From: a virus
IMG/VR virus record: IMGVR_UViG_3300009155_000038
Direction: 5' to 3' (one strand)
DNA: 64,000 bases
Shown: one piece after another, positions 1 through 64,000 of the stretch
How positions within the stretch are numbered: position 1 is the stretch's first letter
Layout: each line of letters starts with the position of its first letter
Position numbers and translations under genes: made by a program
Notes under the pieces: model-generated
The model's database searches: none
What the model was told of the DNA's origin: nothing
Seen by the model: only the letters and a program-made list of their open reading frames with translations

Positions 1-448
1 CTGACTCAACCGGCGGCTCAACGATTGCTTCTAGCACGGTTACAGCTGCCGGCGGTACGCCGACTGTTAAAGTATCAAAAATGGGGTGCCGAGTTTGCAG
101 AACAGCCGGCAGCTCAAAGAACCCCGGAACTTCTTTTGGCGCAGATGACTGGCCGACAAGCATAGGCCCCGTGCCGCATAATAGCCACTCGGCTCTTACC
201 GGCCCGTGCATAACAATGTGCATGAGCAGTCGAACACTAACTTGCTTGTTAGATTTAACAAAATTCAGCACTTGCGGCACTACGCCAATAGCGCGGGCAA
301 ACTTGGTTTTGTTACCGCCAAAGCAGTAGTCAGTGATGTACTGCAGCCGCTCCCGAATCGCGTTTGAGTTAGCCGACGTGAGTTTTCTCGGGTTGCGCTT
401 GAAGGGCGTTGGCAGCCGCAAGTGTATTCGCTTTCTGTAGCCGCTCAT
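1..448 (-). CDS. XRE/Cro-CI-type helix-turn-helix protein, 5' part (runs off left edge; absent from ORF track)
   Basis: Manual translation from ATG at 448: MSGYRKRIHLRLPTPFKRNPRKLTSANSNAIRERLQYITDYCFGGNKTKFARAIGVVPQVLNFVKSNKQVSVRLLMHIVMHGPVRAEWLLCGTGPM..., open to position 1. The ERL..I...FA.AIGV...WLL.G.GPM pattern is typical of phage-repressor HTH domains. Start codon uncertain. Confidence 0.6.
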   Translation of the reverse strand, partial: MSGYRKRIHLRLPTPFKRNPRKLTSANSNAIRERLQYITDYCFGGNKTKFARAIGVVPQVLNFVKSNKQVSVRLLMHIVMHGPVRAEWLLCGTGPMLVGQSSAPKEVPGFFELPAVLQTRHPIFDTLTVGVPPAAVTVLEAIVEPPVES

Positions 449-1436
449 CAGCATCCGCTTTCTTGAAAAACGCCACGAGTGACCTACCTGACTTACGTAA
501 CAACCCAGTGCCAGCCGTGAGCCTGACTTTGTGAATCACGCGCAAGTACACAGCGACTAGCTCAGCGTAGCCAGAAAGAAGCTCAGTTGGGTAGGAACTA
601 AACGCACCCAGAATCTCAAAGAACCGCGTGTCAGTCTTGTTGTAGCACTCGGATATCTTAATCGACTCTAGAAACGTAACTTTAGCCTCACGTACTTGCG
701 CAGCCGGCATGCGCTTGTGCGGATATCTGATCATGCATTGCCGGGACTCGACCAACCAGCCGTTGTCTTGCGGGATCACGACGATCTTCCACATCGAGCC
801 CATCGTGTTGCGCTGCAGCTTCTTGGCCACAGCCTTGTAGGCTTTCCTGTGGACTTCAATAACATTCCGTAGCTTCCGCATGTAACCCGGAATGTCTGCA
901 GGGTCGCAGCCTTGAATAGGGTCGAAGTTCTTGGCTGACACGAACTGCTGTAACACGCGTACTGTCACGACAAGCTTGGTGTCGGGATTGCATACCCCAA
1001 ACCTGCGCACACGTTTCTTGACGTATCTGTACTGGAGCCCGGCTACTCGGGCAGCGCAGAACGGGCAGAAGTGCATTCGGTTACAGGGCCGGAAAGTCTT
1101 GTCGCGTTTCCAGACGTAATAGAAACACGTTGGCCGGCAGAACAGCATGCGCCTGAACGTCAGCTCAAACTTCTTCAGGTCAAAGTTCGGGCTGTATGGG
1201 TCAAGCAGCCGAGTGTTGGGAAACCACAGGTGCTTGCTGGCTAGCTCTTTGAGCTTCACGCCCCACATGTCACGCAGCTTCCGCGCCCGCCTAGCTACGG
1301 TTTTGAAGTCTTTCTGCTCAGCGCCCAACACGAAATGCTGCGAAAAGGTGTCACACATACGCCGGGCTATCCTCGCAATCTTCCACCGACCAAACTTGTA
1401 CCGATTGACATGGCGGCTGAAGTCAAACGTGAGCAC
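369..1436 (-). CDS. Hypothetical protein with Cys cluster (C-x4-C-P-x-C), weakly reminiscent of the HUH Rep/IS91 zinc-binding region
   Basis: 355-aa ORF co-oriented with neighbours; motif PCNRMHFCPFCAAR; no intact HUH motif. Confidence 0.55.
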   Translation of the reverse strand: MLTFDFSRHVNRYKFGRWKIARIARRMCDTFSQHFVLGAEQKDFKTVARRARKLRDMWGVKLKELASKHLWFPNTRLLDPYSPNFDLKKFELTFRRMLFCRPTCFYYVWKRDKTFRPCNRMHFCPFCAARVAGLQYRYVKKRVRRFGVCNPDTKLVVTVRVLQQFVSAKNFDPIQGCDPADIPGYMRKLRNVIEVHRKAYKAVAKKLQRNTMGSMWKIVVIPQDNGWLVESRQCMIRYPHKRMPAAQVREAKVTFLESIKISECYNKTDTRFFEILGAFSSYPTELLSGYAELVAVYLRVIHKVRLTAGTGLLRKSGRSLVAFFKKADADERLQKANTLAAANALQAQPEKTHVG

Positions 1437-1461
1437 GCATCCTCCTTGTTATCTAGCGCTC

Positions 1462-1764
1462 TTATTCTTTCACAAAAATTCCTTCAGGCGTCAGCGTACC
1501 TTTACGGTCTTTGATCTCGTCGTAGGCGCCGGCCAAGCAGTCTGTAACGTTTGTGCCGCACAGCTTGCAATACAAGATGAGCGTTACCAGCACGTCGCCT
1601 ACGCCGTCCTTCACGCCAATCATGTCATTCTTGAGCGTGGCATCGGCTAACTCGCCCAGCTCCGACACGGTCTTCATAAGCTGCGCTGTTGGATTGCTAT
1701 TGGGAATGATTTGCCGCAATCGAGCCCAGTGAACTACCTTGGCTTCTAGTTCTTCAAATGTCAT
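1462..1764 (-). CDS. MazG-like nucleotide pyrophosphohydrolase (all-alpha NTP-PPase)
   Basis: AQLMKTVSELGELADA...KDGVGDVLVTLI matches the EXXE...D MazG-like metal-binding signature of phage homologues. Confidence 0.85.
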   Translation of the reverse strand: MTFEELEAKVVHWARLRQIIPNSNPTAQLMKTVSELGELADATLKNDMIGVKDGVGDVLVTLILYCKLCGTNVTDCLAGAYDEIKDRKGTLTPEGIFVKE

Positions 1765-2249
1765 TCTGCGGCCTCCTGTGCCGGCGGGGTGGGCTGATCT
1801 ACTTGGTCTGTCAGAGCTTCGTACTTTGCACGCTCAACTTCAATACGAGCGCGCAATAATTCAATACCAGCTTGCACATCGTCGATTTCGACAAACGGCA
1901 GCGTTTCCTGCAAGTGCGCCCACTTCGTCGGCCCTACGCTGGCTACGTTGATCTCGCCAGCTTCTTGGCCAGCGAAGTCGTCGAGCAGCGCAACGGTCGT
2001 GGCGTCGGCGCGGGTTTTAAATACCAGAATCCGGTTGTCGATATCCGCAAAGAACTTCACGCCTGTGTCGTCGCAGATCACCCAGCGCACGCCCGCCTCG
2101 CCTGTGTCGATGTACTGCACTGTTGGGTTAACGTACTGCTTGGGCCGGTTAGCCGCATCAGGGGAGCAGCAATGCTTGAACTTCTTGCCGCTGCCACAGA
2201 CACACCGGTCATTCCTGCGGACGATGTTGCCGCGCCGAATCGTAGACAT
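1761..2249 (-). CDS. SEC-C (SecA zinc-binding) motif protein
   Basis: RNDRCVCGSGKKFKHCC near the N-terminus; start re-called at ATG 2249 with AGGAGG upstream. Confidence 0.78.
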   Translation of the reverse strand: MSTIRRGNIVRRNDRCVCGSGKKFKHCCSPDAANRPKQYVNPTVQYIDTGEAGVRWVICDDTGVKFFADIDNRILVFKTRADATTVALLDDFAGQEAGEINVASVGPTKWAHLQETLPFVEIDDVQAGIELLRARIEVERAKYEALTDQVDQPTPPAQEAAE

Positions 2250-2275
2250 AGAAAGCCTCCTTGCTTGGTGCCAGC

Positions 2276-2303
2276 AGCATACCCGCTGCTCCGTAGCCGT
2301 CAA
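2276..2303 (-). promoter_or_regulatory. sigma70-like promoter TTGACG-N16-TATGCT upstream of SEC-C gene
   Basis: Read on minus strand: -35 at 2303-2298, -10 at 2281-2276; A/T tract upstream. Confidence 0.5.
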
Positions 2304-2376
2304 GGAGGTCGAAAACCTCAAATTTCACGGGAAATACCGCGTTTTTTGAAAAAAGTGTGGTCGCGGCAGGTCGAGC

Positions 2377-2548
2377 CAAAACCATAGTATCTCGGCCTAA
2401 GACTACGGTTTTTGACCCTTTTCAAACCCTATGTCTGTCCGATTTAGGCGGACCTAGTGTAGTTCCTTCGGAACTACGCAGGAGACGGCATGGGGGTGCC
2501 GGATCTCTGAGATGATCGGGATATGTGTAAACACATTGCCCGAGACAT
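2377..2548. ncRNA. Candidate structured non-coding element (multi-branch stem-loop plus a separate hairpin)
   Basis: ATGTCT(2431)/AGACAT(2548) encloses hairpins GTCCG/CGGAC, CCT(A)GTGTAGTTCC/GGAACTACGCAGG, CGGCAT/GTGCCG and TCGGG..ATGTG/CACAT..CCCGA; a further hairpin AAAACCATAGT/ACTACGGTTTT lies at about 2378-2412. Confidence 0.4.
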
Positions 2549-2782
2549 CTACCAACCACGACCTATTCGAACTACTTCCTGCGCTGCTAGATCAGTTGCG
2601 TCAGCATAATCATGTAGTCCAGCCCACCCACGAGTCTTCTCAGTCCCATTCCAATTTGAATCTAGAACTAACTTAATAGTTGTCACGATTGGGTCGTCAC
2701 AACCTTCTTCATAGCCGTCGACCACAACATATGTGTCGGGTTTGAAGGTTTGCAGTTTTTCTATTAACTCACCAACGGTCAT
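2549..2782 (-). CDS. Small hypothetical phage protein
   Basis: MTVGELIEKLQTFKPDTYVVVDGYEEG is a common small-phage-ORF N-terminus; GGAGG upstream. Confidence 0.7.
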   Translation of the reverse strand: MTVGELIEKLQTFKPDTYVVVDGYEEGCDDPIVTTIKLVLDSNWNGTEKTRGWAGLHDYADATDLAAQEVVRIGRGW

Positions 2783-2792
2783 ACAAACCTCC

Positions 2793-2837
2793 GAAAAAAA
2801 AGAATACGCGGGGGCAGGTAGTTAGCCTGCCCCCGCG
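2793..2837 (-). terminator. Intrinsic terminator
   Basis: Perfect 12-bp stem CGCGGGGGCAGG/CCTGCCCCCGCG with 7-nt loop, followed on the minus strand by TATTCTTTTTTTT; directly downstream of the 2863 stop. Confidence 0.82.
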
Positions 2838-2862
2838 CTTTAACTAACTCAATGTTACCTAA

Positions 2863-4038
2863 TCAACCGCGATTTTTTTTCTTGAGAATGCTGTTGCGCT
2901 CAGTTTGGCGATTAGTGCGCCGAACGTTTTCACTGGTGAGATAAACGTCAAGGTCAACGTTGACCAAGTTTTCAAGCGTTGCAGCCGGCCGATAGATGCT
3001 CTTACCTACATCGTCGCGAAGCAGGTAGTTACCCCGCATATAAACTTCGATTGCTGCCAACAACCGCACAACGCACTCGAAATGCTCCTTACGAGCACCG
3101 CCTTCACGTTCGTGCAGGATATGCTCGGCGAAACCGATTGGGTCACGCTTTCGGCCATTCTTGACGCCGCAGTTACCGTCGATCATCTTTTCGAAGAACG
3201 ACGACACGTTTTGGGCGCCGTGCTTCTTTGCAGACAACAGATACGCTGTCAGCAATGGCGACTTGAACAGATTCGTTGTTCCACGCTTTGCGCCGGGGTT
3301 CAACGAATCAAGATGCGACAGCTCTTCCTTAAACGCAGCGACATAGTCAATAGCAGTCGCCCGGCTCACCGCTGTAAAGGCGTCGACCAGCTTTCGCACG
3401 TCACGCCGGCTGCAATTGCGATAGCACGCCAGCATAATTTCGTATGCGTAGCTCAGCGGCGTCGGCAGGCCAGCTGCCTTTTTCATCAGCGGCGAGTTCA
3501 TAGGCAAGTTGTGATAAATCAACGCGCCGTGCACAAGATCCGCTGACGTGTTTACAGCTTCTCGGCTATCGTAGAACAAGCAGAGCCGGCCAGCTTCTTC
3601 AGCATTAGCAACCGGAATAACGGTCACGCACACCCGAGCCGGAATGAAGTCCGACAACCCTTGGGCCCAAACCTCGCCGCGAGTGTGGGCTGTGAGCTTC
3701 CACTGTTTTCCGCGCGGATCTTCAGCCATGTACACTTCCTCGTGCAAATTCTTGATGAACTTGTGCAAGTGTGCGGCCTTTGGCGCGCGAATAACCTGAT
3801 CGCGTGGTTGTCTTGGGTTTGAGGGAATTGCGTGCCACTGTGCTACTGTCATATAGCGCACGTTCTTTTTATTCGTCGCCATCTTGCCCGGCTTTGGTCG
3901 CGCCTTACCGTCGAGCTTCTTGGCGCTGACTACGGCACCAACGGCCGCCAAGCTCAGCGCCAGAATCAGATTTGCAATGTCGGCTTGGCTGAAAGAAAAC
4001 AGATCCATCTTGGGTATCTCCGTGTGGGGAAAAATCAA
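2863..4038 (-). CDS. Hypothetical protein with ParB/Srx-like (DGHTR-type) N-terminal domain
   Basis: NPRQPRD...HL...KLTAHTRGEVW resembles the NPRQRD...KLDGHTR prophage family; hydrophobic stretch at N-terminus; TTGA overlap with upstream stop. Confidence 0.55.
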   Translation of the reverse strand: MIFPHTEIPKMDLFSFSQADIANLILALSLAAVGAVVSAKKLDGKARPKPGKMATNKKNVRYMTVAQWHAIPSNPRQPRDQVIRAPKAAHLHKFIKNLHEEVYMAEDPRGKQWKLTAHTRGEVWAQGLSDFIPARVCVTVIPVANAEEAGRLCLFYDSREAVNTSADLVHGALIYHNLPMNSPLMKKAAGLPTPLSYAYEIMLACYRNCSRRDVRKLVDAFTAVSRATAIDYVAAFKEELSHLDSLNPGAKRGTTNLFKSPLLTAYLLSAKKHGAQNVSSFFEKMIDGNCGVKNGRKRDPIGFAEHILHEREGGARKEHFECVVRLLAAIEVYMRGNYLLRDDVGKSIYRPAATLENLVNVDLDVYLTSENVRRTNRQTERNSILKKKNRG

Positions 4039-4382
4039 ACAACAGCCGGCGTATTGCTATCATTAGCCGGATTAGTTTCGGGGTTGCGCTCAAACACTGG
4101 AATTAACTCGTACATGCCCATCTCGATATCGAGCAAGAGCATCTGCCCGCGCAGTTCTTCTTCTTCGGGCCCTGTGTAAATCCGGCAGCGCATATGGGGA
4201 TCAGCCCGCTTGCCGGCGATATGCTCGTGCACCAAGAGCGGAATAACCACAAAGAACTTGTCACTCGGCAGGCTGTCGATGATCTCTTGCGGGATCGTCC
4301 GGTTGTAGTGCATAAACTTGTCGGAGATATGGTTAATCTTTTCGAGCAGGTTTCTGTCGACGTACTTGATTTGTTCGCTCAT
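4035..4382 (-). CDS. Hypothetical protein
   Basis: 115 aa, tightly packed with neighbours. Confidence 0.65.
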   Translation of the reverse strand: MSEQIKYVDRNLLEKINHISDKFMHYNRTIPQEIIDSLPSDKFFVVIPLLVHEHIAGKRADPHMRCRIYTGPEEEELRGQMLLLDIEMGMYELIPVFERNPETNPANDSNTPAVV

Positions 4383-4384
4383 GG

Positions 4385-4618
4385 TTACCGGTTCTTCTGG
4401 GCGTTATGGAACTTCAAGACGGCATCAGCCGCCTTCTTGGAATCAGCGTCCGAATAGCCTTCTTGCTTGAATCGGCGTTCGGCATAGTCACGCTCTGGGC
4501 TAGAGCTGTAACTGCTACTGCCACCAGAAGGCGGCGTAGCGTCGACACAGCCAACGCAGTTCTGGATGATCAAGGCAATCGCGATGATCAGAATCGTCGA
4601 GGTCAGTTCATTCCGCAT
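4385..4618 (-). CDS. Small secreted/lipoprotein-like protein
   Basis: Hydrophobic signal-like N-terminus ending VGC, then a Ser-rich linker. Confidence 0.6.
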   Translation of the reverse strand: MRNELTSTILIIAIALIIQNCVGCVDATPPSGGSSSYSSSPERDYAERRFKQEGYSDADSKKAADAVLKFHNAQKNR

Positions 4619-4946
4619 CGTCAGTTGGCTCCGTTGTAGGAAGAATAGGGTCGAGGTTATAGGGAAGCTTGAGCAGCGCGATAGCCAGTCCTTGCGTGAT
4701 CCGCTGGTCGAGCCGGATCAGGAAGCCATTGCGCAGCCGCATACAGGTCTGGGGCGGGGTGACGCTGTTGTCCAACCAGACATGCATGTAGGGCGTCCCC
4801 AGATGCGTCAGGACGGGCGTGGCGTCTTCCGGGTAGTCCGGCGCCTTCTTGGCTGGCTCAGGGGCTACAGCGGCCGCCAGCGCTTTGATTTTGTTATCTA
4901 ATCTTTGCCTATAGTGGTTGATTCGGTCTAGAAGTGTGTCAGCCAT
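4608..4946 (-). CDS. Hypothetical protein
   Basis: 112 aa; GGAG upstream; overlaps next start. Confidence 0.6.
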   Translation of the reverse strand: MADTLLDRINHYRQRLDNKIKALAAAVAPEPAKKAPDYPEDATPVLTHLGTPYMHVWLDNSVTPPQTCMRLRNGFLIRLDQRITQGLAIALLKLPYNLDPILPTTEPTDDAE

Positions 4947-4957
4947 CCGTGGTTCTC

Positions 4958-5311
4958 CTACTGCATTGGTTTAAATATGCCAGTGTGCTCGCTATATGAG
5001 TACACCGGCGCCGTCCAGCGTTCTGTGCGTTCGACCCGCATGCCGCCATGGCTTGTGATCATAACTCTGTTCTTGGTCTTGCGCAGAGCGCGCAACGCCT
5101 CTGCGCGCTCTGCGATTTCCTCTTCAGTCGGGTCGCCAGCTAGTCGCTCTAGCTTTTCACGCGATCGCTTGGGCAGCTTATGTTTCGTGACAAGCCGCGA
5201 GAGCTGACTCGCTGTGATCCCTAGTTCTTTCTGTATTTGGGTTGCCGGCGTGTCATTGTGCCAGAGCTTGAATAGATCTGGCACATAAATAGGTCTGACT
5301 TCCCGCTGCAC
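4958..5311 (-). CDS. HTH DNA-binding protein (putative)
   Basis: LWHNDTPATQIQKELGITASQLSRLVTKHKLP fits an HTH pattern. Confidence 0.6.
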   Translation of the reverse strand: MQREVRPIYVPDLFKLWHNDTPATQIQKELGITASQLSRLVTKHKLPKRSREKLERLAGDPTEEEIAERAEALRALRKTKNRVMITSHGGMRVERTERWTAPVYSYSEHTGIFKPMQ

Positions 5312-5321
5312 AAAGCCCTCC

Positions 5322-5510
5322 TTAGCTTCTTTTTTTACGTGCCCTGAGTTTGTCTAACAGGGCGCCGACTTGATCATCAAATTCCCAGAACGGCTTGAGT
5401 ACGCTGTCTGGGGTTTCAGGTGGTAATTCTTTCAGGTGCTTCAGTAATGCCAGCTTGCTGGTTGACATCACTGTTTCGATAAGCGCTAACTCCTTGCGTG
5501 TAAACTCCAT
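5322..5510 (-). CDS. Hypothetical protein
   Basis: 62 aa, co-oriented and packed. Confidence 0.6.
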   Translation of the reverse strand: MEFTRKELALIETVMSTSKLALLKHLKELPPETPDSVLKPFWEFDDQVGALLDKLRARKKRS

Positions 5511-5520
5511 TGGCCGGCGC

Positions 5521-5787
5521 TCACATATCTTTGTTGGGTTCCTTCACTACAGTCCAGCCAATGAACTTAAACACGTGCTTTGTGGCGTTGTAGTCAGCGC
5601 CTTCGTCTTCCCCGGGTGAGATCAAGATAAGCTGCTTGTTCTTATGGTCAACCCTGAACACCGTACCCGAGCGCGGAATCCCCCAAACACCGCCGTCTGC
5701 AATAACGCGGACGGTTTGCCGGCACCACTCCAGAATGTGCTCTGGCGGTTGGTCAAATCGGCCGGCGTCTTTATTGAACGCTACCAT
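5521..5787 (-). CDS. Hypothetical protein
   Basis: 88 aa; GGVWGIPRSG motif; GGAG upstream. Confidence 0.65.
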   Translation of the reverse strand: MVAFNKDAGRFDQPPEHILEWCRQTVRVIADGGVWGIPRSGTVFRVDHKNKQLILISPGEDEGADYNATKHVFKFIGWTVVKEPNKDM

Positions 5788-6244
5788 TGGTTTTCTCCCG
5801 TTGGATCAATGCCCGGGTGTAGTCCATGGATACCAGTTCGTGACCCACTTGAAACCGCGCTAGCTCTGCTAGTAAATAGGGATCCCACGGGGCTCGCATT
5901 GGCAACGAGTCTGGCCAGTACATAGATTCGTTGGCATACGCTTCGCTTGCGCCGGATTCCTTATACGCCGCAACATAGGCGTCGCGGTAGCAGTCTTCAG
6001 CTTTGTCGAACTGCACCATAAGCACGACCGTCTCGGTTCCGTCGTCGCTTTTTTCGTCTTCTTGTGCGGCAGTGGCCAGCCGACAAGCGTAATGCGCCTC
6101 GACAAGATGACTAATGATCCCGGCGTCATGGGCGTCGTCAAAATCACTGTTGGCAAAGCTGCGCCGAATCAGGCTAGCAATCGTTTCTTCAGTCACAGGG
6201 TCACGGTCAGCAATCAAAAACTCTTCGCGAATGGTTTCCGGCAT
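5771..6244 (-). CDS. Hypothetical acidic protein
   Basis: Start re-called at ATG 6244 (MPETIREE), immediately after the upstream stop at 6247. Confidence 0.65.
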   Translation of the reverse strand: MPETIREEFLIADRDPVTEETIASLIRRSFANSDFDDAHDAGIISHLVEAHYACRLATAAQEDEKSDDGTETVVLMVQFDKAEDCYRDAYVAAYKESGASEAYANESMYWPDSLPMRAPWDPYLLAELARFQVGHELVSMDYTRALIQREKTNGSVQ

Positions 6245-6246
6245 GG

Positions 6247-6720
6247 TTATGCTTTCTGTTTCTTGGGATTGAAGTGCTCCACGATTACGCGTTGCCATTC
6301 CCGCGCTTGCGTGCCGCGGCCAAAGAAATCGTTGTAGTTCAGCTTGAGCTGATGCACGATGTCAGCCAGCACGTCGAGGCCGTAGACGCCTTCCATAGAC
6401 TCTACAGGTTTACCGTCCGGGCCAAAGATTGTGCTTTTGTGGTCACGAAAGTCACTTTTGATAACACTCGTGTGCGCCTTGACCATGTCCTTGTGCAGGC
6501 CAAGCTCAAGGAACGCTTTTGGCTTCATGATCGTGTGGCCGTCGCAGATATCTGCTACGGCAAGAATGACATTGGCCGGGATGTTTTCCCAGCGGGTCAT
6601 GTCTTTCTTTTTAGCCTTTGGCTTTGCGGCTTTTGGGTTTGATTTTGCTGGCTTTGCTTTTGCCTTGGCTTTGGGCTTTCCCTTTACGATTGCCTTTTTG
6701 GCCACTTTCTTTTTTGCCAT
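6247..6720 (-). CDS. Hypothetical protein with Lys/Ala/Pro-rich (histone H1-like) N-terminal tail
   Basis: MAKKKVAKKAIVKGKPKAKAKAKPAKSNPKAAKPKAKKK followed by a globular domain; start re-called at 6720. Confidence 0.7.
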   Translation of the reverse strand: MAKKKVAKKAIVKGKPKAKAKAKPAKSNPKAAKPKAKKKDMTRWENIPANVILAVADICDGHTIMKPKAFLELGLHKDMVKAHTSVIKSDFRDHKSTIFGPDGKPVESMEGVYGLDVLADIVHQLKLNYNDFFGRGTQAREWQRVIVEHFNPKKQKA

Positions 6721-7114
6721 TGGTGTCTTTCTTTGTGAGCACGGGTTTGGGAGTAGGAAGGAGGATGTCATTAATAAACTGCCGCCGAGCTTTATAGTTC
6801 TCGGCTCTAGATGCTGCGTTTAATTTCTCACTATCAACCCAGCGCCACGCCATCACGTACGCGCCGTAATCTTTGTCCGTCGTAGAGACAGCCGCGTTGC
6901 CGTCTACTTCCAGAAAGCTTTCTTCGGCATCAATTTGCGCCGCGGCCACGTAGTTGTCGTGAAACTCACTGTGGTGTTCTGCCGCAGCCATCTGGATCTT
7001 GACCGCAAGCCGGCTGTTCTTTTTGATATCTTGCAGATCTTCGTACTGGATGGCTACCCAACAGACGGTGTCAAACGGCCGGATGTCCTTATCAAAATGC
7101 ACGTTCTTGCTCAT
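6611..7114 (-). CDS. Hypothetical protein (3' end overlaps next gene by 110 nt)
   Basis: Globular-looking N-terminal 110 aa; K-rich tail arises from the overlap. Confidence 0.6.
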   Translation of the reverse strand: MSKNVHFDKDIRPFDTVCWVAIQYEDLQDIKKNSRLAVKIQMAAAEHHSEFHDNYVAAAQIDAEESFLEVDGNAAVSTTDKDYGAYVMAWRWVDSEKLNAASRAENYKARRQFINDILLPTPKPVLTKKDTNGKKESGQKGNRKGKAQSQGKSKASKIKPKSRKAKG

Positions 7115-7116
7115 GT

Positions 7117-7731
7117 TCAGTCCAGTACGCGGGTAACGGTGTTGTCTCGGGCCACGGTGCGCTGATATGTCACGCGGTACGAACCCGGGGGGAGAACCCA
7201 GTCTCCGTGCTCAGGATGCGTCACGGTGTTTGTTTCTGTCAAGGCGAAGATCGGACCAGCGAGCAAAAGCAGCGAAAGCGCGTCAACGCTAGCGATCTTG
7301 TTGGCGTCGGTGCCGTCCTTACGTGCTGCCCACTCAGCCGAACGCAACTGCTGCCGCAGGTCAGGTTCATTCGCAGAAATGCCGTACTGCGCCGCCAGCT
7401 GAATAAACATCTCAGCGCTGCCGCCTTCGCAGGGCTCGTAGGCAGTGACGCCACGGCCATGCTCAAGACAATGCCGGCTGCCCTTGGTGTTACCCGGGGC
7501 AAGCTGCATTGGGTACGACGGCGTGGCCTTCTTGAACAGGAACGGCGCTGATGTAACGTCCTCGATCAGCTGGATATACACGTCACCCTGCCGAACCGCG
7601 TCGCCGATACTGGCGGCTTCAGGGAAGTTCTGGGGATCATCGTTCTTGATCTTCTCGACCTGCGCCTGTGCCTCACGGAGCTGGCGAACGGCGGCGTGGT
7701 TATCAATATCAAATTTAGTAGCAGTAGTCAT
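7117..7731 (-). CDS. Conserved His-motif protein, usual partner of DUF6745 genes
   Basis: RQGDVYI...LAPGNTKGSRH...HPEHG...LPPGSYRVTYQR motif set; start re-called at 7731 with GGAG upstream. Confidence 0.72.
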   Translation of the reverse strand: MTTATKFDIDNHAAVRQLREAQAQVEKIKNDDPQNFPEAASIGDAVRQGDVYIQLIEDVTSAPFLFKKATPSYPMQLAPGNTKGSRHCLEHGRGVTAYEPCEGGSAEMFIQLAAQYGISANEPDLRQQLRSAEWAARKDGTDANKIASVDALSLLLLAGPIFALTETNTVTHPEHGDWVLPPGSYRVTYQRTVARDNTVTRVLD

Positions 7732-7765
7732 AGGTAACTCCAAGGAAAGGAAAGGAAAGTAAGAC

Positions 7766-9241
7766 TCAAGAGGCGCCCAACAACCGCATGGGCTTTGAAG
7801 CATAGGAAACAAGCGCGCGGGTGTCAGAATCAACGTCATCGTTAGCCATCCATGCTTGCGCGTCTCGGCACGTTTGAATTGTGCTTGGGACACTCAAGAA
7901 ATATCGCCGGCCAGTAGACCTGCAGAACAAGACCATACGGTTCTGTTGCGGACGGTTCCAGCGCACGTCATCTCTACTAGACTGTGACCGCGGTGCGCCG
8001 ACCAACATCTCGATAGTGTTATCAATATCGTTCGTGCGCCGGTCGAGCACCGGGCAGTCAGCCTCGACGATGAACTTATCCCAGCCAAAGCTTTCAATAG
8101 CCAACCGGCGAGTTTCCTCATTGTTAATACGCAGGATGTGCGCGGTCGTGAGCTTGTTTGGCGTATCTACAATGTATCTACCGCCTTCTTCCATGTAGTG
8201 CCCGTCGTTAAACCAGAGCCGGGTACCGTCAGTCCACGACACAGCCGGCCCTGTCGTGCTATGCAGATTACCTGCTTCGTTCGTGTGCATAGTCGGGCGG
8301 TCGGCCAGAATGATGCAGGACGACTGGAACGCTGCAAACGCGGTGCAGTGATGGAAGACTTCGTGCTCCCACGTCAGCTCGGGATCGTTGATGTGCAAGA
8401 TACGCGCCAGAATCTCAGCGTCGATAGCCTTGGGTACATTGCCCAGAAATACGGCGTCTCCGCTACGCGCTACTGCGTTGTTTGCGTTTCGCACGACGTC
8501 CTCGACATCGATAGCCTTGCGCAGCTCGCCGATAGCGCTGAGCGTAATGTTGTTGTCCCAGAGAGCAGAGCTAGAAATCTCGCCAAGTTTTTTGCTCGTT
8601 AATGCGACTGTGGTCGGTTGCTCTTTGCCATCCCAACTGCGCCGCAATTCAGTCTTGTTTTCTAGCGCATTGTGGTCATTTAAAAGCGACGCTACCATCC
8701 GCATAACGTTGTCTAGCGAGTTTGTGTTGTACGCCACCGCGGCGTTCTCACTATCAGAGCTAAATCGTGAACGAAACTGCGTACTGATTAGGCTAGTGGT
8801 CTGAGCTACCAATCGTTCTTGCGTAAGGTATTCAGCCCGGATAGCGCGCAGCCACGTACGACCGAATTCGCTATTGGCGTTGTGCCACCAGCGCCGATTG
8901 CCGCCGTTCCATTTGGCTAGCGGATCTCGGCGCAGGTCTTTCAGAAACCCCGGGTCGATGCCCAGCAAGCCGCAGATCTCTGTAGCCGTCTTCTTGTTCA
9001 TGCGGCCACGCGTAACTGTGACGGCAAGCATGAACGCCACAGGCGATGCTACGGTAAGAAATTTGACTTCTTTGAGCTTGTGCTTGGCGCTGCGGTGGGC
9101 GCCAATACCGGTCTTATACGCTGCTTGGATATACGTCTTAGCCTTTTCGATATTCGGCACGCCAGCGTAAACATTGTTTTCCCAGCGTGCAAACGTCTCT
9201 TGAACAATTGCGCTATGCGCTTTGGATATCTTGGACTTCAT
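7766..9241 (-). CDS. DUF6745 domain protein
   Basis: LHSTTGPAVSWTDGTRLWFNDG...ILRINNEETRRLAIESFGWDKF...CRSTGRRYFLSVP...AQAW recognised from memory. Confidence 0.72.
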   Translation of the reverse strand: MKSKISKAHSAIVQETFARWENNVYAGVPNIEKAKTYIQAAYKTGIGAHRSAKHKLKEVKFLTVASPVAFMLAVTVTRGRMNKKTATEICGLLGIDPGFLKDLRRDPLAKWNGGNRRWWHNANSEFGRTWLRAIRAEYLTQERLVAQTTSLISTQFRSRFSSDSENAAVAYNTNSLDNVMRMVASLLNDHNALENKTELRRSWDGKEQPTTVALTSKKLGEISSSALWDNNITLSAIGELRKAIDVEDVVRNANNAVARSGDAVFLGNVPKAIDAEILARILHINDPELTWEHEVFHHCTAFAAFQSSCIILADRPTMHTNEAGNLHSTTGPAVSWTDGTRLWFNDGHYMEEGGRYIVDTPNKLTTAHILRINNEETRRLAIESFGWDKFIVEADCPVLDRRTNDIDNTIEMLVGAPRSQSSRDDVRWNRPQQNRMVLFCRSTGRRYFLSVPSTIQTCRDAQAWMANDDVDSDTRALVSYASKPMRLLGAS

Positions 9242-9585
9242 GTGGTTTCTTGGTTAGTGACTTCGGAATGCGGCATGTAACAAGGGTGCTGATAGAGCAC
9301 CTTGCCGCCGCGGGATGTCTGAATTTTGATAATTCTATGGTCGAGAATATGTGCGCCGCCCATTGCGCGTTTGTTGTACAGCACAATTGGGACTTTATAT
9401 TGCCCGCCACTGCGGCTCACGTAGCCGCACATGTCCATACTGTCTCCCCAATCTTGGCCGGCTTCTGGGCCTGTGATGTTGCCGTACCGGAACTTGATGC
9501 GCTTGTTATACAACCGACATGCTTCCAGTATGTTGGCAACTTCTGCCGGCGTCTCATCGTGATACCATGTCCCGTTGAGTAGCAA
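9238..9585 (-). CDS. Hypothetical phage protein
   Basis: GTWYHDETPAEVANILE...YGNITGPEAGQDW...GGAHILDHRIIKI resembles small phage ORFs. Confidence 0.65.
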   Translation of the reverse strand: MLLNGTWYHDETPAEVANILEACRLYNKRIKFRYGNITGPEAGQDWGDSMDMCGYVSRSGGQYKVPIVLYNKRAMGGAHILDHRIIKIQTSRGGKVLYQHPCYMPHSEVTNQETT

Positions 9586-10264
9586 GTGTTTCCCCCTTGA
9601 GAGTTAAACCGTGCCGCGCTAGCGCTTCGCGAATTTGAGTTAAACTTGTAAGCCCAAACCCGCGGCATTCCATAAGATCAGCCGCACTAAGCGCTGTTAT
9701 GCTAGCGACAGATGTAGCGCCAAGGTTAAACAATGCTTTTTGTGCTCGGGGGCCTAAGCCCAGCCAGTAAACATGCTTTTGCAGAACGTCTGTCTCTTGC
9801 GCTGGTGGCGGCGCAGTGGGTCTTGGGTCGACAAAGCCGTAGCTAATTGACGCGCCCGTGGTGTTGATTTCAAACGTCTCAAAGAGATCGCAGTCGCCTA
9901 GCCAGTAATCATGGATTGGCAGGATCTCGACAAAGTCATCGCCGCCTACCAGTTCCCGGCTCATTCCATACCAGTCATCAAACTCGCCGACATTCGGGTC
10001 ACAGCCCTCGGCGTATATCACGCGATTAGTGTTGCCGTCTTCTGTAAGCAAGCGCGGCTCACCGTTGCTCATGAGGTAGACGCCCTGATCATGTACGAAT
10101 AAGAGCGCCGGGCCGCGGGGCGTTCTGTTAGTGATTGGCGGCAAGCCTGCTGCTGCGCACTCTTCGTCCGTCATGTTCTCGTAACCCATGTCGAACTCAG
10201 CTGCAGCCATAGCGTGCTCAATGAGCGGCTTCAGCTCCGACGTCTTGAACCTGCAGATTCCCAT
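9554..10264 (-). CDS. DUF3085 domain fused to an RNA polymerase alpha-CTD-like HhH domain
   Basis: LLFVHDQGVYLMSNG...YAEGCDP...GGDDFVE (DUF3085) and C-terminal LGLGPRAQKAL..LGATSVASITALSAADLMECRGFGLTSLTQIREALARHGLTL (alphaCTD consensus L.LSVRA.NCL....I..L.DL......LL...NFG.KSL.EI...L...GL.L). Confidence 0.75.
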   Translation of the reverse strand: MGICRFKTSELKPLIEHAMAAAEFDMGYENMTDEECAAAGLPPITNRTPRGPALLFVHDQGVYLMSNGEPRLLTEDGNTNRVIYAEGCDPNVGEFDDWYGMSRELVGGDDFVEILPIHDYWLGDCDLFETFEINTTGASISYGFVDPRPTAPPPAQETDVLQKHVYWLGLGPRAQKALFNLGATSVASITALSAADLMECRGFGLTSLTQIREALARHGLTLKGETLATQRDMVSR

Positions 10265-10267
10265 CTT

Positions 10268-10537
10268 CTAGTTCCCTTTCGAGATGCTTGCTGCGGTCAA
10301 ATTTTGCCGCAGTTCGTTTATTAGTCTGGTACCCAGTTCATCTTCGCCAGCGGAGCCGTTGAGTAACGCGCTCTCATCGCCGTTGTCTGCTAACTCATCG
10401 GCGATGGCGTCAGTGAGGTTGAGCAAGCCAGAAATTAGTGCGTCGTTTACGTCAAACTTTTCCAGATAACACAGTAAAAGCCGCTGAGCGTACAGCTCTG
10501 TTGTGTCGATACCGAGCGTGATATTTATGCGTGTCAT
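10268..10537 (-). CDS. Hypothetical protein
   Basis: Start re-called at ATG 10537, which overlaps the upstream TGA (ATGA). Confidence 0.6.
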   Translation of the reverse strand: MTRINITLGIDTTELYAQRLLLCYLEKFDVNDALISGLLNLTDAIADELADNGDESALLNGSAGEDELGTRLINELRQNLTAASISKGN

Positions 10538-10911
10538 GCGGTTGTCTCTACTTCCTCTGTTTCTGCTAGCTCCCTTTCGAGATTCTTGCCGCGGCCAAGC
10601 ATCCAGCCTTCGGTTTTGATATTTGAAAGCCAATCCGCCACGGTGGGGATTCGGCCTAGGTCTTCTTTGACGTGCTGCTCGCCTATATAGCGCACAGGAA
10701 CGACTCTGCCGGCTGAGTTCACGATCGTCACGCCGAAGATCCTCTCGGCCATGAAAATGCCCTCCGTGTGGTGGCGAAGGGCTCTGTGGCGAAAGTCAGC
10801 CATGTGCGCTTTGGACTCATCGAACCAGTCGTGGATCTTCTGGTAGTCCTCGGGTTCGCCGCCCCACTTACGGGCTGACGATATCGCGTGGTGGTATGGG
10901 TGAGCCATCAT
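10534..10911 (-). CDS. DUF6915 family protein
   Basis: MAHPYHHAISSARKWGG.PEDY..IHDWFDESK...RHRALRHHTEGIF.AERIFG recognised from memory. Confidence 0.8.
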   Translation of the reverse strand: MMAHPYHHAISSARKWGGEPEDYQKIHDWFDESKAHMADFRHRALRHHTEGIFMAERIFGVTIVNSAGRVVPVRYIGEQHVKEDLGRIPTVADWLSNIKTEGWMLGRGKNLERELAETEEVETTA

Positions 10912-11096
10912 TTCCTTTCGTTATACGGCGGATCACTCACCTTGAGTTTGCCTTCTGCTTTGGCGACTGCTTCTATTGCGTCATTGAGCCATCTAGGCAT
11001 ATCGTCGTTACTGATGTGCTTGTGCGCCCATATCACACTGCGCAGCGCATTCAACATGTCGGTGCTTGCTGCGATTAGATGGGAGTCCTGCATCAC
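10908..11096 (-). CDS. Small hypothetical protein
   Basis: LIAASTDMLNAL...AIEAVAKAEG is a common phage motif; 4-nt overlaps at both ends. Confidence 0.65.
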   Translation of the reverse strand: MMQDSHLIAASTDMLNALRSVIWAHKHISNDDMPRWLNDAIEAVAKAEGKLKVSDPPYNERK

Positions 11097-11380
11097 TCCT
11101 CCGCGTCGGTTTTGCTGTAGTCACCGGCTTCTGTATCGCATTCAAATGTATGCGCAATTGCTTCAAAACAACTTTTGCGCAGACTTTTGTCTTCGTCGAG
11201 AAACAGGCGCTTGATAGCGGATGCAATGTGTGTGCCAGCGCACCAACCAATATCTGTCTTCCCGTTGTCAATAGACCAATACAGTTTTTCTTTTACCACG
11301 TCTTTCATGTCTTCGCGGTAATTTAATATTGTTAGCTTGACGGTGATTTCTTTATCGCAATCAATTTCTCCGCTCATCAT
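11093..11380 (-). CDS. Hypothetical protein
   Basis: 4-nt overlaps with neighbours. Confidence 0.55.
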   Translation of the reverse strand: MMSGEIDCDKEITVKLTILNYREDMKDVVKEKLYWSIDNGKTDIGWCAGTHIASAIKRLFLDEDKSLRKSCFEAIAHTFECDTEAGDYSKTDAEE

Positions 11381-11631
11381 TCCTCCGATACGCGTTTATT
11401 AGTTAGCCGCGGGACCATCCGGTCGTATGGCGGGTTGTCCGGCGGGCTTAAAGAAGCCAGCAGGTTTTCAAGTATGTCGATCTCTTCGTCAAATCCTCGG
11501 TCAGACAAATCCATTGCCGTTAATACTTGTTCTCGCGTCCTTGGCATATCTGTCACGACAACCCGGATAAACTCCAGCGCCGTGATAAGCGCTGACTGTA
11601 ACCCGGACGGTAATGGTTGCTGCTTTTTCAT
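11377..11631 (-). CDS. Hypothetical protein
   Basis: Coupled overlaps with neighbours. Confidence 0.55.
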   Translation of the reverse strand: MKKQQPLPSGLQSALITALEFIRVVVTDMPRTREQVLTAMDLSDRGFDEEIDILENLLASLSPPDNPPYDRMVPRLTNKRVSEE

Positions 11632-12158
11632 TAAAAATCCCGTTCGTATGTGTGAACGTCAGAAATGCGTTCGTTTACCACCATGTGAATTTTGCTGTCC
11701 ACAAGGTCAATATCAATCTCGCCGTAACTACCTTCGTTGATTTCCCAGCCGTTCGGTAGGATGTGCCACATGGCAACCTCGAACGCGTTGAGCTTCATAG
11801 TCAGCTGTTCGAGTTGTTCAGTCGTTCGTGCACTATCAATTGTTTGGCGCTTAAACGTACTGAACGACATGCCGTGTTCGTCGTTTTCAAGTGCTACTTG
11901 GTGTGGATATGTCGCGTTGCGTTCTGCGGGGACGCGATTAGGTAGTATCTTAAATACGTCAAAATCACCGCTATCGCCGCTGCCGTCAAACTCTGCGTGC
12001 ACCATTTCAAAACCAAATGAGTGCAATAGCGCGCATGTTTCTTTGATAATTTCTTCTGGCTTTTTAGTTTTTGTGGCTGGCACTTTGCCTCCGTTCAATG
12101 CTTGATCGATGCGCTGTTGCATCTCAAACTGCGTCGGTCTGTATTCCGGGCTGGTCAT
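11631..12158 (-). CDS. DUF6878 family protein
   Basis: EFDGSGDSGD...GWEINEGSYGEI motif, usually found near DUF6915. Confidence 0.72.
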   Translation of the reverse strand: MTSPEYRPTQFEMQQRIDQALNGGKVPATKTKKPEEIIKETCALLHSFGFEMVHAEFDGSGDSGDFDVFKILPNRVPAERNATYPHQVALENDEHGMSFSTFKRQTIDSARTTEQLEQLTMKLNAFEVAMWHILPNGWEINEGSYGEIDIDLVDSKIHMVVNERISDVHTYERDF

Positions 12159-12160
12159 AG

Positions 12161-12673
12161 CTAGTAGCTCGCGTAGATCGTGCAGGGCTTGCCTGTTTCA
12201 CGTTCCTTCTGCTCGGCTAGCGCTACAAAATCTCGAAACGACTGCAGGACGCGCTCGGTCATATCTGGGTCATCGCCGGCATAGACAGTGCGTTGTCGTT
12301 CTCGCACAGCTTCTTCGACGGTCATGGGCGATGTCGTGTCGCGCTCTTCGATAGGTCCGCCTTCAATCTGCATACCCATCGTCTGGAACATCTGCATAAT
12401 CTGCGCGGCCATCTCATGACCGACGCTACTGTTGTACGCCGGCTCAGTGACATTCGTGAGTCGCTCGCGCAGAATCTCAGCCGGGATTTCAGCGCGGCAT
12501 GTCTCACTCTCAAACGCTTCGCGGCACAAGATCTTGGTGGCATAGGGGCCGCCGTGATAAGCCTCGCGCAGATAGCCAGCGCTTCCTGATGTTACAGAGA
12601 ATCCTGTACTCCACTGAGCTTTCTTGTCATCTTCATTGATGCCGGCCCACTCCAAATAAATATCAATTCCCAC
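12161..12673 (-). CDS. Hypothetical protein
   Basis: MGIDIYLEW...GYLREAYHGGPY; GGAGG upstream. Confidence 0.7.
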   Translation of the reverse strand: MGIDIYLEWAGINEDDKKAQWSTGFSVTSGSAGYLREAYHGGPYATKILCREAFESETCRAEIPAEILRERLTNVTEPAYNSSVGHEMAAQIMQMFQTMGMQIEGGPIEERDTTSPMTVEEAVRERQRTVYAGDDPDMTERVLQSFRDFVALAEQKERETGKPCTIYASY

Positions 12674-12687
12674 AAGTACCTCCGGTT

Positions 12688-12726
12688 AAAAGAAGAGGGC
12701 GCCGAGTTTTTACACTCGACGCCCTC
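12688..12726 (-). terminator. Intrinsic terminator
   Basis: Stem GAGGGCGTCGAGT/ACTCGGCGCCCTC (one G-U on minus strand) followed by TTCTTTT. Confidence 0.72.
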
Positions 12727-12756
12727 CATGGCGTTCATTGTCAGTATCAGTCGCGA

Positions 12757-13086
12757 TTAGCGGCGGACGGGCTTGTACACCGTGCGGTTGGTCTTCCGCA
12801 CCACGTGCCCGCCGAAGAGGCGGTTACGGCAGTGCTCACTGGTTTCCTGCTCGACGTTGTAGAGCTTCTGTGTCTGGCAGCGACCACTGGTGCAAACCGG
12901 AGAAGCATCGCAGTCCGTGCAAGCAGCAACGGGAGCAGCCGCCACGGGTGCCGGCGTGCAATCAGTGCAGGCCGCCTTCTGCCCGTGATTCACAACCACA
13001 ACGCTCTGGGGCTCACCGCTGTTACCAGCAGCAGCAACCGAGACGAACGACAGAACAGCAACAACCGCAGTAAAACAAAACTTCAT
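12757..13086 (-). CDS. Secreted Cys-rich peptide (Planctomycete-style signal peptide and CxxC repeats)
   Basis: MKFCFTAVVAVLSFVSVAAAG signal; ACTDC occurs twice; basic tail RLFGGHVVRKTNR; start re-called at 13086 (AAGGAG upstream). Confidence 0.72.
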   Translation of the reverse strand: MKFCFTAVVAVLSFVSVAAAGNSGEPQSVVVVNHGQKAACTDCTPAPVAAAPVAACTDCDASPVCTSGRCQTQKLYNVEQETSEHCRNRLFGGHVVRKTNRTVYKPVRR

Positions 13087-13184
13087 CGTAAACTCCTTAA
13101 AACACTTCCATGCAAACACAAACGTATGTGCTTGCCACTCTTTTGCGTGGTTCCACCACGCATCATCGGCTAGGCGCTACAAGC

Positions 13185-13213
13185 ACCATAACTGATTGAT
13201 TTTTCTTCTGCAA
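13185..13213 (-). promoter_or_regulatory. sigma70-like promoter TTGCAG-N17-TATGGT
   Basis: Consensus-like hexamers with 17-nt spacer in an AT-rich intergenic gap upstream of 13086. Confidence 0.45.
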
Positions 13214-13228
13214 CCCCAACTTTGCGCG

Positions 13229-13558
13229 TCAATCATCGGCTAATTGCGCCATACCGCTTTCGCAGATAGACCGGCACTCATCGGGGTTTGCGTCGAGCCA
13301 CACCCAAAACCACTTGCTGAGCATTTGCTGCTCTGCCGCAGTTGGGCGTCTTCCTACCTCGTCGCCCTCAAACTTCACCAGCGCGCAGACGACGCTCTCA
13401 GGTTCGACACTTGGGTCATACCCGGGGTAGCCGTCGCCATTGCTGTCATACATGACTCCCGAATCTCCCGGGTCGTATGTGAAATCAATATCAAACTCAA
13501 ACTCGCCGGCAAAGCCAGTTGGGTTTTTTCCGAGTTCATCTTCGACAGACCAGCGCAT
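13229..13558 (-). CDS. Hypothetical acidic protein
   Basis: 109 aa; GAGG upstream. Confidence 0.65.
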   Translation of the reverse strand: MRWSVEDELGKNPTGFAGEFEFDIDFTYDPGDSGVMYDSNGDGYPGYDPSVEPESVVCALVKFEGDEVGRRPTAAEQQMLSKWFWVWLDANPDECRSICESGMAQLADD

Positions 13559-13560
13559 AG

Positions 13561-13824
13561 TTACCTCGTTACGTGAACTGGGCGTAAAGTCAATTCGTTA
13601 TCCAACCACGCAATCTCGGCAGCCAGCGCTTCTGCTCGTGTGTCAAACGGGCCAAGGAATGGACCGTTTACGGGCGCAAGATCAGCACCCCACTTTCCGG
13701 GCTGGTCTGCAATAGGCTCGACGTGGCTGGCACGCTTGATATCCAACTCGCCGAGCGCTGACAGATTGATATCTTCGTTGTAGACGCATTGGGCTGTACC
13801 GTCTGGGCGAACATAGATATTCAT
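13561..13824 (-). CDS. Conserved small protein associated with Ycf46-type AAA ATPase modules
   Basis: IYVRPDGTAQCVYNEDINLSALGELDIKRASHVEP...W.ADL.PVNGP.LGPF..R.EAL.AE..WL. Confidence 0.72.
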   Translation of the reverse strand: MNIYVRPDGTAQCVYNEDINLSALGELDIKRASHVEPIADQPGKWGADLAPVNGPFLGPFDTRAEALAAEIAWLDNELTLRPVHVTR

Positions 13825-14819
13825 TTGTTGTCTCCCATAGATATCAACCGGCGACCAGTAGCCGCGGCAAAGTCAAACGGCTCACGCCGCGGGGGCAATG
13901 ACGCCAACACCGCATGAGACGTACCAGCTCTGCGAGTAATATCTGCGTTATTGTACGCCTCAAAGTCCGACATATTTCGGATACGTGCATTTGGAAATAC
14001 AGCCGAGTCGATTGTTTCCGCGCGCACGTACTGCTGCTGGTCGCGATTGTATTCCGGGCTGAGCCGAATATTGCCGCCAACGATTCTGGTGTGGCCCTTG
14101 ATGTGCAGGAACGCGTGAAAGTCCTGACAGCCAACGATCATGACGTCATCAGTGATAAGCAAATGTCCGCTTTCGTCTGTGGCATGGGTGCGGTATTTGT
14201 TCGACATGATCAGCGAGCTGGACAGAATCTTGGCGTTATTTTTGATGGTGATATAGCCGCTCAGGGTAGATGCAATAATGACAATGTTGTTCATCAAGTA
14301 AACATCGCCATACACGTGCGAACGGAGGAGCTGCGTATATCCAGTGATACGGGCGTGATTCTCGACGGTGCTGTCTCTGATAAACGGATACTCGCGGATC
14401 GTGGCGTTACCCTTGATCATGCTTGTGCCGCAGATCGTGCCGCCGTAGACCGCTGCTTTTTCAGTAACCTTGGAGTCGTCGTACAGCATGGTGTTGCCGC
14501 CAACAAAACCAAGGTTACGCACTTCGGCAGCGTCGCGAACATAGGCACTGCCGGCTACATTTGCGCGATCTCTAATTCTGGCGTTTCCCTCGACCACAGC
14601 GTTTTGATATACCTGCGCCAGCTTGCTTACAAATACCGTATCAGAAACCTTGGCCGTGTCCTCGACCCAACCGTTGCCATTTACATGCCGGTGCGCGAAT
14701 ACCTTGCCCCGGCCATCTTTGAAATCATGTTTCGGTGCCCGCACTTTGCGGGGCTTCTTGGCCGCCGGCGCCGGAGTTTCTGACTCCAGCTCCGGCGCCG
14801 GTGAAACGACTTCTGACAT
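13821..14819 (-). CDS. Left-handed beta-helix (hexapeptide repeat) protein
   Basis: Repeats such as AKVSDT, AQVYQN, AVVEGN, ARIRDR, ANVAGS, AYVRDA. Confidence 0.75.
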   Translation of the reverse strand: MSEVVSPAPELESETPAPAAKKPRKVRAPKHDFKDGRGKVFAHRHVNGNGWVEDTAKVSDTVFVSKLAQVYQNAVVEGNARIRDRANVAGSAYVRDAAEVRNLGFVGGNTMLYDDSKVTEKAAVYGGTICGTSMIKGNATIREYPFIRDSTVENHARITGYTQLLRSHVYGDVYLMNNIVIIASTLSGYITIKNNAKILSSSLIMSNKYRTHATDESGHLLITDDVMIVGCQDFHAFLHIKGHTRIVGGNIRLSPEYNRDQQQYVRAETIDSAVFPNARIRNMSDFEAYNNADITRRAGTSHAVLASLPPRREPFDFAAATGRRLISMGDNK

Positions 14820-14821
14820 GT

Positions 14822-15772
14822 TTACTCCATGCTTATGATGCGACGACGTGGCGCGTCGACAATTACGCTGTTCAGCGCAGTTTGCAGATTTGACATCTGC
14901 GCAGTCAGGTTCTGCCGCAGCGACTTATCGGTGCGAAGCTCTTGAGCGCTGACGCCGCTGACGAGGTTGCTGGCCTGCGAGATAAGCGATTCCAGCTGCG
15001 GGTTCGACCGCACATTCATCTTGCGGAAGTTCTCATAGAACTCCTTGAAGTTATCGACAGCCGTGGAGCGGAATTTCTTCTGCGTCCCGTCTGGGTTATC
15101 GGCCAGCCGCTCGATTAGGTGCGACACCATGTCAGACAGCTGCTCGGCAAACGCTTCCTCGGCCATGGTGACAGCGTTCTCGAAGCGCTGCTGTACCCGG
15201 TTTTGCTCCTGCTCATACAGCTCGGGGTTGAAGTTCATGAGATACCGCGGCGGCTCGACGGGCGGATACTCCCACGAAATGGTAAACATGCCTTCCAGAG
15301 TCGCCGGATAGTCAGACGGGTTATACAGCTGACCCAGCTTTTCGCGGGCAGCAACCTTGATAGCCTCGTATTCCAGCTGCAGGTTTGCAGCGGCCGCGGA
15401 GAGCTGATCTTTGAACTCTCGCATCTTGGTTTCGAACGCCTCGACGTCTGCCTGTCGAATAAGCCGCACGCCTTCCTGCGGATAGGGCAGGGTCATGCCG
15501 CGCCAATAGGCTGAGGCCTGATGCTTGATAGCCGTAACGGCTTTGTAGGCCGGGTGCTTTGTATCGATCAGCTTCTTTGAAGCCGAAACGAGATCCGCCG
15601 CCGCGTCGAAGCTACTTGCTGCCTGCGTGGTCTGCGCATCCGACAGTTTGCGGTGCGTACCCAGCCACGAGAACGCAAGCTTGACGGCGCCCATGCTTTG
15701 GCGCATTTCACGAGCTGTGCCGTTAACGCTGGCTTCGGCGGGCGTTTGTGTTGTTTCAGTCTCTGTGGACAT
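14822..15772 (-). CDS. DUF3150-like coiled-coil protein
   Basis: SASKKLID.KHPAYKAV...TLPYPQEGVRLI...Y..LRE..REKLG.LYN.SDYP; helical throughout; downstream of the AAA ATPase. Confidence 0.68.
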   Translation of the reverse strand: MSTETETTQTPAEASVNGTAREMRQSMGAVKLAFSWLGTHRKLSDAQTTQAASSFDAAADLVSASKKLIDTKHPAYKAVTAIKHQASAYWRGMTLPYPQEGVRLIRQADVEAFETKMREFKDQLSAAAANLQLEYEAIKVAAREKLGQLYNPSDYPATLEGMFTISWEYPPVEPPRYLMNFNPELYEQEQNRVQQRFENAVTMAEEAFAEQLSDMVSHLIERLADNPDGTQKKFRSTAVDNFKEFYENFRKMNVRSNPQLESLISQASNLVSGVSAQELRTDKSLRQNLTAQMSNLQTALNSVIVDAPRRRIISME

Positions 15773-15798
15773 GTTTCCCCTTTTTGTTATTTAAAACT

Positions 15799-15829
15799 CA
15801 GCGCTGCAACTGCACAGTTGCCAACGCTG
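15799..15829 (-). terminator. Intergenic hairpin (weak terminator or processing site) between ATPase and DUF3150 genes
   Basis: CAGCG..GCAACT/AGTTGC..CGCTG followed on the minus strand by AGTTTT. Confidence 0.4.
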
Positions 15830-15835
15830 TAACTA

Positions 15836-17323
15836 TCAGTTCGCGGACGAACCGTTGACCATCCGGCGTCGGGTGGTCGGCTGCTGCACCGGCTTGCCGA
15901 CTCGGGTGTAAATACCCTTGTTGTCGGCAGACAGGCAACGACCTTCTGCCCAGTTGCGCAGATGCTCGATCTGCTCGGCCGATGTTACAGACACCGGCAC
16001 GACATTCTGGGCCGACTCGACGAGTGGGATTTCAAGCAGCGCTGCCAAGCGGCAGCACGACTTGATCTCGGCACCGGTCCAGTTGGAATCGTCGGGCTTG
16101 GCTTGGCCCTTGTCCAGACCAAAGTGGTCGAGATAGATATCCCAGATTGCCGCCCGCTGCTCGGCGGCCGGCAGATCTACGAAGAACACACCGTCGAAAC
16201 GCTCGGCGCGTGCGAACGGCGCCGGCAGCTGGCTGGCGTCATTGCAGGTGCCGATGAAGAACACGTCGCTGGTGTGGTCGTTGAGCCACGTCAGCAGCGT
16301 GCCGAACAGCCGGGCAGAGACGCCAGAGTCATTCGCGCCGCCGCTAGCGACGCCGGCCAGACCCTTCTCGATCTCGTCGACGAACAGCACGCATGGTGCC
16401 ATGGCGTCGACTTGCTTGAGAGCCCGGCGCATGTTGCCCTCGGACTCGCCCACGAACTTACCCATCAGGCTACCGAAGTCGAGCATGACGGTCGGACGCC
16501 CCACCTCGTTGCCCAGCGCCTTGGCGAACTGGGACTTGCCGCAGCCCGGAGGCGACAGCAGGAGCACGCCCTTGGGTCGCTTGTCGACGTTCGTCTCACC
16601 CTGTCGACGCATGGCGCGCAGGCAGAATTTCTTCAGGTTCTCAAGGCCGCCCAGATTCTCAAAGTCAGCGTCGCCACGATAAAGCGACAGCGTGCCGCTC
16701 TTCTCTAGCGTCTGTGCCTTGATCGTCCAGATCGTGTCGGCGGTGAGCTTCTTATTACGCACCAGCGACAGGGCGAACGCATCCTCGGCCTCCTGCCGTG
16801 TCAAACCCTTGGCGGCGTCGACCACGACCTGCACGTCTGCGTCAGCCGGTTTCTTGAACTCCGAGTCAGGCCCGAACAGCGTGCCGCACAGCGACGTCAG
16901 CTGCGCGCGGTCAGGCAGTTCATGGTGAATAACCGTGAACAGCTTCTCGACCTCGGGCTGGAGGGCGACCACCGGGGCCATGATAACAATATGCTGGCCC
17001 TTGCTCTTGCCCGTCACCAGCCGATTGGCCAGCGTCTGCAGCACCTGCGGATTGCCAAGGAACCGATGGAAATTCTTGAGCACAAAAATAGTCTGGCTTT
17101 TCTGCGGCGGCTGATCCAGATATTTCAGCGCCTCGACAGGACCGGGCGCCTTTACCGCGGCGGAATACAGCTCGCGGTCGATGTCCCATACATCAAAGCC
17201 CCAGTCCTTTTCGTCTGCAAGCTTGCGGATAGAGTCGATGGCGTCGTCACACTCCTGTGACTCAACCCAGATGCCGGAAAAGCCGGCGCAGACCAACTCC
17301 ATGATTTCTTTTTCGAGCGACAT
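15836..17323 (-). CDS. Ycf46-like AAA+ ATPase (degenerate N-terminal plus active C-terminal AAA domain)
   Basis: Walker A LLSPPGCGKS, Walker B VLFVDEIEKG, sensor TCN, arginine finger RAERFD; N-terminal VLKNFHRFL...IVIMAP typical of the Ycf46 clade. Confidence 0.9.
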   Translation of the reverse strand: MSLEKEIMELVCAGFSGIWVESQECDDAIDSIRKLADEKDWGFDVWDIDRELYSAAVKAPGPVEALKYLDQPPQKSQTIFVLKNFHRFLGNPQVLQTLANRLVTGKSKGQHIVIMAPVVALQPEVEKLFTVIHHELPDRAQLTSLCGTLFGPDSEFKKPADADVQVVVDAAKGLTRQEAEDAFALSLVRNKKLTADTIWTIKAQTLEKSGTLSLYRGDADFENLGGLENLKKFCLRAMRRQGETNVDKRPKGVLLLSPPGCGKSQFAKALGNEVGRPTVMLDFGSLMGKFVGESEGNMRRALKQVDAMAPCVLFVDEIEKGLAGVASGGANDSGVSARLFGTLLTWLNDHTSDVFFIGTCNDASQLPAPFARAERFDGVFFVDLPAAEQRAAIWDIYLDHFGLDKGQAKPDDSNWTGAEIKSCCRLAALLEIPLVESAQNVVPVSVTSAEQIEHLRNWAEGRCLSADNKGIYTRVGKPVQQPTTRRRMVNGSSAN

Positions 17324-17339
17324 GTGGTTCCTTTGTTAA

Positions 17340-17531
17340 TTAGTTTTCGATCTCGTTCGTCTGCTCGTTGCTAGCGGTGTAATATTCGCTAGTCATGGTG
17401 TCGCTCGTCTTGGCGCCAAGCGCCGCTTCCAGTGCGCGGGTTGCGTCCTGACACGAGCTGCCCGTGAAACCCTGAGTCTCAATCTTCGTTTCGCCCTTGG
17501 GCGAGATGGTGATCTGAATGGTCTTGCTCAT
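17340..17531 (-). CDS. DUF2997 family protein
   Basis: KTIQITISPKGETKIETQGFTGSSCQDATRALEAALG; start re-called at ATG 17531. Confidence 0.85.
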   Translation of the reverse strand: MSKTIQITISPKGETKIETQGFTGSSCQDATRALEAALGAKTSDTMTSEYYTASNEQTNEIEN

Positions 17532-17536
17532 GTGTA

Positions 17537-17899
17537 TCAACCCTCCACATTTATGTTAAGCTTGATCGAACCGTCTTCCAGAATCTGCTCGTATACCGAA
17601 TAGCCGCCCTTCTGGGCTTCATGAATCGCCTTCTCGACGGCATACGCCTGCAGGAACTTGTCGAGTTCCTTCTGGTCGCCCCAGTGGCCGTTGTAGTTGT
17701 CGAAATCGACGGCGCCGGTTTCGAGGTTGCAGACAACCGGATAGTTCCAGCCGGGGAGCTTCACGCCCAGACCGGTACGCTGGACCACGTAGACACCGAA
17801 CGTGTCCATGGTGGGCTGCTCCAGCCCAAGCCGGCGGCATGCTGCCGCCACGGCTTCAGCGTCACGAACTTCTGTCTTGATTTGTGCAATATGTGACAT
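17537..17899 (-). CDS. DUF1257 (Ycf35-like) family protein
   Basis: MSHIAQIKTEVRD.EA..AAC.RLG...DNYNGHWG....LDKFLQAYAVEKA..EA.K.GY. Confidence 0.85.
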   Translation of the reverse strand: MSHIAQIKTEVRDAEAVAAACRRLGLEQPTMDTFGVYVVQRTGLGVKLPGWNYPVVCNLETGAVDFDNYNGHWGDQKELDKFLQAYAVEKAIHEAQKGGYSVYEQILEDGSIKLNINVEG

Positions 17900-17901
17900 T
17901 G

Positions 17902-18216
17902 TTACCTTCTTTTTGTTCTAAAGGGATCTTGAAGCCCAAAAACGATAGTGCATTCAAACTCTTCTGGCGTGATGTAATCGTTGTTAGTAAAACACTGCAA
18001 AACATCTACGGCTGTTGCGCGGTTATAAGCGACTTTAAATTGTTTCGGCCCGGCAGGTGTGTCCAGCCGATACTCAGTAATATCGTGGAGCGTAACCACT
18101 TCCGGGATAGCAATAACGTCTGCATACTCTGCGCTCAGCTCTTTTATTTTGTCGAGCGCTGTCAAGATGCGTTCTTTGTCAGCTGCGTGTTCGTCATCGG
18201 TGTACTTCATGAGCAC
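17902..18216 (-). CDS. Hypothetical protein
   Basis: 104 aa, packed. Confidence 0.55.
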   Translation of the reverse strand: MLMKYTDDEHAADKERILTALDKIKELSAEYADVIAIPEVVTLHDITEYRLDTPAGPKQFKVAYNRATAVDVLQCFTNNDYITPEEFECTIVFGLQDPFRTKRR

Positions 18217-18491
18217 CCTATAACTAGTGCAGTTGTTTCAACCCAGACATGTGCGCCGCAACTCAGCGGCTTGTCTGGCGAGTAAAAAACTTTTGACGGA
18301 CCACGAATTTCAACTGTGCCGCAGCGGTATGACTTGTTGCGCCACTGAATAGTTGTGACTGCTTCTTTGGCGCCCGTCTTTTTGTTGCTGCGAATGATGT
18401 GCTGATTAACGTGAATTCGTTTGATAGTGCCGGCCGGGAAAACGCGGTTACACGCTTCCGCCGACCCGGTGGGGCATACGGCTGTCGCCAT
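18207..18491 (-). CDS. Conserved small phage protein
   Basis: IKRIHVNQHIIRSNKKTG...VEIRGPSKVFYSPDKPLSCGAHVWVET is widespread in large phages; AGGAG upstream. Confidence 0.75.
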   Translation of the reverse strand: MATAVCPTGSAEACNRVFPAGTIKRIHVNQHIIRSNKKTGAKEAVTTIQWRNKSYRCGTVEIRGPSKVFYSPDKPLSCGAHVWVETTALVIGCS

Positions 18492-18503
18492 GGGAACTCC
18501 TAA

Positions 18504-18637
18504 GCAATTCCAGCTGGAATTGCGGGCTATCGGACAGCGTGTCCGACGCGATAAAGATATCCGGCCCGCCGCCGCCCTTGGGGTATGCTTGCCGCTTTAT
18601 CAGTGCGGGGCAAGACCAAGGGCGGCGAGCGAGTGGA
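18504..18637. ncRNA. Candidate structured intergenic element (palindrome, short hairpin, long irregular hairpin)
   Basis: Perfect 20-nt palindrome GCAATTCCAGCTGGAATTGC (18504-18523); TCGGACA/TGTCCGA (18530-18546); CGCCGCCCTTGG/CCAAGGGCGGCG (18570-18627) enclosing CTTGCC/GGCAAG. Confidence 0.4.
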
Positions 18638-18653
18638 CACGTGGGTACTACGC

Positions 18654-19505
18654 TCAGTGCGCCATCATGGCGCCGAGCTGCTTATGGGCCGACAGGATCT
18701 CGCCTGCCGAGTCATAGCAGCCGCCGCAGGCCGCGAGGAACGCGGAAGCGGCCTTCAACTGATCCATGGGCAGCGCGGACACAGTGCCGGTTGCCGGACG
18801 GGCCTTGGGCGCAACACGCTGCGTCTCCGCCGTGGTCTTCTTGACCTTGTTGGCTACGCGGCTCTTGTCCTCGCCCGCAGCGACGAGCTTCTTGCCGCCG
18901 CGCGAGGCGCCGCCCAAACCGGCCTTCTTCAACAGCTGGCTTACTTGCGCCGGGCTGACTTCGATCTTCCGCTTGGCAAGGGCGGCGACAATATCGACAC
19001 CACGAACGGAATCGCCAGAGGCCTTCCGCTTTGCAATCTCGTCACGGATGTGGTCAGCGCCGCTTTTCTTCTCGGACATGTTGGATACCTTCTTTTTTGC
19101 GCCAGCGGTTACGGGAGCTGGCGCGGAATCTTCGTCTTCAGCCACTTCGGCTTCGACTTCACCGTCTTCGGCAACGTCGCCGTCTTCGGGTGCGTAACCA
19201 TCAACTTCTTCTTCGGCGTCTTCTTCGTCATCAGCTTCTTCAGCTTCATCTTCGAGATACGCTTCGTCATCACCATCTTCTTCCAGAAGTTCAGTTCCGT
19301 CTTCGGCAACTACTTCTGACTCTTCAAGCTCAGCATCGACGTCCGAGTCGGTATCGTCATCTTCGTCGGCCAACATCCGTTTTGTCCTTTCTTCCTTCTT
19401 CGCTTCTTTTACTGGGGCTGGTTTGCTGCCGCTCAGATTGGGCAGCGGTTTTCCCCACAAGTTTGCAGGGCTGATGAATCCACCAACCTCTGTCTTCTTT
19501 GCCAT
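18654..19505 (-). CDS. Bipartite protein: long acidic disordered tract plus basic HTH-like C-terminal domain
   Basis: D/E-rich middle; KSGADHIRDEIAKRKASGDSVRGVDIVAALAKRKIEVSPAQVSQLLKK; AGGAGG upstream; internal ATG at about 19079. Confidence 0.75.
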   Translation of the reverse strand: MAKKTEVGGFISPANLWGKPLPNLSGSKPAPVKEAKKEERTKRMLADEDDDTDSDVDAELEESEVVAEDGTELLEEDGDDEAYLEDEAEEADDEEDAEEEVDGYAPEDGDVAEDGEVEAEVAEDEDSAPAPVTAGAKKKVSNMSEKKSGADHIRDEIAKRKASGDSVRGVDIVAALAKRKIEVSPAQVSQLLKKAGLGGASRGGKKLVAAGEDKSRVANKVKKTTAETQRVAPKARPATGTVSALPMDQLKAASAFLAACGGCYDSAGEILSAHKQLGAMMAH

Positions 19506-19552
19506 ACGTTCCTCCTGCTGTGCCGGCGGCTAATTCCGTGCCGGCTAACTTT

Positions 19553-19580
19553 ACGATACGCGCCTGAAAACAAAAATCAA
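19553..19580 (-). promoter_or_regulatory. Possible sigma70-like promoter TTGATT-N16-TATCGT
   Basis: Hexamers in intergenic gap upstream of 19505. Confidence 0.35.
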
Positions 19581-19599
19581 CCGCCTAGCAAAATATTCG

Positions 19600-19935
19600 C
19601 TAAGGGTGTGTTTTTGACGCTCTAAAATAGAAATAGAGCCGCGGCTCATCATTGAACAAGACTGTGCCACGAAAGCTGGTTATCTTGTCAATTACGTGCA
19701 CGTAGGGCGGTTCAAAGTGCGATACCTCGAAATGCTGCAACAGCTCTTCGCTATTCCAGACGCGACCTTCGCCGTAGTAGTCTTCGAGGATGGCGCGCAA
19801 TTCACCGCTGTCAAGATGCGCAAATTGATTTTTGAATATTTGCGCAACGATGTCATGCGGTGGATTGATATCAAATCCCGTTGTGGGGATCTCGGCGTTA
19901 TTCTGACTCATTGCTGCTGGTTGGATTAGGTGCAA
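19600..19935 (-). CDS. Hypothetical protein
   Basis: 111 aa; start uncertain. Confidence 0.6.
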   Translation of the reverse strand: MHLIQPAAMSQNNAEIPTTGFDINPPHDIVAQIFKNQFAHLDSGELRAILEDYYGEGRVWNSEELLQHFEVSHFEPPYVHVIDKITSFRGTVLFNDEPRLYFYFRASKTHP

Positions 19936-20296
19936 GTTTGTTGAGTTCTTCTAGTTGTGTTTGTACTTGCGCGGATATTTGTGCAGCGTAGCGCTCATAG
20001 GCGCCAAGCTGTCCAACCAAATCGCGGTGGATGTCGACATTAAAAACTGCAAGCCGTTTGAGCGTTGCCAGCAGACTTGCAACATACGGCGGCTGTTGAT
20101 TTTTCAAATGCAGCAAACCGGCCGGCATGTTCTCTGGCTGGTTTTCCCAGATCGGAACAATTGCGATGCCGTGCAACTCGGGCACCGCGGTTATGATATT
20201 ACTGCAGAAATCTTCGACATGTTTGACGAATTCTGCGTCAAACGGCAAGCGGGTTGGATTACTTGTCTGATTCTCGGGTTGCTGAGCCGCTTCCAT
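19898..20296 (-). CDS. Hypothetical protein with C-terminal coiled coil
   Basis: Start re-called at MEAAQQ (20296). Confidence 0.6.
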   Translation of the reverse strand: MEAAQQPENQTSNPTRLPFDAEFVKHVEDFCSNIITAVPELHGIAIVPIWENQPENMPAGLLHLKNQQPPYVASLLATLKRLAVFNVDIHRDLVGQLGAYERYAAQISAQVQTQLEELNKLAPNPTSSNESE

Positions 20297-20663
20297 GCAA
20301 AAAATCTCCAAAAAGATCGGGGCTGTACTTTGCTGCCTCGGGGAGTAGGCTGTCAATAATGTTCCCCAGCCGCGTCGCGGCGAGGCTGTAGATTACCACT
20401 CGCACGATTACGTGCAAGATGCCGCCGCACCAATTGCCCGCTACCAACAGCAGGAACAGATACAGCGGGACGTGATAGGACTTGCAGAACGGGCAATTGA
20501 TCAGCTCTAGCAGCCGACCTTTGACCGATTCTCGCGGCGTAACGTCCTGCAGCGCTTGCGCGTACGCCCGCGCCGTATCGAAGAGCGAGCCCTTGTGCCA
20601 GACTTCAATGACGGCACCGGCTGCAAAAACTACTGCAAAAAAATCAAACGGCGTTAGATCCAT
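20259..20663 (-). CDS. Membrane protein with CPFC motif (DUF1360-like)
   Basis: Hydrophobic segments flanking LLELINCPFCKSYH; start re-called at 20663. Confidence 0.65.
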   Translation of the reverse strand: MDLTPFDFFAVVFAAGAVIEVWHKGSLFDTARAYAQALQDVTPRESVKGRLLELINCPFCKSYHVPLYLFLLLVAGNWCGGILHVIVRVVIYSLAATRLGNIIDSLLPEAAKYSPDLFGDFLHGSGSATRESDK

Positions 20664-20847
20664 GTTGCTTCCGTGCTTTCGATTTAGGTGCTGCTGTGTA
20701 ACCGCGCATGAAACATGCGCCAGTGTATATTGCTGCACCTGCTGCGAAAAGCCCGATCACGCCTAGTTCTGGCAGCGCCACCAATCCGCCTAAAAGCAGA
20801 ATGGCCGCGTAGCCGCTAAACGTGTCGTTCGGGTTTGGTTTTGCCAT
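20644..20847 (-). CDS. Small membrane protein (two TM segments)
   Basis: Two hydrophobic stretches and a basic tail. Confidence 0.55.
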   Translation of the reverse strand: MAKPNPNDTFSGYAAILLLGGLVALPELGVIGLFAAGAAIYTGACFMRGYTAAPKSKARKQHGSNAV

Positions 20848-20853
20848 GTTCGC

Positions 20854-21078
20854 CTACGAGCTGTAATTGTCGCCATACGGCCACACCTCGGTGCGTGTTG
20901 TGTCTGGGACATTGGGGTTATTTAAGAAACTGGGTAGCGGGAGCGGCGGTTCAAGTTTAAGATGATTGACCGCGTTGTCCGGCAGGTAAATTTGCGGTCC
21001 GGGGCCTCGGCGTGTACCTTCGACGTACAATTGGCGCCGTTCTTGATAAAGTTTCGCGGAACGTCCAACAGTGGCCAT
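20854..21078 (-). CDS. Hypothetical protein
   Basis: Start re-called at MATVGRS; GAGGG upstream. Confidence 0.55.
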   Translation of the reverse strand: MATVGRSAKLYQERRQLYVEGTRRGPGPQIYLPDNAVNHLKLEPPLPLPSFLNNPNVPDTTRTEVWPYGDNYSS

Positions 21079-21137
21079 GTTTAGTCCCTCTTGGCGGTGT
21101 GGCGGGTCACCGTTTAGTATACCCGTCACCTTGCCGC

Positions 21138-21308
21138 TTACTTTCTGGTTTTTTCTTTGATGGTTGCCGCGGTTACCGCAAACAGGCTACCGAGCACGTA
21201 CGACAGGCCTTTCAGCCCTTCTACAAATACTTGCCCAGTGTAGTTTACGCTATCCTCGACCCATTGAAATTCCCAGTTGTTGTTATCGTCATTGTTATAG
21301 TGGTTCAT
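21138..21308 (-). CDS. Small hypothetical protein
   Basis: MNHYNNDD... ATG at 21308 shares CATG with the terminase ATG; alternative GTG start at 21350. Confidence 0.4.
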   Translation of the reverse strand: MNHYNNDDNNNWEFQWVEDSVNYTGQVFVEGLKGLSYVLGSLFAVTAATIKEKTRK

Positions 21309-23220
21309 GATCAAACCTAATAAAGCTGATAAGGCGACGAATATACCCACAGCGGGTATACGGTCGCTTATGGATGACCTACTGTCTATCGACGTTACTG
21401 ATCAAGCGTCGGTGCATGCCAGAGCTGCGGTACTCAAAGAGCTAGCGGGGCGGCACGCGTTCCCGTCCCTTGAGCCTTTGTTACCGCTCGTTCTGAACCT
21501 CAACGGTAAGCCTTACACCATAAAAGATCACTTCGCTTTTTCCCCCCTTTTTAGGGTATTAACACCCAAGAATCAGGTGTGGTGTACGGGCCGTCAGGTA
21601 TCGAAGTCAACATCGCTTGCGGCGCATGGTGTTGTATTTTCTAACGCGGTGCCATTCTTTAAAACACTGTATATCACTCCTCGGTTTGAGCAGGTTCGAA
21701 GGTTTAGTAACAACTACGTTCGTCCGTTCGTTGACCTGTCTCCAATCAAATCGCAGTGGAGCGGTACGAGTACGGAGAATTCTGTATTGCAGCGTTCGTT
21801 CAAGAACAACTCGATGATGTTGTTCAGCTTTGCGCTGCTCGATGCTGATAGAGTCCGCGGTGTGTCTGCTGACCGCGTGTGCATCGACGAAGTTCAGGAC
21901 ATGGACCCAGACCATGTACCTATCATTCAAGAAACAATGTCGTATAGTCGTTGGGGGACCAGCTATTACACGGGGACGCCAAAAACTTTAGACAACTTAA
22001 TTTACGGATTATACAAACGCTCCTCGCAGGCTGAGTGGTTTATACCGTGTGAGTCTTGCAAGCACTGGAACATTCCAGCGCTGGAGCATGATCTTGACGC
22101 CATGATCGGTGACTACAACATTCACATCAGCGAGAAACAACCGGGCACGGTCTGTGCGAAATGCCGCAAACCAGTTAACCCTAGGCACGGGCGCTGGGTA
22201 CACAGATTCCCCGAGCGCCGTTGGCAATTTGCTGGTTATCACGTTCCGCAGATTATTCTGCCGCTGCATTTTGCCGACCCGGAAAAGTGGTCGACTTTGT
22301 TATTAAAACGGGAGGGCTATGGAAACATGACCCAAGCCCAGTTCTATAACGAAGTCATGGGCGAAAGCGTCGACACCGGGCAAAAGCTCATCAGCGAAAC
22401 AGATTTGAAGGCTGCGTGTTTACTTGACTGGGAAAACAAGAAAGAACCTGAGCCGGCGTGTTTCAAAAACTTAAGCGACTACAAACATCGCATACTGGCG
22501 ATTGACTGGGGCGGCGGCGGTGAAGCAGGTATCAGCTTTACCGTATTGTCTGTCATGGGCTTTCGACCAGACGGCACAATTGATGTTATCTGGGCCAAAC
22601 GTTTGCTCATTGGCGGCGACCATCTTGCGGAAGCCGTCGAGTGCATGAAGTGGTCCAACTTGTTCAAGTGCGACTTCGTAGCCCATGACTATACCGGCGC
22701 CGGCACCGTGCGTGAGACAGTTATGGTTCAAGCCGGGTTTAACCTTGACCGTGTAATGGCCATGCGGTTAGTTCGCTCGGCCGCGCAGGACTTGTTGGTG
22801 TACAAGCCGCCGACCGAGATTAACCACAGAGCGCACTACAGTCTTGATAAGACCAGATCGCTTTTGTATACGTGCCAAGCTATCAAGCTGAAGCAGGTCC
22901 GGTTTTTCCAGTACGATCGTATCTCGCAGGAAATGCCGGGCCTGATCTCTGACTTCTTGGCGCTGGTCGAAAACAAGGCCGACTCACGCACGAGTAGTGA
23001 TATCTATACCATTACCCGGAATGTGCTTCTGACCGACGACTTTGCGCAGGCCGTGAATCTGGGCTGCGCTGCCCTCTGGCATATCAACGACGCGTGGCCC
23101 AACTTCGCCGCTATTGCTGGCGTTGCCCGAATAACCGAACGGCAAGCTGCGGCAGAACGCATTGATGACGACGATTGGGCTGACGACGCCATCGGCAACA
23201 ATTTCTTTGGCGGTTACTAG
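21307..23220 (+). CDS. terL: Terminase large subunit (GpA-like)
   Basis: Walker A-like GRQVSKST, coupling region ITPRFEQVRRFS, Walker B VCIDEVQD, motif III TGTPKT, Zn-knuckles CESCKHW and CAKCRKP, RNase H-like LAIDWGGG and terminal DDFAQA. Confidence 0.88.
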   Translation: MIKPNKADKATNIPTAGIRSLMDDLLSIDVTDQASVHARAAVLKELAGRHAFPSLEPLLPLVLNLNGKPYTIKDHFAFSPLFRVLTPKNQVWCTGRQVSKSTSLAAHGVVFSNAVPFFKTLYITPRFEQVRRFSNNYVRPFVDLSPIKSQWSGTSTENSVLQRSFKNNSMMLFSFALLDADRVRGVSADRVCIDEVQDMDPDHVPIIQETMSYSRWGTSYYTGTPKTLDNLIYGLYKRSSQAEWFIPCESCKHWNIPALEHDLDAMIGDYNIHISEKQPGTVCAKCRKPVNPRHGRWVHRFPERRWQFAGYHVPQIILPLHFADPEKWSTLLLKREGYGNMTQAQFYNEVMGESVDTGQKLISETDLKAACLLDWENKKEPEPACFKNLSDYKHRILAIDWGGGGEAGISFTVLSVMGFRPDGTIDVIWAKRLLIGGDHLAEAVECMKWSNLFKCDFVAHDYTGAGTVRETVMVQAGFNLDRVMAMRLVRSAAQDLLVYKPPTEINHRAHYSLDKTRSLLYTCQAIKLKQVRFFQYDRISQEMPGLISDFLALVENKADSRTSSDIYTITRNVLLTDDFAQAVNLGCAALWHINDAWPNFAAIAGVARITERQAAAERIDDDDWADDAIGNNFFGGY

Positions 23221-23549
23221 TAGATCCGCCAACAGACTTCGCGCAGATACTCTTTGACCAGCTCCAGATCTCTGACGGGCGTGGCTTCGATATTCTGCAC
23301 GACGATTAGCGCGGCGTCATGAAGCGCCTGTGCCGCTTCTGTGCAGTCCATGCTCTGCGTGTACAGCTGCCAAGTGGTACCAGTCTTCGGAACATAAGGC
23401 CCTTTACCGTGAACCGCGGCGTCGATTAACTCCTGAAATACGGAGTCTGGTTCAGTGTCGTTTGCGCCGAACTCCCGGTACTTGCTCTGCGTCTTTTCAA
23501 ACTCTTTGATCAACGCTTTGATTGCTTCCAGTGGGACGTTCATTGTCAT
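23217..23549 (-). CDS. Hypothetical protein
   Basis: Stop shares CTAG with the terminase stop. Confidence 0.65.
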   Translation of the reverse strand: MTMNVPLEAIKALIKEFEKTQSKYREFGANDTEPDSVFQELIDAAVHGKGPYVPKTGTTWQLYTQSMDCTEAAQALHDAALIVVQNIEATPVRDLELVKEYLREVCWRIY

Positions 23550-23566
23550 TGGCGTTTACTACCTTG

Positions 23567-24007
23567 CTAGTTATTAGACGGCTCAGTGCGCTTGTTTTTG
23601 TGCGCCAGCGCCTCTTCGCGACCCTTCTCGGTTACAGAGAAAGTGAAATCATTCGCTTCTCCATCAAACGCGCATTCTAAATACCCCAGCTTTACGCCAA
23701 GCTGCACTACGTTGGATTCAATACGGGTCATCAGCGCCTTGAACATCTTGCGCATCTGATTATTGAACTCTTCTTCTGTCTCGCCACCGATGGCGTAAAA
23801 CCCGTTACCATTCAGCGCGCTGTGTTCTTTGACGATGGCTTCCGTCTCGTCAAGTGACAGAAAAACGTGCTGCTCTTCTGAGATCTCTTTGGGTATACAG
23901 TAGTTCATCTCAGCCACAGTCTTTGCGAATAGCGTCAGCGCATAGTCACGTAACATAGTGATAGTGCCGCCCATGATCTTGCTGTCTTCATTTTCTTCGT
24001 TAGACAT
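23567..24007 (-). CDS. Hypothetical protein
   Basis: Start re-called at MSNEENE with AGGAG upstream. Confidence 0.65.
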   Translation of the reverse strand: MSNEENEDSKIMGGTITMLRDYALTLFAKTVAEMNYCIPKEISEEQHVFLSLDETEAIVKEHSALNGNGFYAIGGETEEEFNNQMRKMFKALMTRIESNVVQLGVKLGYLECAFDGEANDFTFSVTEKGREEALAHKNKRTEPSNN

Positions 24008-24314
24008 TGAGGTTCTCCTGAAGTCGTGCAGCGGCAACGACGGCGTCATACCGCCCCTTGGCAATGATACGTTCGCGAGCAGCCTCGCGCAGCTTTTTCA
24101 GATGGTCTGCGTAGACATCGTCGGTATTCACCATCGCTTCGGCGCTGGAGAAGCTGTGGGGCTTCCCGGTCAGCTTGTTGTCGCCGCTACCCATGATGTG
24201 CTCGACGGCGTTCAGCTTGACGACGTGCCGGTTGTCTTCCAGCTCCATCTCGCGGGTTACAGCGTCAGCCAGAGCGACTGCAGCCTGTTCGATCTTGTTT
24301 GCGTAATTACTCAT
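24000..24314 (-). CDS. Hypothetical helical protein
   Basis: Start re-called at MSNYANK with GAGGAG upstream. Confidence 0.65.
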   Translation of the reverse strand: MSNYANKIEQAAVALADAVTREMELEDNRHVVKLNAVEHIMGSGDNKLTGKPHSFSSAEAMVNTDDVYADHLKKLREAARERIIAKGRYDAVVAAARLQENLNV

Positions 24315-24600
24315 CGGTTTTCTCCTCAAGGTCGTATTTGCGGGCTATTTCTGTAACAACTTGTTCTATATCGGAAACCGCCGTGTCAAAGCGGCGGATT
24401 ACTTCGTCAGGATCGTCGGACTCGTCCTCTGCTTCAAATAACAAAAAGGCGAACAGCGTATCGCCGCAAGCGAGAACGCCTTTGTTGCCGCCCATTCGTT
24501 TTTTATAGGCGGCAAAGGTTTCGTTTTCTTCGGGCGGTTCCAACGCGAGCAGGTCTGACCCGGGATACGCGTCATAGATATCTTTAGGTGTGACGTTCAT
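24307..24600 (-). CDS. Hypothetical protein
   Basis: 97 aa, coupled overlaps. Confidence 0.6.
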   Translation of the reverse strand: MNVTPKDIYDAYPGSDLLALEPPEENETFAAYKKRMGGNKGVLACGDTLFAFLLFEAEDESDDPDEVIRRFDTAVSDIEQVVTEIARKYDLEEKTDE

Positions 24601-25328
24601 TCAGCGCATACTCCGCCTACGAGCCATTGTTCGCCGTGGTCAACTGTCTTTGTGGCGTAGAGCTTTTCCGCAAACTTTGCGTCCACGGCTTTCAGCCACT
24701 TTACCTCCGCGTCAGCAGCTTTCCGCAACTTGTGCCGCTGATTGCCAACAACCTTTAACGGCTTTAGCATCTCGGTTGTGATCAGCTCTTTCGTGGTGCC
24801 AATCACATTCAGCGCATCACGAAATGTGTTTTCTGCCGCACGCGCTGCATCGTGTTTTGTGCGCCACGTTTCGTAAGCTCTGGCAAACTGTGTTTTTTGC
24901 GCCGCAGTAAGCTGGTCAGCAATAATCATCCGGCGTTTGTAGTCTGGAGCTACTAATACGCTAATTGCGCAACGCAGGCCGTAAGAACAGTCCGACGCGT
25001 CGGTAATAATGACAGAGCAGTTATGTTCTCTGCTCGGCTTGCCTTCAAACGTCGGCTCTTTCGTCTTCTCTTCGCGGCGGTCTTTGTACTTGACAGCAAC
25101 AGCGTTGCCCCACTTTTCACAGACTCCGTCAAGATAGTCGTCTGCTTCGCGCTGCGTCTCAAACACGCGGTTACCGACCGTGATTCCGCGCAGCGTTGAG
25201 AAGGTGCCGTTGTAGGCGTTGCTGCCGTATTCATCGCGCAGGCTTTCTACGCGGCTGTTATATGCTTTCTCTAATTCTTTCGGTGTCAGCTTTCCGTCAA
25301 AGACTTCGGTGTGAAAACACGCGCCCAT
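24597..25328 (-). CDS. Hypothetical phage protein
   Basis: MGACFH...EYGSNAYNGTFST...CEKWGNAVA and C-terminal WLVGGVCAE, apparently with an internal insertion. Confidence 0.65.
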   Translation of the reverse strand: MGACFHTEVFDGKLTPKELEKAYNSRVESLRDEYGSNAYNGTFSTLRGITVGNRVFETQREADDYLDGVCEKWGNAVAVKYKDRREEKTKEPTFEGKPSREHNCSVIITDASDCSYGLRCAISVLVAPDYKRRMIIADQLTAAQKTQFARAYETWRTKHDAARAAENTFRDALNVIGTTKELITTEMLKPLKVVGNQRHKLRKAADAEVKWLKAVDAKFAEKLYATKTVDHGEQWLVGGVCAE

Positions 25329-25330
25329 TG

Positions 25331-25576
25331 TTACTCCGGGTTACTGAGATCCTGATTGGCCTGCCGCTCTTGGCGCGTCGGCTTGCGCTTGGGGAACTTG
25401 TCCGAGTGGCACACGTAACAGTGGCTCTGGCGGCAACCTGAGCAGCGCATCGTTTTACGGAAGCGGCCCACGGCTGGGACGTACTTGTTGTCGTCTGGCC
25501 CTAAACACCCTGCCAGTCGCTTATACATCTGCACGCGACTTTCAATGATATGCTTTTCTTCGTGGTAGCGTTTCAT
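25331..25576 (-). CDS. Small basic Cys/His protein (possible Zn finger)
   Basis: CSGCRQSHCYVCH. Confidence 0.6.
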   Translation of the reverse strand: MKRYHEEKHIIESRVQMYKRLAGCLGPDDNKYVPAVGRFRKTMRCSGCRQSHCYVCHSDKFPKRKPTRQERQANQDLSNPE

Positions 25577-27171
25577 TCTGTCTCCATGTCAAGGTGAAAC
25601 GTGCCGCCGTGCTGGGCGACAATATTCTGGACTTCAGCGTCTGTCAGCTCGAAAAATTCGCTTTGCCGGCCGTCATCGCGGCGCCGTCGTTTTGCTGCGT
25701 GTTCTCTATGCAAGCGAGTTTCCAGCGCTACGCAGTCTCCTGTCACAATATGACCGACAAGTATCAGCCCATGAATCCCGCACTCTAATTGTCGCTTACG
25801 TTCAGCAACTGTGCGGCTTGTACGCCCTATTTTAACAAACCCGGTATATGGCTCACGCAAGAAGTAAACGTATTCTTCTCGTGTGTTTTCTGCTGTCTCG
25901 TCTGGTTTTTCTGGACCTAAGAAACCAGTAGGAACACTTTCCAGTTTCTTAAGCAGAACCTTGGCGCCAGCGCGAAAAATTAACACCGGTTCTTTGCGGC
26001 CCGGGCCTGTCCAGTACAGCGCCATGTGCGGGTTGCGAATGTGTGGCGATATCTCTGTTTTTTTCTGCAGCTCTTTGCCAACAGAAAAGCCGCGACCTTG
26101 GATTTGTGCCGCTTTGTCTTCAAGCCATTTTTTTGCGGCGGCGTCTGTTTCTTTGTCGTAGCGTTCTTGATGTTTAGCCAACACGATTGGCGCGATTAGG
26201 TTATCGCCGCGATGGAGCATAGACGTGAGCATAGCCAACTTAAAAACAAATTCATGCACTTCTTGCGACTGAAACCCCATATAGGTTGGGTGCGATTTTC
26301 TATTCCCCGGATATATTTCTATGTCGCGCTGCGCCAAAATTGTTTCTTCAAGTGAGCGTAAAATACATTGCGCTCCCTCGGCTGAGTCATTAGTGTTTCC
26401 GGGAATCCGTTCAAAATTGCGTGAAAACCCAAATTGTTCGTCTGGCGACAATGGGTCTGGTGCCTGCAACGCTTGATATTGCATAGCGCGCTCAGTGTAA
26501 CCTGTTTGATCGCCAAAATTTAACGGAAATCTAGGTTCGTATGGGCGGAATGCGTTGTGAGCAACGCGGGAAAATAGCGCCGCAAGCGTAAACACGTCGT
26601 GCTTAGACTCGTCAGAGAGTGTATGCACATACTGCACAGTTGCTGTTGCGGCAACACCGCGCATGATGTCTTCGCCCGCAGAGTTGAAATACTCAGTATT
26701 TTTTGGCACATTGTGCGGGTGGCCTACTGTAAGCAGAATTGTTTTGATGCCGTACGGTTCATGACCTGCCGGAAAACGAAATAACATTGTTCGGTATGGC
26801 AAGTTTAAAAAGGCGGCAGAGACTTGCAGTTTTGTATTCCGCACTAACTTTTCAACAATTGGATACACGTTGTAAAACGGCCGATCTGATTCAAGCCATT
26901 CGTATTCTGATAGCGCTGAGATATGTTCGCGTTCGCTATCGCCTTGGCACTTGGCTTCGTACTTACCGCCTTTAATATCAAGCGGCGGTTGTTTTATGAC
27001 ATGCTCAAGTACTTCTTTGCTGCTACGTTTGCGCGCGTTTTGTATTGATGTTGTATACATTACGCTGCCGGTAAGAACGGACAAAGACTCAGGCCGCCCA
27101 GCTGCTTTTAATTTTTGTTGACAATCCGCAATTATTCGACTTTTTGCACTTTCAAAATCATGGAACCGCAT
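25573..27171 (-). CDS. Unknown N-terminal domain plus C-terminal GIY-YIG (T5orf172/MUG113-like) nuclease domain
   Basis: YVYFLREPYTGFVKIGRTSRTVAERKRQLECG...ALETRLHREHAAKR...SEFFEL. Confidence 0.72.
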   Translation of the reverse strand: MRFHDFESAKSRIIADCQQKLKAAGRPESLSVLTGSVMYTTSIQNARKRSSKEVLEHVIKQPPLDIKGGKYEAKCQGDSEREHISALSEYEWLESDRPFYNVYPIVEKLVRNTKLQVSAAFLNLPYRTMLFRFPAGHEPYGIKTILLTVGHPHNVPKNTEYFNSAGEDIMRGVAATATVQYVHTLSDESKHDVFTLAALFSRVAHNAFRPYEPRFPLNFGDQTGYTERAMQYQALQAPDPLSPDEQFGFSRNFERIPGNTNDSAEGAQCILRSLEETILAQRDIEIYPGNRKSHPTYMGFQSQEVHEFVFKLAMLTSMLHRGDNLIAPIVLAKHQERYDKETDAAAKKWLEDKAAQIQGRGFSVGKELQKKTEISPHIRNPHMALYWTGPGRKEPVLIFRAGAKVLLKKLESVPTGFLGPEKPDETAENTREEYVYFLREPYTGFVKIGRTSRTVAERKRQLECGIHGLILVGHIVTGDCVALETRLHREHAAKRRRRDDGRQSEFFELTDAEVQNIVAQHGGTFHLDMETE

Positions 27172-27186
27172 TTAGCATCCTTTCAG

Positions 27187-27627
27187 CTATGGCTCGCATA
27201 GCAATACGATTTTGCAGCCTCCCCTCTCCGCGATCTTGAGTACGGATTTGTGGTAGACAGCTACAGGTTTATCTCTAGCAACGTGGCCGGCGCTCATCAA
27301 GGCTTGCAGGCCGAGCTGGGCAAAACCTCGGTTTCGCAGCTCAGGATCGACAAAGCACTCGATGGTTTGGGCTGTGACCGGCTCGCCGTTGAGCTTTTCA
27401 GGCCACGGGCGTGTGCCGACCCAACCCGCCAGCACGGCGTTGCACCAGATGATGGCGATGGCCATCTCGGGGTGCGGGCCGGGCTCTGGATTGATGTAGC
27501 GCTTTTCCAGCTCTTTGCGAATCGAGCTGTCGCTTTTTGAATCCGGCCACGACAGCCGCGTGTAGATAGCTGTTACGTCAATCGTACGCAGCTCATTGAT
27601 ATCTTTAATTTTGATCCAGAAGTCCAT
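27187..27627 (-). CDS. GNAT-family acetyltransferase (putative)
   Basis: Motif A IECFVDPELRNRGFAQLGLQAL; start re-called at 27627 with GGAGG upstream. Confidence 0.68.
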   Translation of the reverse strand: MDFWIKIKDINELRTIDVTAIYTRLSWPDSKSDSSIRKELEKRYINPEPGPHPEMAIAIIWCNAVLAGWVGTRPWPEKLNGEPVTAQTIECFVDPELRNRGFAQLGLQALMSAGHVARDKPVAVYHKSVLKIAERGGCKIVLLCEP

Positions 27628-27663
27628 GTTAAATCCTCCAAGACTTAACACAGATTTTAACAA

Positions 27664-27736
27664 AGCCAGTGGCCGGGAACGATCCGGCGACATTCAGTTT
27701 ACAAAACTGACGCTCTACCAACTGAGCTACACTGGC
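27664..27736 (-). tRNA. tRNA-Thr (anticodon UGU), CCA not encoded
   Basis: GCCAGTGTAGCTCAGTTGGTAGAGCGTCAGTTTTGTAAACTGAATGTCGCCGGATCGTTCCCGGCCACTGGCT: acceptor GCCAGTG/CACTGGC, D arm GCTC/GAGC, anticodon stem TCAGT/ACTGA with loop TT-TGT-AA, T stem GCCGG/CCGGC. Confidence 0.92.
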
Positions 27737-27743
27737 AATCTAT

Positions 27744-28205
27744 TTATGTAAGAGCTGCAGCCTCCGGCCAATAGTATGGCAGATCTACAGGCTCTTGCCA
27801 CCCAAATTTTGAGTAGTACGCGTAGTCTTTGCGCAGCAGGTTGCTCCTGTGAGAAGCGTGGAACCTACGGCTGCCTATCCACGGCGGGTAATGATTGTGT
27901 ACCACGAGCGGGCGCATCCGGGAATAGACTGCCATGAACTCCGGGTGCAGGTTGTCGTTGAAGCCGCGGGAGATCCACTCACGGCAAACGACGGCGGAAT
28001 AAACCACTAGTGCTAGCTCATGCCCGGCCCACATCTTTACGGCCGGATGGTTGCGCCAGCGAGATACATAGGGTTCGTGCTGTCCGATACCCACGCCAAG
28101 CGCCAAGAGAATTTGTTTGCATTCGACTCGTTGCTTGCCGAGCCTTTTGTTATCTAAACACCGCGCTGAGACTCGAAAGCTTCTGCTCGGTAAGAAAGTT
28201 TGCAT
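27744..28205 (-). CDS. Pyrimidine-dimer DNA glycosylase/DenV-related protein (MSMEG_6728-like)
   Basis: MQTFLP...ARCLDNKRLGKQRVECKQIL...HPAVKMWAGH...FHASHRSNLLRKD...Y. Confidence 0.85.
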   Translation of the reverse strand: MQTFLPSRSFRVSARCLDNKRLGKQRVECKQILLALGVGIGQHEPYVSRWRNHPAVKMWAGHELALVVYSAVVCREWISRGFNDNLHPEFMAVYSRMRPLVVHNHYPPWIGSRRFHASHRSNLLRKDYAYYSKFGWQEPVDLPYYWPEAAALT

Positions 28206-28213
28206 AGCTCCTT

Positions 28214-28480
28214 CTATTCGTCGTCTGGGTAGTCCTCCGAGTCGAAATCCTCTTCGTACTCTGGTTCGTCATCTTCGTATGTCTCGTCCTCGTCTTCGTC
28301 TTTCCACTCTTCTTCGTCGTCTGTCTCGTCTTCATCCTCGTCTTCCGGGATAAAGAAGTTTGGCTTTTGCTGCGGTTCATCGTCATCGTCTTCATCGTCG
28401 TCACCGCTGACGAACTGCCACTCTTCCTCAATGAAGTCGTCGTCGAGTCCGTCGTCGTGCCGAGAATCCATATAGTTCAT
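28214..28480 (-). CDS. Very acidic small protein
   Basis: 88 aa dominated by D/E with interspersed F/W/Y. Confidence 0.65.
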   Translation of the reverse strand: MNYMDSRHDDGLDDDFIEEEWQFVSGDDDEDDDDEPQQKPNFFIPEDEDEDETDDEEEWKDEDEDETYEDDEPEYEEDFDSEDYPDDE

Positions 28481-28483
28481 GAT

Positions 28484-31117
28484 TTATCCGATGTCGCGCG
28501 CAGCTGAGTTATTATCGTCGGTCCAGAATTGCCTACACCACTTCTCGTCTACAAGAACGCCGGGCATATCTTGAATTAACTCTTCACCAGCAAACACGCC
28601 GGCGTTGGTCAGTAAATCTACAATTGCCAACCAGTTCGGCACCACGCTTTTGCCGTTATAAAAATACCTATCTATGGCCTTACGATTCAACCAGCAATGT
28701 TCTTTTTGCCGAAGAATGTAATTGTAAGGCTGGTCTTTGCGGCGTGGTCTTGGCAGCACATCGAGCTTTCCGGCCTGAATTCCGTTATTAATCTCGTGCA
28801 GCAGGGCGACGTGGGCGTGGGCTGGTGTAAGTAACTGCCCGGCGGCGTACTCGTGATTGAATGTCTTGCCGTATACCTCATCCAGCCATTTATGCAGGTC
28901 CAGCAGCACCGACGCCATGAGCGACGTGCCGGTTGTGGCAAGGCGCATGCGGTTCTGCAAGGCCCGCTGGATATAGGCGGGCAAAACGTGCCGAAGTGCC
29001 GAGAAATCCGTGGCCGGCGGCGGCGCTTCGCCTTGAATGACGTTCCAGCCATAACCGGGCGCGGAGGCAGCGCACAGTTGAGACAGGCGCACTACCGCGG
29101 CGTGGTTATGGCATTTTGTAATAGCGGCGCTAAACAGCGTGTCATCAAAAGCGCTGGACGCAAACAGCGGCCAGTCGATTTGTTTTGTGGCGTCGAATAG
29201 CTGCCGGCTCATGTGGTTCTTTTGCATGAGCGACGACTGGATTTGGTCGCAGTTAAGCGCCGCGCCAATCCGGGCTGCGGCACCAAAATTATTACCGATT
29301 ATTCCGACGGCCGTAAAATCCTGCCGCAGGACGGGCGCCAGTAGGTTGGCTGCCACGGCGCTGAATACATTCCAGATAAACCCGTTTTGATAACTTGGCG
29401 CCAAGAACTGATGAATGGCTGGCGGCGCAATCGGGGTCGGCTCTGGAAAGCTGTCGCGTTTCTTGGTCTGCGGCAGGACGACTGTCTGAGCAACGGCGCC
29501 CGTGTTTGTTATCTCGTACGGGCCAAACCGAAACACGCTGGCGTATTCGTCCCAGCCTAGTTTACTGGAGACGTTTACGATCTCTGGAGCGTGAAGCTGC
29601 AGGGCTAGGATATGGCTGCGCTTATTCCACGCGCGGTCGAAAATGACCAGCTTGCCTCGTGGCGCTAGTAGGGCCGCGCTGTAGGCCAGCAACCCCATGC
29701 GCTCGATCCGGCCTGCGCTGTCTGAGAATTCAAACTGCTCGTCATTTAAATAGATTATTCCGGCGTAGCTTTTCTCGCCGGTATCTGTGTGAATAACCTT
29801 GGAAATAACTGGGCGGATGGAGCAGATCTGCTGGCCTAGTTGATTCCACCAGCCGTTCTCGCGTTCGATGATCGTCCACTTCTTGTAGATACGTCCCGGC
29901 GCACCCGGCGGGCTTTTCAACGAAGACAATACACGGTCAGCGAAACCGGGCGAGAAGTTTGGCTCGAACTTGCGAAAGAACGCGTTGAGCTTGTCGTGCG
30001 GAATGGTCAGCCGGCGGGCGAAGGACTGCGCTGTAATCTCGTTCATGCCCGACAGCGTTTGATGCAGCCGGGTTTGCCACGTATCTGCGTTACGCCTGAT
30101 ATCCGACAGCCGGGCCATCGTGGGGTTAGCCAGTTTGTAGCTGTATGTCTTTGCTGGGGGTAATACAGCGACGTAACCTTTTGCTGCTTCCGCGCGACTA
30201 ATAATCTCGGGGGTTATAACAGTGCCCTGAAACAGCCGGGTCGCGGGTGGGAACGCTTGCCAGTTAACTCCGTGGCTAGTCGCCTCCGAACCGCTGTAGC
30301 TGCCCATGAGCGGCAGCAACGCCTGACCCTGCCGGAGCTGGCGGCACTGGGCGTTAAGCACCCAGAACGGATCGTCGATGATAAATTGCGTGCTTTTAAA
30401 TATCTCCATCGGCGGCAGTAACGTCGCGTGCAAGAGAAAATAGCCTGCCTCCGTTCGCCTGTTGTAGCTCGCAACCAACGGGATGAACTGGCTTTTGGAT
30501 TCGAAGTTATCAGCGTACTGCACCGCTAGAACGCCTGTCATTCTTCCCGGCAGGTCATAGAACGGAAAGATAATGCTGGGGCCGTTAGGGCGTAGTTTTG
30601 CGGGCTTTTGCCGCGACATTGCATTGCACAGCCGGTTTATTTGCTCGGGATGCGCGACGCCGACTAAGCCTTTGGCGTTGATCTCCGCCTGTACGCCGAG
30701 ATCATTGAGCTGGCAGGCTACGATGTCGTCGCCGTGAGTCCAGAGCTGGTCTGCTGTTTCAGCCCAGAAACTCTCCATTGTCACACGCCGAGATTGGACC
30801 CGCTCGTAATCCCCGGCTACATATGTGGAATCGCTACTGGATATAATGTCTAAGTCTGTAAACCGGTTTAACGCTTCGGGGAGGCTTGTATTCCATACAG
30901 CCGCGCCAAAGGTTATGATATCTCCATGAGCTGCACAGGCATTACAGTGCATCCAGATACCGTCGGTTACGATGTCATCAAATAAATGTAGCGCATTTTG
31001 CTGACATAAGGGACAATTCACCACGGCCGGGAACGTAGGGATTTCCGGCGCAACGCCCAATGCCGATAGGGCGGTTAGATGATGATGTCGGCGGATTAAA
31101 CAGGTAGGCAAACCCAT
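28484..31117 (-). CDS. DnaG-like primase-related protein (Zn finger, primase core, large C-terminal region), catalytic motifs degenerate
   Basis: CPLC...CNAC Zn finger; IIFPFYDLPGRMTGV resembles the DnaG IIFPI.D..G.V.GF motif; TOPRIM position reads FIIDDPFWV. Confidence 0.6.
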   Translation of the reverse strand: MGLPTCLIRRHHHLTALSALGVAPEIPTFPAVVNCPLCQQNALHLFDDIVTDGIWMHCNACAAHGDIITFGAAVWNTSLPEALNRFTDLDIISSSDSTYVAGDYERVQSRRVTMESFWAETADQLWTHGDDIVACQLNDLGVQAEINAKGLVGVAHPEQINRLCNAMSRQKPAKLRPNGPSIIFPFYDLPGRMTGVLAVQYADNFESKSQFIPLVASYNRRTEAGYFLLHATLLPPMEIFKSTQFIIDDPFWVLNAQCRQLRQGQALLPLMGSYSGSEATSHGVNWQAFPPATRLFQGTVITPEIISRAEAAKGYVAVLPPAKTYSYKLANPTMARLSDIRRNADTWQTRLHQTLSGMNEITAQSFARRLTIPHDKLNAFFRKFEPNFSPGFADRVLSSLKSPPGAPGRIYKKWTIIERENGWWNQLGQQICSIRPVISKVIHTDTGEKSYAGIIYLNDEQFEFSDSAGRIERMGLLAYSAALLAPRGKLVIFDRAWNKRSHILALQLHAPEIVNVSSKLGWDEYASVFRFGPYEITNTGAVAQTVVLPQTKKRDSFPEPTPIAPPAIHQFLAPSYQNGFIWNVFSAVAANLLAPVLRQDFTAVGIIGNNFGAAARIGAALNCDQIQSSLMQKNHMSRQLFDATKQIDWPLFASSAFDDTLFSAAITKCHNHAAVVRLSQLCAASAPGYGWNVIQGEAPPPATDFSALRHVLPAYIQRALQNRMRLATTGTSLMASVLLDLHKWLDEVYGKTFNHEYAAGQLLTPAHAHVALLHEINNGIQAGKLDVLPRPRRKDQPYNYILRQKEHCWLNRKAIDRYFYNGKSVVPNWLAIVDLLTNAGVFAGEELIQDMPGVLVDEKWCRQFWTDDNNSAARDIG

Positions 31118-32291
31118 GACAGCTATCCCGCTTGATCAGGCCCATGACGTCAGTGGTCGCGAGACACACCGGTTAACCGCCCTGTACCCGACACCCGACT
31201 TTGTTAAGTCGGCAGGTCAAGAGCGACTCCATGGCAACGAGACTCTCCCGCGCCATATGTACGCTGATCAGCACAATAAACTTTACCCTTGTCACACCGC
31301 GCCCGCAACATGGATGTCGGCGCTGTTCTTCTCTGACAAGCAAGCCCAGTTTAACGAAACTGAGGCCGCAACCATTAAAACTCGTATTCACAAGGCCGCC
31401 GAATACTTCGGTATTGCCGGCGCCGTGACCGAGCTGGAAGAGAAGATTGCCGCCAGCGCTGGGCTGGATTTGAACGCCCTGCCCGACTCGGACTTCGCCA
31501 TTGTGTGGCGGACGGATTCGGGCGCTGTCGAGCGCCACTGGCCGCTGCGGAACGCCGCAGAAGTAAAGTTTGCCGCTGCGCACTTCAAGTCGCACCGCGA
31601 CGAGTTTGTGTTTACAGACCGGCACACGATTGCCACCAAGATCCTCGAAAAGGCTGCCCAGTACGGAGCCGACACCAGCGACGCTGATGACTCGCTCGAA
31701 CTGGCTGCTGGCTATGGAATGTGCGCCGCCAAGATGGCCAGCGACATGCTCAAGGAGCGCGCCCGTCTGGCACAGCGCCAACACGCCGACCTTGCCGCTG
31801 AGCTGGTCAAGCTGGCTGCAGTTGTTGACCAGAACCCTGAAAAAGCACGGGAAACTGAAACCCGCCTGAAGCTCGCGGCTGTGGTCGACGGTTTTGATAA
31901 GAATACCAAGCTCTACCGGATGTATGACGCCGGTGGCCTGCCGCGCCCCGAAGAGGTGCTCTTCGCCGTCACCGAGAAGGTCGCTCGCGACTTCCTTGGG
32001 CAGAACGTCGAGACGACCACTGGTAACGTTTACGCCCTCGACGACCTTGAGAAGCTGGCCGTTGATGACGTCCGCGACTGGATGGGCGACGACTTTGCTG
32101 ACGCGGTAAGCGCCGGCGGCGTTTACATGGACCGCGAGAAGCTGGCCGAGATCGTCCCCACGCTGGATCGCGGCATGGCGGCTACCCTCGACCGCCTCAT
32201 GTCCGAGAAACAGGCAGGCGCGGTTGTTAAGTCAGCCGCGGTTGATACGCTGCTGTCGCTTGAAAAGCTGCACGAACTGGCTAACCGCTAG
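31116..32291 (+). CDS. Hypothetical protein (possible head/scaffold-associated)
   Basis: 391 aa, strongly C/G-ending codons, helical; AGGTAGG upstream. Confidence 0.75.
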   Translation: MTAIPLDQAHDVSGRETHRLTALYPTPDFVKSAGQERLHGNETLPRHMYADQHNKLYPCHTAPATWMSALFFSDKQAQFNETEAATIKTRIHKAAEYFGIAGAVTELEEKIAASAGLDLNALPDSDFAIVWRTDSGAVERHWPLRNAAEVKFAAAHFKSHRDEFVFTDRHTIATKILEKAAQYGADTSDADDSLELAAGYGMCAAKMASDMLKERARLAQRQHADLAAELVKLAAVVDQNPEKARETETRLKLAAVVDGFDKNTKLYRMYDAGGLPRPEEVLFAVTEKVARDFLGQNVETTTGNVYALDDLEKLAVDDVRDWMGDDFADAVSAGGVYMDREKLAEIVPTLDRGMAATLDRLMSEKQAGAVVKSAAVDTLLSLEKLHELANR

Positions 32292-32473
32292 TCGTCGTCG
32301 CTGCTATCGGGGCCCATGTCTTTCAGGTCTTCAATGACCTGCCAGCCTAGCTCTACGCTGCGGTCTTCGACATGGCGTCTGTTGGCGCCGGCTAGTTCTT
32401 CCGGCGTCCAGATAATGACTGCAAAGCCGCGGTTACGCAGCTCAGCAATGACTGCTTGTTCTTCTGGGGTCAT
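32288..32473 (-). CDS. Small hypothetical protein
   Basis: LRNRGFAVIIWTPEEL; stop shares CTAG with the plus-strand gene. Confidence 0.65.
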   Translation of the reverse strand: MTPEEQAVIAELRNRGFAVIIWTPEELAGANRRHVEDRSVELGWQVIEDLKDMGPDSSDDD

Positions 32474-32721
32474 TTCTCTTTTCCTATGAACTTGGCCATA
32501 AATAGCTCAATTGCCGACCGCGGCAGAGCTTCCGACGCATTAGATTTTGATAACTTAGGCGGCCTCGTATTCACTGTCTGTGAAGTTAGACCGCCAACTT
32601 CTGCTTCTGCTTCTATACGGCAGGTTTCAACATATTCCGACCACGCGTCGTAATCGTCTCGGTCCTGCGCTGATTCATACGGGATGTTTGGATCTTCAGG
32701 GAGTCTGTCGTTCCAGCCCAT
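32470..32721 (-). CDS. Hypothetical protein
   Basis: MGWNDRLPED...; ATGA overlap. Confidence 0.55.
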   Translation of the reverse strand: MGWNDRLPEDPNIPYESAQDRDDYDAWSEYVETCRIEAEAEVGGLTSQTVNTRPPKLSKSNASEALPRSAIELFMAKFIGKEK

Positions 32722-32896
32722 GATTGTTCTTCTTTTTCTTTTTATCGCCGGTGATTAACTCACCGCGCATGATGGAAACTGCAGAGGGAGCTGTGAGCCC
32801 GATCTTTACACGATCACCTTTGATCTCAATGATGCGTACAGTGACGCTATCGCCGATCATGATCGCTTCTTCCATCTTCCGTGATAAAACGAGCAT
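32696..32896 (-). CDS. csrA: Carbon storage regulator CsrA/RsmA homologue
   Basis: MLVLSRKMEEAIMIGDSVTVRIIEIKGDRVKIGLTAPSAVSIMRGEL matches the CsrA consensus MLVLTRK.GE.I.IGDDI.V.V..I.G..V.IGI.AP..V.I.R.E. Confidence 0.93.
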   Translation of the reverse strand: MLVLSRKMEEAIMIGDSVTVRIIEIKGDRVKIGLTAPSAVSIMRGELITGDKKKKKNNHGLERQTP

Positions 32897-32911
32897 CTTG
32901 CGCCTCTTTGA

Positions 32912-33583
32912 TTATTTAGACAAAGACTGTCGCAACATATCAACGACGTGCTGGGTGTTTCCATTTTTCAGGTGCAAGGCAGCCAGTTGTGCAACGAGCA
33001 ATTCTGTTCTGAACTTGATGGTCTGATTGATGTCTTCGGTCTTCCCAGCCTCGACGTCATAAATTGCACTGAACATCTCTGGATCGTCTGAAAAGTCTTT
33101 GATTGACGTGGACACGTTGGCCACGCGCAGGGCGATCCTCAAGATGTCCGGCGGATTAATGATACCCTCGCCGTCGAGCACAGATCCGATGTAGGCGCGG
33201 ATTTCGTCCGTAAATGGTTCTGGGTCATCATCTTCCGGCGGCGAAATCAGCATGGATTCCGTGATTCCCCACGCCACTTCTTCGGCGTCAGCCGGGTCGA
33301 ACGTGTCGGGTTGGAAGGGGTCGCCGTCGAGGACATTGCAGAAAGCGATGAAGTCCGGCAGCTGTTTGAAGAACCTGTCCGTGGTCAGGAGCTGGATCGC
33401 CACGATGAGTTTGTCGAGCGCCAGCTGCGGCAGATCGACGTCGAATTCTTCTTCGACTTCCATAGCGATGGTAGCCGGCTCCCACGTCAGTGCCTCGGTG
33501 CCGAACCGGTCCAGAAACATCGTCAACAGTACAGTTGCGAATGTTTCCTTACTGCGCCACGCTTCCTGCATTATTTTTGACAT
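32912..33583 (-). CDS. Conserved hypothetical phage protein
   Basis: 223 aa, strong codon bias, acidic. Confidence 0.7.
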   Translation of the reverse strand: MSKIMQEAWRSKETFATVLLTMFLDRFGTEALTWEPATIAMEVEEEFDVDLPQLALDKLIVAIQLLTTDRFFKQLPDFIAFCNVLDGDPFQPDTFDPADAEEVAWGITESMLISPPEDDDPEPFTDEIRAYIGSVLDGEGIINPPDILRIALRVANVSTSIKDFSDDPEMFSAIYDVEAGKTEDINQTIKFRTELLVAQLAALHLKNGNTQHVVDMLRQSLSK

Positions 33584-34034
33584 GGAACCCTGCTCTGTTT
33601 TCAGCCTTCAGTACGCCCCGGCGGTACAGTTCACTTAAATTGTAGCTAATTGTCTCCATGAACGGGCTGGGTAACTCCATAACAGGCTCGCCCGTTTGGA
33701 GGTCTGTAAAGCAATCTTTACCCGTCCAAGTGCAATATTGGCCGTCCGCGAATACCAGTAGATCCGGGTCGCAGGTTGCGCAGTCTGGCATATCACGGGC
33801 TGCAAGCTCGGTCAAAATAAGTGACCGCTGGGCCGGCTGCAGAAAAGCCAGATTTTCAAGCATGTCGGCGACCAGTAGCGTGTAAATTTCTTGCTTGTCT
33901 AAAACTGTAGCCCCGGGCGGAAATGGTTTATTTAGCGCTGTCGTGAAAACAGTGCGGGCGTGGAGCTTGCTCAATTTGAGCACGGCCATTACCATATCCA
34001 GCTGCAGGTCTTTTTTATCTACGGAGGTTTCCAT
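33549..34034 (-). CDS. Hypothetical protein
   Basis: 161 aa; ATG shares CATG with the plus-strand gene at 34033. Confidence 0.6.
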   Translation of the reverse strand: METSVDKKDLQLDMVMAVLKLSKLHARTVFTTALNKPFPPGATVLDKQEIYTLLVADMLENLAFLQPAQRSLILTELAARDMPDCATCDPDLLVFADGQYCTWTGKDCFTDLQTGEPVMELPSPFMETISYNLSELYRRGVLKAENRAGFHVKNNAGSVAQ

Positions 34035-34308
34035 GATCTCGATTGTCGACTCGCTTTCTCACATTGCGAATGGTCGTGCTGAGTTTGTTGTCAGCGGTAA
34101 TGGTATCGAAGAATTGCTGTCCTCGGCAACGGCGAACACTGTGCTGCAGAAGGCTGCTGAACTAGGCCTCAACCGCCCGGGTGTTTCGAGCGCTAGCGGC
34201 CCGTATCCGGTCGACGCGGAAGGCAAGACCGATGATGAGCTGATGATGGGCAAGCGAGGCCCGGTCGCTGCCTACCGCCGCGATTTTGTTATTTTAGCCT
34301 CGATCTAA
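34033..34308 (+). CDS. Small hypothetical protein
   Basis: Start re-called at ATG 34033 (MISIVDSLSH) with GGAGG 5 nt upstream; biased codons. Confidence 0.65.
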   Translation: MISIVDSLSHIANGRAEFVVSGNGIEELLSSATANTVLQKAAELGLNRPGVSSASGPYPVDAEGKTDDELMMGKRGPVAAYRRDFVILASI

Positions 34309-34690
34309 GCTTTGCTGGTTCAAAGTCGTCTTTGCGTTCAACGCCGACAATGTCTACAGGCTTGCCGTTTTCGAACGCCACGACTGTAAAACAAATCGGC
34401 GTATCGCAGTCGATATGGAGCAGTCGGGTGATTTTTCGCCCGGCAGCGCGGCTCATTGTTTCTGCAACCTTGAACGCTTCGGCACTGGTGGCAAAAAGTC
34501 CAACCGGCACGTCGTCCATCGTGTGCCGCCAAACTACTAGATAGCCTGTCATACCGGAGTTAGAAGCCGCGCTGCGTTTCTTACGCGGCGCGGCTTTTTC
34601 TGGGATAAGTTCTTTCAATTGGCGCGCTTGTTCTCGGAAACCAATAGCCAAGCGCCCCGCTGTAATTTTCTTGATCGCTTTCTTCTTCAT
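34289..34690 (-). CDS. Hypothetical protein with basic N-terminus
   Basis: GYLVVWRHTMDDVPVGLF. Confidence 0.65.
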   Translation of the reverse strand: MKKKAIKKITAGRLAIGFREQARQLKELIPEKAAPRKKRSAASNSGMTGYLVVWRHTMDDVPVGLFATSAEAFKVAETMSRAAGRKITRLLHIDCDTPICFTVVAFENGKPVDIVGVERKDDFEPAKLRSRLK

Positions 34691-34691
34691 G

Positions 34692-35165
34692 TTATTCCTC
34701 TACTCCAAACTTGGTGATGTGGGCTAACCGGGCGGCGTAGAATCCGGCGACATGGCCAGCTACGTTTTTGAACCGCTCAATCATGTCGGGCACGACACGC
34801 TCTTGAAACGCTTTAATAATCGTCTTGCTGTACTCGTCTAAAGCTGTCTGTGTGTATCTCGCCGCTTTGACTTTCTCCGCGCCGGCTCTGACTTCGGGAT
34901 CATTGTCGAGCATGATCTGCACGTACTTTGGCGTCACGAATGTGATATCAAAACCGTACGCTTGCTGCAGCTCTTTGGAAAACGGCAACTCGAACATTGA
35001 CGCTCCGGGCCAGACATCGCCCTTTTTGCTGCTTTCGGACGGATACCGCAGCTTGCCTAGATCCCAGCCAAACGCTGCAATGTCATCATTCGGTTCCGGC
35101 ATGACGTATGCCGGCTTTGGGCGCTCTACTTTGTCGAGCGTCATCTTGCGTTTTGTTTTGCTCAT
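34692..35165 (-). CDS. Hypothetical protein
   Basis: 157 aa. Confidence 0.65.
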   Translation of the reverse strand: MSKTKRKMTLDKVERPKPAYVMPEPNDDIAAFGWDLGKLRYPSESSKKGDVWPGASMFELPFSKELQQAYGFDITFVTPKYVQIMLDNDPEVRAGAEKVKAARYTQTALDEYSKTIIKAFQERVVPDMIERFKNVAGHVAGFYAARLAHITKFGVEE

Positions 35166-35200
35166 GTTGCCAATAGCTAAGGAAAATTGCGCCAGTTTGA

Positions 35201-35353
35201 GCTGGCTGCGTTAACCGGGGCACACTCATTCTCCGCTAAGTAAATAGCAGAGAGATGAAATGTGCCCCGGCTACGCAGCCAGCAACAACAACGAAGTCTG
35301 CGCCCCAGCTACAAAGCTAGCGGCGCAGACGTGCCAGTCTACGAGAGACTGGC
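35201..35353 (-). ncRNA. Candidate structured RNA: 83-nt long hairpin plus two further hairpins
   Basis: GCTGGCTGCGT/ACGCAGCCAGC, CCGGGGCACA/TGTGCCCCGG, TCAT/ATGA, TCTC/GAGA and GCTA/TAGC nested (35201-35283); GTCTGCGCC/GGCGCAGAC (35296-35330); GCCAGTCT/AGACTGGC (35333-35353). Plus-strand C-A mismatches become G-U pairs on the minus strand. Confidence 0.55.
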
Positions 35354-35734
35354 TGAGCACGCCATGTAGGCGTGCGCTTGAGCCAAACGCTCAGCGTTTG
35401 GCACGTCGAGCGGCCGGACGTTGCCGTCCTCGTCCGCAAGGAAGCCGCGCATCATGGCGGCCTGCCACACGTGATACAGCACGGCCATGCGGCCGCGCTT
35501 ACTGGCCGCGGTTTTTTTAAGCACCGCAGCCTTTAGGTACGCGACAGCCTCCCAGAAGGGAAGCTTGTCAGCCACGCGGGCCGTGGCTTCCATCGTGTCT
35601 TCGAAGAACCTAATAGCATGCTCCTCGATGATATTCACGCTCGACGGCTTGATTTGGCCGTCGAGACGTCGCGCTACCGCTTTCTTGACGGTGGCAATAT
35701 CTCGCTCAGACACGGAAACAGTGGCAACAGCCAT
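35339..35734 (-). CDS. Hypothetical protein
   Basis: Start re-called at MAVATV; AAGGGAG upstream. Confidence 0.65.
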   Translation of the reverse strand: MAVATVSVSERDIATVKKAVARRLDGQIKPSSVNIIEEHAIRFFEDTMEATARVADKLPFWEAVAYLKAAVLKKTAASKRGRMAVLYHVWQAAMMRGFLADEDGNVRPLDVPNAERLAQAHAYMACSASLS

Positions 35735-35881
35735 GGCGTTAACTCCCTTGTAACGCGGAAAAACGAACGACAAGGTCGACGGCTCTGCCGACGACAGTCC
35801 ACTGATACAATCATATGGACTATTTAATATGCCGCGTTTTTGCGGGAAATTTAGCAGCGTTCCAGATTCGAAACTGGAAAA

Positions 35882-36181
35882 TTAGAAGGTCAACTGCACA
35901 ACTTTGTTGCTGGCGTTGACGTAAACGATCCGCACCTTCTCGGCGCCGATGAGTTGCTTGAGGTCAGCCTTTTTTTGGCTGCTCATGCCCGCGAGGCATG
36001 ATTTGATCTTGGCCATTTCGGTGCGCTGGCGTTCTTGCTGTTTACGCGCGCAAGTTCCGCAGCCGCCGCGGGCTGTGTTAAAGATATCACGCTTATTCAT
36101 CAGGCACGGTATGTCTGCAAACTTGGCGTCGTGAAGCATCGACAAGATAGTGCTGTCTTCAATAACAACTAGCTCTACCAT
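35882..36181 (-). CDS. Small CxxC protein (paralog of 36724-37092)
   Basis: GGCGTC; shares N- and C-terminal patterns with 36724-37092. Confidence 0.7.
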   Translation of the reverse strand: MVELVVIEDSTILSMLHDAKFADIPCLMNKRDIFNTARGGCGTCARKQQERQRTEMAKIKSCLAGMSSQKKADLKQLIGAEKVRIVYVNASNKVVQLTF

Positions 36182-36190
36182 AGTGCCTCC

Positions 36191-36700
36191 TTACGGCGCG
36201 TCGCCAATCCACAGCTCGCCGCCCGGTAACAACGTGTCAGCCAAATCCAATGTGGCTTTCAAGCGCTGCACATCTTCAGCCACGTCTTTGATAAACGCTT
36301 CAACTTCGGCGCGCGAGCGCAGCAAGACGTCAACATAGCTGAGCCTGAACCACTCGGGACGCGCTTCTGGAATGGGATCATCTTCGGGATATTCTTCCAG
36401 ATCAGTCGGTGAGCAGACGTGGTCAAATGCGCCGACTGGTTCAGCCGCGCCCGGCTTGAGCGGTAACAGGAGATACGCGAAGATTTTGTCGGGCATCAAA
36501 TAAGCGTTGCTTGCTGTGATGCGTACACGAATCCCGTCTGTCGCGTGGTAGTTATATCGGCTTACTTGCCACGTCAGTTTGATGCGGCGATCGCTGTTTG
36601 TGAGCGCCATAGGCTCAATCTGCGGCGAATAGAAATCCAGTCCGAGTGTGTCTGGGACTTTGATTTCGTCACTCGGGTTTGGCGTGCAGCAATCTGACAT
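36191..36700 (-). CDS. Hypothetical (tail-associated) protein
   Basis: 169 aa in the structural block; GAGG upstream. Confidence 0.7.
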   Translation of the reverse strand: MSDCCTPNPSDEIKVPDTLGLDFYSPQIEPMALTNSDRRIKLTWQVSRYNYHATDGIRVRITASNAYLMPDKIFAYLLLPLKPGAAEPVGAFDHVCSPTDLEEYPEDDPIPEARPEWFRLSYVDVLLRSRAEVEAFIKDVAEDVQRLKATLDLADTLLPGGELWIGDAP

Positions 36701-36723
36701 GACAACCTCTATCTGATGAACGC

Positions 36724-37092
36724 TTACGGGAATGAATACCGGGTGACATCAGTGGAGCCCGGCCGCACGTAATGTATTGTAACACCCGTCGTATCAATCT
36801 GATCTGTCTTTGCTACGTAACGAATGAACTGTTGCACGATTTCTGGATTAGTCTGGCGCGCGTTTTCAAGCAACTCAAGGAAAGCCGATACGCACCCTAC
36901 AAGGAGTTGAGTGTCTGCGCGACAACGGCAGCCGGCTTTTCGCGCGGATACATCAAACGCAGTACGGCAGTCATCAAGTTGCGGCTTAAGTTCTAAAAGC
37001 CCCGGGTTTGTCTCAAAGAACGCCGGTTCTGCCGTCATGTGCAAAATGTTGTCCCGGCTTATTGATATCATGCGCGTAATTTTTTGCGTCAT
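36724..37092 (-). CDS. Small CxC protein (paralog of 35882-36181)
   Basis: KAGCRC; ISISRDNILHM...F....PGL and VTIHYV......YSF align with the paralog. Confidence 0.7.
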   Translation of the reverse strand: MTQKITRMISISRDNILHMTAEPAFFETNPGLLELKPQLDDCRTAFDVSARKAGCRCRADTQLLVGCVSAFLELLENARQTNPEIVQQFIRYVAKTDQIDTTGVTIHYVRPGSTDVTRYSFP

Positions 37093-37143
37093 GTTTACTC
37101 TGCGCTAGGGGGTAACGGGTGACAGCGATAGTGTAGCGTGCAT

Positions 37144-38448
37144 TCAAGACGTTGCCGCATTTTTTATCGCAGCGCGAAGAGCGGCGTTTGTTTGCACCGC
37201 GGCAATTATGTCATCAATTGTTAGTCCCGGTCCGGTAGCGCCGGTCGCCCCGCGCACGCCGTATGGCCCGGTTGCGCCTGTTGGACCTGTTATGCCCGTA
37301 GCGCCTTTTACGCCAGTTGGCCCCGCCGGTCCTGACAGTCCGGTATGCCCTACACCGGCTGGGCCAGAAGGCCCTGCTACGCCTGTGGCGCCTGTTGGAC
37401 CGACTGGGCCCAAAGGTCCACTGGGACCTGTTGGGCCTGCGGCGCCGTTAACACCCGGCGCGCCATCTGTGCCGCAAGGGCCCGTGGCGCCCGCTACACC
37501 TGTAGCGCCTGTAGCTCCCGCGACGCCCGTAGAGCCTGTAACGCCCGTACTGCCCTTTACTCCGGTTGCTCCTTTGACGCCCGTACTACCTGTATCGCCT
37601 TTAGTCCCCTTTACACCTTTGGGGCCAGATTGCCCTACCGCGCCTTGCGGGCCTTGCGCGCCGGCAGAACCCTGCGGACCGGCGAGTCCCTGCGGACCTA
37701 TTTCGCCGCGTATACCCTGTAAGCCGCGTTGACCCGTAGCTCCGGCGGGGCCAGCGGGACCAGATGCGCCAGTTTTACCTTGGATACCCGTCGCGCCTGT
37801 AACGCCTGTCGGGCCTTTTACACCAGTTGTCCCTGTGGCGCCTTTGATGCCAGACGCCCCTGTAGCGCCTGTAGGGCCCGTTGCGCCGGTTACGCCAATA
37901 CCGGTTGGCCCAGTTGGTCCAGACGGCCCAGTGGGCCCTTTAGCCCCTGTGGGGCCCTTGGGTCCCGTAGCGCCTTTTATCCCGGTGGCGCCGGTAGCGC
38001 CGGTCGCACCTGTAGGGCCTTTTGGTCCGGTTGGGCCGCTAGCGCCTTTTGGTCCGGTTGTTCCCGTAACGCCAGTTGCACCTGTAATACCGCGCGGACC
38101 AGTTAAACCCTGCGCACCCGTTGCACCGGTTACACCTGTCTCGCCCTGCGGCCCGGGATCGCCGGTGTCGCCTTGCGGTCCTTCATTGCCTTGCGGCCCT
38201 GAAGGACCGACTGGGCCCGCGTTACCGGTGTTACCAGTAAGGCCTCTTGTACCCTGCTGTCCTTGCAAGCCTTGCTGGCCGCGTGGGCCGGCTGGTCCAG
38301 CCGGCCCTGCTGGTCCGGGACTACCTTGCGGCCCGGGCGGTCCGGGCGGACTACTGTTGCAGCCGCCAGCCACTTGCATACGTGGGCCGTCGTATGTTTC
38401 ATATACGATGGGCGGCGTGGGCTCAGGCAATTCGTTGTTAGTTTCCAT
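37144..38448 (-). CDS. Collagen-like tail fibre protein
   Basis: Long uninterrupted Gly-X-Y run (GAT, GPT, GPQ) with a short helical C-terminus. Confidence 0.88.
38081..38124 (+). repeat. 44-bp exact direct repeat, copy 1 (small collagen gene)
   Basis: cctgtaataccgcgcggaccagttaaaccctgcgcacccgttgc is identical to 39210-39253. Confidence 0.85.
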
Positions 38449-38452
38449 TGTT

Positions 38453-41400
38453 TTATCCTAACATTTCTCGCAGGATGGGCGTTAAGCTGGCTCTGTACGC
38501 CTGCGACTGCGCCGTATTGCGGCCAAGGATCTCAATGAACTTTGTAATAAACGCAGCCTGAAACTCTTCGTTTGTTGCAAGCAACGAGAGATTAACGTTG
38601 ATCGCCGCTGAAAGCGTGTCGTTTGCCGCGTTAATGTTGCCGCTAAGAACAGCCGGCGTTGATGTAATAGCGCCGCCGCTAAGGTTTGCTTTTGGTCCCG
38701 TTGCTCCGGTAGCGCCGTTAACGCCGTTAATGCCATTGAGTCCGCATGGACCAGTTGCGCCGATGAGCCCGGAAGCCCCTGCAACACCCGTTGCTCCCGT
38801 TGCACCCTTGGCACCTGTAGCGCCTGTGCCGCCCGTTAAGCCTATAACGCCAGTCGCGCCGGTTACACCACGTGATCCCTGCAACCCCACCGCGCCCGTG
38901 ACGCCGGTTGCTCCTTGCAGACCTGTTGCACCAGTTGCACCCGTTTGTCCTTGAACACCCGTGCTACCGGTTGGGCCAACTGCGCCGCTAAATCCTGTGG
39001 CGCCAGTTGCGCCTTTATCGCCAACTGGCCCTGATGCGCCACGCGCGCCAGATGGGCCAGCCACACCGGTGGCGCCAGTTGCGCCTGTTATGCCTTGCGG
39101 GCCTGATGGGCCGGCAGGGCCGCTAGCGCCTAGTAGCCCGCTTGCGCCAGTTGCGCCTACAGCGCCAGACGGCCCAGTAACACCAGTCGCGCCCGTGGCG
39201 CCAGTTACGCCTGTAATACCGCGCGGACCAGTTAAACCCTGCGCACCCGTTGCGCCTGTTGCTCCAGTGGGGCCGGTAGCGCCACTTGCGCCAGATGGGC
39301 CGCGCAGACCTGTTACGCCTTTAACTCCTGATATACCTTGAATACCGCTTGCGCCGGTTGGTCCTGTATCGCCTTGTGGTCCTGATGGGCCTAACGGTCC
39401 TGCGACGCCTGACGGCCCCGTAGCACCTGTAGCGCCTGCGGAGCCTGCCGGCCCGGCGTTTCCACGCGGGCCACTTGGGCCACTCGGGCCTGATGCACCC
39501 GTAGCGCCAGCTACGCCTACAGCACCTGTTGCGCCTGTAACTCCGGTTGCGCCAGTTACACCAGACACACCAGACACGCCAGACACGCCCGTCATGCCGG
39601 TGATGCCAATACAACCCGTTGGACCCATTTCGCCTTGTGGTCCTTGTGGCCCTTGCGCGCCCGGTTGTCCTGTGGCGCCTCTATCGCCTTGGCGGCCTTG
39701 AATGCCTTGCTCACCCTGCGGACCTTGCGATCCTTGCGGTCCCGGCCCGCCGTTTTGACCCGGAAAACCTTGAAGGCCCGTTGCGCCAGTTGGTCCGCTT
39801 ACAGTGCTATCTTTACCGTCTTTGCCGTCTTTGCCGTCTTTACCTGCTGGCCCAGACGGCCCGCGGGCACCGTCCGCGCCGGGTGTTCCACCGCCGCCGC
39901 TACCGGAGCTGCTCGGACAATCTGTAACTTTCAGTACGACATCAACATAAATATCGCCGTTTTCAATTTTTGTGTATGTTTTGCCGAGATCTGTTCCACC
40001 AAGTCTCCTGTCGGAGACGCTGCCTTCTGTGCCATACAGCGCGGTTTGTTTAACGTCGAGCGTTAATTTGTATTCGCAGTCATATTGTTGCGACGTAGTT
40101 TGTTTTTCTACTTTTAACGTCGTGTCTTCTGCGTATAGCGGTAAATATGATCCGTCTGCGGCAATGCTACTTGTCCGCGGTTTCGGTACGATATTTACTT
40201 CGGTTTCTTTCCAAACCGGGCATTCTTTTACGGCTTTGACTTTAAAGTCTGGTTGAATACGCCATAAACACTCTGACTCTTGCCAAATTATCAATTCAGC
40301 CGAGTCGGTTTTATTTACGCCAGCTGTAATACTTCCTGTTACTTTTTTGATTTGGAGTTCGCACGGCACCGGAATTGCAATATTCAGATTAGCAACAGTA
40401 ATGCACGAGCCCTGCTCGGCGTTGTAGTATGAGCCGCTTGTATCAAAATAACCGTATGGCACTGAGCCGGTCGGCAGCCTTTGAATGTTCACAGGCCCAA
40501 ACACTGTCGGCGTGCAAACAGGTGGAATAATATTGAGGCGCAAATCAAAATCGACTTCAAAGCGACACTGCGGTTCACCTCCCGTATTTGTGATGTGAAC
40601 GGGTCTAATTTCAAAAATTAAATCGTTATAGCCAGCCCGCGTGTCAAATTGCCTACTAGTAAAATCAATACTAACGCACTCAATGATCGGGATTGGAATA
40701 TCGATAAACAAGTCAAAGAAAAAACCGCACTGCCCGGGGCTTGAACACGTTGGCGTAGCGGGATACGACGTGATATTTATGTAGCTGTTTGTGTTAACGC
40801 TTGAAATCTGATTGGCAGCAACAAAACTATTCTGCGCGTTAAGCTGTCCCGCGATAGACGGACACGGCGGCACCGGGAGCGGCACAACAATTTCGAGTTC
40901 GATATCGAATGAGCATGTTTCTTTTGGCACGTTGCAATCGTGAGAGGTCGCGATTGTTTTCTTGATTTCTAGTTTGTTTGTTTTACCCGTAACGCAACTA
41001 GTGCCTACATAACCGACGCTTGTGGTAAACGATTTCTTATTGATCTCGATACACGGCGGACTCGGGATCGGCACAACGACCTGAAGCTCTACATCAAACG
41101 AACACGTCGGCGGCCCGCAGTCGTTCGGTATAAGCTTTGGCGTGATGGTGAAAACGTTTGAGTTTTGAGTAACGCAGGTTGAATCCTCATACCCGGCAAT
41201 AACACCAAATGTTGTGACATTAATTTCCGGGCACGGCGGTATCGGGATCGGGATTACAAGTTCAAGGTCGATGTTGAAGTTGCAGTTATCCGGCGTAGTG
41301 CAGCCGTCGCGCGGCACTGGATCGCTCTCAATGACAAACGTGCTTTCTGGCAGCGGGCAATCTTCCGCAGCCCATTGCACCTGCTGCGTGAATTTGCGCC

Positions 41401-44026
41401 GACGAATAGTCGGACATGGCGGCTTTGGAATCGGCACAACAATGTCGAGTACAACGTCGAAAGCGCATTGACCGGGATCGTTGCAGTCGACAGGCGGAGT
41501 GTGATCTGGTTTGATTTCAAGTTTGTTACGCTTGCCGGCTACACACGTGCTACCTGCGTAGCCGCTTGAGACGTTAAACTCTTTGACGCGAATGTCGGGA
41601 CAGGGTGTACGCGGGATCGGTATTGCTACCTCTAAGGCAACATCAAATTCGCATTGTCCGGGATCATTGCAGTCGACGGGCAAAGTGTGCTTTGGCTCAA
41701 TACTGAATAGGTTCTTCGCGTTATTGAAACAAGTGTCGTCTGCGAAACCTGTTGTGACGACAAAATTTTTCGTGTTGATTAATGGGCAGGGTGTGCGCGG
41801 AATTGGCACAAGCACAGCCACGTCGAAGTCGTACTGACACGTACTTGGGGTATCACAGTCGCCGGGGATAGTCGTCGGCGTGATATCAAAACGATTGTAT
41901 TTATCATTGAGGCACGTTTCGTCGACAGGGTCGTTTGCAAAACTTGTCGTGACCTCAAACGATCTTGTGTTAATGATCGGGCACGGCGGCACCGGGATCG
42001 GAATGCTCAAGACCATAGCGACGTCAAAATTACACTCGCCCGGGTCATTGCAATCAACCGGGGCTACTGGCGCTGCTGTAATTGTGAACGTGCTCGTATC
42101 GCATTGCACTTCTTCCCAGTACGGCGTGTCATCTGCGATACCATCAGCGAAATTTACAAGCAGTTGCCAGCGCTTTGCTGGATTGAGTGTTTTCACGCGC
42201 ATTCCGACAAACCGCGATATTTGTGGAATTGCGCGCCGCGCTGCTATATCAGCAACTTCTAAATCAAAACGACAACAGTCGGTAGAGGTGATTTCGTCCC
42301 AGAATATTGTGTCGTCAGCTGTGCCGTTAGGAAATTTGCTGCGCAGCCGCCATAACTTTGGCGGCGTAGTCGTTTGTACGATCATACCAACGCTTTGTTG
42401 CGCATTTGAAATCGCAAGCCGATCGGCGATAGCGTTGACTGATATGGTGGGGCTGACGTGGTTGTTTGTGTTATTTGGGTCGAGCAACACCGTTGATACA
42501 TTAAACGCCGAAACGTTTATGGTTGGGCACGGCGGCCGCGGGATCGGGATATCAAGCACCAGATCTACATTAAACTCGCACTGCCCCGGATCATTACAGT
42601 TAGTCGGCGTAGTGTGGTCTGGTGTAATTAAAAAAGTGTTATTTGTCGTGTGGCAAGCGACACCGTCGTATCCTGTATCGTTGTATCCAACGGTGACCGA
42701 AAAATTACGCGCGGTAATAATCGGGCAAGGAGTGCGAGGAATTGGAACGTCAAGTTGTAAATCAAAATTGAACTCGCACTGGCCGGGGTCGTTGCAATTT
42801 GTCGGCAGAACGTGCTTCGTTGTGACTTCAAATTTGGTGTTAGCCGTGTGGCAACTCTGATCGTTATAGCTTTGATCGCTATAGCCCGTGTAGCCGCTTG
42901 TTACGACAAACGGGAAAGTGTTAATGATCGGGCACGGCGGCAATGGGATTGGCACGACAATTGACAAGTCGATATCAAATTCGCACTGATCTGCCGTATT
43001 ACAGTTGCCCGGGATGACTCGCGGCGTAACTTCAAAAAAGTTACTTTTGCTGCTCAAACAATCAAGCGCGCCAGTAAACGCATCACCGGAAAACCCGGAG
43101 TTAACTTCAAACGTTTTACGGTTAATAATTGGACAAGGCGTACGCGGGATCGGGATTGCGATTCCAACCTCTAGATCAAACGAGCAGCTGTCGGGAACGT
43201 TGCAGCCGTCGCTTGAAATAGTCTTTGGCGTGATTAAGAAAAAATTGCTTTTGCCGGCTAAGCACGAGTCGCCCGCGGAGTCAGTATCGAACCCAGTAGC
43301 GACGTCAAATGTTTTGAGGTTGATTTGCGGGCACGGGGGGCGCGGCAGCGGCACGGCAATTTCTACGTCGAGCGCAAATGCGCACTGATCTGCAGTATCA
43401 CAATCGCCTACAACAGTGGCCGGCGTAATTGTGAACGTGTTTCGCTTGCCGACCATGCAGGTATCGTTGTAATACCCAGAGTTCACACTAAACGTATTGA
43501 CATAAATCTGCGGGCATACTGGTTTTGGAATCGGGATACGTAGATCTAGATCTAATACAAACTCGCACTGGTCTGCTGTATTGCAGTCTCCGGGTGTGAG
43601 AATTTTTGTGACAGAAATTGTGTTTGTTGCCGTAATACAATCCTGATATCCAACTTCTAGGTTGAAGTTGCCACCTGTGATTGTTGTGCAGGGCGGCTTC
43701 GGGATTGGAATGGCAAGGTCGAGCGCCAGATCGTATTTACACGGATCGACATCTGTTTTTTCAACGCTGAACTTGATTACTGGCGCGGTGATACAGCCAG
43801 AATCTGTGTCGCCGCCGTAAGCGACGGCAAGAGTCGATACCGTAGAGAACTCTGGGCAGAACGGGCCGACTTCTGTAAACGGCTCACGTGGCACGATCGG
43901 CGCTGTGCAACCATAAATAGGCGGCGGAGCTTTCGGCACTGTGCAGACGTCATTAACAAAATCGAAATCCGCCTTTGGGACGGGCTCAATCGGACACTGC
44001 GAATTTTTAAACAGGTTTTCAGACAT
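38453..44026 (-). CDS. Large tail fibre: about 15 Cys-rich ~60-aa repeats plus C-terminal collagen domain
   Basis: Repeat consensus PIPxPPCPxI..F.V..G....C.....F.ITP....C..P..C.FD.DL.I; Gly-X-Y run from about 39880 to 38700. Confidence 0.88.
39210..39253 (+). repeat. 44-bp exact direct repeat, copy 2 (large fibre gene)
   Basis: Identical to 38081-38124; both encode [15 protein letters not shown]. Confidence 0.85.
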
Positions 44027-44041
44027 AACGGCTATCTCGTG

Positions 44042-44983
44042 CTATGTTGTCGCAGCGCAGTTGGTTTGGGAGTTGGTCCGCTTTGTTATTTTTATCTGCC
44101 CGTCAGCCGTGCTAATGGTAACACCATTTCCGCCGACAAAATTAATGTTTGTTCCGGTTACGCCGTTAATTGTGGCAATCAACTCATCGCAGGCCGGACC
44201 GCCGCTAAAAAACTGACTGCCGCTCGGCAAAACCTCGTTAGGCGACAGCGGTATTTCGCTGCCGTTGGCGCACAGCTCGGCATCAACCGGTGTACCGCCG
44301 CCAACGACAGCTGAAATAGCGATCTGATTGTCCCGGTCTGTTTGAGTAATTTCGCAATTATAGCCAGCTTTAAATCGGATGTCGCCGGCCATGCACGCTG
44401 CAGTTTTAATGACGTTACGGACAGGCATATCGGGTGCTGTACTGTCGCAAGCCGGTATGCGCGTACGGTCATAGTTGCCCAAAGTAATAGAGCGCAAATA
44501 CGACTTTTGCAGATCTTGAATCCGCGTCGGTTCTAACTGATACGCGTTGCGCTCAAACGTGAGCGTGCCGCCTACATCGACTGCAGCGCGCAAATCTGTT
44601 AACGGTCCGGTAACAATAAAACCGGACCACGTGGGCAACGTATTGCACATATTTACGCCAACATTGGTCGGGGAGGCTGAGTCGGCGTATTCGATTGCCC
44701 ACGCGTCATCTGTATCTCGCCTAAAAAAATTAAGCGCTTGGGCGGCCGGAGCGCTATCGTCATAGCCGTACTTGAATGTAAACGTAAACCCGGACGCGAC
44801 GCGCTGAACAGTAGCGAGCCACACCGAGTAGTTTACGTCGCGGCCGTCAAGCGCTGTTAGACCTAGCGTGATACCAGCGTCTACTATTGCGCTATTTGGC
44901 AGGATTGGATCGCGCTGCAGTTTCAAGTAAATAAACGGATACGCACGATATTCGTTGTCGTTATAAAATCCGGGCTCAGGCAT
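44042..44983 (-). CDS. Tail/baseplate-associated protein, R-x-YP paralog family
   Basis: FYNDNEYRAYPF; GDIRFKAGYN; TINGV. Confidence 0.75.
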   Translation of the reverse strand: MPEPGFYNDNEYRAYPFIYLKLQRDPILPNSAIVDAGITLGLTALDGRDVNYSVWLATVQRVASGFTFTFKYGYDDSAPAAQALNFFRRDTDDAWAIEYADSASPTNVGVNMCNTLPTWSGFIVTGPLTDLRAAVDVGGTLTFERNAYQLEPTRIQDLQKSYLRSITLGNYDRTRIPACDSTAPDMPVRNVIKTAACMAGDIRFKAGYNCEITQTDRDNQIAISAVVGGGTPVDAELCANGSEIPLSPNEVLPSGSQFFSGGPACDELIATINGVTGTNINFVGGNGVTISTADGQIKITKRTNSQTNCAATT

Positions 44984-45756
44984 TACTTGATACTCCTGCC
45001 AATTGTATCGACGACAATTGTCCCGTTCTGCGGGTAAACGCGCAACACCGCATTATCAACGTTTTGATCGGTCGCGGTAATTGTAAAATTGCCGTATTCG
45101 TCGGGGCCGCAGCCGTTGATTGTTTTCAAGAATTTTTTTGGCTTGAAACTGCCGAGCGGCTCGCACACAAACCGTTTAAATAGCGGTTCGCCAATAATAT
45201 CAATACGAATTACGCCGGGTTCACTATCCGGGCGCACGACAATGCCTTGGTCGCCGACAAGCCAGATGTCGCCGGTAAGCAGCTCGCCTGTGTCGGCTGT
45301 CAAACCACGCACACCCGGTTCATTAGCCGGCAGCACAACGCTGGCGACGAACTCGGTGGCGGTAGAACTGAACACGTACGTGCCTATAGGCAGCGCAGAA
45401 AACGTGGCCAGCTTAAGTGGCGTTGATAACAGCGATCCGGCTGGTCGCCCATAACTATCAAAAAAAGACACAAGTCCGTTGACTGGTGGGCTGAGTAGGT
45501 CAAAGCTGCCTGTTAGCAAAATCAACGTATTTTGATCGCCCACCTTGAACGTTACAGTCCACGCTGTAATTTCAATAGCCGATATATACACGCAACCAAC
45601 AGCGCCGATCGGATAAAACACGGCGTCAATAAAAGTATCATTACCAATATTGAATGAACCACCGGCGGTACTTAAAGACGCGCTGTCAGAAAACGGATAT
45701 CTAGAGTTCGATTGTTCGTCGCGGAACTGCGGATAAAGAATGCGCGCGTCAGTCAT
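44983..45756 (-). CDS. Tail/baseplate-associated protein, R-x-YP paralog family
   Basis: FRDEQSNSRYPF; GDIWLVGDQG; TINGCGPDEYGNF. Confidence 0.75.
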   Translation of the reverse strand: MTDARILYPQFRDEQSNSRYPFSDSASLSTAGGSFNIGNDTFIDAVFYPIGAVGCVYISAIEITAWTVTFKVGDQNTLILLTGSFDLLSPPVNGLVSFFDSYGRPAGSLLSTPLKLATFSALPIGTYVFSSTATEFVASVVLPANEPGVRGLTADTGELLTGDIWLVGDQGIVVRPDSEPGVIRIDIIGEPLFKRFVCEPLGSFKPKKFLKTINGCGPDEYGNFTITATDQNVDNAVLRVYPQNGTIVVDTIGRSIK

Positions 45757-45757
45757 G

Positions 45758-47464
45758 TTATGTCACAGTAAATTTGTTGAAGTAAGTGTAAGATCGCTGC
45801 GCAAACAAACCAGCGAAACCGACGGGATCGCCATAGTTGGCGATCTCTGCCGTTCCCGTTACGGCGTGCGTGCCAGACAGTTCAGCCACGGCAAAACTTA
45901 GGCTTACGCCAACAGTATTCAATGCCGGCGAGACACTCACGCGATACCACTTATCAAGCGCGGCCGCGTAGGCTACAGATGCTTCTTCTACAAATTGACT
46001 GCCGTTGTATCGCAATACACGGACACGGGCGCGAGTGACGTCTAGCATCACGGCAACGTATGTTGTAATGATGCGCCCGTTTATTTTTTCTTGGCGGTAA
46101 TTCAAAACAATGCCGCCGTTTCGTTCAATACCCTCCACGCCGATTTTAAATTCGACAGTCATTGTCCGCCCGGTGGCCCAGTCTGTAGCGCAGTTTTTTA
46201 ATGTGCAGATATTTGTACCGCCAATACCGGCAGACGCATACACATTGTGCTGCGTCAGCGCTGTTAATGTGCTGACGCAGCAGCCTACGGGGGCGGACGT
46301 AGCAGTCACAATAAACCGACCTAGCCGTGTTTCAAATAACGGCGATGCGTCGCAGTGCGTGAAATCATGACATAGCGGCAACGTGAGGCAGGCATAGTTT
46401 TGCGCGTTAAGTGTCTCGTCGACAATGATATCAATTTGTGTCGTTGGGTCTGACAAGCAATACGCGTCAATCACGTTTCCCGTCGTGACATAAGTTGTCC
46501 CGACCCAGTTATATGTCTGATTTGTGTCTAGCGCGCCGTAAATTTTTGTGCTGTCTCCCGGCGACGGAAACGCGCCAAGACTGCTAAAAATTAAAAGCTC
46601 GCCGCCGGTGCCGCAGCATTCGTCTTTGAACTCTTGCGGTTTCTTTTGTTTATTGCTTGCGCACACAGCGGGAAGGCCGACGTCTGTAAGAACGTCCATG
46701 CCGCCGCATTCGGCAAAATTACGTGCGTCAAAACCGTCGAACACAATGTTGATGTTCCCGTCGCAGTCGGGTTCAATCCCGTTGATCGATTCAATAGGTT
46801 GTTTGGGACATGTGCCGCTTTCTGGTCGTTGCCCGCATGGACCGAGAAACTCCGATAGCGGATTTATTGTGTTCGTAATTTGTTTTGTGTCTAGCCGGAA
46901 GACTATCGCAGGAAAATCAGTATCGGCGTAACTAATATTTTCGTGCGTTGCCGTCACAGGTGTTGAACCAATAATCGACACGACGCCTTGTAGCGATGTT
47001 GCCAGATTTAATTTGCCAATTGTCGGAATAGGCAGCGGTCTATACGGTTTCGCGTTTCTAGGTTGTACGAGTGTCTGCGCCGGATACGTGTACCGCCCGC
47101 TGAACTCAGTTTCAATTCCGGGTCCAAATACCACCCAGCCCGAAACACCCGGCACAAGTCCTGTCACGCTGTAATTGAGATACGGCGTGACAGGTTTTGG
47201 CAGTGAGATCGCCGCTATTGTTGGCCCTGACGGCGCGTTTCTGTCATTTACTGCGCCGAATACGACAGTGACGATACCCGCCGAAACGCTTAGACCCTGT
47301 ACGTATAAATACTGCCCGGCTGTTTTCGGAAATTGAATGTTGCAGTCAACGATAATGTCGTCGCGAATAAAGTTACCAGCATCGTCTATACCGGTACACG
47401 ACTCGTCGAGCGGGTATCGACGCGTTGACTGGAGGTTGTACCAATTTTTATTGCGTATAGACAT
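45758..47464 (-). CDS. Tail-associated protein, R-x-YP paralog with C-terminal beta-sandwich (lectin-like) domain
   Basis: WYNLQSTRRYPL; SINGIEPDCDGNI; beta-rich C-terminus (NGGIVLNY...KWYRVSV...GFAGLFA...FNKFTV); start re-called at 47464. Confidence 0.72.
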   Translation of the reverse strand: MSIRNKNWYNLQSTRRYPLDESCTGIDDAGNFIRDDIIVDCNIQFPKTAGQYLYVQGLSVSAGIVTVVFGAVNDRNAPSGPTIAAISLPKPVTPYLNYSVTGLVPGVSGWVVFGPGIETEFSGRYTYPAQTLVQPRNAKPYRPLPIPTIGKLNLATSLQGVVSIIGSTPVTATHENISYADTDFPAIVFRLDTKQITNTINPLSEFLGPCGQRPESGTCPKQPIESINGIEPDCDGNINIVFDGFDARNFAECGGMDVLTDVGLPAVCASNKQKKPQEFKDECCGTGGELLIFSSLGAFPSPGDSTKIYGALDTNQTYNWVGTTYVTTGNVIDAYCLSDPTTQIDIIVDETLNAQNYACLTLPLCHDFTHCDASPLFETRLGRFIVTATSAPVGCCVSTLTALTQHNVYASAGIGGTNICTLKNCATDWATGRTMTVEFKIGVEGIERNGGIVLNYRQEKINGRIITTYVAVMLDVTRARVRVLRYNGSQFVEEASVAYAAALDKWYRVSVSPALNTVGVSLSFAVAELSGTHAVTGTAEIANYGDPVGFAGLFAQRSYTYFNKFTVT

Positions 47465-47468
47465 GTTA

Positions 47469-48995
47469 TTAGCACGGTAGTTCAGTGTAACCAGTAGCGC
47501 TACAGTAAAGCGCTTGTGTTGTTTCAGCCGTGACCGGTACACCGTCTACAGGATCGGCGCAATTATTCAATAGCGGCCCACCTGTGTCGAGCATGACGCC
47601 TGTTAACGCGCCAGAGATAGCATACGGTCCAAATGGTTTATGCTTGATATGCGTAATCGGATCTGTTTCTGTAAATTTCAACCGAAACTTGATATACGCA
47701 GACTCGCCCGGCGGTAACTGCGGAAAAAACGCGGAATACGTGAGTCCGTCTGCGCTCGCGGTAACGCTTGTAGCTTTGCCGCTAATATTCGGCGCAAACA
47801 TAGCAGTGTACCCACACTCCAACGACGGCGTTATAGTTGGCGCGGCGGTAATGGCGACTTGCAATTTACTCGCGCCAAGGCACGTGCTGCACGAATTACA
47901 TACCATCATTACAACGTCCATATACGGGCAGCGCTGCGGCACAAGAATTAAACGCAGCGGTCTTTGCACGCTGCACGCCCGTTGGTCGTTCCAGCGTAAA
48001 ATGTTGCTCTCAAATTGATTCCGTACGTTCTCAGCACGTACGCCAATTAGCTTGTACTGGTCTACGGTTTCGTTTAGATATTTTGCTGTGTCAACATAGT
48101 CGCCGCAGCTGCAACACGGCGCGCAGTCTGCGCCAAATTTTAATTGCCCCGGCGGCGACACAATGCTTGTACCAGTATGCGTTGTTGGTCGTCGAGCCCA
48201 GATACAGTCTGCTGCGGACAATAAAAAGTCGCCGTTAACACCAGCAGTACCGTTGATACGTGTAATAGGTTTTGTTGCTTCAGTATCCAGACAATCAATG
48301 TACTTGCCCAGTCCTGAACCGGCCTCAGCATTGATAACCACATCTGTGGCCGCTCTAAACGTTTGATTCGTTTGCGCTGTAGCCGTAATCTCGGTGTTGT
48401 AACCGTTGTGCAGCTTAATTTGCCCGCTGTATGGCCCTGAAACAATATTGTTATTTTTGACGCGTAGCGATAACAGCCGTTTCGGCATTTTGTACACTGC
48501 GCGCTCGTCAAGCACCGCATTCACCGGCGTTAAATAGCGCGGGTAGTTTCTGCGCGCCAAATTGTCTGGCGCCCACGTGCTGTAAACAACAAGCCGACAA
48601 ATGCTGCTCGTTTTTTTCCACGTGTAAATTTTGTAGTCGCGGCTCCAGTCGGCAACCGCAAACGTGACGTCACCGCTAAACGTACTAAATACAACTTTGT
48701 TTGCCGAGTCGACTACAGTTATATCGGCGCCGTGCACGAGCGCCGGAAACCCGGTTGGCGGTGAGTTTTCGATGCAGCCAACGCCTGCTAAGTAAGTGAT
48801 GCGGAGCGGATGCCGCATGGCAGGCTGAGCATGCGTGTAATCACCCGGATCGTCATACGCCAAGTAGAAGTCTGCGATGAGGCTATCAATATCATCAGAC
48901 GGCGCGACAAGCGGGTAATCTAAACCGCTCTGCGGCTGAATGACGCCGATGCCGGCGCGGCCGTGCTGAGATGTGACAAAATCGGGGCAGGCCAT
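47469..48995 (-). CDS. Tail-associated protein, R-x-YP paralog family
   Basis: QSGLDYPL; GQIKLHNGYN; RINGTAGVNGDF; PCCSC followed by a coiled coil. Confidence 0.75.
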   Translation of the reverse strand: MACPDFVTSQHGRAGIGVIQPQSGLDYPLVAPSDDIDSLIADFYLAYDDPGDYTHAQPAMRHPLRITYLAGVGCIENSPPTGFPALVHGADITVVDSANKVVFSTFSGDVTFAVADWSRDYKIYTWKKTSSICRLVVYSTWAPDNLARRNYPRYLTPVNAVLDERAVYKMPKRLLSLRVKNNNIVSGPYSGQIKLHNGYNTEITATAQTNQTFRAATDVVINAEAGSGLGKYIDCLDTEATKPITRINGTAGVNGDFLLSAADCIWARRPTTHTGTSIVSPPGQLKFGADCAPCCSCGDYVDTAKYLNETVDQYKLIGVRAENVRNQFESNILRWNDQRACSVQRPLRLILVPQRCPYMDVVMMVCNSCSTCLGASKLQVAITAAPTITPSLECGYTAMFAPNISGKATSVTASADGLTYSAFFPQLPPGESAYIKFRLKFTETDPITHIKHKPFGPYAISGALTGVMLDTGGPLLNNCADPVDGVPVTAETTQALYCSATGYTELPC

Positions 48996-48998
48996 ATG

Positions 48999-49943
48999 TC
49001 ACCCCGTCGCGCAGCCGGAATCACCCAACTGGCTTCCAAGCACGACAAGATTCATTTGCGTCACTTCAGACCCGAGTCGCGTTACAAAGTTTTGCAGCGT
49101 GGCTACACCAGTACCAAAACTATTGATTTGTTGCGTAATAGCGTCCAACTCTGTGCAGCCGCAGCACGGTGACGCACACGTGTCGGCGAACGACAGACCA
49201 CCCAGAATCGGCGCAATCTCAACGCACGCGTCCTGCGCGAATGTGAAATTACCATCTGGGCTGCAGACGCCGTTGATGCAACGAATGCACTCTGCTGTGT
49301 CGGGAATGTTACAAGCGCAATCTTGATTTAGCCCCGTACCAGCAATAGCATCGAGAGTAATTTCTGTTTCGCCTGACGGGAGCGAAGCAACATTGATACG
49401 CATGTTTGTCCCGGCAACTAACACTACGTCGCCGTAAATTGGCGTACTAGTTTCGTTATTATTAACCACTACTAGCCGAGAGACGGCGCGAATCATTGGC
49501 CTGATAGCGTCTGACTCTAAGTTACCGCCGGCTATGTCAAACGTGTACTGCCCGGGCGGCAGGGTGTCGACCTCAGAAACGTCGCCTAAAACGATACGGC
49601 CGACGATATCGTCAAATGAGCCGATGCCGCCAAGTGCGTACGACTGGTTTTGTGTGTAGCTCCCGCGTGAAATATTGGCGGTTGCGACTTCAACTGATTG
49701 ATCGTCGGCCTGATAGCTAACTGTAATATTGAAACCAGCCGGCGACAGAAGTACGCCGCTGATAAAAAAATTATTGGGCGTGAACGCCAGCCCAGAATGA
49801 ATTGGCAGGTAAAGCCCAACGATGAAGCTATCCGGCAGTCTGATCGTGCCTGTGATATCAGTTTTTGTGGCGCTCTCTGTCAGCGGGTATGACCGCTGAG
49901 AATTGTGGTTAAGCCACTGTAGATTCCAGTTTCCGATTGGCAT
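48999..49943 (-). CDS. Tail-associated protein, R-x-YP paralog family
   Basis: WLNHNSQRSYPL; GDVVLVAGTN; CINGVCSPDGNF; PCCGC followed by a coiled coil. Confidence 0.75.
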   Translation of the reverse strand: MPIGNWNLQWLNHNSQRSYPLTESATKTDITGTIRLPDSFIVGLYLPIHSGLAFTPNNFFISGVLLSPAGFNITVSYQADDQSVEVATANISRGSYTQNQSYALGGIGSFDDIVGRIVLGDVSEVDTLPPGQYTFDIAGGNLESDAIRPMIRAVSRLVVVNNNETSTPIYGDVVLVAGTNMRINVASLPSGETEITLDAIAGTGLNQDCACNIPDTAECIRCINGVCSPDGNFTFAQDACVEIAPILGGLSFADTCASPCCGCTELDAITQQINSFGTGVATLQNFVTRLGSEVTQMNLVVLGSQLGDSGCATG

Positions 49944-49961
49944 AACAATTCACGCGACAAG

Positions 49962-51836
49962 TTATGTGGCACTGTAAACAATTCCGCTAATTCTTAACAC
50001 GCCGACTTCGGCGTATACGTCGGCTGTGTTTTCTGCGCGGCCAAGCGTTACGAGCACAGTATCGCCAGCTTCGATTTGGAATTCAGCGCTGTCTACTTGC
50101 GCAACCGTGTCAAGTCGCAACGCCAAGGCGGAATTAAAACTAAGCGATGTGTCAGTAGTCGGCAGCGGCGAACCGCCCGCGGCGGGCTTTGGCAGCCGGC
50201 GATAGCTCATGTATAGCGCAGGCAGAGTCGCCGCCTGTGTCGGTGTGCCGCCGCGGCCGAAGAAACGCACACGAATTTTCATCCGCAGATTATCGCCAAG
50301 ATTGCTGTCGGCAACGTTGAGCCGCACGCGCAGCAACGAACCCTGCCCAGCTGGGAAACCAAGATACGGAATGTCCATATACAGACGCTCGACCGTGTCG
50401 CTCAGCCGAATGATTTGCGGCGCTACTTCTCGTTCAACCAGCGCGTCTGTGTAGTCGATTTTCAATATGCCTTGTTGCAGCGGCACTACCGCCGTCGTGG
50501 GCATGTTTAGGTCTTCAAGCTCCGCTACGGTCAGATTGCGCTTTACACCGCGCGTGCCAGTAATGCTGATCTGGCCGGATGTTGTAAACGCGCCCTCGGT
50601 TACCCAGCCAGCTTTAAGCTTTTTACCCGCAACAATTTCTTTGATTGCTTCGCCGCCGATGGCTTCTTCGGCAACACGTTGCAGATTCAAATTAAGCGCT
50701 AAGTCACCCGTAGATCCCGGCTGATCATTGCAATTCAAGATGGTGATTGGGCTATCGGGGCCGGGCACAAGGCTGGTTACGGCGTTACGATCATTGCCCA
50801 GCAGCATACGCAAGAACACCACCGAGATGCGCATGCGCTCATCGAGCGGGCAGGCAGTAGGGTCAAACGGTGTAACAGGCGCGCTAGGATTGATATTTTC
50901 CGGCCACGGTGTTTCACCTAAGCAACTGGACATCCACCAAATACCGTTGGTGTCACAAATCACAAGACCTGTCGGGCCGAGCGGCACTTCACCAGCGCCG
51001 TGTTGGTACTCAGCCCTATCCCATAGCACGGCAACGGACTGGATTGGCAACGGCGGCCACACGTTGGCAAGCGCCTGATGCTTTTTGATGTTGTATCCAA
51101 ATGCTGCGCCGGCAGGAGCTTTGCCGTTAAAAATAGCGTTACTTGCGGGCAACCAGCCGGGCAGGTTTGGATTTTCGGATACGATTTGTGCGTGCGTTTT
51201 ACCAAAACGCTGCGTTGTCGATAAGCCAGCGCCAGCCGGGCGTGCTACAAGTTCAAATCGGTAATGTGTGTGCTCAGCAATAAAATCTCGCGGTGTCGGC
51301 ATCACAATGACACGCGGGACGTCAGAGCAGTTGTCTTTTGGGCCCTGAACGTAGCACACGCCTACGCTAACGCCGGGGCGCTGTTTGACGAGTTTACCGG
51401 GCTCCACACCAGACAGGTAATACCGGCCGGGCGAGATGGGCGCGACAATAGCGTTAGTCAGTTCTGGGATGCTGACGATGCCGCGCAGCACAATGTCGCC
51501 GAGCGTCTCAGACTTTTTATGCAGGCAGATGCCAACGCAGTCTGATGACGGCTGTACAACGAGCGCCTGCGTTGTCTGATCGACCGCAACAGCCGCCAGC
51601 GCGGATTCGTACCGGTGTGTTGTGTAATTCCAAAAAACGGGCTGCCCGGGTAGTACGGACGGTGCAATTGTGGCGTCGGAATCGAACAGTGCCTGCCCGA
51701 CAGCGGCGGCGTCCAGACGATCCTTCAAATAGTCGGTACGCGCGGCCAGCGTTTGATCTGGGCGGTTAACAACCCCTGCCTGCACAGGCTCGCCGGGGTT
51801 GACGTACTTTATGTTATTAAGCCAGTTCCCGGACAT
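49962..51836 (-). CDS. Tail fibre/baseplate attachment protein (putative)
   Basis: N-terminal VNPGEPVQAGVVNRPDQTLAARTDYLKDRL resembles fibre-proximal domains. Confidence 0.65.
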   Translation of the reverse strand: MSGNWLNNIKYVNPGEPVQAGVVNRPDQTLAARTDYLKDRLDAAAVGQALFDSDATIAPSVLPGQPVFWNYTTHRYESALAAVAVDQTTQALVVQPSSDCVGICLHKKSETLGDIVLRGIVSIPELTNAIVAPISPGRYYLSGVEPGKLVKQRPGVSVGVCYVQGPKDNCSDVPRVIVMPTPRDFIAEHTHYRFELVARPAGAGLSTTQRFGKTHAQIVSENPNLPGWLPASNAIFNGKAPAGAAFGYNIKKHQALANVWPPLPIQSVAVLWDRAEYQHGAGEVPLGPTGLVICDTNGIWWMSSCLGETPWPENINPSAPVTPFDPTACPLDERMRISVVFLRMLLGNDRNAVTSLVPGPDSPITILNCNDQPGSTGDLALNLNLQRVAEEAIGGEAIKEIVAGKKLKAGWVTEGAFTTSGQISITGTRGVKRNLTVAELEDLNMPTTAVVPLQQGILKIDYTDALVEREVAPQIIRLSDTVERLYMDIPYLGFPAGQGSLLRVRLNVADSNLGDNLRMKIRVRFFGRGGTPTQAATLPALYMSYRRLPKPAAGGSPLPTTDTSLSFNSALALRLDTVAQVDSAEFQIEAGDTVLVTLGRAENTADVYAEVGVLRISGIVYSAT

Positions 51837-51860
51837 CCTTGTCCTCCGGCGATTAGATGA

Positions 51861-52487
51861 CTACTCGAATGCGATATCCCAAGTGATACCGATCTGAGAC
51901 GACGCTTCTTTGGTAACTTGGTTTTCTGCCGAGAACGTAGTCCGCGCAAACACAACATCTTTGGAGCGGTCGCTAAACACAGGCGCGGCGACGAGAGCGG
52001 CTGAAAACACTTTGCTGTTGTTCAAATAACTAAACGGCTGCCCGTTGACGCCGACCGTGCCGGACGTTTGAACAAAAAACGTAAGCTGATTTCCTTGCTG
52101 GTTCACGGGCAGGTTTGCTTCATAGCCCGGCGAAACACTCAACGCTGGCTCAATACTCAGCGGGATGCGTAAAAAGTCGCTGCCGCTGGTGTGGCTTAGG
52201 CTGTGGTAGTAATTGATATCTGTATCGCGGCCGAAAGTGCCGGTAGAAATCGGTACGGCGGGATCTTCTTGGTTAGCGAACTCGATGTACATGGCCGAGA
52301 TGCTGTAATCTGGCCGATCCGCTTGCCGTTTGAAGCCGATTTGCTTGGCCGCGATATAACCCCACGAATACTGGATCTGGTTGTGTTGGTCGATAACCGG
52401 TGTGCGCAACCCGGTTTTTTCGTCTACGCGCCACACCGTAACGTGCCCGCGAACACCAAAAACGGGGTTAATTTTGTCGACAGCCAT
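51861..52487 (-). CDS. Tail collar/baseplate-type structural protein (putative)
   Basis: RGHVTVW...NQI...; C-terminal FARTTF....K.....ITWDIAF pattern of myovirus baseplate-fibre connectors. Confidence 0.6.
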   Translation of the reverse strand: MAVDKINPVFGVRGHVTVWRVDEKTGLRTPVIDQHNQIQYSWGYIAAKQIGFKRQADRPDYSISAMYIEFANQEDPAVPISTGTFGRDTDINYYHSLSHTSGSDFLRIPLSIEPALSVSPGYEANLPVNQQGNQLTFFVQTSGTVGVNGQPFSYLNNSKVFSAALVAAPVFSDRSKDVVFARTTFSAENQVTKEASSQIGITWDIAFE

Positions 52488-52496
52488 GGTTTTTCC

Positions 52497-54224
52497 TTAC
52501 TGGCACGTACCTGATACAAGTCTGGCAGTAGCGCCCATATCGTTTACAAACGATTCGGGCACTGTATCACTTTCTGGCTGCATGCCGGTAAATGTCGTTA
52601 TCGTCTCGGCAACGCGGTTCTCGGGATCTATCGTGTCAGTACCGGCCGACAGCTCAAATACGACGATCATTCCCGTCTGGGGCGGTAATAATCGACGCAG
52701 GTGTCTAACATTGTACAGTCCCAAGCTATTTTGCCCCAATGTCGAAACCAGAATTCTTACGACAAAAACGTTGTTACGTAAGACGTTCTCAACCAGAAAT
52801 TGCAGGGGATTAATAGTCCTAGGCAGGTTTTCCTCTGTTGGCTCGGCTGCGGGGTTGACGCGCTTATCAAGTAATTGAGCCAGTGTGCCGCGGCGGCGCT
52901 TGCCGACGCACGGCTGCGCTGCCGCCTGCGCTGCGGCGATTCCACGCATGTGAATTTCGTCAAAAAACCGCTCGGCATCGGCTGGGAAACCGCCCAGTTT
53001 AAAGCTTAGATATGTGTAGCCGCTGGGGTGGTCTGTTACTACCTTTAGCGGCACCTGTTTGTTTTCAAAAATTAGGTCGCCGTAAAAGCACGCCGACAAA
53101 TAGCCGTCGTCCAGCGCTAGCGCAGTTATGTCACGGCGGGCAGGCTGACACACATATGAATTCGGGTCAATCAGGATGACGTCGTCTGATTCTGTAACTA
53201 ACGGCTCAAACAGGTTATCGACAAGGATGTTATTTGGCGGTGGGCAGCACAATAAGCTGACGTCTTCCGCAAAACTAGTGGCGTAGGTGTTGCCTACGAA
53301 GAATTCTTTGATATCAATACCCCTGATCAACTGCGTGCCGGCTGAAATCACCTGTCCGACACGTACTACCGCTGTTGCGTTGTTGCTGAACCGATAAACA
53401 GTCTTATCGGTAATGACGAGTAAACCGTGCGAGTCGTAATCAACGACTTCGACTGTTTCTGACAGTTCTGTGCTTACGGGCACGCCACAAATAACGGCGA
53501 GCGCCAGATCTAGCGTGGCCGCCGTGGCACCACCCTCGACCAGACTAGTGATTACGGCGTTCGTCAGGTCTTTATAACCCTGACTCGTTCTGAGTTTAAT
53601 GCCGACAGCGTAAGCAAACTGATGGAACACAAAATCGTAGTCAAACTTGCCACAAAATCCCCACAGGGTAAGTTCTTCGTCGTGAACACTGCCAGACACC
53701 ACCGGCCGGCGTAAAAACGCGGGGTTGTCAAACGGGTTTGCTTTAAAAATAATCGACCCGCGTTGCTGGTCAATAACGAAATCAACGTCGCTGAGCAGGG
53801 CAGCTGTTGGAAACGTGATACGGTTAAAAAACTGGCCTACAGCGGCCAACTTTTCAGGTAAAGGAAACGAGAAAAATGACACGTTGGTTGGCGCAGTATC
53901 AAAAACGGGAGGGCCGTTAAATAATTGCGTGCCGTCATCAAACAACGTCGAGGTTGTCTGCACAGAATTCAAATCTGACCGTTTAATAACAACCGGCACA
54001 ATTGTTTCTTCGTGAAACAACGGTACGTCATAGCGACTCAGCGCCGCGACAACTTCAAGCAGATTTCTATAGGTCTGATTGATGGTGTGCGCCGTGCTAA
54101 TTACGTACGACTCAACCTGATCACGACCAGTGAATGTGCGCGCCCAGAAACTACCGAGCAGCCCCAGCAGCGTGCGGCTTTTGTCGAAGTCTGTGCCCGG
54201 ATAGCTAAAAGCTTGTTTTTGCAT
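52497..54224 (-). CDS. Baseplate wedge-type protein (putative)
   Basis: Position directly after the gpJ-like gene; LLGLLGSFW N-terminus; LRRLLPPQT near C-terminus. Confidence 0.6.
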   Translation of the reverse strand: MQKQAFSYPGTDFDKSRTLLGLLGSFWARTFTGRDQVESYVISTAHTINQTYRNLLEVVAALSRYDVPLFHEETIVPVVIKRSDLNSVQTTSTLFDDGTQLFNGPPVFDTAPTNVSFFSFPLPEKLAAVGQFFNRITFPTAALLSDVDFVIDQQRGSIIFKANPFDNPAFLRRPVVSGSVHDEELTLWGFCGKFDYDFVFHQFAYAVGIKLRTSQGYKDLTNAVITSLVEGGATAATLDLALAVICGVPVSTELSETVEVVDYDSHGLLVITDKTVYRFSNNATAVVRVGQVISAGTQLIRGIDIKEFFVGNTYATSFAEDVSLLCCPPPNNILVDNLFEPLVTESDDVILIDPNSYVCQPARRDITALALDDGYLSACFYGDLIFENKQVPLKVVTDHPSGYTYLSFKLGGFPADAERFFDEIHMRGIAAAQAAAQPCVGKRRRGTLAQLLDKRVNPAAEPTEENLPRTINPLQFLVENVLRNNVFVVRILVSTLGQNSLGLYNVRHLRRLLPPQTGMIVVFELSAGTDTIDPENRVAETITTFTGMQPESDTVPESFVNDMGATARLVSGTCQ

Positions 54225-54231
54225 AAGTCAC

Positions 54232-55881
54232 TCAGCTTAAAAACCCTGCGGCTACAACAGACACAGCGACGTCTTCCGGGCGCGTCAGGAACGCTGTGGT
54301 GCGCCCAGAAACACCGCGAGCGTAGTCGGTTGGGATTACCAGCGTTGCGTTATCGCGTAAATACGTGACGGTACCATCTGGTCGGCGAATCCGGCCAAAC
54401 ATATCAATACTACTGAGCGCTTGGCGCCCCGTGAGATACTTGTGCGCTGCTGTGCTAATAACCGACGCGTTAAGCTGCCCAGAAAAACCGATTTTATTAA
54501 TGGCTTCGCTGACAGCTTGCTGAATTGCGGCAACATCAGGTGTTGCATCAGCTGCCTCTTTACGAATATCAAAAGCGATTTTTGTAAAGCACGGAACGGG
54601 CGCTTTTACAAGCACGTCTGATCCTCGCGCCCTTATGTCACGCGAACTTAAAAAGTCTTGCAGCTCAGCAATCAGCGGCATACCGATTGTGCGCACCGAA
54701 TAGATCTTTTTGTCTTTGTTGGCAACGAGTGTTCCCGGCGGTGTGTCCGTATCTTCGAACTGAATTACGGCTGTCTGATATCGCGTGTACGCGCCTTCTG
54801 GTACATAGAGCAAGTCGGGTACAAAACTCAGGTTTGTCAAATCAACGTTGCGGACATCAAGCGTAATTCCGTAGCCAGTCACATTCTTGCTTGTTGGCTG
54901 AGCAATACGTGTGACCTCATAAAATCCGGGTGCCGTGTTCCGCGATAGGATAATTTGCCACTTTGTGCCGGCCGTTGTTTGTCCCATATACGTCGCAGGT
55001 AACAGTTGCTCTGTTTCTTGCGCGTAGCCGTTTGTCTGCGCGTAGATGTCGACTTTTCCGCCGCCGGAGATTGGAAATAAACCGTGCTGATCCCGCTGCT
55101 GCTCTGGGTCGCCGCAGCCGACGAACGACAAGCTGACCGTATTCGCAAATTCAGGCTGATTTAAGATAGCAGCAGTAAAATTTTGCCTGCCGCCGATTGT
55201 TTTTGCCGACAGCCCCGCGGTCAGCTTAGCCAAGTATTCTTCGTTTGAGCTGGCGTTTTTGCCGTGAATAAAGTCCGCAGTTGCATAAGCCGCGCTGGTG
55301 TTGTTCAGTACGCTATTGGGCTGCAAAGGCGTGCCACGATTAATATTTCCGATAGCGCCAACAGTAGTAGCCTTTAAAACAATTGTCGCGGCGTATGTTC
55401 CGTCGCCTACCGGAATCATAGTGCGCTCATTAGCGGCGGTTGCAACCACATTCGGCGGCAAAATTGTAAATGTTGCCGTCGGTACAAATACGGCGCCTGT
55501 TGTGTCAGCTGTAAATCTCACAGCCTGAGATACAGTCGTGAGTACAGGTAAATTGAACACGAGGGTGGCTGTACCGGTCGCCGGGGTGCCCGCGTCACGA
55601 GTTACGTTGAAATTAGAGAGCACCTGATCTACTAGATCGGTGTCGGCAAGCGTCGGATCTTTTGTGATCTGCAGCAGGCTTTTACTGCGCAGTACCCGGT
55701 CGATATTTTCTTGAATCGCCGCGTTGAGCACGCCGTCAAAATACAGCACAAGATCGTGAAACACGCCGCGCGTCAGCTCGACTTCTGGGTGCCGTTCCGC
55801 CATAAGTTGCGACATTGTCGCAATCATGCTTTCGACTTTGGCCGTGTCTAGTTGTGTAAGGCTTGTGATCTGTAATGACAT
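54232..55881 (-). CDS. Baseplate J / gp6-like wedge protein
   Basis: LSNFNVTRDAGTPATGTATLVF...AVRF...ATTVGAIGNI...ATADFIHGKNASSNEEYL...GGKVDIY. Confidence 0.8.
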   Translation of the reverse strand: MSLQITSLTQLDTAKVESMIATMSQLMAERHPEVELTRGVFHDLVLYFDGVLNAAIQENIDRVLRSKSLLQITKDPTLADTDLVDQVLSNFNVTRDAGTPATGTATLVFNLPVLTTVSQAVRFTADTTGAVFVPTATFTILPPNVVATAANERTMIPVGDGTYAATIVLKATTVGAIGNINRGTPLQPNSVLNNTSAAYATADFIHGKNASSNEEYLAKLTAGLSAKTIGGRQNFTAAILNQPEFANTVSLSFVGCGDPEQQRDQHGLFPISGGGKVDIYAQTNGYAQETEQLLPATYMGQTTAGTKWQIILSRNTAPGFYEVTRIAQPTSKNVTGYGITLDVRNVDLTNLSFVPDLLYVPEGAYTRYQTAVIQFEDTDTPPGTLVANKDKKIYSVRTIGMPLIAELQDFLSSRDIRARGSDVLVKAPVPCFTKIAFDIRKEAADATPDVAAIQQAVSEAINKIGFSGQLNASVISTAAHKYLTGRQALSSIDMFGRIRRPDGTVTYLRDNATLVIPTDYARGVSGRTTAFLTRPEDVAVSVVAAGFLS

Positions 55882-55888
55882 GTAACAC

Positions 55889-56356
55889 CTACGGCAAAGT
55901 TTCTATCGGTAAAATAAGCGGGCGGGCGGTGCCGGCGCGGCTCAACACATTAACTTTTAAATTGAGATATCCGGGTAGAAATGAGATATCAACTAACGTT
56001 ACGTCGTCTAGTCTTTCGTCATTCGGCATGCCGCTATATTCTTCAGCCTGTAACGTCGTGCGTATACGAATAGCAGCGGCGTAAAAACTTTGAATCGCAT
56101 CTAACCGTGTTCGTGTGCGCCCTTGCCGAACAAGTGTCAAAAAATTACATCCGCGAGTCGGACGCCCCGGCATCGACCCAATTTCTGTTAGAAACTCAAG
56201 CGTCCACCGCTGCGCTAGTTTTTGCGCGCCCACACAGATCTGCCCGCCGGCGCCAGCCGAAAACAGCTGCATATCGAGCTTGCGTTCCCTTAGCGGGTCT
56301 GGGTTTTGAAACGCCAGAAAGTCGTATTTTCTTGTTGCGTAGTCAGCGAGACTCAT
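55889..56356 (-). CDS. Baseplate gp25/gpW-like protein (putative)
   Basis: GAQKLAQRWTLEFLTEIGS...GCNF...ERLDDVTLVDI...LKVNVLSRAG; directly upstream of the gpJ-like gene. Confidence 0.65.
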   Translation of the reverse strand: MSLADYATRKYDFLAFQNPDPLRERKLDMQLFSAGAGGQICVGAQKLAQRWTLEFLTEIGSMPGRPTRGCNFLTLVRQGRTRTRLDAIQSFYAAAIRIRTTLQAEEYSGMPNDERLDDVTLVDISFLPGYLNLKVNVLSRAGTARPLILPIETLP

Positions 56357-56401
56357 ATTATGTCAGCCCTGCTATAGCGCCGGCAAAACCGGCAAAAATT
56401 A

Positions 56402-56890
56402 CTAGCCGCCGCTATTGACACTCAACGCGGATTTACCAGATTTGATAAACGTGTTTACGCCACCTTTAAGGCAACTGAAAACGCTTTTATCCGCCTGACT
56501 GTGCCCATCAAGTCGTCCATGCATAAATGAAGCACAGCGGGCATAACTAGCGTGACGTGTACGAAACGCGCGCTCTTCTGACGCCATAAAGTCAGCCTGC
56601 CACTTCATCGCAATAAGGTCGCCCGTGGTGCCGCCCCCGATGCCGGCGCCACTAAGCACGTCAGCCGAATACACGCGGTTAATGTCATTCCTATCCCACG
56701 CTGGATCGTGCATTGTTGGCACGTCAAGCAGTTCTTTTTTCTTTAATTCAGTCGGCGTATGCCATGGGCGCGCGTCACCAGAAAATCTAAATGTCGTCGC
56801 CATTTGACCGGCGATATCTTCAAGTTGATTAATGCGCGCAACAAATTTTGAGTCGAGCTGTCCTTTGCTTTTGCCGCGACCTGTTTTCAT
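56402..56890 (-). CDS. Hypothetical protein
   Basis: 162 aa in the baseplate block. Confidence 0.65.
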   Translation of the reverse strand: MKTGRGKSKGQLDSKFVARINQLEDIAGQMATTFRFSGDARPWHTPTELKKKELLDVPTMHDPAWDRNDINRVYSADVLSGAGIGGGTTGDLIAMKWQADFMASEERAFRTRHASYARCASFMHGRLDGHSQADKSVFSCLKGGVNTFIKSGKSALSVNSGG

Positions 56891-56901
56891 GTTATATCCC
56901 C

Positions 56902-57717
56902 TTAAAACCCGCCGTGAGTGTATTGTTTGTCGAGCATGCTTTGAATCTTTGCTGCGCGCTGACTAACCGCGCCCGGCGTGATGTTAAGACGATGTGCAAT
57001 ATCTTGCGTGCTGGCTTTGCGTCGACCGTTACGCCCTAGTGTCATATCGGCAATGAGCTTGTCTGTTGGGCTCAGATCGTCATATACAAAGTTAAACCAA
57101 GCGTCGGCAGCCCGTGTTGATCCCGGCACTACGCTTGCCACATCGCCACCGTAGTTTTCTTCTGAGGTTACGTCGCGTGTAGTTGTGCCCTCAGATACAG
57201 GCTGATTAAACGCACGAATCTTTTGAATGCGCCGTTTGGATAGACTTGTTGAATCCGCCAGCTCATCGTCTGTCGGGTCGCGGCCAAGTTCGTCGCGCAT
57301 TTGGTTTTCGTGTTCGTTTAGGCGCGAAAAATCCAGCCCGACCTGCTCTGGAATGGAAATGATATTTTGAGACTGCGCTGACAGTCGGCGTATGCCCTGC
57401 AGCTGCGACAGTAGGTGTGTCCGCACATTGCCGCGGTTGGCGTCATAGCTGTCCAGCGCCTTGAGGGCCATCATTCTGGCTTTTGACTTAATGGTCGGAT
57501 GCGCGTTCTGTCCGGCGTAACTTGTGACAGCCGTGTCGATAACCGGCTGAATCGTCTTCAAAATAGCTGTATTGCTTTCAGGCGTACGGTCGTTTTGCCA
57601 CTGGGTGTAGGCAGTATCAAAAGCGTCGGCAACGCCCGCCGGCTTTTTCTCTGAGAACGGCCCCGGAATGTCGCCAAGAATAGACGGCATGCCAGCAGGT
57701 TTTTTGTTGTTGGTCAT
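56902..57717 (-). CDS. RNA polymerase sigma-70-family factor
   Basis: Region 2 ARMMALKALDSYDANRGNVRTHLLSQLQGIRR; region 3 MRDELGRDPTDDELADSTSLSKRRI; region 4 LSPTDKLIADMTLG...STQDIAHRLNITPGAVSQ. Confidence 0.85.
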   Translation of the reverse strand: MTNNKKPAGMPSILGDIPGPFSEKKPAGVADAFDTAYTQWQNDRTPESNTAILKTIQPVIDTAVTSYAGQNAHPTIKSKARMMALKALDSYDANRGNVRTHLLSQLQGIRRLSAQSQNIISIPEQVGLDFSRLNEHENQMRDELGRDPTDDELADSTSLSKRRIQKIRAFNQPVSEGTTTRDVTSEENYGGDVASVVPGSTRAADAWFNFVYDDLSPTDKLIADMTLGRNGRRKASTQDIAHRLNITPGAVSQRAAKIQSMLDKQYTHGGF

Positions 57718-57721
57718 GTTA

Positions 57722-59386
57722 CTAGCCCGCTGAAGTCTTTAATGCGCCGCCAAACCACGCAATCCCGTCGTTATAAAGTGGCGCTGACGCCGCTGAAATA
57801 TTTTCGTCGCCGTCTTCTTCGATTGTGCGAATATACGCAAGCGCAAAAGATGTACCGGCTAATGCGCGTTCGGCGTTAATCGAGTATGACACCTGTGTAA
57901 CAGCCGCGACCATGTAGCCGTCCGAGCCAATCTCCGCAATTGGCATCTCAATTCTAACAATACTGCCGGGGGCAATATCAAAACGCAATTTGCCAGACAA
58001 TTCGCCGTAACGTTGCCCCAGTAACTCTGTTTTGTACCAGTGATGCGCAAATCTATTCGCTACGGCGCTGTCTGTCATAGCCTGCGCCGCTTCCGCTTGT
58101 GTAAACCAATCCGGCGATGGATTTGAGTCGCCAGTGCCGGGCGCCATGCAATCTCCCGGCGTTTGAGCTTTAACGCCCGTCGTGGCACCTGCCGCACCGC
58201 CCCACGAGGCAATATTTGCAATCCATGTCGGCGGTTCTTTGAATAGCTTTAATCCGGGCCGATCTTCATTTTCGTTGCCTGTCGCCGATATTGGATAAAA
58301 ACCAAGTGGCTGCGCAAACGAATCGACGTTGTTTATTTCCAAGCCCAACTCGGGGCCCACAGCGGCATTGAACGGCCAAAATACTGTCACAGTTTCTAGG
58401 AGCTGTGTCATGTGGGCATTGAAATTAGCGTAGCTGTACTCGTCGGCTGCTATTTCTTTGCCCTGTCCGGCTTTCCAGCGCAGACCGCCAAAGAAAGGAA
58501 TGGCGAGCGCGTGTTCAACTCCCGGCGATATCGCGAAGAAAAACTGCGGCGCATAATGCCCGATTAGTTTCCCCCAAAACGATGTATACGCAAATGACTC
58601 TAGAGCGTCGACTTCCAAAGCTTTACGTAACGCCTCATCCATATTGTGTGAGGCTAACCCGTCTAGATTGAGCCCTAATAGCGGCGCTGAACCTTGAGCG
58701 CCGCCGGGGATACGCGATAGCGCGTCAAGAGCAGCAGTATTTTTCCCATCGTTCGGCAAATCAAAATTTGCCACCGATTCAAACACAGGTTTGATAACCG
58801 CGCCCCACAGATCAGTTGACGCGTTTTCGTGATTAATTATTTGCCCGTCTGGATCAAACGCCGGCACGGGTAAAGCATCGGAGGGCTGCCCAATACCCGC
58901 GTCAGACGCCTGCGCCGCGGCAGCATAGCATCCCGCATTAAATGCCAAGTCATACGGCGCGTTCGGGAACCAGTTCCCGTTCAGCATTGATGAGTTATTC
59001 AGCTCGTCAAGCCAGTGAACAAGGTGCATCGTATAGTTGGCGCTGTTGCTGGACCGCTGATACCCGGTGCCGGCAAGCATACCCTCGAAAATTACAAACT
59101 CGCCCGACTCCATTTTTTCTCTGTTGCCTTCTTCGGGCGTAATAGTCAGCGTAACGATGACTTTATCGCGCGGCCTGAATTTTGCCTTGGCATCGTGAAT
59201 AGTAGCTTTTTTCGTCTGATTGCTGCGTGCGTCATAACCTACGGCCACAACCATCGTGGCAGTGGGAATGCTATTTAAACCAAACGTGGCCGATATCGAC
59301 ACAATATCTTCAAACGTCACGTCTCCGCTTTTGGTGGTGACGACGGCTTTTAGCGCAAACTTGGAATAGACGTACGGCTCAGCCAT
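57722..59386 (-). CDS. Baseplate hub (gp27/gpD-like) protein (putative)
   Basis: C-terminal GELSGKLRFDIAPGSIVRI...YMVAAVTQVSYSI...TSFAL resembles hub proteins. Confidence 0.6.
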   Translation of the reverse strand: MAEPYVYSKFALKAVVTTKSGDVTFEDIVSISATFGLNSIPTATMVVAVGYDARSNQTKKATIHDAKAKFRPRDKVIVTLTITPEEGNREKMESGEFVIFEGMLAGTGYQRSSNSANYTMHLVHWLDELNNSSMLNGNWFPNAPYDLAFNAGCYAAAAQASDAGIGQPSDALPVPAFDPDGQIINHENASTDLWGAVIKPVFESVANFDLPNDGKNTAALDALSRIPGGAQGSAPLLGLNLDGLASHNMDEALRKALEVDALESFAYTSFWGKLIGHYAPQFFFAISPGVEHALAIPFFGGLRWKAGQGKEIAADEYSYANFNAHMTQLLETVTVFWPFNAAVGPELGLEINNVDSFAQPLGFYPISATGNENEDRPGLKLFKEPPTWIANIASWGGAAGATTGVKAQTPGDCMAPGTGDSNPSPDWFTQAEAAQAMTDSAVANRFAHHWYKTELLGQRYGELSGKLRFDIAPGSIVRIEMPIAEIGSDGYMVAAVTQVSYSINAERALAGTSFALAYIRTIEEDGDENISAASAPLYNDGIAWFGGALKTSAG

Positions 59387-60302
59387 TTTTATTACTTCTG
59401 CGTTCGTTTACTCGGTATATATGGGCCAATACAAAACCACTCAAGCGATATGCGGGCAGCGGATGATCAAACCACAGATTTTTAAATGTCTTGTATGGTT
59501 CTGACGGTGCCACGCCAAACAACTCAAGCGCGGCAGGTTCGCCGAGCAATTCTAACGCCGGTAAAATAGTTGCGATAGCCGCCGGAGGATTTGTTGCGAG
59601 ATCGACTAACCAGTTTGCCGGGCTGGTTGCGTGCTCGGCTGGCAACATAGACGGCGTTACTTTAACGCTTGTGTCCGGCAACGTAATGGTCGGTAGACTA
59701 GTTAAATCTGGCACAGGCACAATAAGCGGGGCAGCCAACGAGTTGATCTGCTTGACATAAAGCGCGTTTGTACCCGATGTTCCTTGTCCAACAGCCGATT
59801 CCTGTAAAAAAATATCTCCGGCTGTTTCCGCGGTTAAAAAATCGGTGGCTTCCGTAAGTAGCGCTTCTGTCAGCGTTGTAGCTTGGTCGTCCGTAGTCAG
59901 CGATACAAAATATTGCCGCTGCGCTATCGGCGTTGCGTTTGTCGCACTAAAAGAACCAGCCGCAGAGAGTTGGCGATGCCTACCGGTTACCTGCGTGACG
60001 GCAATTGGTGGCGCAATTTGGAAATTCGCTTTGGCTCGCGGCCAGTATGTTACGCGAGGATCCAAAGCGTAAATATACTCTGCTAGCTCTGTTTGATGTA
60101 TGTAAGACAGCAACTCTAGCGCGCGAAAGTTTAGAAACCGCTGATCTGGGTTTGCGCCAAATAACAAAGTTTGAATTGTTTTCAGTACGCTTGATAACTC
60201 GACGCGCTTGTAGTCCGGCGAGATGTACTCGTAACCGGCGTCTCTGGCGTGCGCGCGTTTTGCGGGCGTGTTCAACAGTAATGTGCGTGCGTGATTGATC
60301 AT
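59379..60302 (-). CDS. Hypothetical structural protein
   Basis: MINHARTLLLN; lies between the tube-like and hub-like genes. Confidence 0.65.
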   Translation of the reverse strand: MINHARTLLLNTPAKRAHARDAGYEYISPDYKRVELSSVLKTIQTLLFGANPDQRFLNFRALELLSYIHQTELAEYIYALDPRVTYWPRAKANFQIAPPIAVTQVTGRHRQLSAAGSFSATNATPIAQRQYFVSLTTDDQATTLTEALLTEATDFLTAETAGDIFLQESAVGQGTSGTNALYVKQINSLAAPLIVPVPDLTSLPTITLPDTSVKVTPSMLPAEHATSPANWLVDLATNPPAAIATILPALELLGEPAALELFGVAPSEPYKTFKNLWFDHPLPAYRLSGFVLAHIYRVNERRSNKNG

Positions 60303-60309
60303 ACTGCTG

Positions 60310-60780
60310 CTACTTCTTTTTTGGGACTACATTAAAGCGCAAAGACCATTGCGCAATCATTGTTTGCGCGTCCTGTAGCTCTAAGCGCATGCCGGTTAAA
60401 AACGCGTAAAAAGTTGCGTTCTCTGAATCACCAAGAGTAACTGACAGTTTTCCATTTTTAAACAGTCTGTTCTCGGCGTAGAAATCGAGCAGCGCTCCGG
60501 GCTTAGACGACCCAACGACGTTGCAAGAGTCTGTTGCAAAACCAAGCCCGGATACTACTAGTTCGCTAACGCGGTCGCCAAAACTGTAGACATAAATGAA
60601 GTCGTTTAATGTGTGCAGAAATTGGTAGTTTCCATTTTGCTCTAGCGCAAAACCAGACATGGGTATATTGAAATTTATGTCTCCGCCGCCGCCGTTGCTA
60701 AAGCGGACAGCGAACACTTTATTGTTGTCGCTGCGTATTTTTACAATAGCGCCGCTAACTGGACTAAAAACAGTTGGCAT
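60310..60780 (-). CDS. Tail tube-fold/tail initiator-like protein (putative)
   Basis: Beta-rich 156 aa (NYQFLHTLNDFIYVYSFGDR...IAQWSLRFNVV) immediately after the tape measure. Confidence 0.5.
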   Translation of the reverse strand: MPTVFSPVSGAIVKIRSDNNKVFAVRFSNGGGGDINFNIPMSGFALEQNGNYQFLHTLNDFIYVYSFGDRVSELVVSGLGFATDSCNVVGSSKPGALLDFYAENRLFKNGKLSVTLGDSENATFYAFLTGMRLELQDAQTMIAQWSLRFNVVPKKK

Positions 60781-60794
60781 AGGTCACCTGTAAT

Positions 60795-63700
60795 TTACTG
60801 CCCTGTGGGCGGGCCAAGGGCAACCGGCGCGCCGCCGTCTGGTGTTTCTTCCATGCGCTGCCCTGTTGCAGCCAGTATGGCTTCACGAAGACCATTTAAT
60901 GTCAGCGTGCCGTTAACCTTCATTGACTCTGCCTGTGGTCGGCTACGATCGTTGCCGGGCTGACTGGTGTTAGTTGTACTTTGCGCAGCACTTACACCAG
61001 ACGGAGATTGCTGCTGCTGTACGACGGCGCCGCCATCTTTCACGATCGCCTTTTCTCGTTTTTCGAGTTCTTTGTATCGCGTGTTATCCTCATAAGACGC
61101 AAACACCTTATTACCCCAAAAACTGGTGGCTTTTCTATCATTGATTTCACCCATTTCTTTGCGAACAAAGCTTAATGGGTCGCCGGAATCAAGTTCATTT
61201 TTGCGCTGCGTGAGGTCTTTGTGTTTCTGTGAGTCCGCATCTGTTCGAAACGTGCGGCCGTAACGATTTGTCGTTGACCGGCTTTCGATCTCTGATAACT
61301 GTTCTTGAACAAGTGCCGATTCTGTAGCGGGCTGCACAGCACGCGGTAACTGCTGTGTCCCCCCGTTCGCAGCATCACGATTTGCAGCTTGCTGTTGCTG
61401 CTCGGGCGTCATGACGTTGTTAGACGACACGCCCTGCTGCTTAGATAACGCCGTGTGTAACCGATCAAAGTTCTGTTGGTCTTGCTGCGTGAAGTTGTAA
61501 CCGGGTCCGCCATACTCGGCTGGGAAGTTTGTAATCCCGCGCGACGTGGTCGCGGCCTGTTTCATTTTTTGCAGGCCAGCAGCCCGTTCTTCTGGGCTAA
61601 ACTGATTGAACAATTCAACTGCTGCGGCGTCGGGCAGTGACAGCAATAATTGTTTACTGGTGTCGTCGCGTACTAACGAATCTATGTAGGCAGCAGACGG
61701 GTTTTTCTTAATGTTATCAATGAGTTGTTGCTGCTCAGGCGTAACTTTTTCAGTTACGCCAAGCTTTTTGTAGTCGTAGACTGCCGCAGCGCCGTCAGAC
61801 GCCGGGACCAGCGTTGCGTCGGAAGCTTTTTCTTCGGCCGTCATCGCGGCGCGCTTTGCTTCACGTCTGGCCGCTACTGATTCGGGATCGAAGCCCTGTC
61901 GTTTTGCTTCTTCTTGTGTCGTGAGGAAAATCTTGTCTAGTATTTCGTGTCGCTTGTCCTTGTCAGAGCTGGTCAACGCGTTGAAATGCTGTTCAGCTAA
62001 TTGCTCGGCTCTCGCGGGGGATGCTTCATCATTTTCGACGAAGTACGCAGCAAGACGTTCTTTTGACTTTGACTCCATGACCTTTGTGCGCTGTTCAGGC
62101 GTAAGGTTCTCTACACCGCCCATATCTTCTACGACAACGTCGGTCAGAATCTTGCTGAGCTTGTCGACAACAGCTTCGCCTTTGATCTTGCCCGTTTCGG
62201 TATCGTCACCGAAACTCTCTTTGCGCAGTTGTTTGTATTCGCGGCTGTTTATTTCAGGCAGCATGCGATCTTTAATACCGCGGCTGACCTCTGACTTAAA
62301 TGCGGCTTCACGTGCCGTAGGTCTGTTAGCAGCTTCAGCTACTGATTGCCCGTTCTGTGCCAGCCCGGGGCTTTCAAGCCCGCCAATTTGACGCGACACG
62401 CGCAGGAACGACGCGCTGCTTCGGGCAGCTTCTTGCTGCTCCTGCGGTAAGTGGCGGATGCTGCGTTCAAACGCGCGCGGATCTTCTTCAAGCGCCGCGA
62501 CAGCAAACGCCTGCACGTCTTTTTCACTAGCGCGGTCACCGAGCATTTCTTGCGCTAGTGCTTTTGCGCCAGCTTGTACGTCGTCCGCCGTGCCAGTGTT
62601 ATACGCCTTAAACAAGATATCTGCGCGCTGTTTCCGCGCAGCGTTAATTTTACGCTCTTGATCAGTGGTGCCGTCAGCTTCTCCGACAGATCGCATTCGC
62701 GCCTTATCGACCAGCGACGCTTTTTCTTCCTCTGTCAGCTTATGATTTTTGTCGTACCCAGCCAGCTCCATGAGTCGTTTTTGTTCCGGGCCGTCTGGAT
62801 TTTCTGCCGCCGCCTCGGCAAGCTTTTTAACTTTTTCTTCGGTGATCGTAGACGCGTTGTACATCGCGCCAGCGTGTACAAGTGCGTCCTGCGCTTCAGG
62901 CGCGTACTTTTTCAGCATCTCGTCTGTTGAGATAACGTGCGTAATTTTCTTTAAAGCTTCAGAGCGAACCATAGGGTCAGACGACGACAAACCTTCTAGG
63001 TTATCGCTGAGGCGCTGTATCCCGTTCGACTCCGTACCGGACGACATAGCTTTTACACGGTCGGCGTGTTTTTCTTGTACGGCCAGATCTGCGTTTTTTT
63101 GCTGTCGGGCTCTGCTGTTGTACTCTTGTTGCACCGTCTCTATGGTCATGCCCGTACGTTGTTTGGCAACGATATCAAACTCAGCGTACGCGGTATTCAT
63201 AGCTTCTCTACGGTCTTCTGGCGTATCGCCGTAGAGTTCGGACATTATTTCCGACGCGCGCTTTTCCGCGGCAGCTTCGCTCAGCCCGCCGCCTTTGTCG
63301 CTTCGAAAATGCGCGGCGTATTCTTCTGTCAGCCGGCGCTCCATTGTTTCAGCCCGCTCTTCTGGCGTCATGTCTGCCGTTTCATTCACGACAATGTCGC
63401 CGAGCTTGTTACTGATCCCCGCCATAAGCGCAACCTTATGTTTGCGCCATTGCTCGTCCGTCATCCCAGCGGGGCGGAACTTATCGTTAAATTCTTTCGT
63501 GTTAGCTTTCGACATTAATTTTTGCCGATGCGCGGTGCCTAAGCGCTGCGTTATTTGATACACGCCCGCGTCTTTCGCGTAGCCCGCTTTCTCGTAGCGT
63601 AAAGTGCCGTCTGTATCGCGAAACGCGGCATTAACAACGTCACGGTCCGCACCAGAGCGCCGGGCGATGTCGAGCACGCCTGAAACGCCCTGCTGTCCGG

Positions 63701-64000
63701 CAATTTGCGCGAGGTTAACTGTTTTGCCGTCGTAGGTGTACGTTTCCTCACCCTTTCGATACGCTTCAGCCGCGGCAGCTAACTCCGTGCCTTTGTATTT
63801 CTTTTCGTTCTCAGTAGCCAACCGGTTTAACGCCGCCAGAGATAAGCCCGTATATGACCGGTCGCCGCGCTGGATAAGCTCTTGATTTTTTCGTTCCGCA
63901 TCTGCTTTTGATAACTTACCCCAGCCCGGTTTGTGCACACCCTGATCGTCCATAGCGTTAGAAGCAGCTATAGCGGTGTTTAATTGATTCATTACAGTTT
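60795..64000 (-). CDS. Tape-measure-like protein, 3' part (frame open to right edge)
   Basis: More than 1065 aa, A/E/K/R-rich helical; no in-frame stop between ATG 63992 and the window end; canonical position upstream of baseplate genes. Confidence 0.7.
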   Translation of the reverse strand, partial: TVMNQLNTAIAASNAMDDQGVHKPGWGKLSKADAERKNQELIQRGDRSYTGLSLAALNRLATENEKKYKGTELAAAAEAYRKGEETYTYDGKTVNLAQIAGQQGVSGVLDIARRSGADRDVVNAAFRDTDGTLRYEKAGYAKDAGVYQITQRLGTAHRQKLMSKANTKEFNDKFRPAGMTDEQWRKHKVALMAGISNKLGDIVVNETADMTPEERAETMERRLTEEYAAHFRSDKGGGLSEAAAEKRASEIMSELYGDTPEDRREAMNTAYAEFDIVAKQRTGMTIETVQQEYNSRARQQKNADLAVQEKHADRVKAMSSGTESNGIQRLSDNLEGLSSSDPMVRSEALKKITHVISTDEMLKKYAPEAQDALVHAGAMYNASTITEEKVKKLAEAAAENPDGPEQKRLMELAGYDKNHKLTEEEKASLVDKARMRSVGEADGTTDQERKINAARKQRADILFKAYNTGTADDVQAGAKALAQEMLGDRASEKDVQAFAVAALEEDPRAFERSIRHLPQEQQEAARSSASFLRVSRQIGGLESPGLAQNGQSVAEAANRPTAREAAFKSEVSRGIKDRMLPEINSREYKQLRKESFGDDTETGKIKGEAVVDKLSKILTDVVVEDMGGVENLTPEQRTKVMESKSKERLAAYFVENDEASPARAEQLAEQHFNALTSSDKDKRHEILDKIFLTTQEEAKRQGFDPESVAARREAKRAAMTAEEKASDATLVPASDGAAAVYDYKKLGVTEKVTPEQQQLIDNIKKNPSAAYIDSLVRDDTSKQLLLSLPDAAAVELFNQFSPEERAAGLQKMKQAATTSRGITNFPAEYGGPGYNFTQQDQQNFDRLHTALSKQQGVSSNNVMTPEQQQQAANRDAANGGTQQLPRAVQPATESALVQEQLSEIESRSTTNRYGRTFRTDADSQKHKDLTQRKNELDSGDPLSFVRKEMGEINDRKATSFWGNKVFASYEDNTRYKELEKREKAIVKDGGAVVQQQQSPSGVSAAQSTTNTSQPGNDRSRPQAESMKVNGTLTLNGLREAILAATGQRMEETPDGGAPVALGPPTGQ

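Follow-up and report, generated by a model that had tools for sequence, protein, structure and literature searches.

[quoted passage not shown] Divergent overlaps, by comparison, are strikingly rare, initiation needing more signals than termination (PMC2174442). Prodigal allows no head-to-head overlaps (PMC2848648), so database examples of such pairs are both scarce and suspect. In the open-access literature we found no papers on conserved CATG/CATATG start interlocks in phages. The same-strand ATGA/TAATG overlaps of compact operons are a close parallel, as they too represent the largest overlap possible without amino-acid constraint and place the downstream RBS inside the upstream gene. However, they allow translational coupling on one mRNA, whereas opposite-strand pairs require separate transcripts and have no such coupling. 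A further parallel is offered by the leaderless mRNAs of bacteria and phages, for example lambda cI transcribed from PRM.

IMGVR_UViG_3300009155_000038 is a member of a clade of freshwater phages that have genomes of ~200 kb and ~98% of their genes on a single strand. The 64,000-nt stretch analyzed here (the window) contains three conserved genes on the opposite (+) strand, terL, p391 and p91, and spacers are absent at all six of its strand switches (three divergent and three convergent; Table 1). Direct reading bears out the palindromes that an earlier note described: a CATG shared by both starts of each of the three divergent pairs, which leaves them zero intergenic space, and a CTAG shared by both stops of two convergent pairs. 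The ORFs at all five of these junctions are real, conserved genes. That note's broader statement, that every strand switch is built this way, is true of the window but not of complete genomes. The same three plus-strand loci are present in two complete relatives, of 203 kb and 198 kb, and the pattern is confined to these loci; a fourth plus-strand gene, thioredoxin-like and variable by lineage, has an ordinary spacer of ~140-190 nt.

Table 1. Genes, junctions and initiation signals at the strand switches of the window
Feature	Position	Strand	Evidence or remark
Small conserved gene, 56 aa, membrane-like, hydrophobic C-terminus	21138-21308	-	coding score 0.29 per codon; tblastn matches in 20 loci
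TATAGT, -10-like hexamer after TGt	21296-21301	+	5 nt before terL ATG; minus-gene codons 3-5
CATG (ggttCATGatc), starts of terL 21307 (+) and 56-aa gene 21308 (-)	21306-21309	.	read directly
terL, large terminase, 637 aa	21307-23220	+	Pfam GpA_ATPase 2e-11; phrog_675 1e-57; 90 related loci
AGGT (+ strand ACCT), SD-like element of small minus gene	21315-21318	-	inside terL codons 3-4
CTAG (ttaCTAGtag), stops of terL 23218-20 and 110-aa minus gene 23217-19	23217-23220	.	read directly
p110, 110-aa minus gene	23217-23549	-	phrog_16722 3e-15; 47 loci
p877, 877-aa gene, divergent partner of p391	28484-31117	-	73 related loci
AGGTAGG, SD of p391	31102-31108	+	antisense of p877 codons 4-6 (CCT ACC TGT)
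CATG (acccCATGaca), starts of p391 31116 (+) and p877 31117 (-)	31115-31118	.	read directly
p391, conserved helical protein, 391 aa	31116-32291	+	64 related loci
CTAG (ccgCTAGtcg), stops of p391 32289-91 and p61 32288-90	32288-32291	.	read directly
p61, 61-aa minus gene	32288-32473	-	good coding score; only 3 homologous loci
p161, 161-aa gene, divergent partner of p91	33549-34034	-	45 related loci
Candidate weak p91 promoter, CTCAAT-N17-CATATC	33970-33998	+	inside p161 codons 13-22; 2 mismatches to phage consensus
GGAGGT, canonical SD of p91	34023-34028	+	antisense of p161 codons 3-4 (ACC TCC)
CATG (ttcCATGatc), starts of p91 34033 (+) and p161 34034 (-)	34032-34035	.	read directly
p91, conserved 91-aa gene	34033-34308	+	coding score 28.9; 42 related loci, 55-88% identity
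p133, 133-aa gene convergent with p91	34289-34690	-	p91 stop 34308, p133 stop 34289; 3' ends overlap 20 nt
Sole strong phage promoter in window, CTAAAT-N17-GGCATATT	35826-35854	-	exact match; PWM 44.5

Tail to tail, the two CTAG junctions and the TTAA found in relatives fall exactly into the known class of 4-nt stop overlaps, and this half of the finding is ordinary; its sole addition is that the stop codon used and the junction type co-vary across relatives. The terL stop junction is CTAG or TTAA in 25 of ~55 distinct relatives and TTAcTGA in seven, the latter occurring where terL ends in TGA. The gene downstream of p391 varies among relatives, and the junction type varies with it, while p91 and p133 frequently meet in TGATCA, with zero gap, or in a 4-nt palindrome.

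The start junctions are less ordinary. Here, unlike in reported head-to-head overlaps, with which they share the overlap of opposite-strand genes at their 5' ends, dozens of relatives conserve the three pairs, each with at least one RBS in partner codons. Counted over distinct relatives (26-55 per junction, which are non-independent samples), the terL junction is CATATG (35) or CATG (16) in 51 of 55, and p391 and p877 meet in CATG in 41 of 41. For p91/p161, 14 of 26 have CATG, the remainder falling within -17 to +10 nt. These arrangements persist down to 46-57% protein identity. The starts at 21307, 21308 and 34033, which the earlier note had chosen among alternatives, are upheld. In terL, amino-acid conservation with free wobble extends from before codon 10, and the ATG at the junction is the sole upstream in-frame start in relatives; the 56-aa gene begins at CAT in the same 51 of 55 relatives, with N-termini of the form M[NRGS]x[YN]; and p91 starts at its ATG, behind a canonical GGAGGT, in 28 of 28. 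The p877 N-terminus is also conserved, with free wobble from codon 7 on. On the strength of N-terminal conservation or first-start position, the true starts of the head-to-head pairs probably share nucleotides. As the earlier note had suspected, the interlocked junctions are not due to chance: they are conserved in relatives, the window contains CTAG at only 0.46 of the expected frequency, and TAG is the rarest stop codon.

At each start junction, the RBS of at least one gene is embedded in the first codons of its partner. The proposal that RBSs lie within the opposite gene is supported, clearly so for p91, p391 and the small minus gene, with rare codons and invariant wobble positions spelling GGAGGT, AGGTAGG and AGGT. 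Intergenic DNA is enriched in GGAGG-type words; SD-led initiation is therefore the norm for this phage. Against a background rate of 5% for core SD 4-mers, p91 has its SD in 28 of 28 relatives, p391 in 39 of 41 and the small minus gene in 27 of 52; the SD-like elements of p877 (9 of 41) and p161 (4 of 28) are weak. The p161 codons that carry the p91 SD have wobble conservation of 1.00/1.00 (100% conserved) versus ~0.64 elsewhere in the gene, and the p877 codons that carry the p391 SD reach 0.97, 0.92 and 0.92 versus 0.64 in the rest of that gene. Embedded sites use the rarest Ser and Pro codons. TCC accounts for 10% of Ser codons and ACC for 19% of Thr codons; the rare CCT, only 10% of Pro codons, occurs among the p877 SD codons and is nonetheless terL codon 4 in 83% of relatives.

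The start of terL differs from those of p391 and p91. A core SD 4-mer at -18 to -4 is found in 0 of 52 relatives, and the same 52 show a -10-like box with the logo T[TC]ATA[GA]T. Its A2 and T6 are jointly present in 69%, versus 7-11% at the same offset in other genes, and such boxes occur at a rate of 3.5% genome-wide, so they are not general at gene starts in these genomes. The box survives 31 different hexamers and changing amino acids, with its end 5 nt from the A of the terL ATG at CATG junctions and 7 nt from it at CATATG junctions. The distance is fixed to the minus start and not to the terL ATG, and for this reason the box could in part be a by-product of Tyr/Asn codons that are conserved in the small protein. 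The ratio of TAT to TAC at the box site, 18:9 versus 183:254 genome-wide, amounts to only a weak bias. The combination of a -10-like box and no SD suggests a leaderless-type signature, and the position of the box 5-7 nt before the ATG resembles that of known leaderless mRNAs, in which a -10 element lies ~6-7 nt ahead of the start codon. Unlike those mRNAs, terL has no conserved -35 element, its box lies within codons 3-5 of another gene, and the phage otherwise uses SDs.

The phage promoter class, CTAAAT-N17-(GG)CATATW, has a 17-nt spacing between hexamers, an A-rich spacer and GG before the -10. Its only strong instance in the window points toward all of the junctions; the other minus-strand match to the PWM (2331-2359) is weak, with a score of 10.3, and there are no plus-strand matches in the 64 kb. 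All eight phage-promoter sites in the complete relative G003 are minus-strand and intergenic, and terminator-like sites are not in excess in the window. The candidate p91 promoter, 34 nt upstream, scores <8 on the full PWM, below threshold. It recurs at the same -34 position in 9 of 28 relatives, as CTAAGT-N17-CATATC, and wobble positions in this region are invariant at p161 V15 (GTA), S22 and K23. No phage-promoter-like match comparable to that of p91 lies upstream of terL or p391, and a search for a p391 promoter found none. The AF2 model of p391 has a pLDDT of 67 and no fold match in the PDB.

What is observed is the set of conserved junctions, the SDs embedded in them and the -10-like box; from these we infer both transcript structures and a selective reason. 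The reading that we consider moderately probable is that extreme compaction locked opposite initiation regions together, and that the minus genes are probably transcribed by read-through, antisense to the plus genes. Spacers flanking terL, p391 and p91 would have been deleted to the largest overlap without amino-acid cost, the limit being CATG or CATATG where two starts meet and CTAG, TTAA or TGATCA where two stops do. Once this point was reached, initiation signals would be forced into coding sequence, so that the SDs of p91 and p391 become the antisense of p161 and p877 codons, and the AGGT/GGTG of the small minus gene that of terL codons 3-4. Where a partner's first codons contain an RBS, any insertion or deletion at the junction would alter RBS spacing, and the junctions would thereby be frozen. 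Read-through transcripts running across each plus gene in antisense may supply the minus genes just downstream of it, and the plus genes may use small promoters embedded in the 5' coding region of their partners. For p91, this would be the weak copy of the phage promoter; for terL, the -10-only box may direct transcription to start at or adjoining the A of the ATG, giving a leaderless or near-leaderless mRNA.

Compaction is also seen among tandem (same-strand) genes, which are tightly packed with a spread of small spacers. Pure compaction predicts such a spread at the start junctions as well, but these peak sharply at -2 and 0, so something beyond deletion bias is keeping them in place. One candidate is regulation, as in the mutually exclusive early/late expression that was initially envisaged. 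The zero-spacer geometry would then be a selected switch, making expression of each pair mutually exclusive (for example by infection time) either because RNA polymerases converge or because the 5' RNA ends are fully complementary, with compaction a by-product. In 41 of 41 and 51 of 55 relatives the junctions stay at exactly -2 or 0 and do not drift among small spacers, each pair is asymmetric, with one strong and one weak signal, and the plus genes must be transcribed against a long minus-strand unit. Yet an RBS embedded in partner codons accounts equally well for the frozen spacing, and p391, p91, p161 and the 56-aa gene give no basis for a timing logic. We regard such a switch as unlikely, though it is compatible with compaction. 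A broader claim, that the junctions are a selected clade-wide expression device, each an interlocked two-way module with an RBS or promoter written into the partner's first codons, through which transcription or translation of one gene shuts off the other physically or by antisense pairing, with terL leaderless from a -10-only promoter within codons 3-5 of its neighbour, is doubtful.

A bidirectional initiation rule, also raised by the earlier note, is not supported as common to the three pairs, given that p391 and p91 are SD-led and terL pairs a -10 box with no SD. In its leaderless form, the palindrome would mark two adjacent transcription starts, with both mRNAs beginning at their own AUG. 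CATATG and CATG do set two As side by side, and the terL start has the expected appearance, but the SDs of p391 and p91, canonical, properly spaced and kept by rare codons, would be useless on leaderless mRNAs. Even the minus partner of terL has an SD-like AGGT, p877 and p161 have no conserved -10-like box, and start-adjoining boxes are at background level genome-wide, all of which makes the rule very unlikely. The suggestion that gene insertion, or precise inversion, created palindromic ends (CATG head, CTAG tail) for each opposite-strand gene draws on the 4-nt palindromes at both ends of terL and p391 in the window. It is highly improbable, because the three plus genes are a syntenic core in every relative to 46-57% identity, and junctions that predate this divergence leave no place for recurrent insertion. 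The tails also vary, being CTAG, TTAA, TTAcTGA, TGATCA or a larger overlap according to the stop codon in use, as stepwise compaction predicts, and the one plus gene examined that does vary by lineage, the thioredoxin-like one, has a non-zero spacer. Finally, chance CATG and CTAG might adjoin real genes whose true starts are elsewhere, or one ORF of a pair might be spurious. One such case exists: in G003, the start of a 741-aa gene lies in a CATG from which a plus ORF also opens, but the real start of that ORF is ~49 codons further in, and other relatives have GCG TAG directly after this ATG. For the junctions described here this artefact is largely refuted, and we consider it extremely improbable. 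All six partners are conserved proteins in which the amino acids are maintained, and wobble positions are free, until only a few codons from the shared tetranucleotide. Of the six starts, four (21307, 31116, 31117 and 34034) have no earlier possible start in their ORF, and every start junction recurs among relatives.

These pairs provide a well-supported natural case in which head-to-head overlaps, a class usually dismissed as mis-annotation, are real and stable. Given that the most widely used gene caller forbids the class, one start at each such junction is probably mis-called in databases. Rare codons let a coding sequence carry the RBS of its partner, which is of use for annotation rules, for scans of synonymous constraint and for designing compact synthetic genomes, and the junctions supply three short, testable DNA modules with which to study interference between opposing initiation regions. 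For this uncultured group of giant phages, the start of terL also points to a possible leaderless terminase mRNA.

Nearly every gene in the window lies on the minus strand. The plus strand holds three, terL and two conserved genes named by protein length, p391 and p91, and their partners at all junctions are conserved proteins. The source is an uncultured phage with tail-fibre, baseplate and terminase genes. Deposited phages gave no near match to 15 kb of the window by Megablast, and the nearest annotated phage, Salmonella phage Arash (TerL 30% identical by tblastn), is uninformative on the junctions because its terL is co-oriented with its neighbours. Relatives in IMG/VR are many, and several are complete at ~200 kb. 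For p391, Pfam gave a weak DUF6582 match, PHROGs, an Atlas search and Foldseek against the PDB returned nothing usable, and the AF2 model has a pLDDT of 67.

Plus-strand genes, promoter matches and initiation signals (window positions)
Feature	Position	Strand	Detail
terL	21307-23220	+	plus-strand gene
p391, 391 aa	31116-32291	+	plus-strand gene
p91, 91 aa	34033-34308	+	plus-strand gene
Strong promoter copy	35826-35854	-	the one strong copy in the window; upstream of all three junctions
Weak promoter match	2331-2359	-	PWM 10.3; only other match on the minus strand of the window
p91 SD		+	GGAGGT, 5 nt before ATG; antisense of p161 codons 3-4, ACC TCC
p391 SD		+	AGGTAGG; antisense of p877 codons 4-6, CCT ACC TGT
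Small minus gene, SD-like		-	AGGT or GGTG; antisense of terL codons 3-4
terL -10-like box	21296-21301	+	TATAGT, TGt before it

Divergent starts share a CATG at 21306-09 (terL and a 56-aa minus-strand gene), 31115-18 (p391 and p877) and 34032-35 (p91 and p161), and convergent stops share a CTAG at 23217-20 and 32288-91. Every letter of the junctions described in the earlier note is thus present, and all six strand switches of the window lack a spacer; the third convergent pair, p91 and a 133-aa gene, overlaps by 20 nt. Its view that such recurrence exceeds chance is borne out by conservation among distinct relatives, although shared ancestry means that the counts cannot be taken as independent trials. 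At p391/p877, CATG is present in 41 of 41. At terL, CATATG (back-to-back ATGs with zero spacer) occurs in 35 of 55 and CATG in 16, and the other four comprise three with spacers of 4-14 nt and one with ACG at the expected terL ATG. At p91/p161, 14 of 26 relatives have CATG, the remainder ranging from a 17-nt overlap to a 10-nt spacer. The most distant relative (TerL 57% and p391 47% identical) retains CATG at both junctions. In the relative with ACG (L025), CACATACGGCACC stands in place of the CATATGGCACC of other relatives, which may reflect an error in sequencing, initiation at a codon other than ATG, or damage to the gene.

The starts that the earlier note had chosen among alternatives also hold. 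The terL ATG at 21307 is the first start of its open reading frame and, in relatives, the sole start upstream of the conserved region, where, already ahead of codon 10, amino acids are conserved and wobble positions vary freely. Of 55 distinct relatives, 51 start the small minus gene at the same CAT, and the N-termini are homologous; the p91 start at 34033 is preceded by GGAGGT in 28 of 28.

The same note had spoken of recurrence at every strand switch. This stands for the three conserved loci, which are set in long minus-strand arrays, but not for all switches of the clade. Two complete relatives (203,206 and 198,312 bp), with genes called by a self-trained codon model, have 230 and 238 minus-strand genes, and on the plus strand each has, as credible genes, these three loci and one extra. 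An apparent fourth CATG junction in the complete genome G003 was rejected: alignment of homologues sets the start of this thioredoxin-like gene ~49 codons inside the open reading frame, and the site reads ATG GCG TAG in other relatives. The gene has a spacer of ~140-190 nt and a promoter-rich location. It is found in some relatives (L109:14730-15185, plus strand, with homologues in L115, L121 and L122; Pfam Thioredoxin_2, 9e-10), has a signal-peptide-like N-terminus, and sits upstream of a 741-aa DUF6321/acylphosphatase-like gene. In a second complete genome (G006, 155309-155677, locus L131), a 122-aa plus-strand gene with a membrane-like N-terminus lies behind p391, making a two-gene plus-strand unit.

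At the tails, 25 distinct relatives have a CTAG or TTAA made by the terL stop and the convergent stop. With TGA as the terL stop no such palindrome can form, and there TTAcTGA recurs; the 3' end of p91 in relatives is often TGATCA. CTAG occurs in the window at 0.46 of expectation and TAG is the rarest stop codon, so stop codons appear to be moulded by overlap. The proteins of terL and of p110, its convergent partner, both have Tyr as last residue, and these codons with the stops make up the 8-nt palindrome TACTAGTA. An inverted repeat, TTGGCGG...CCGCCAA (23203-23233), flanks these interlocked stops and is kept in many relatives. As a functional hairpin it was rejected, given that left-arm changes are uncompensated in the right arm and there is no U tract; we treat it as a probable by-product of coding.

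What we say of transcription we infer from sequence. The motif CTAAAT-N17-(GG)CATATW appears to be a genuine phage promoter class. Its consensus is CTAAATTT-N4-CAAAA-N-CGCGGCATATT, and a tatTGT close to the TSS is conserved as well. In the DNA examined there are 29 distinct copies, only ~8 per 200-kb genome. The eight copies in G003 are all on the minus strand, all intergenic, and cluster at 130-146 kb (loci L105, L109, L110 and L111). A position weight matrix (PWM) scan found no promoter of this class on the plus strand of the window, including upstream of the plus genes. Terminator-like sites were not enriched, and intergenic k-mer enrichment gave only Shine-Dalgarno (SD), known-promoter and tRNA-like words, with no second (late) motif. 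These scans fit, and do not prove, a model in which long minus-strand transcripts would run antisense through the plus genes and supply the minus genes on their far side; if so, the minus side would need no promoter space at the junctions.

In a relaxed scan, p391 had no promoter candidate. Ahead of p91, a weak version of the phage promoter (CTCAAT-N17-CATATC in the window) ends 34 nt before the ATG; 9 of 28 relatives have CTAAGT-N17-CATATC at this position, the sole position-conserved locus. The p161 codons under it are invariant at the wobble position (V15 is always GTA; S22 and K23 are fixed). The best terminator-like site of the region (35488-35520, plus strand; an 8-bp G+C stem followed by T7) lies within a conserved minus gene, 35339-35773, between p91 and the strong promoter copy, and could halt plus-strand read-through from p91 before that promoter or be due to chance. 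Searching public assemblies for transcript ends yielded seven contigs from one metagenome scan, and one short contig among them has the same sample prefix as a 144-kb contig, which suggests that this sample is a metagenome. Near 31080-31084 lie the starts of two short contigs of separate samples (L134, 5,284 nt, in reverse orientation and of the same strain as the window, and L140, 1,402 nt), at 36 and 32 nt ahead of the p391 ATG, with a position-only chance of roughly 2e-4. Their shared start may mark the 5' end of an RNA or a mosaic boundary at which assembly broke off.

SD use is normal in this phage: GGAGG-type words are enriched in intergenic DNA, and a core SD precedes at least half of the starts against a 5% background, as called by a simple purpose-made caller with rough start choices. 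The earlier note had placed ribosome-binding sites inside the opposite gene, and the SDs of p91, p391 and the small minus gene do lie within their partners' first codons. The codons that spell them have wobble conservation of 1.00, 1.00, 0.97, 0.92 and 0.92, against ~0.64 elsewhere in the same genes, and belong to the least-used set (TCC makes up 10% of Ser codons, CCT 10% of Pro codons). Together these patterns show selection acting on the DNA of the opposite strand. The divergent pairs are asymmetric: a core SD is found in 39 of 41 relatives for p391 versus 9 of 41 for p877, in 28 of 28 for p91 versus 4 of 28 for p161, and in 0 of 52 for terL versus 27 of 52 for its small partner.

At terL, a -10-like box, T[TC]ATA[GA]T, takes the place of an SD. 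Among 52 distinct relatives, A2 and T6 are both retained in 69%, against 7-11% at the same offset of other genes, and at least four of six positions match TATAAT in 73%, against 3-6%. The box is maintained across 31 different hexamers despite changing residues (NY, HY, HN, QY, DY and others), and no conserved -35 element accompanies it in these relatives. At CATG junctions 5 nt separate its end from the A of the ATG downstream, and at CATATG junctions 7 nt. Leaderless genes are usually recognised by a -10 box at such a distance together with the lack of an SD. However, the terL box stands at a constant distance from the minus start, not from the terL ATG, and the Tyr codon bias is modest, so part of the signal may reflect protein coding.

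Several origins were considered for the junctions. A bidirectional initiation rule, taken as uniform leaderless initiation, would draw on the terL box, but p391 and p91 have conserved SDs, which contradict it. Nor did leaderless initiation hold as a general mode, since start-adjacent -10 boxes at other genes of these phages are only at background frequency, leaving terL as a special case. The gene-insertion process put forward in the earlier note is likewise not supported, because the plus genes are old and keep their synteny, and the form of the tail junctions changes step by step according to the stop codon used. The junctions may also have a role in regulation, with the partners of each pair excluding one another.

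Stop-stop palindromic overlaps are an ordinary, known class, whereas start-start overlaps are the rarest, attributed to a heavy load of initiation signals (PMC2174442), and Prodigal disallows them entirely (PMC2848648); for their rarity in other phages we rely on the former report. We read the junctions as a probable end point of compaction. CATG, CATATG, CTAG, TTAA and TGATCA are the tightest arrangements available without amino-acid cost, and the embedded initiation signals would then fix the compacted junctions in place. An indel between two starts would alter the spacing of an embedded ribosome-binding site, which may explain why these junctions are frozen.
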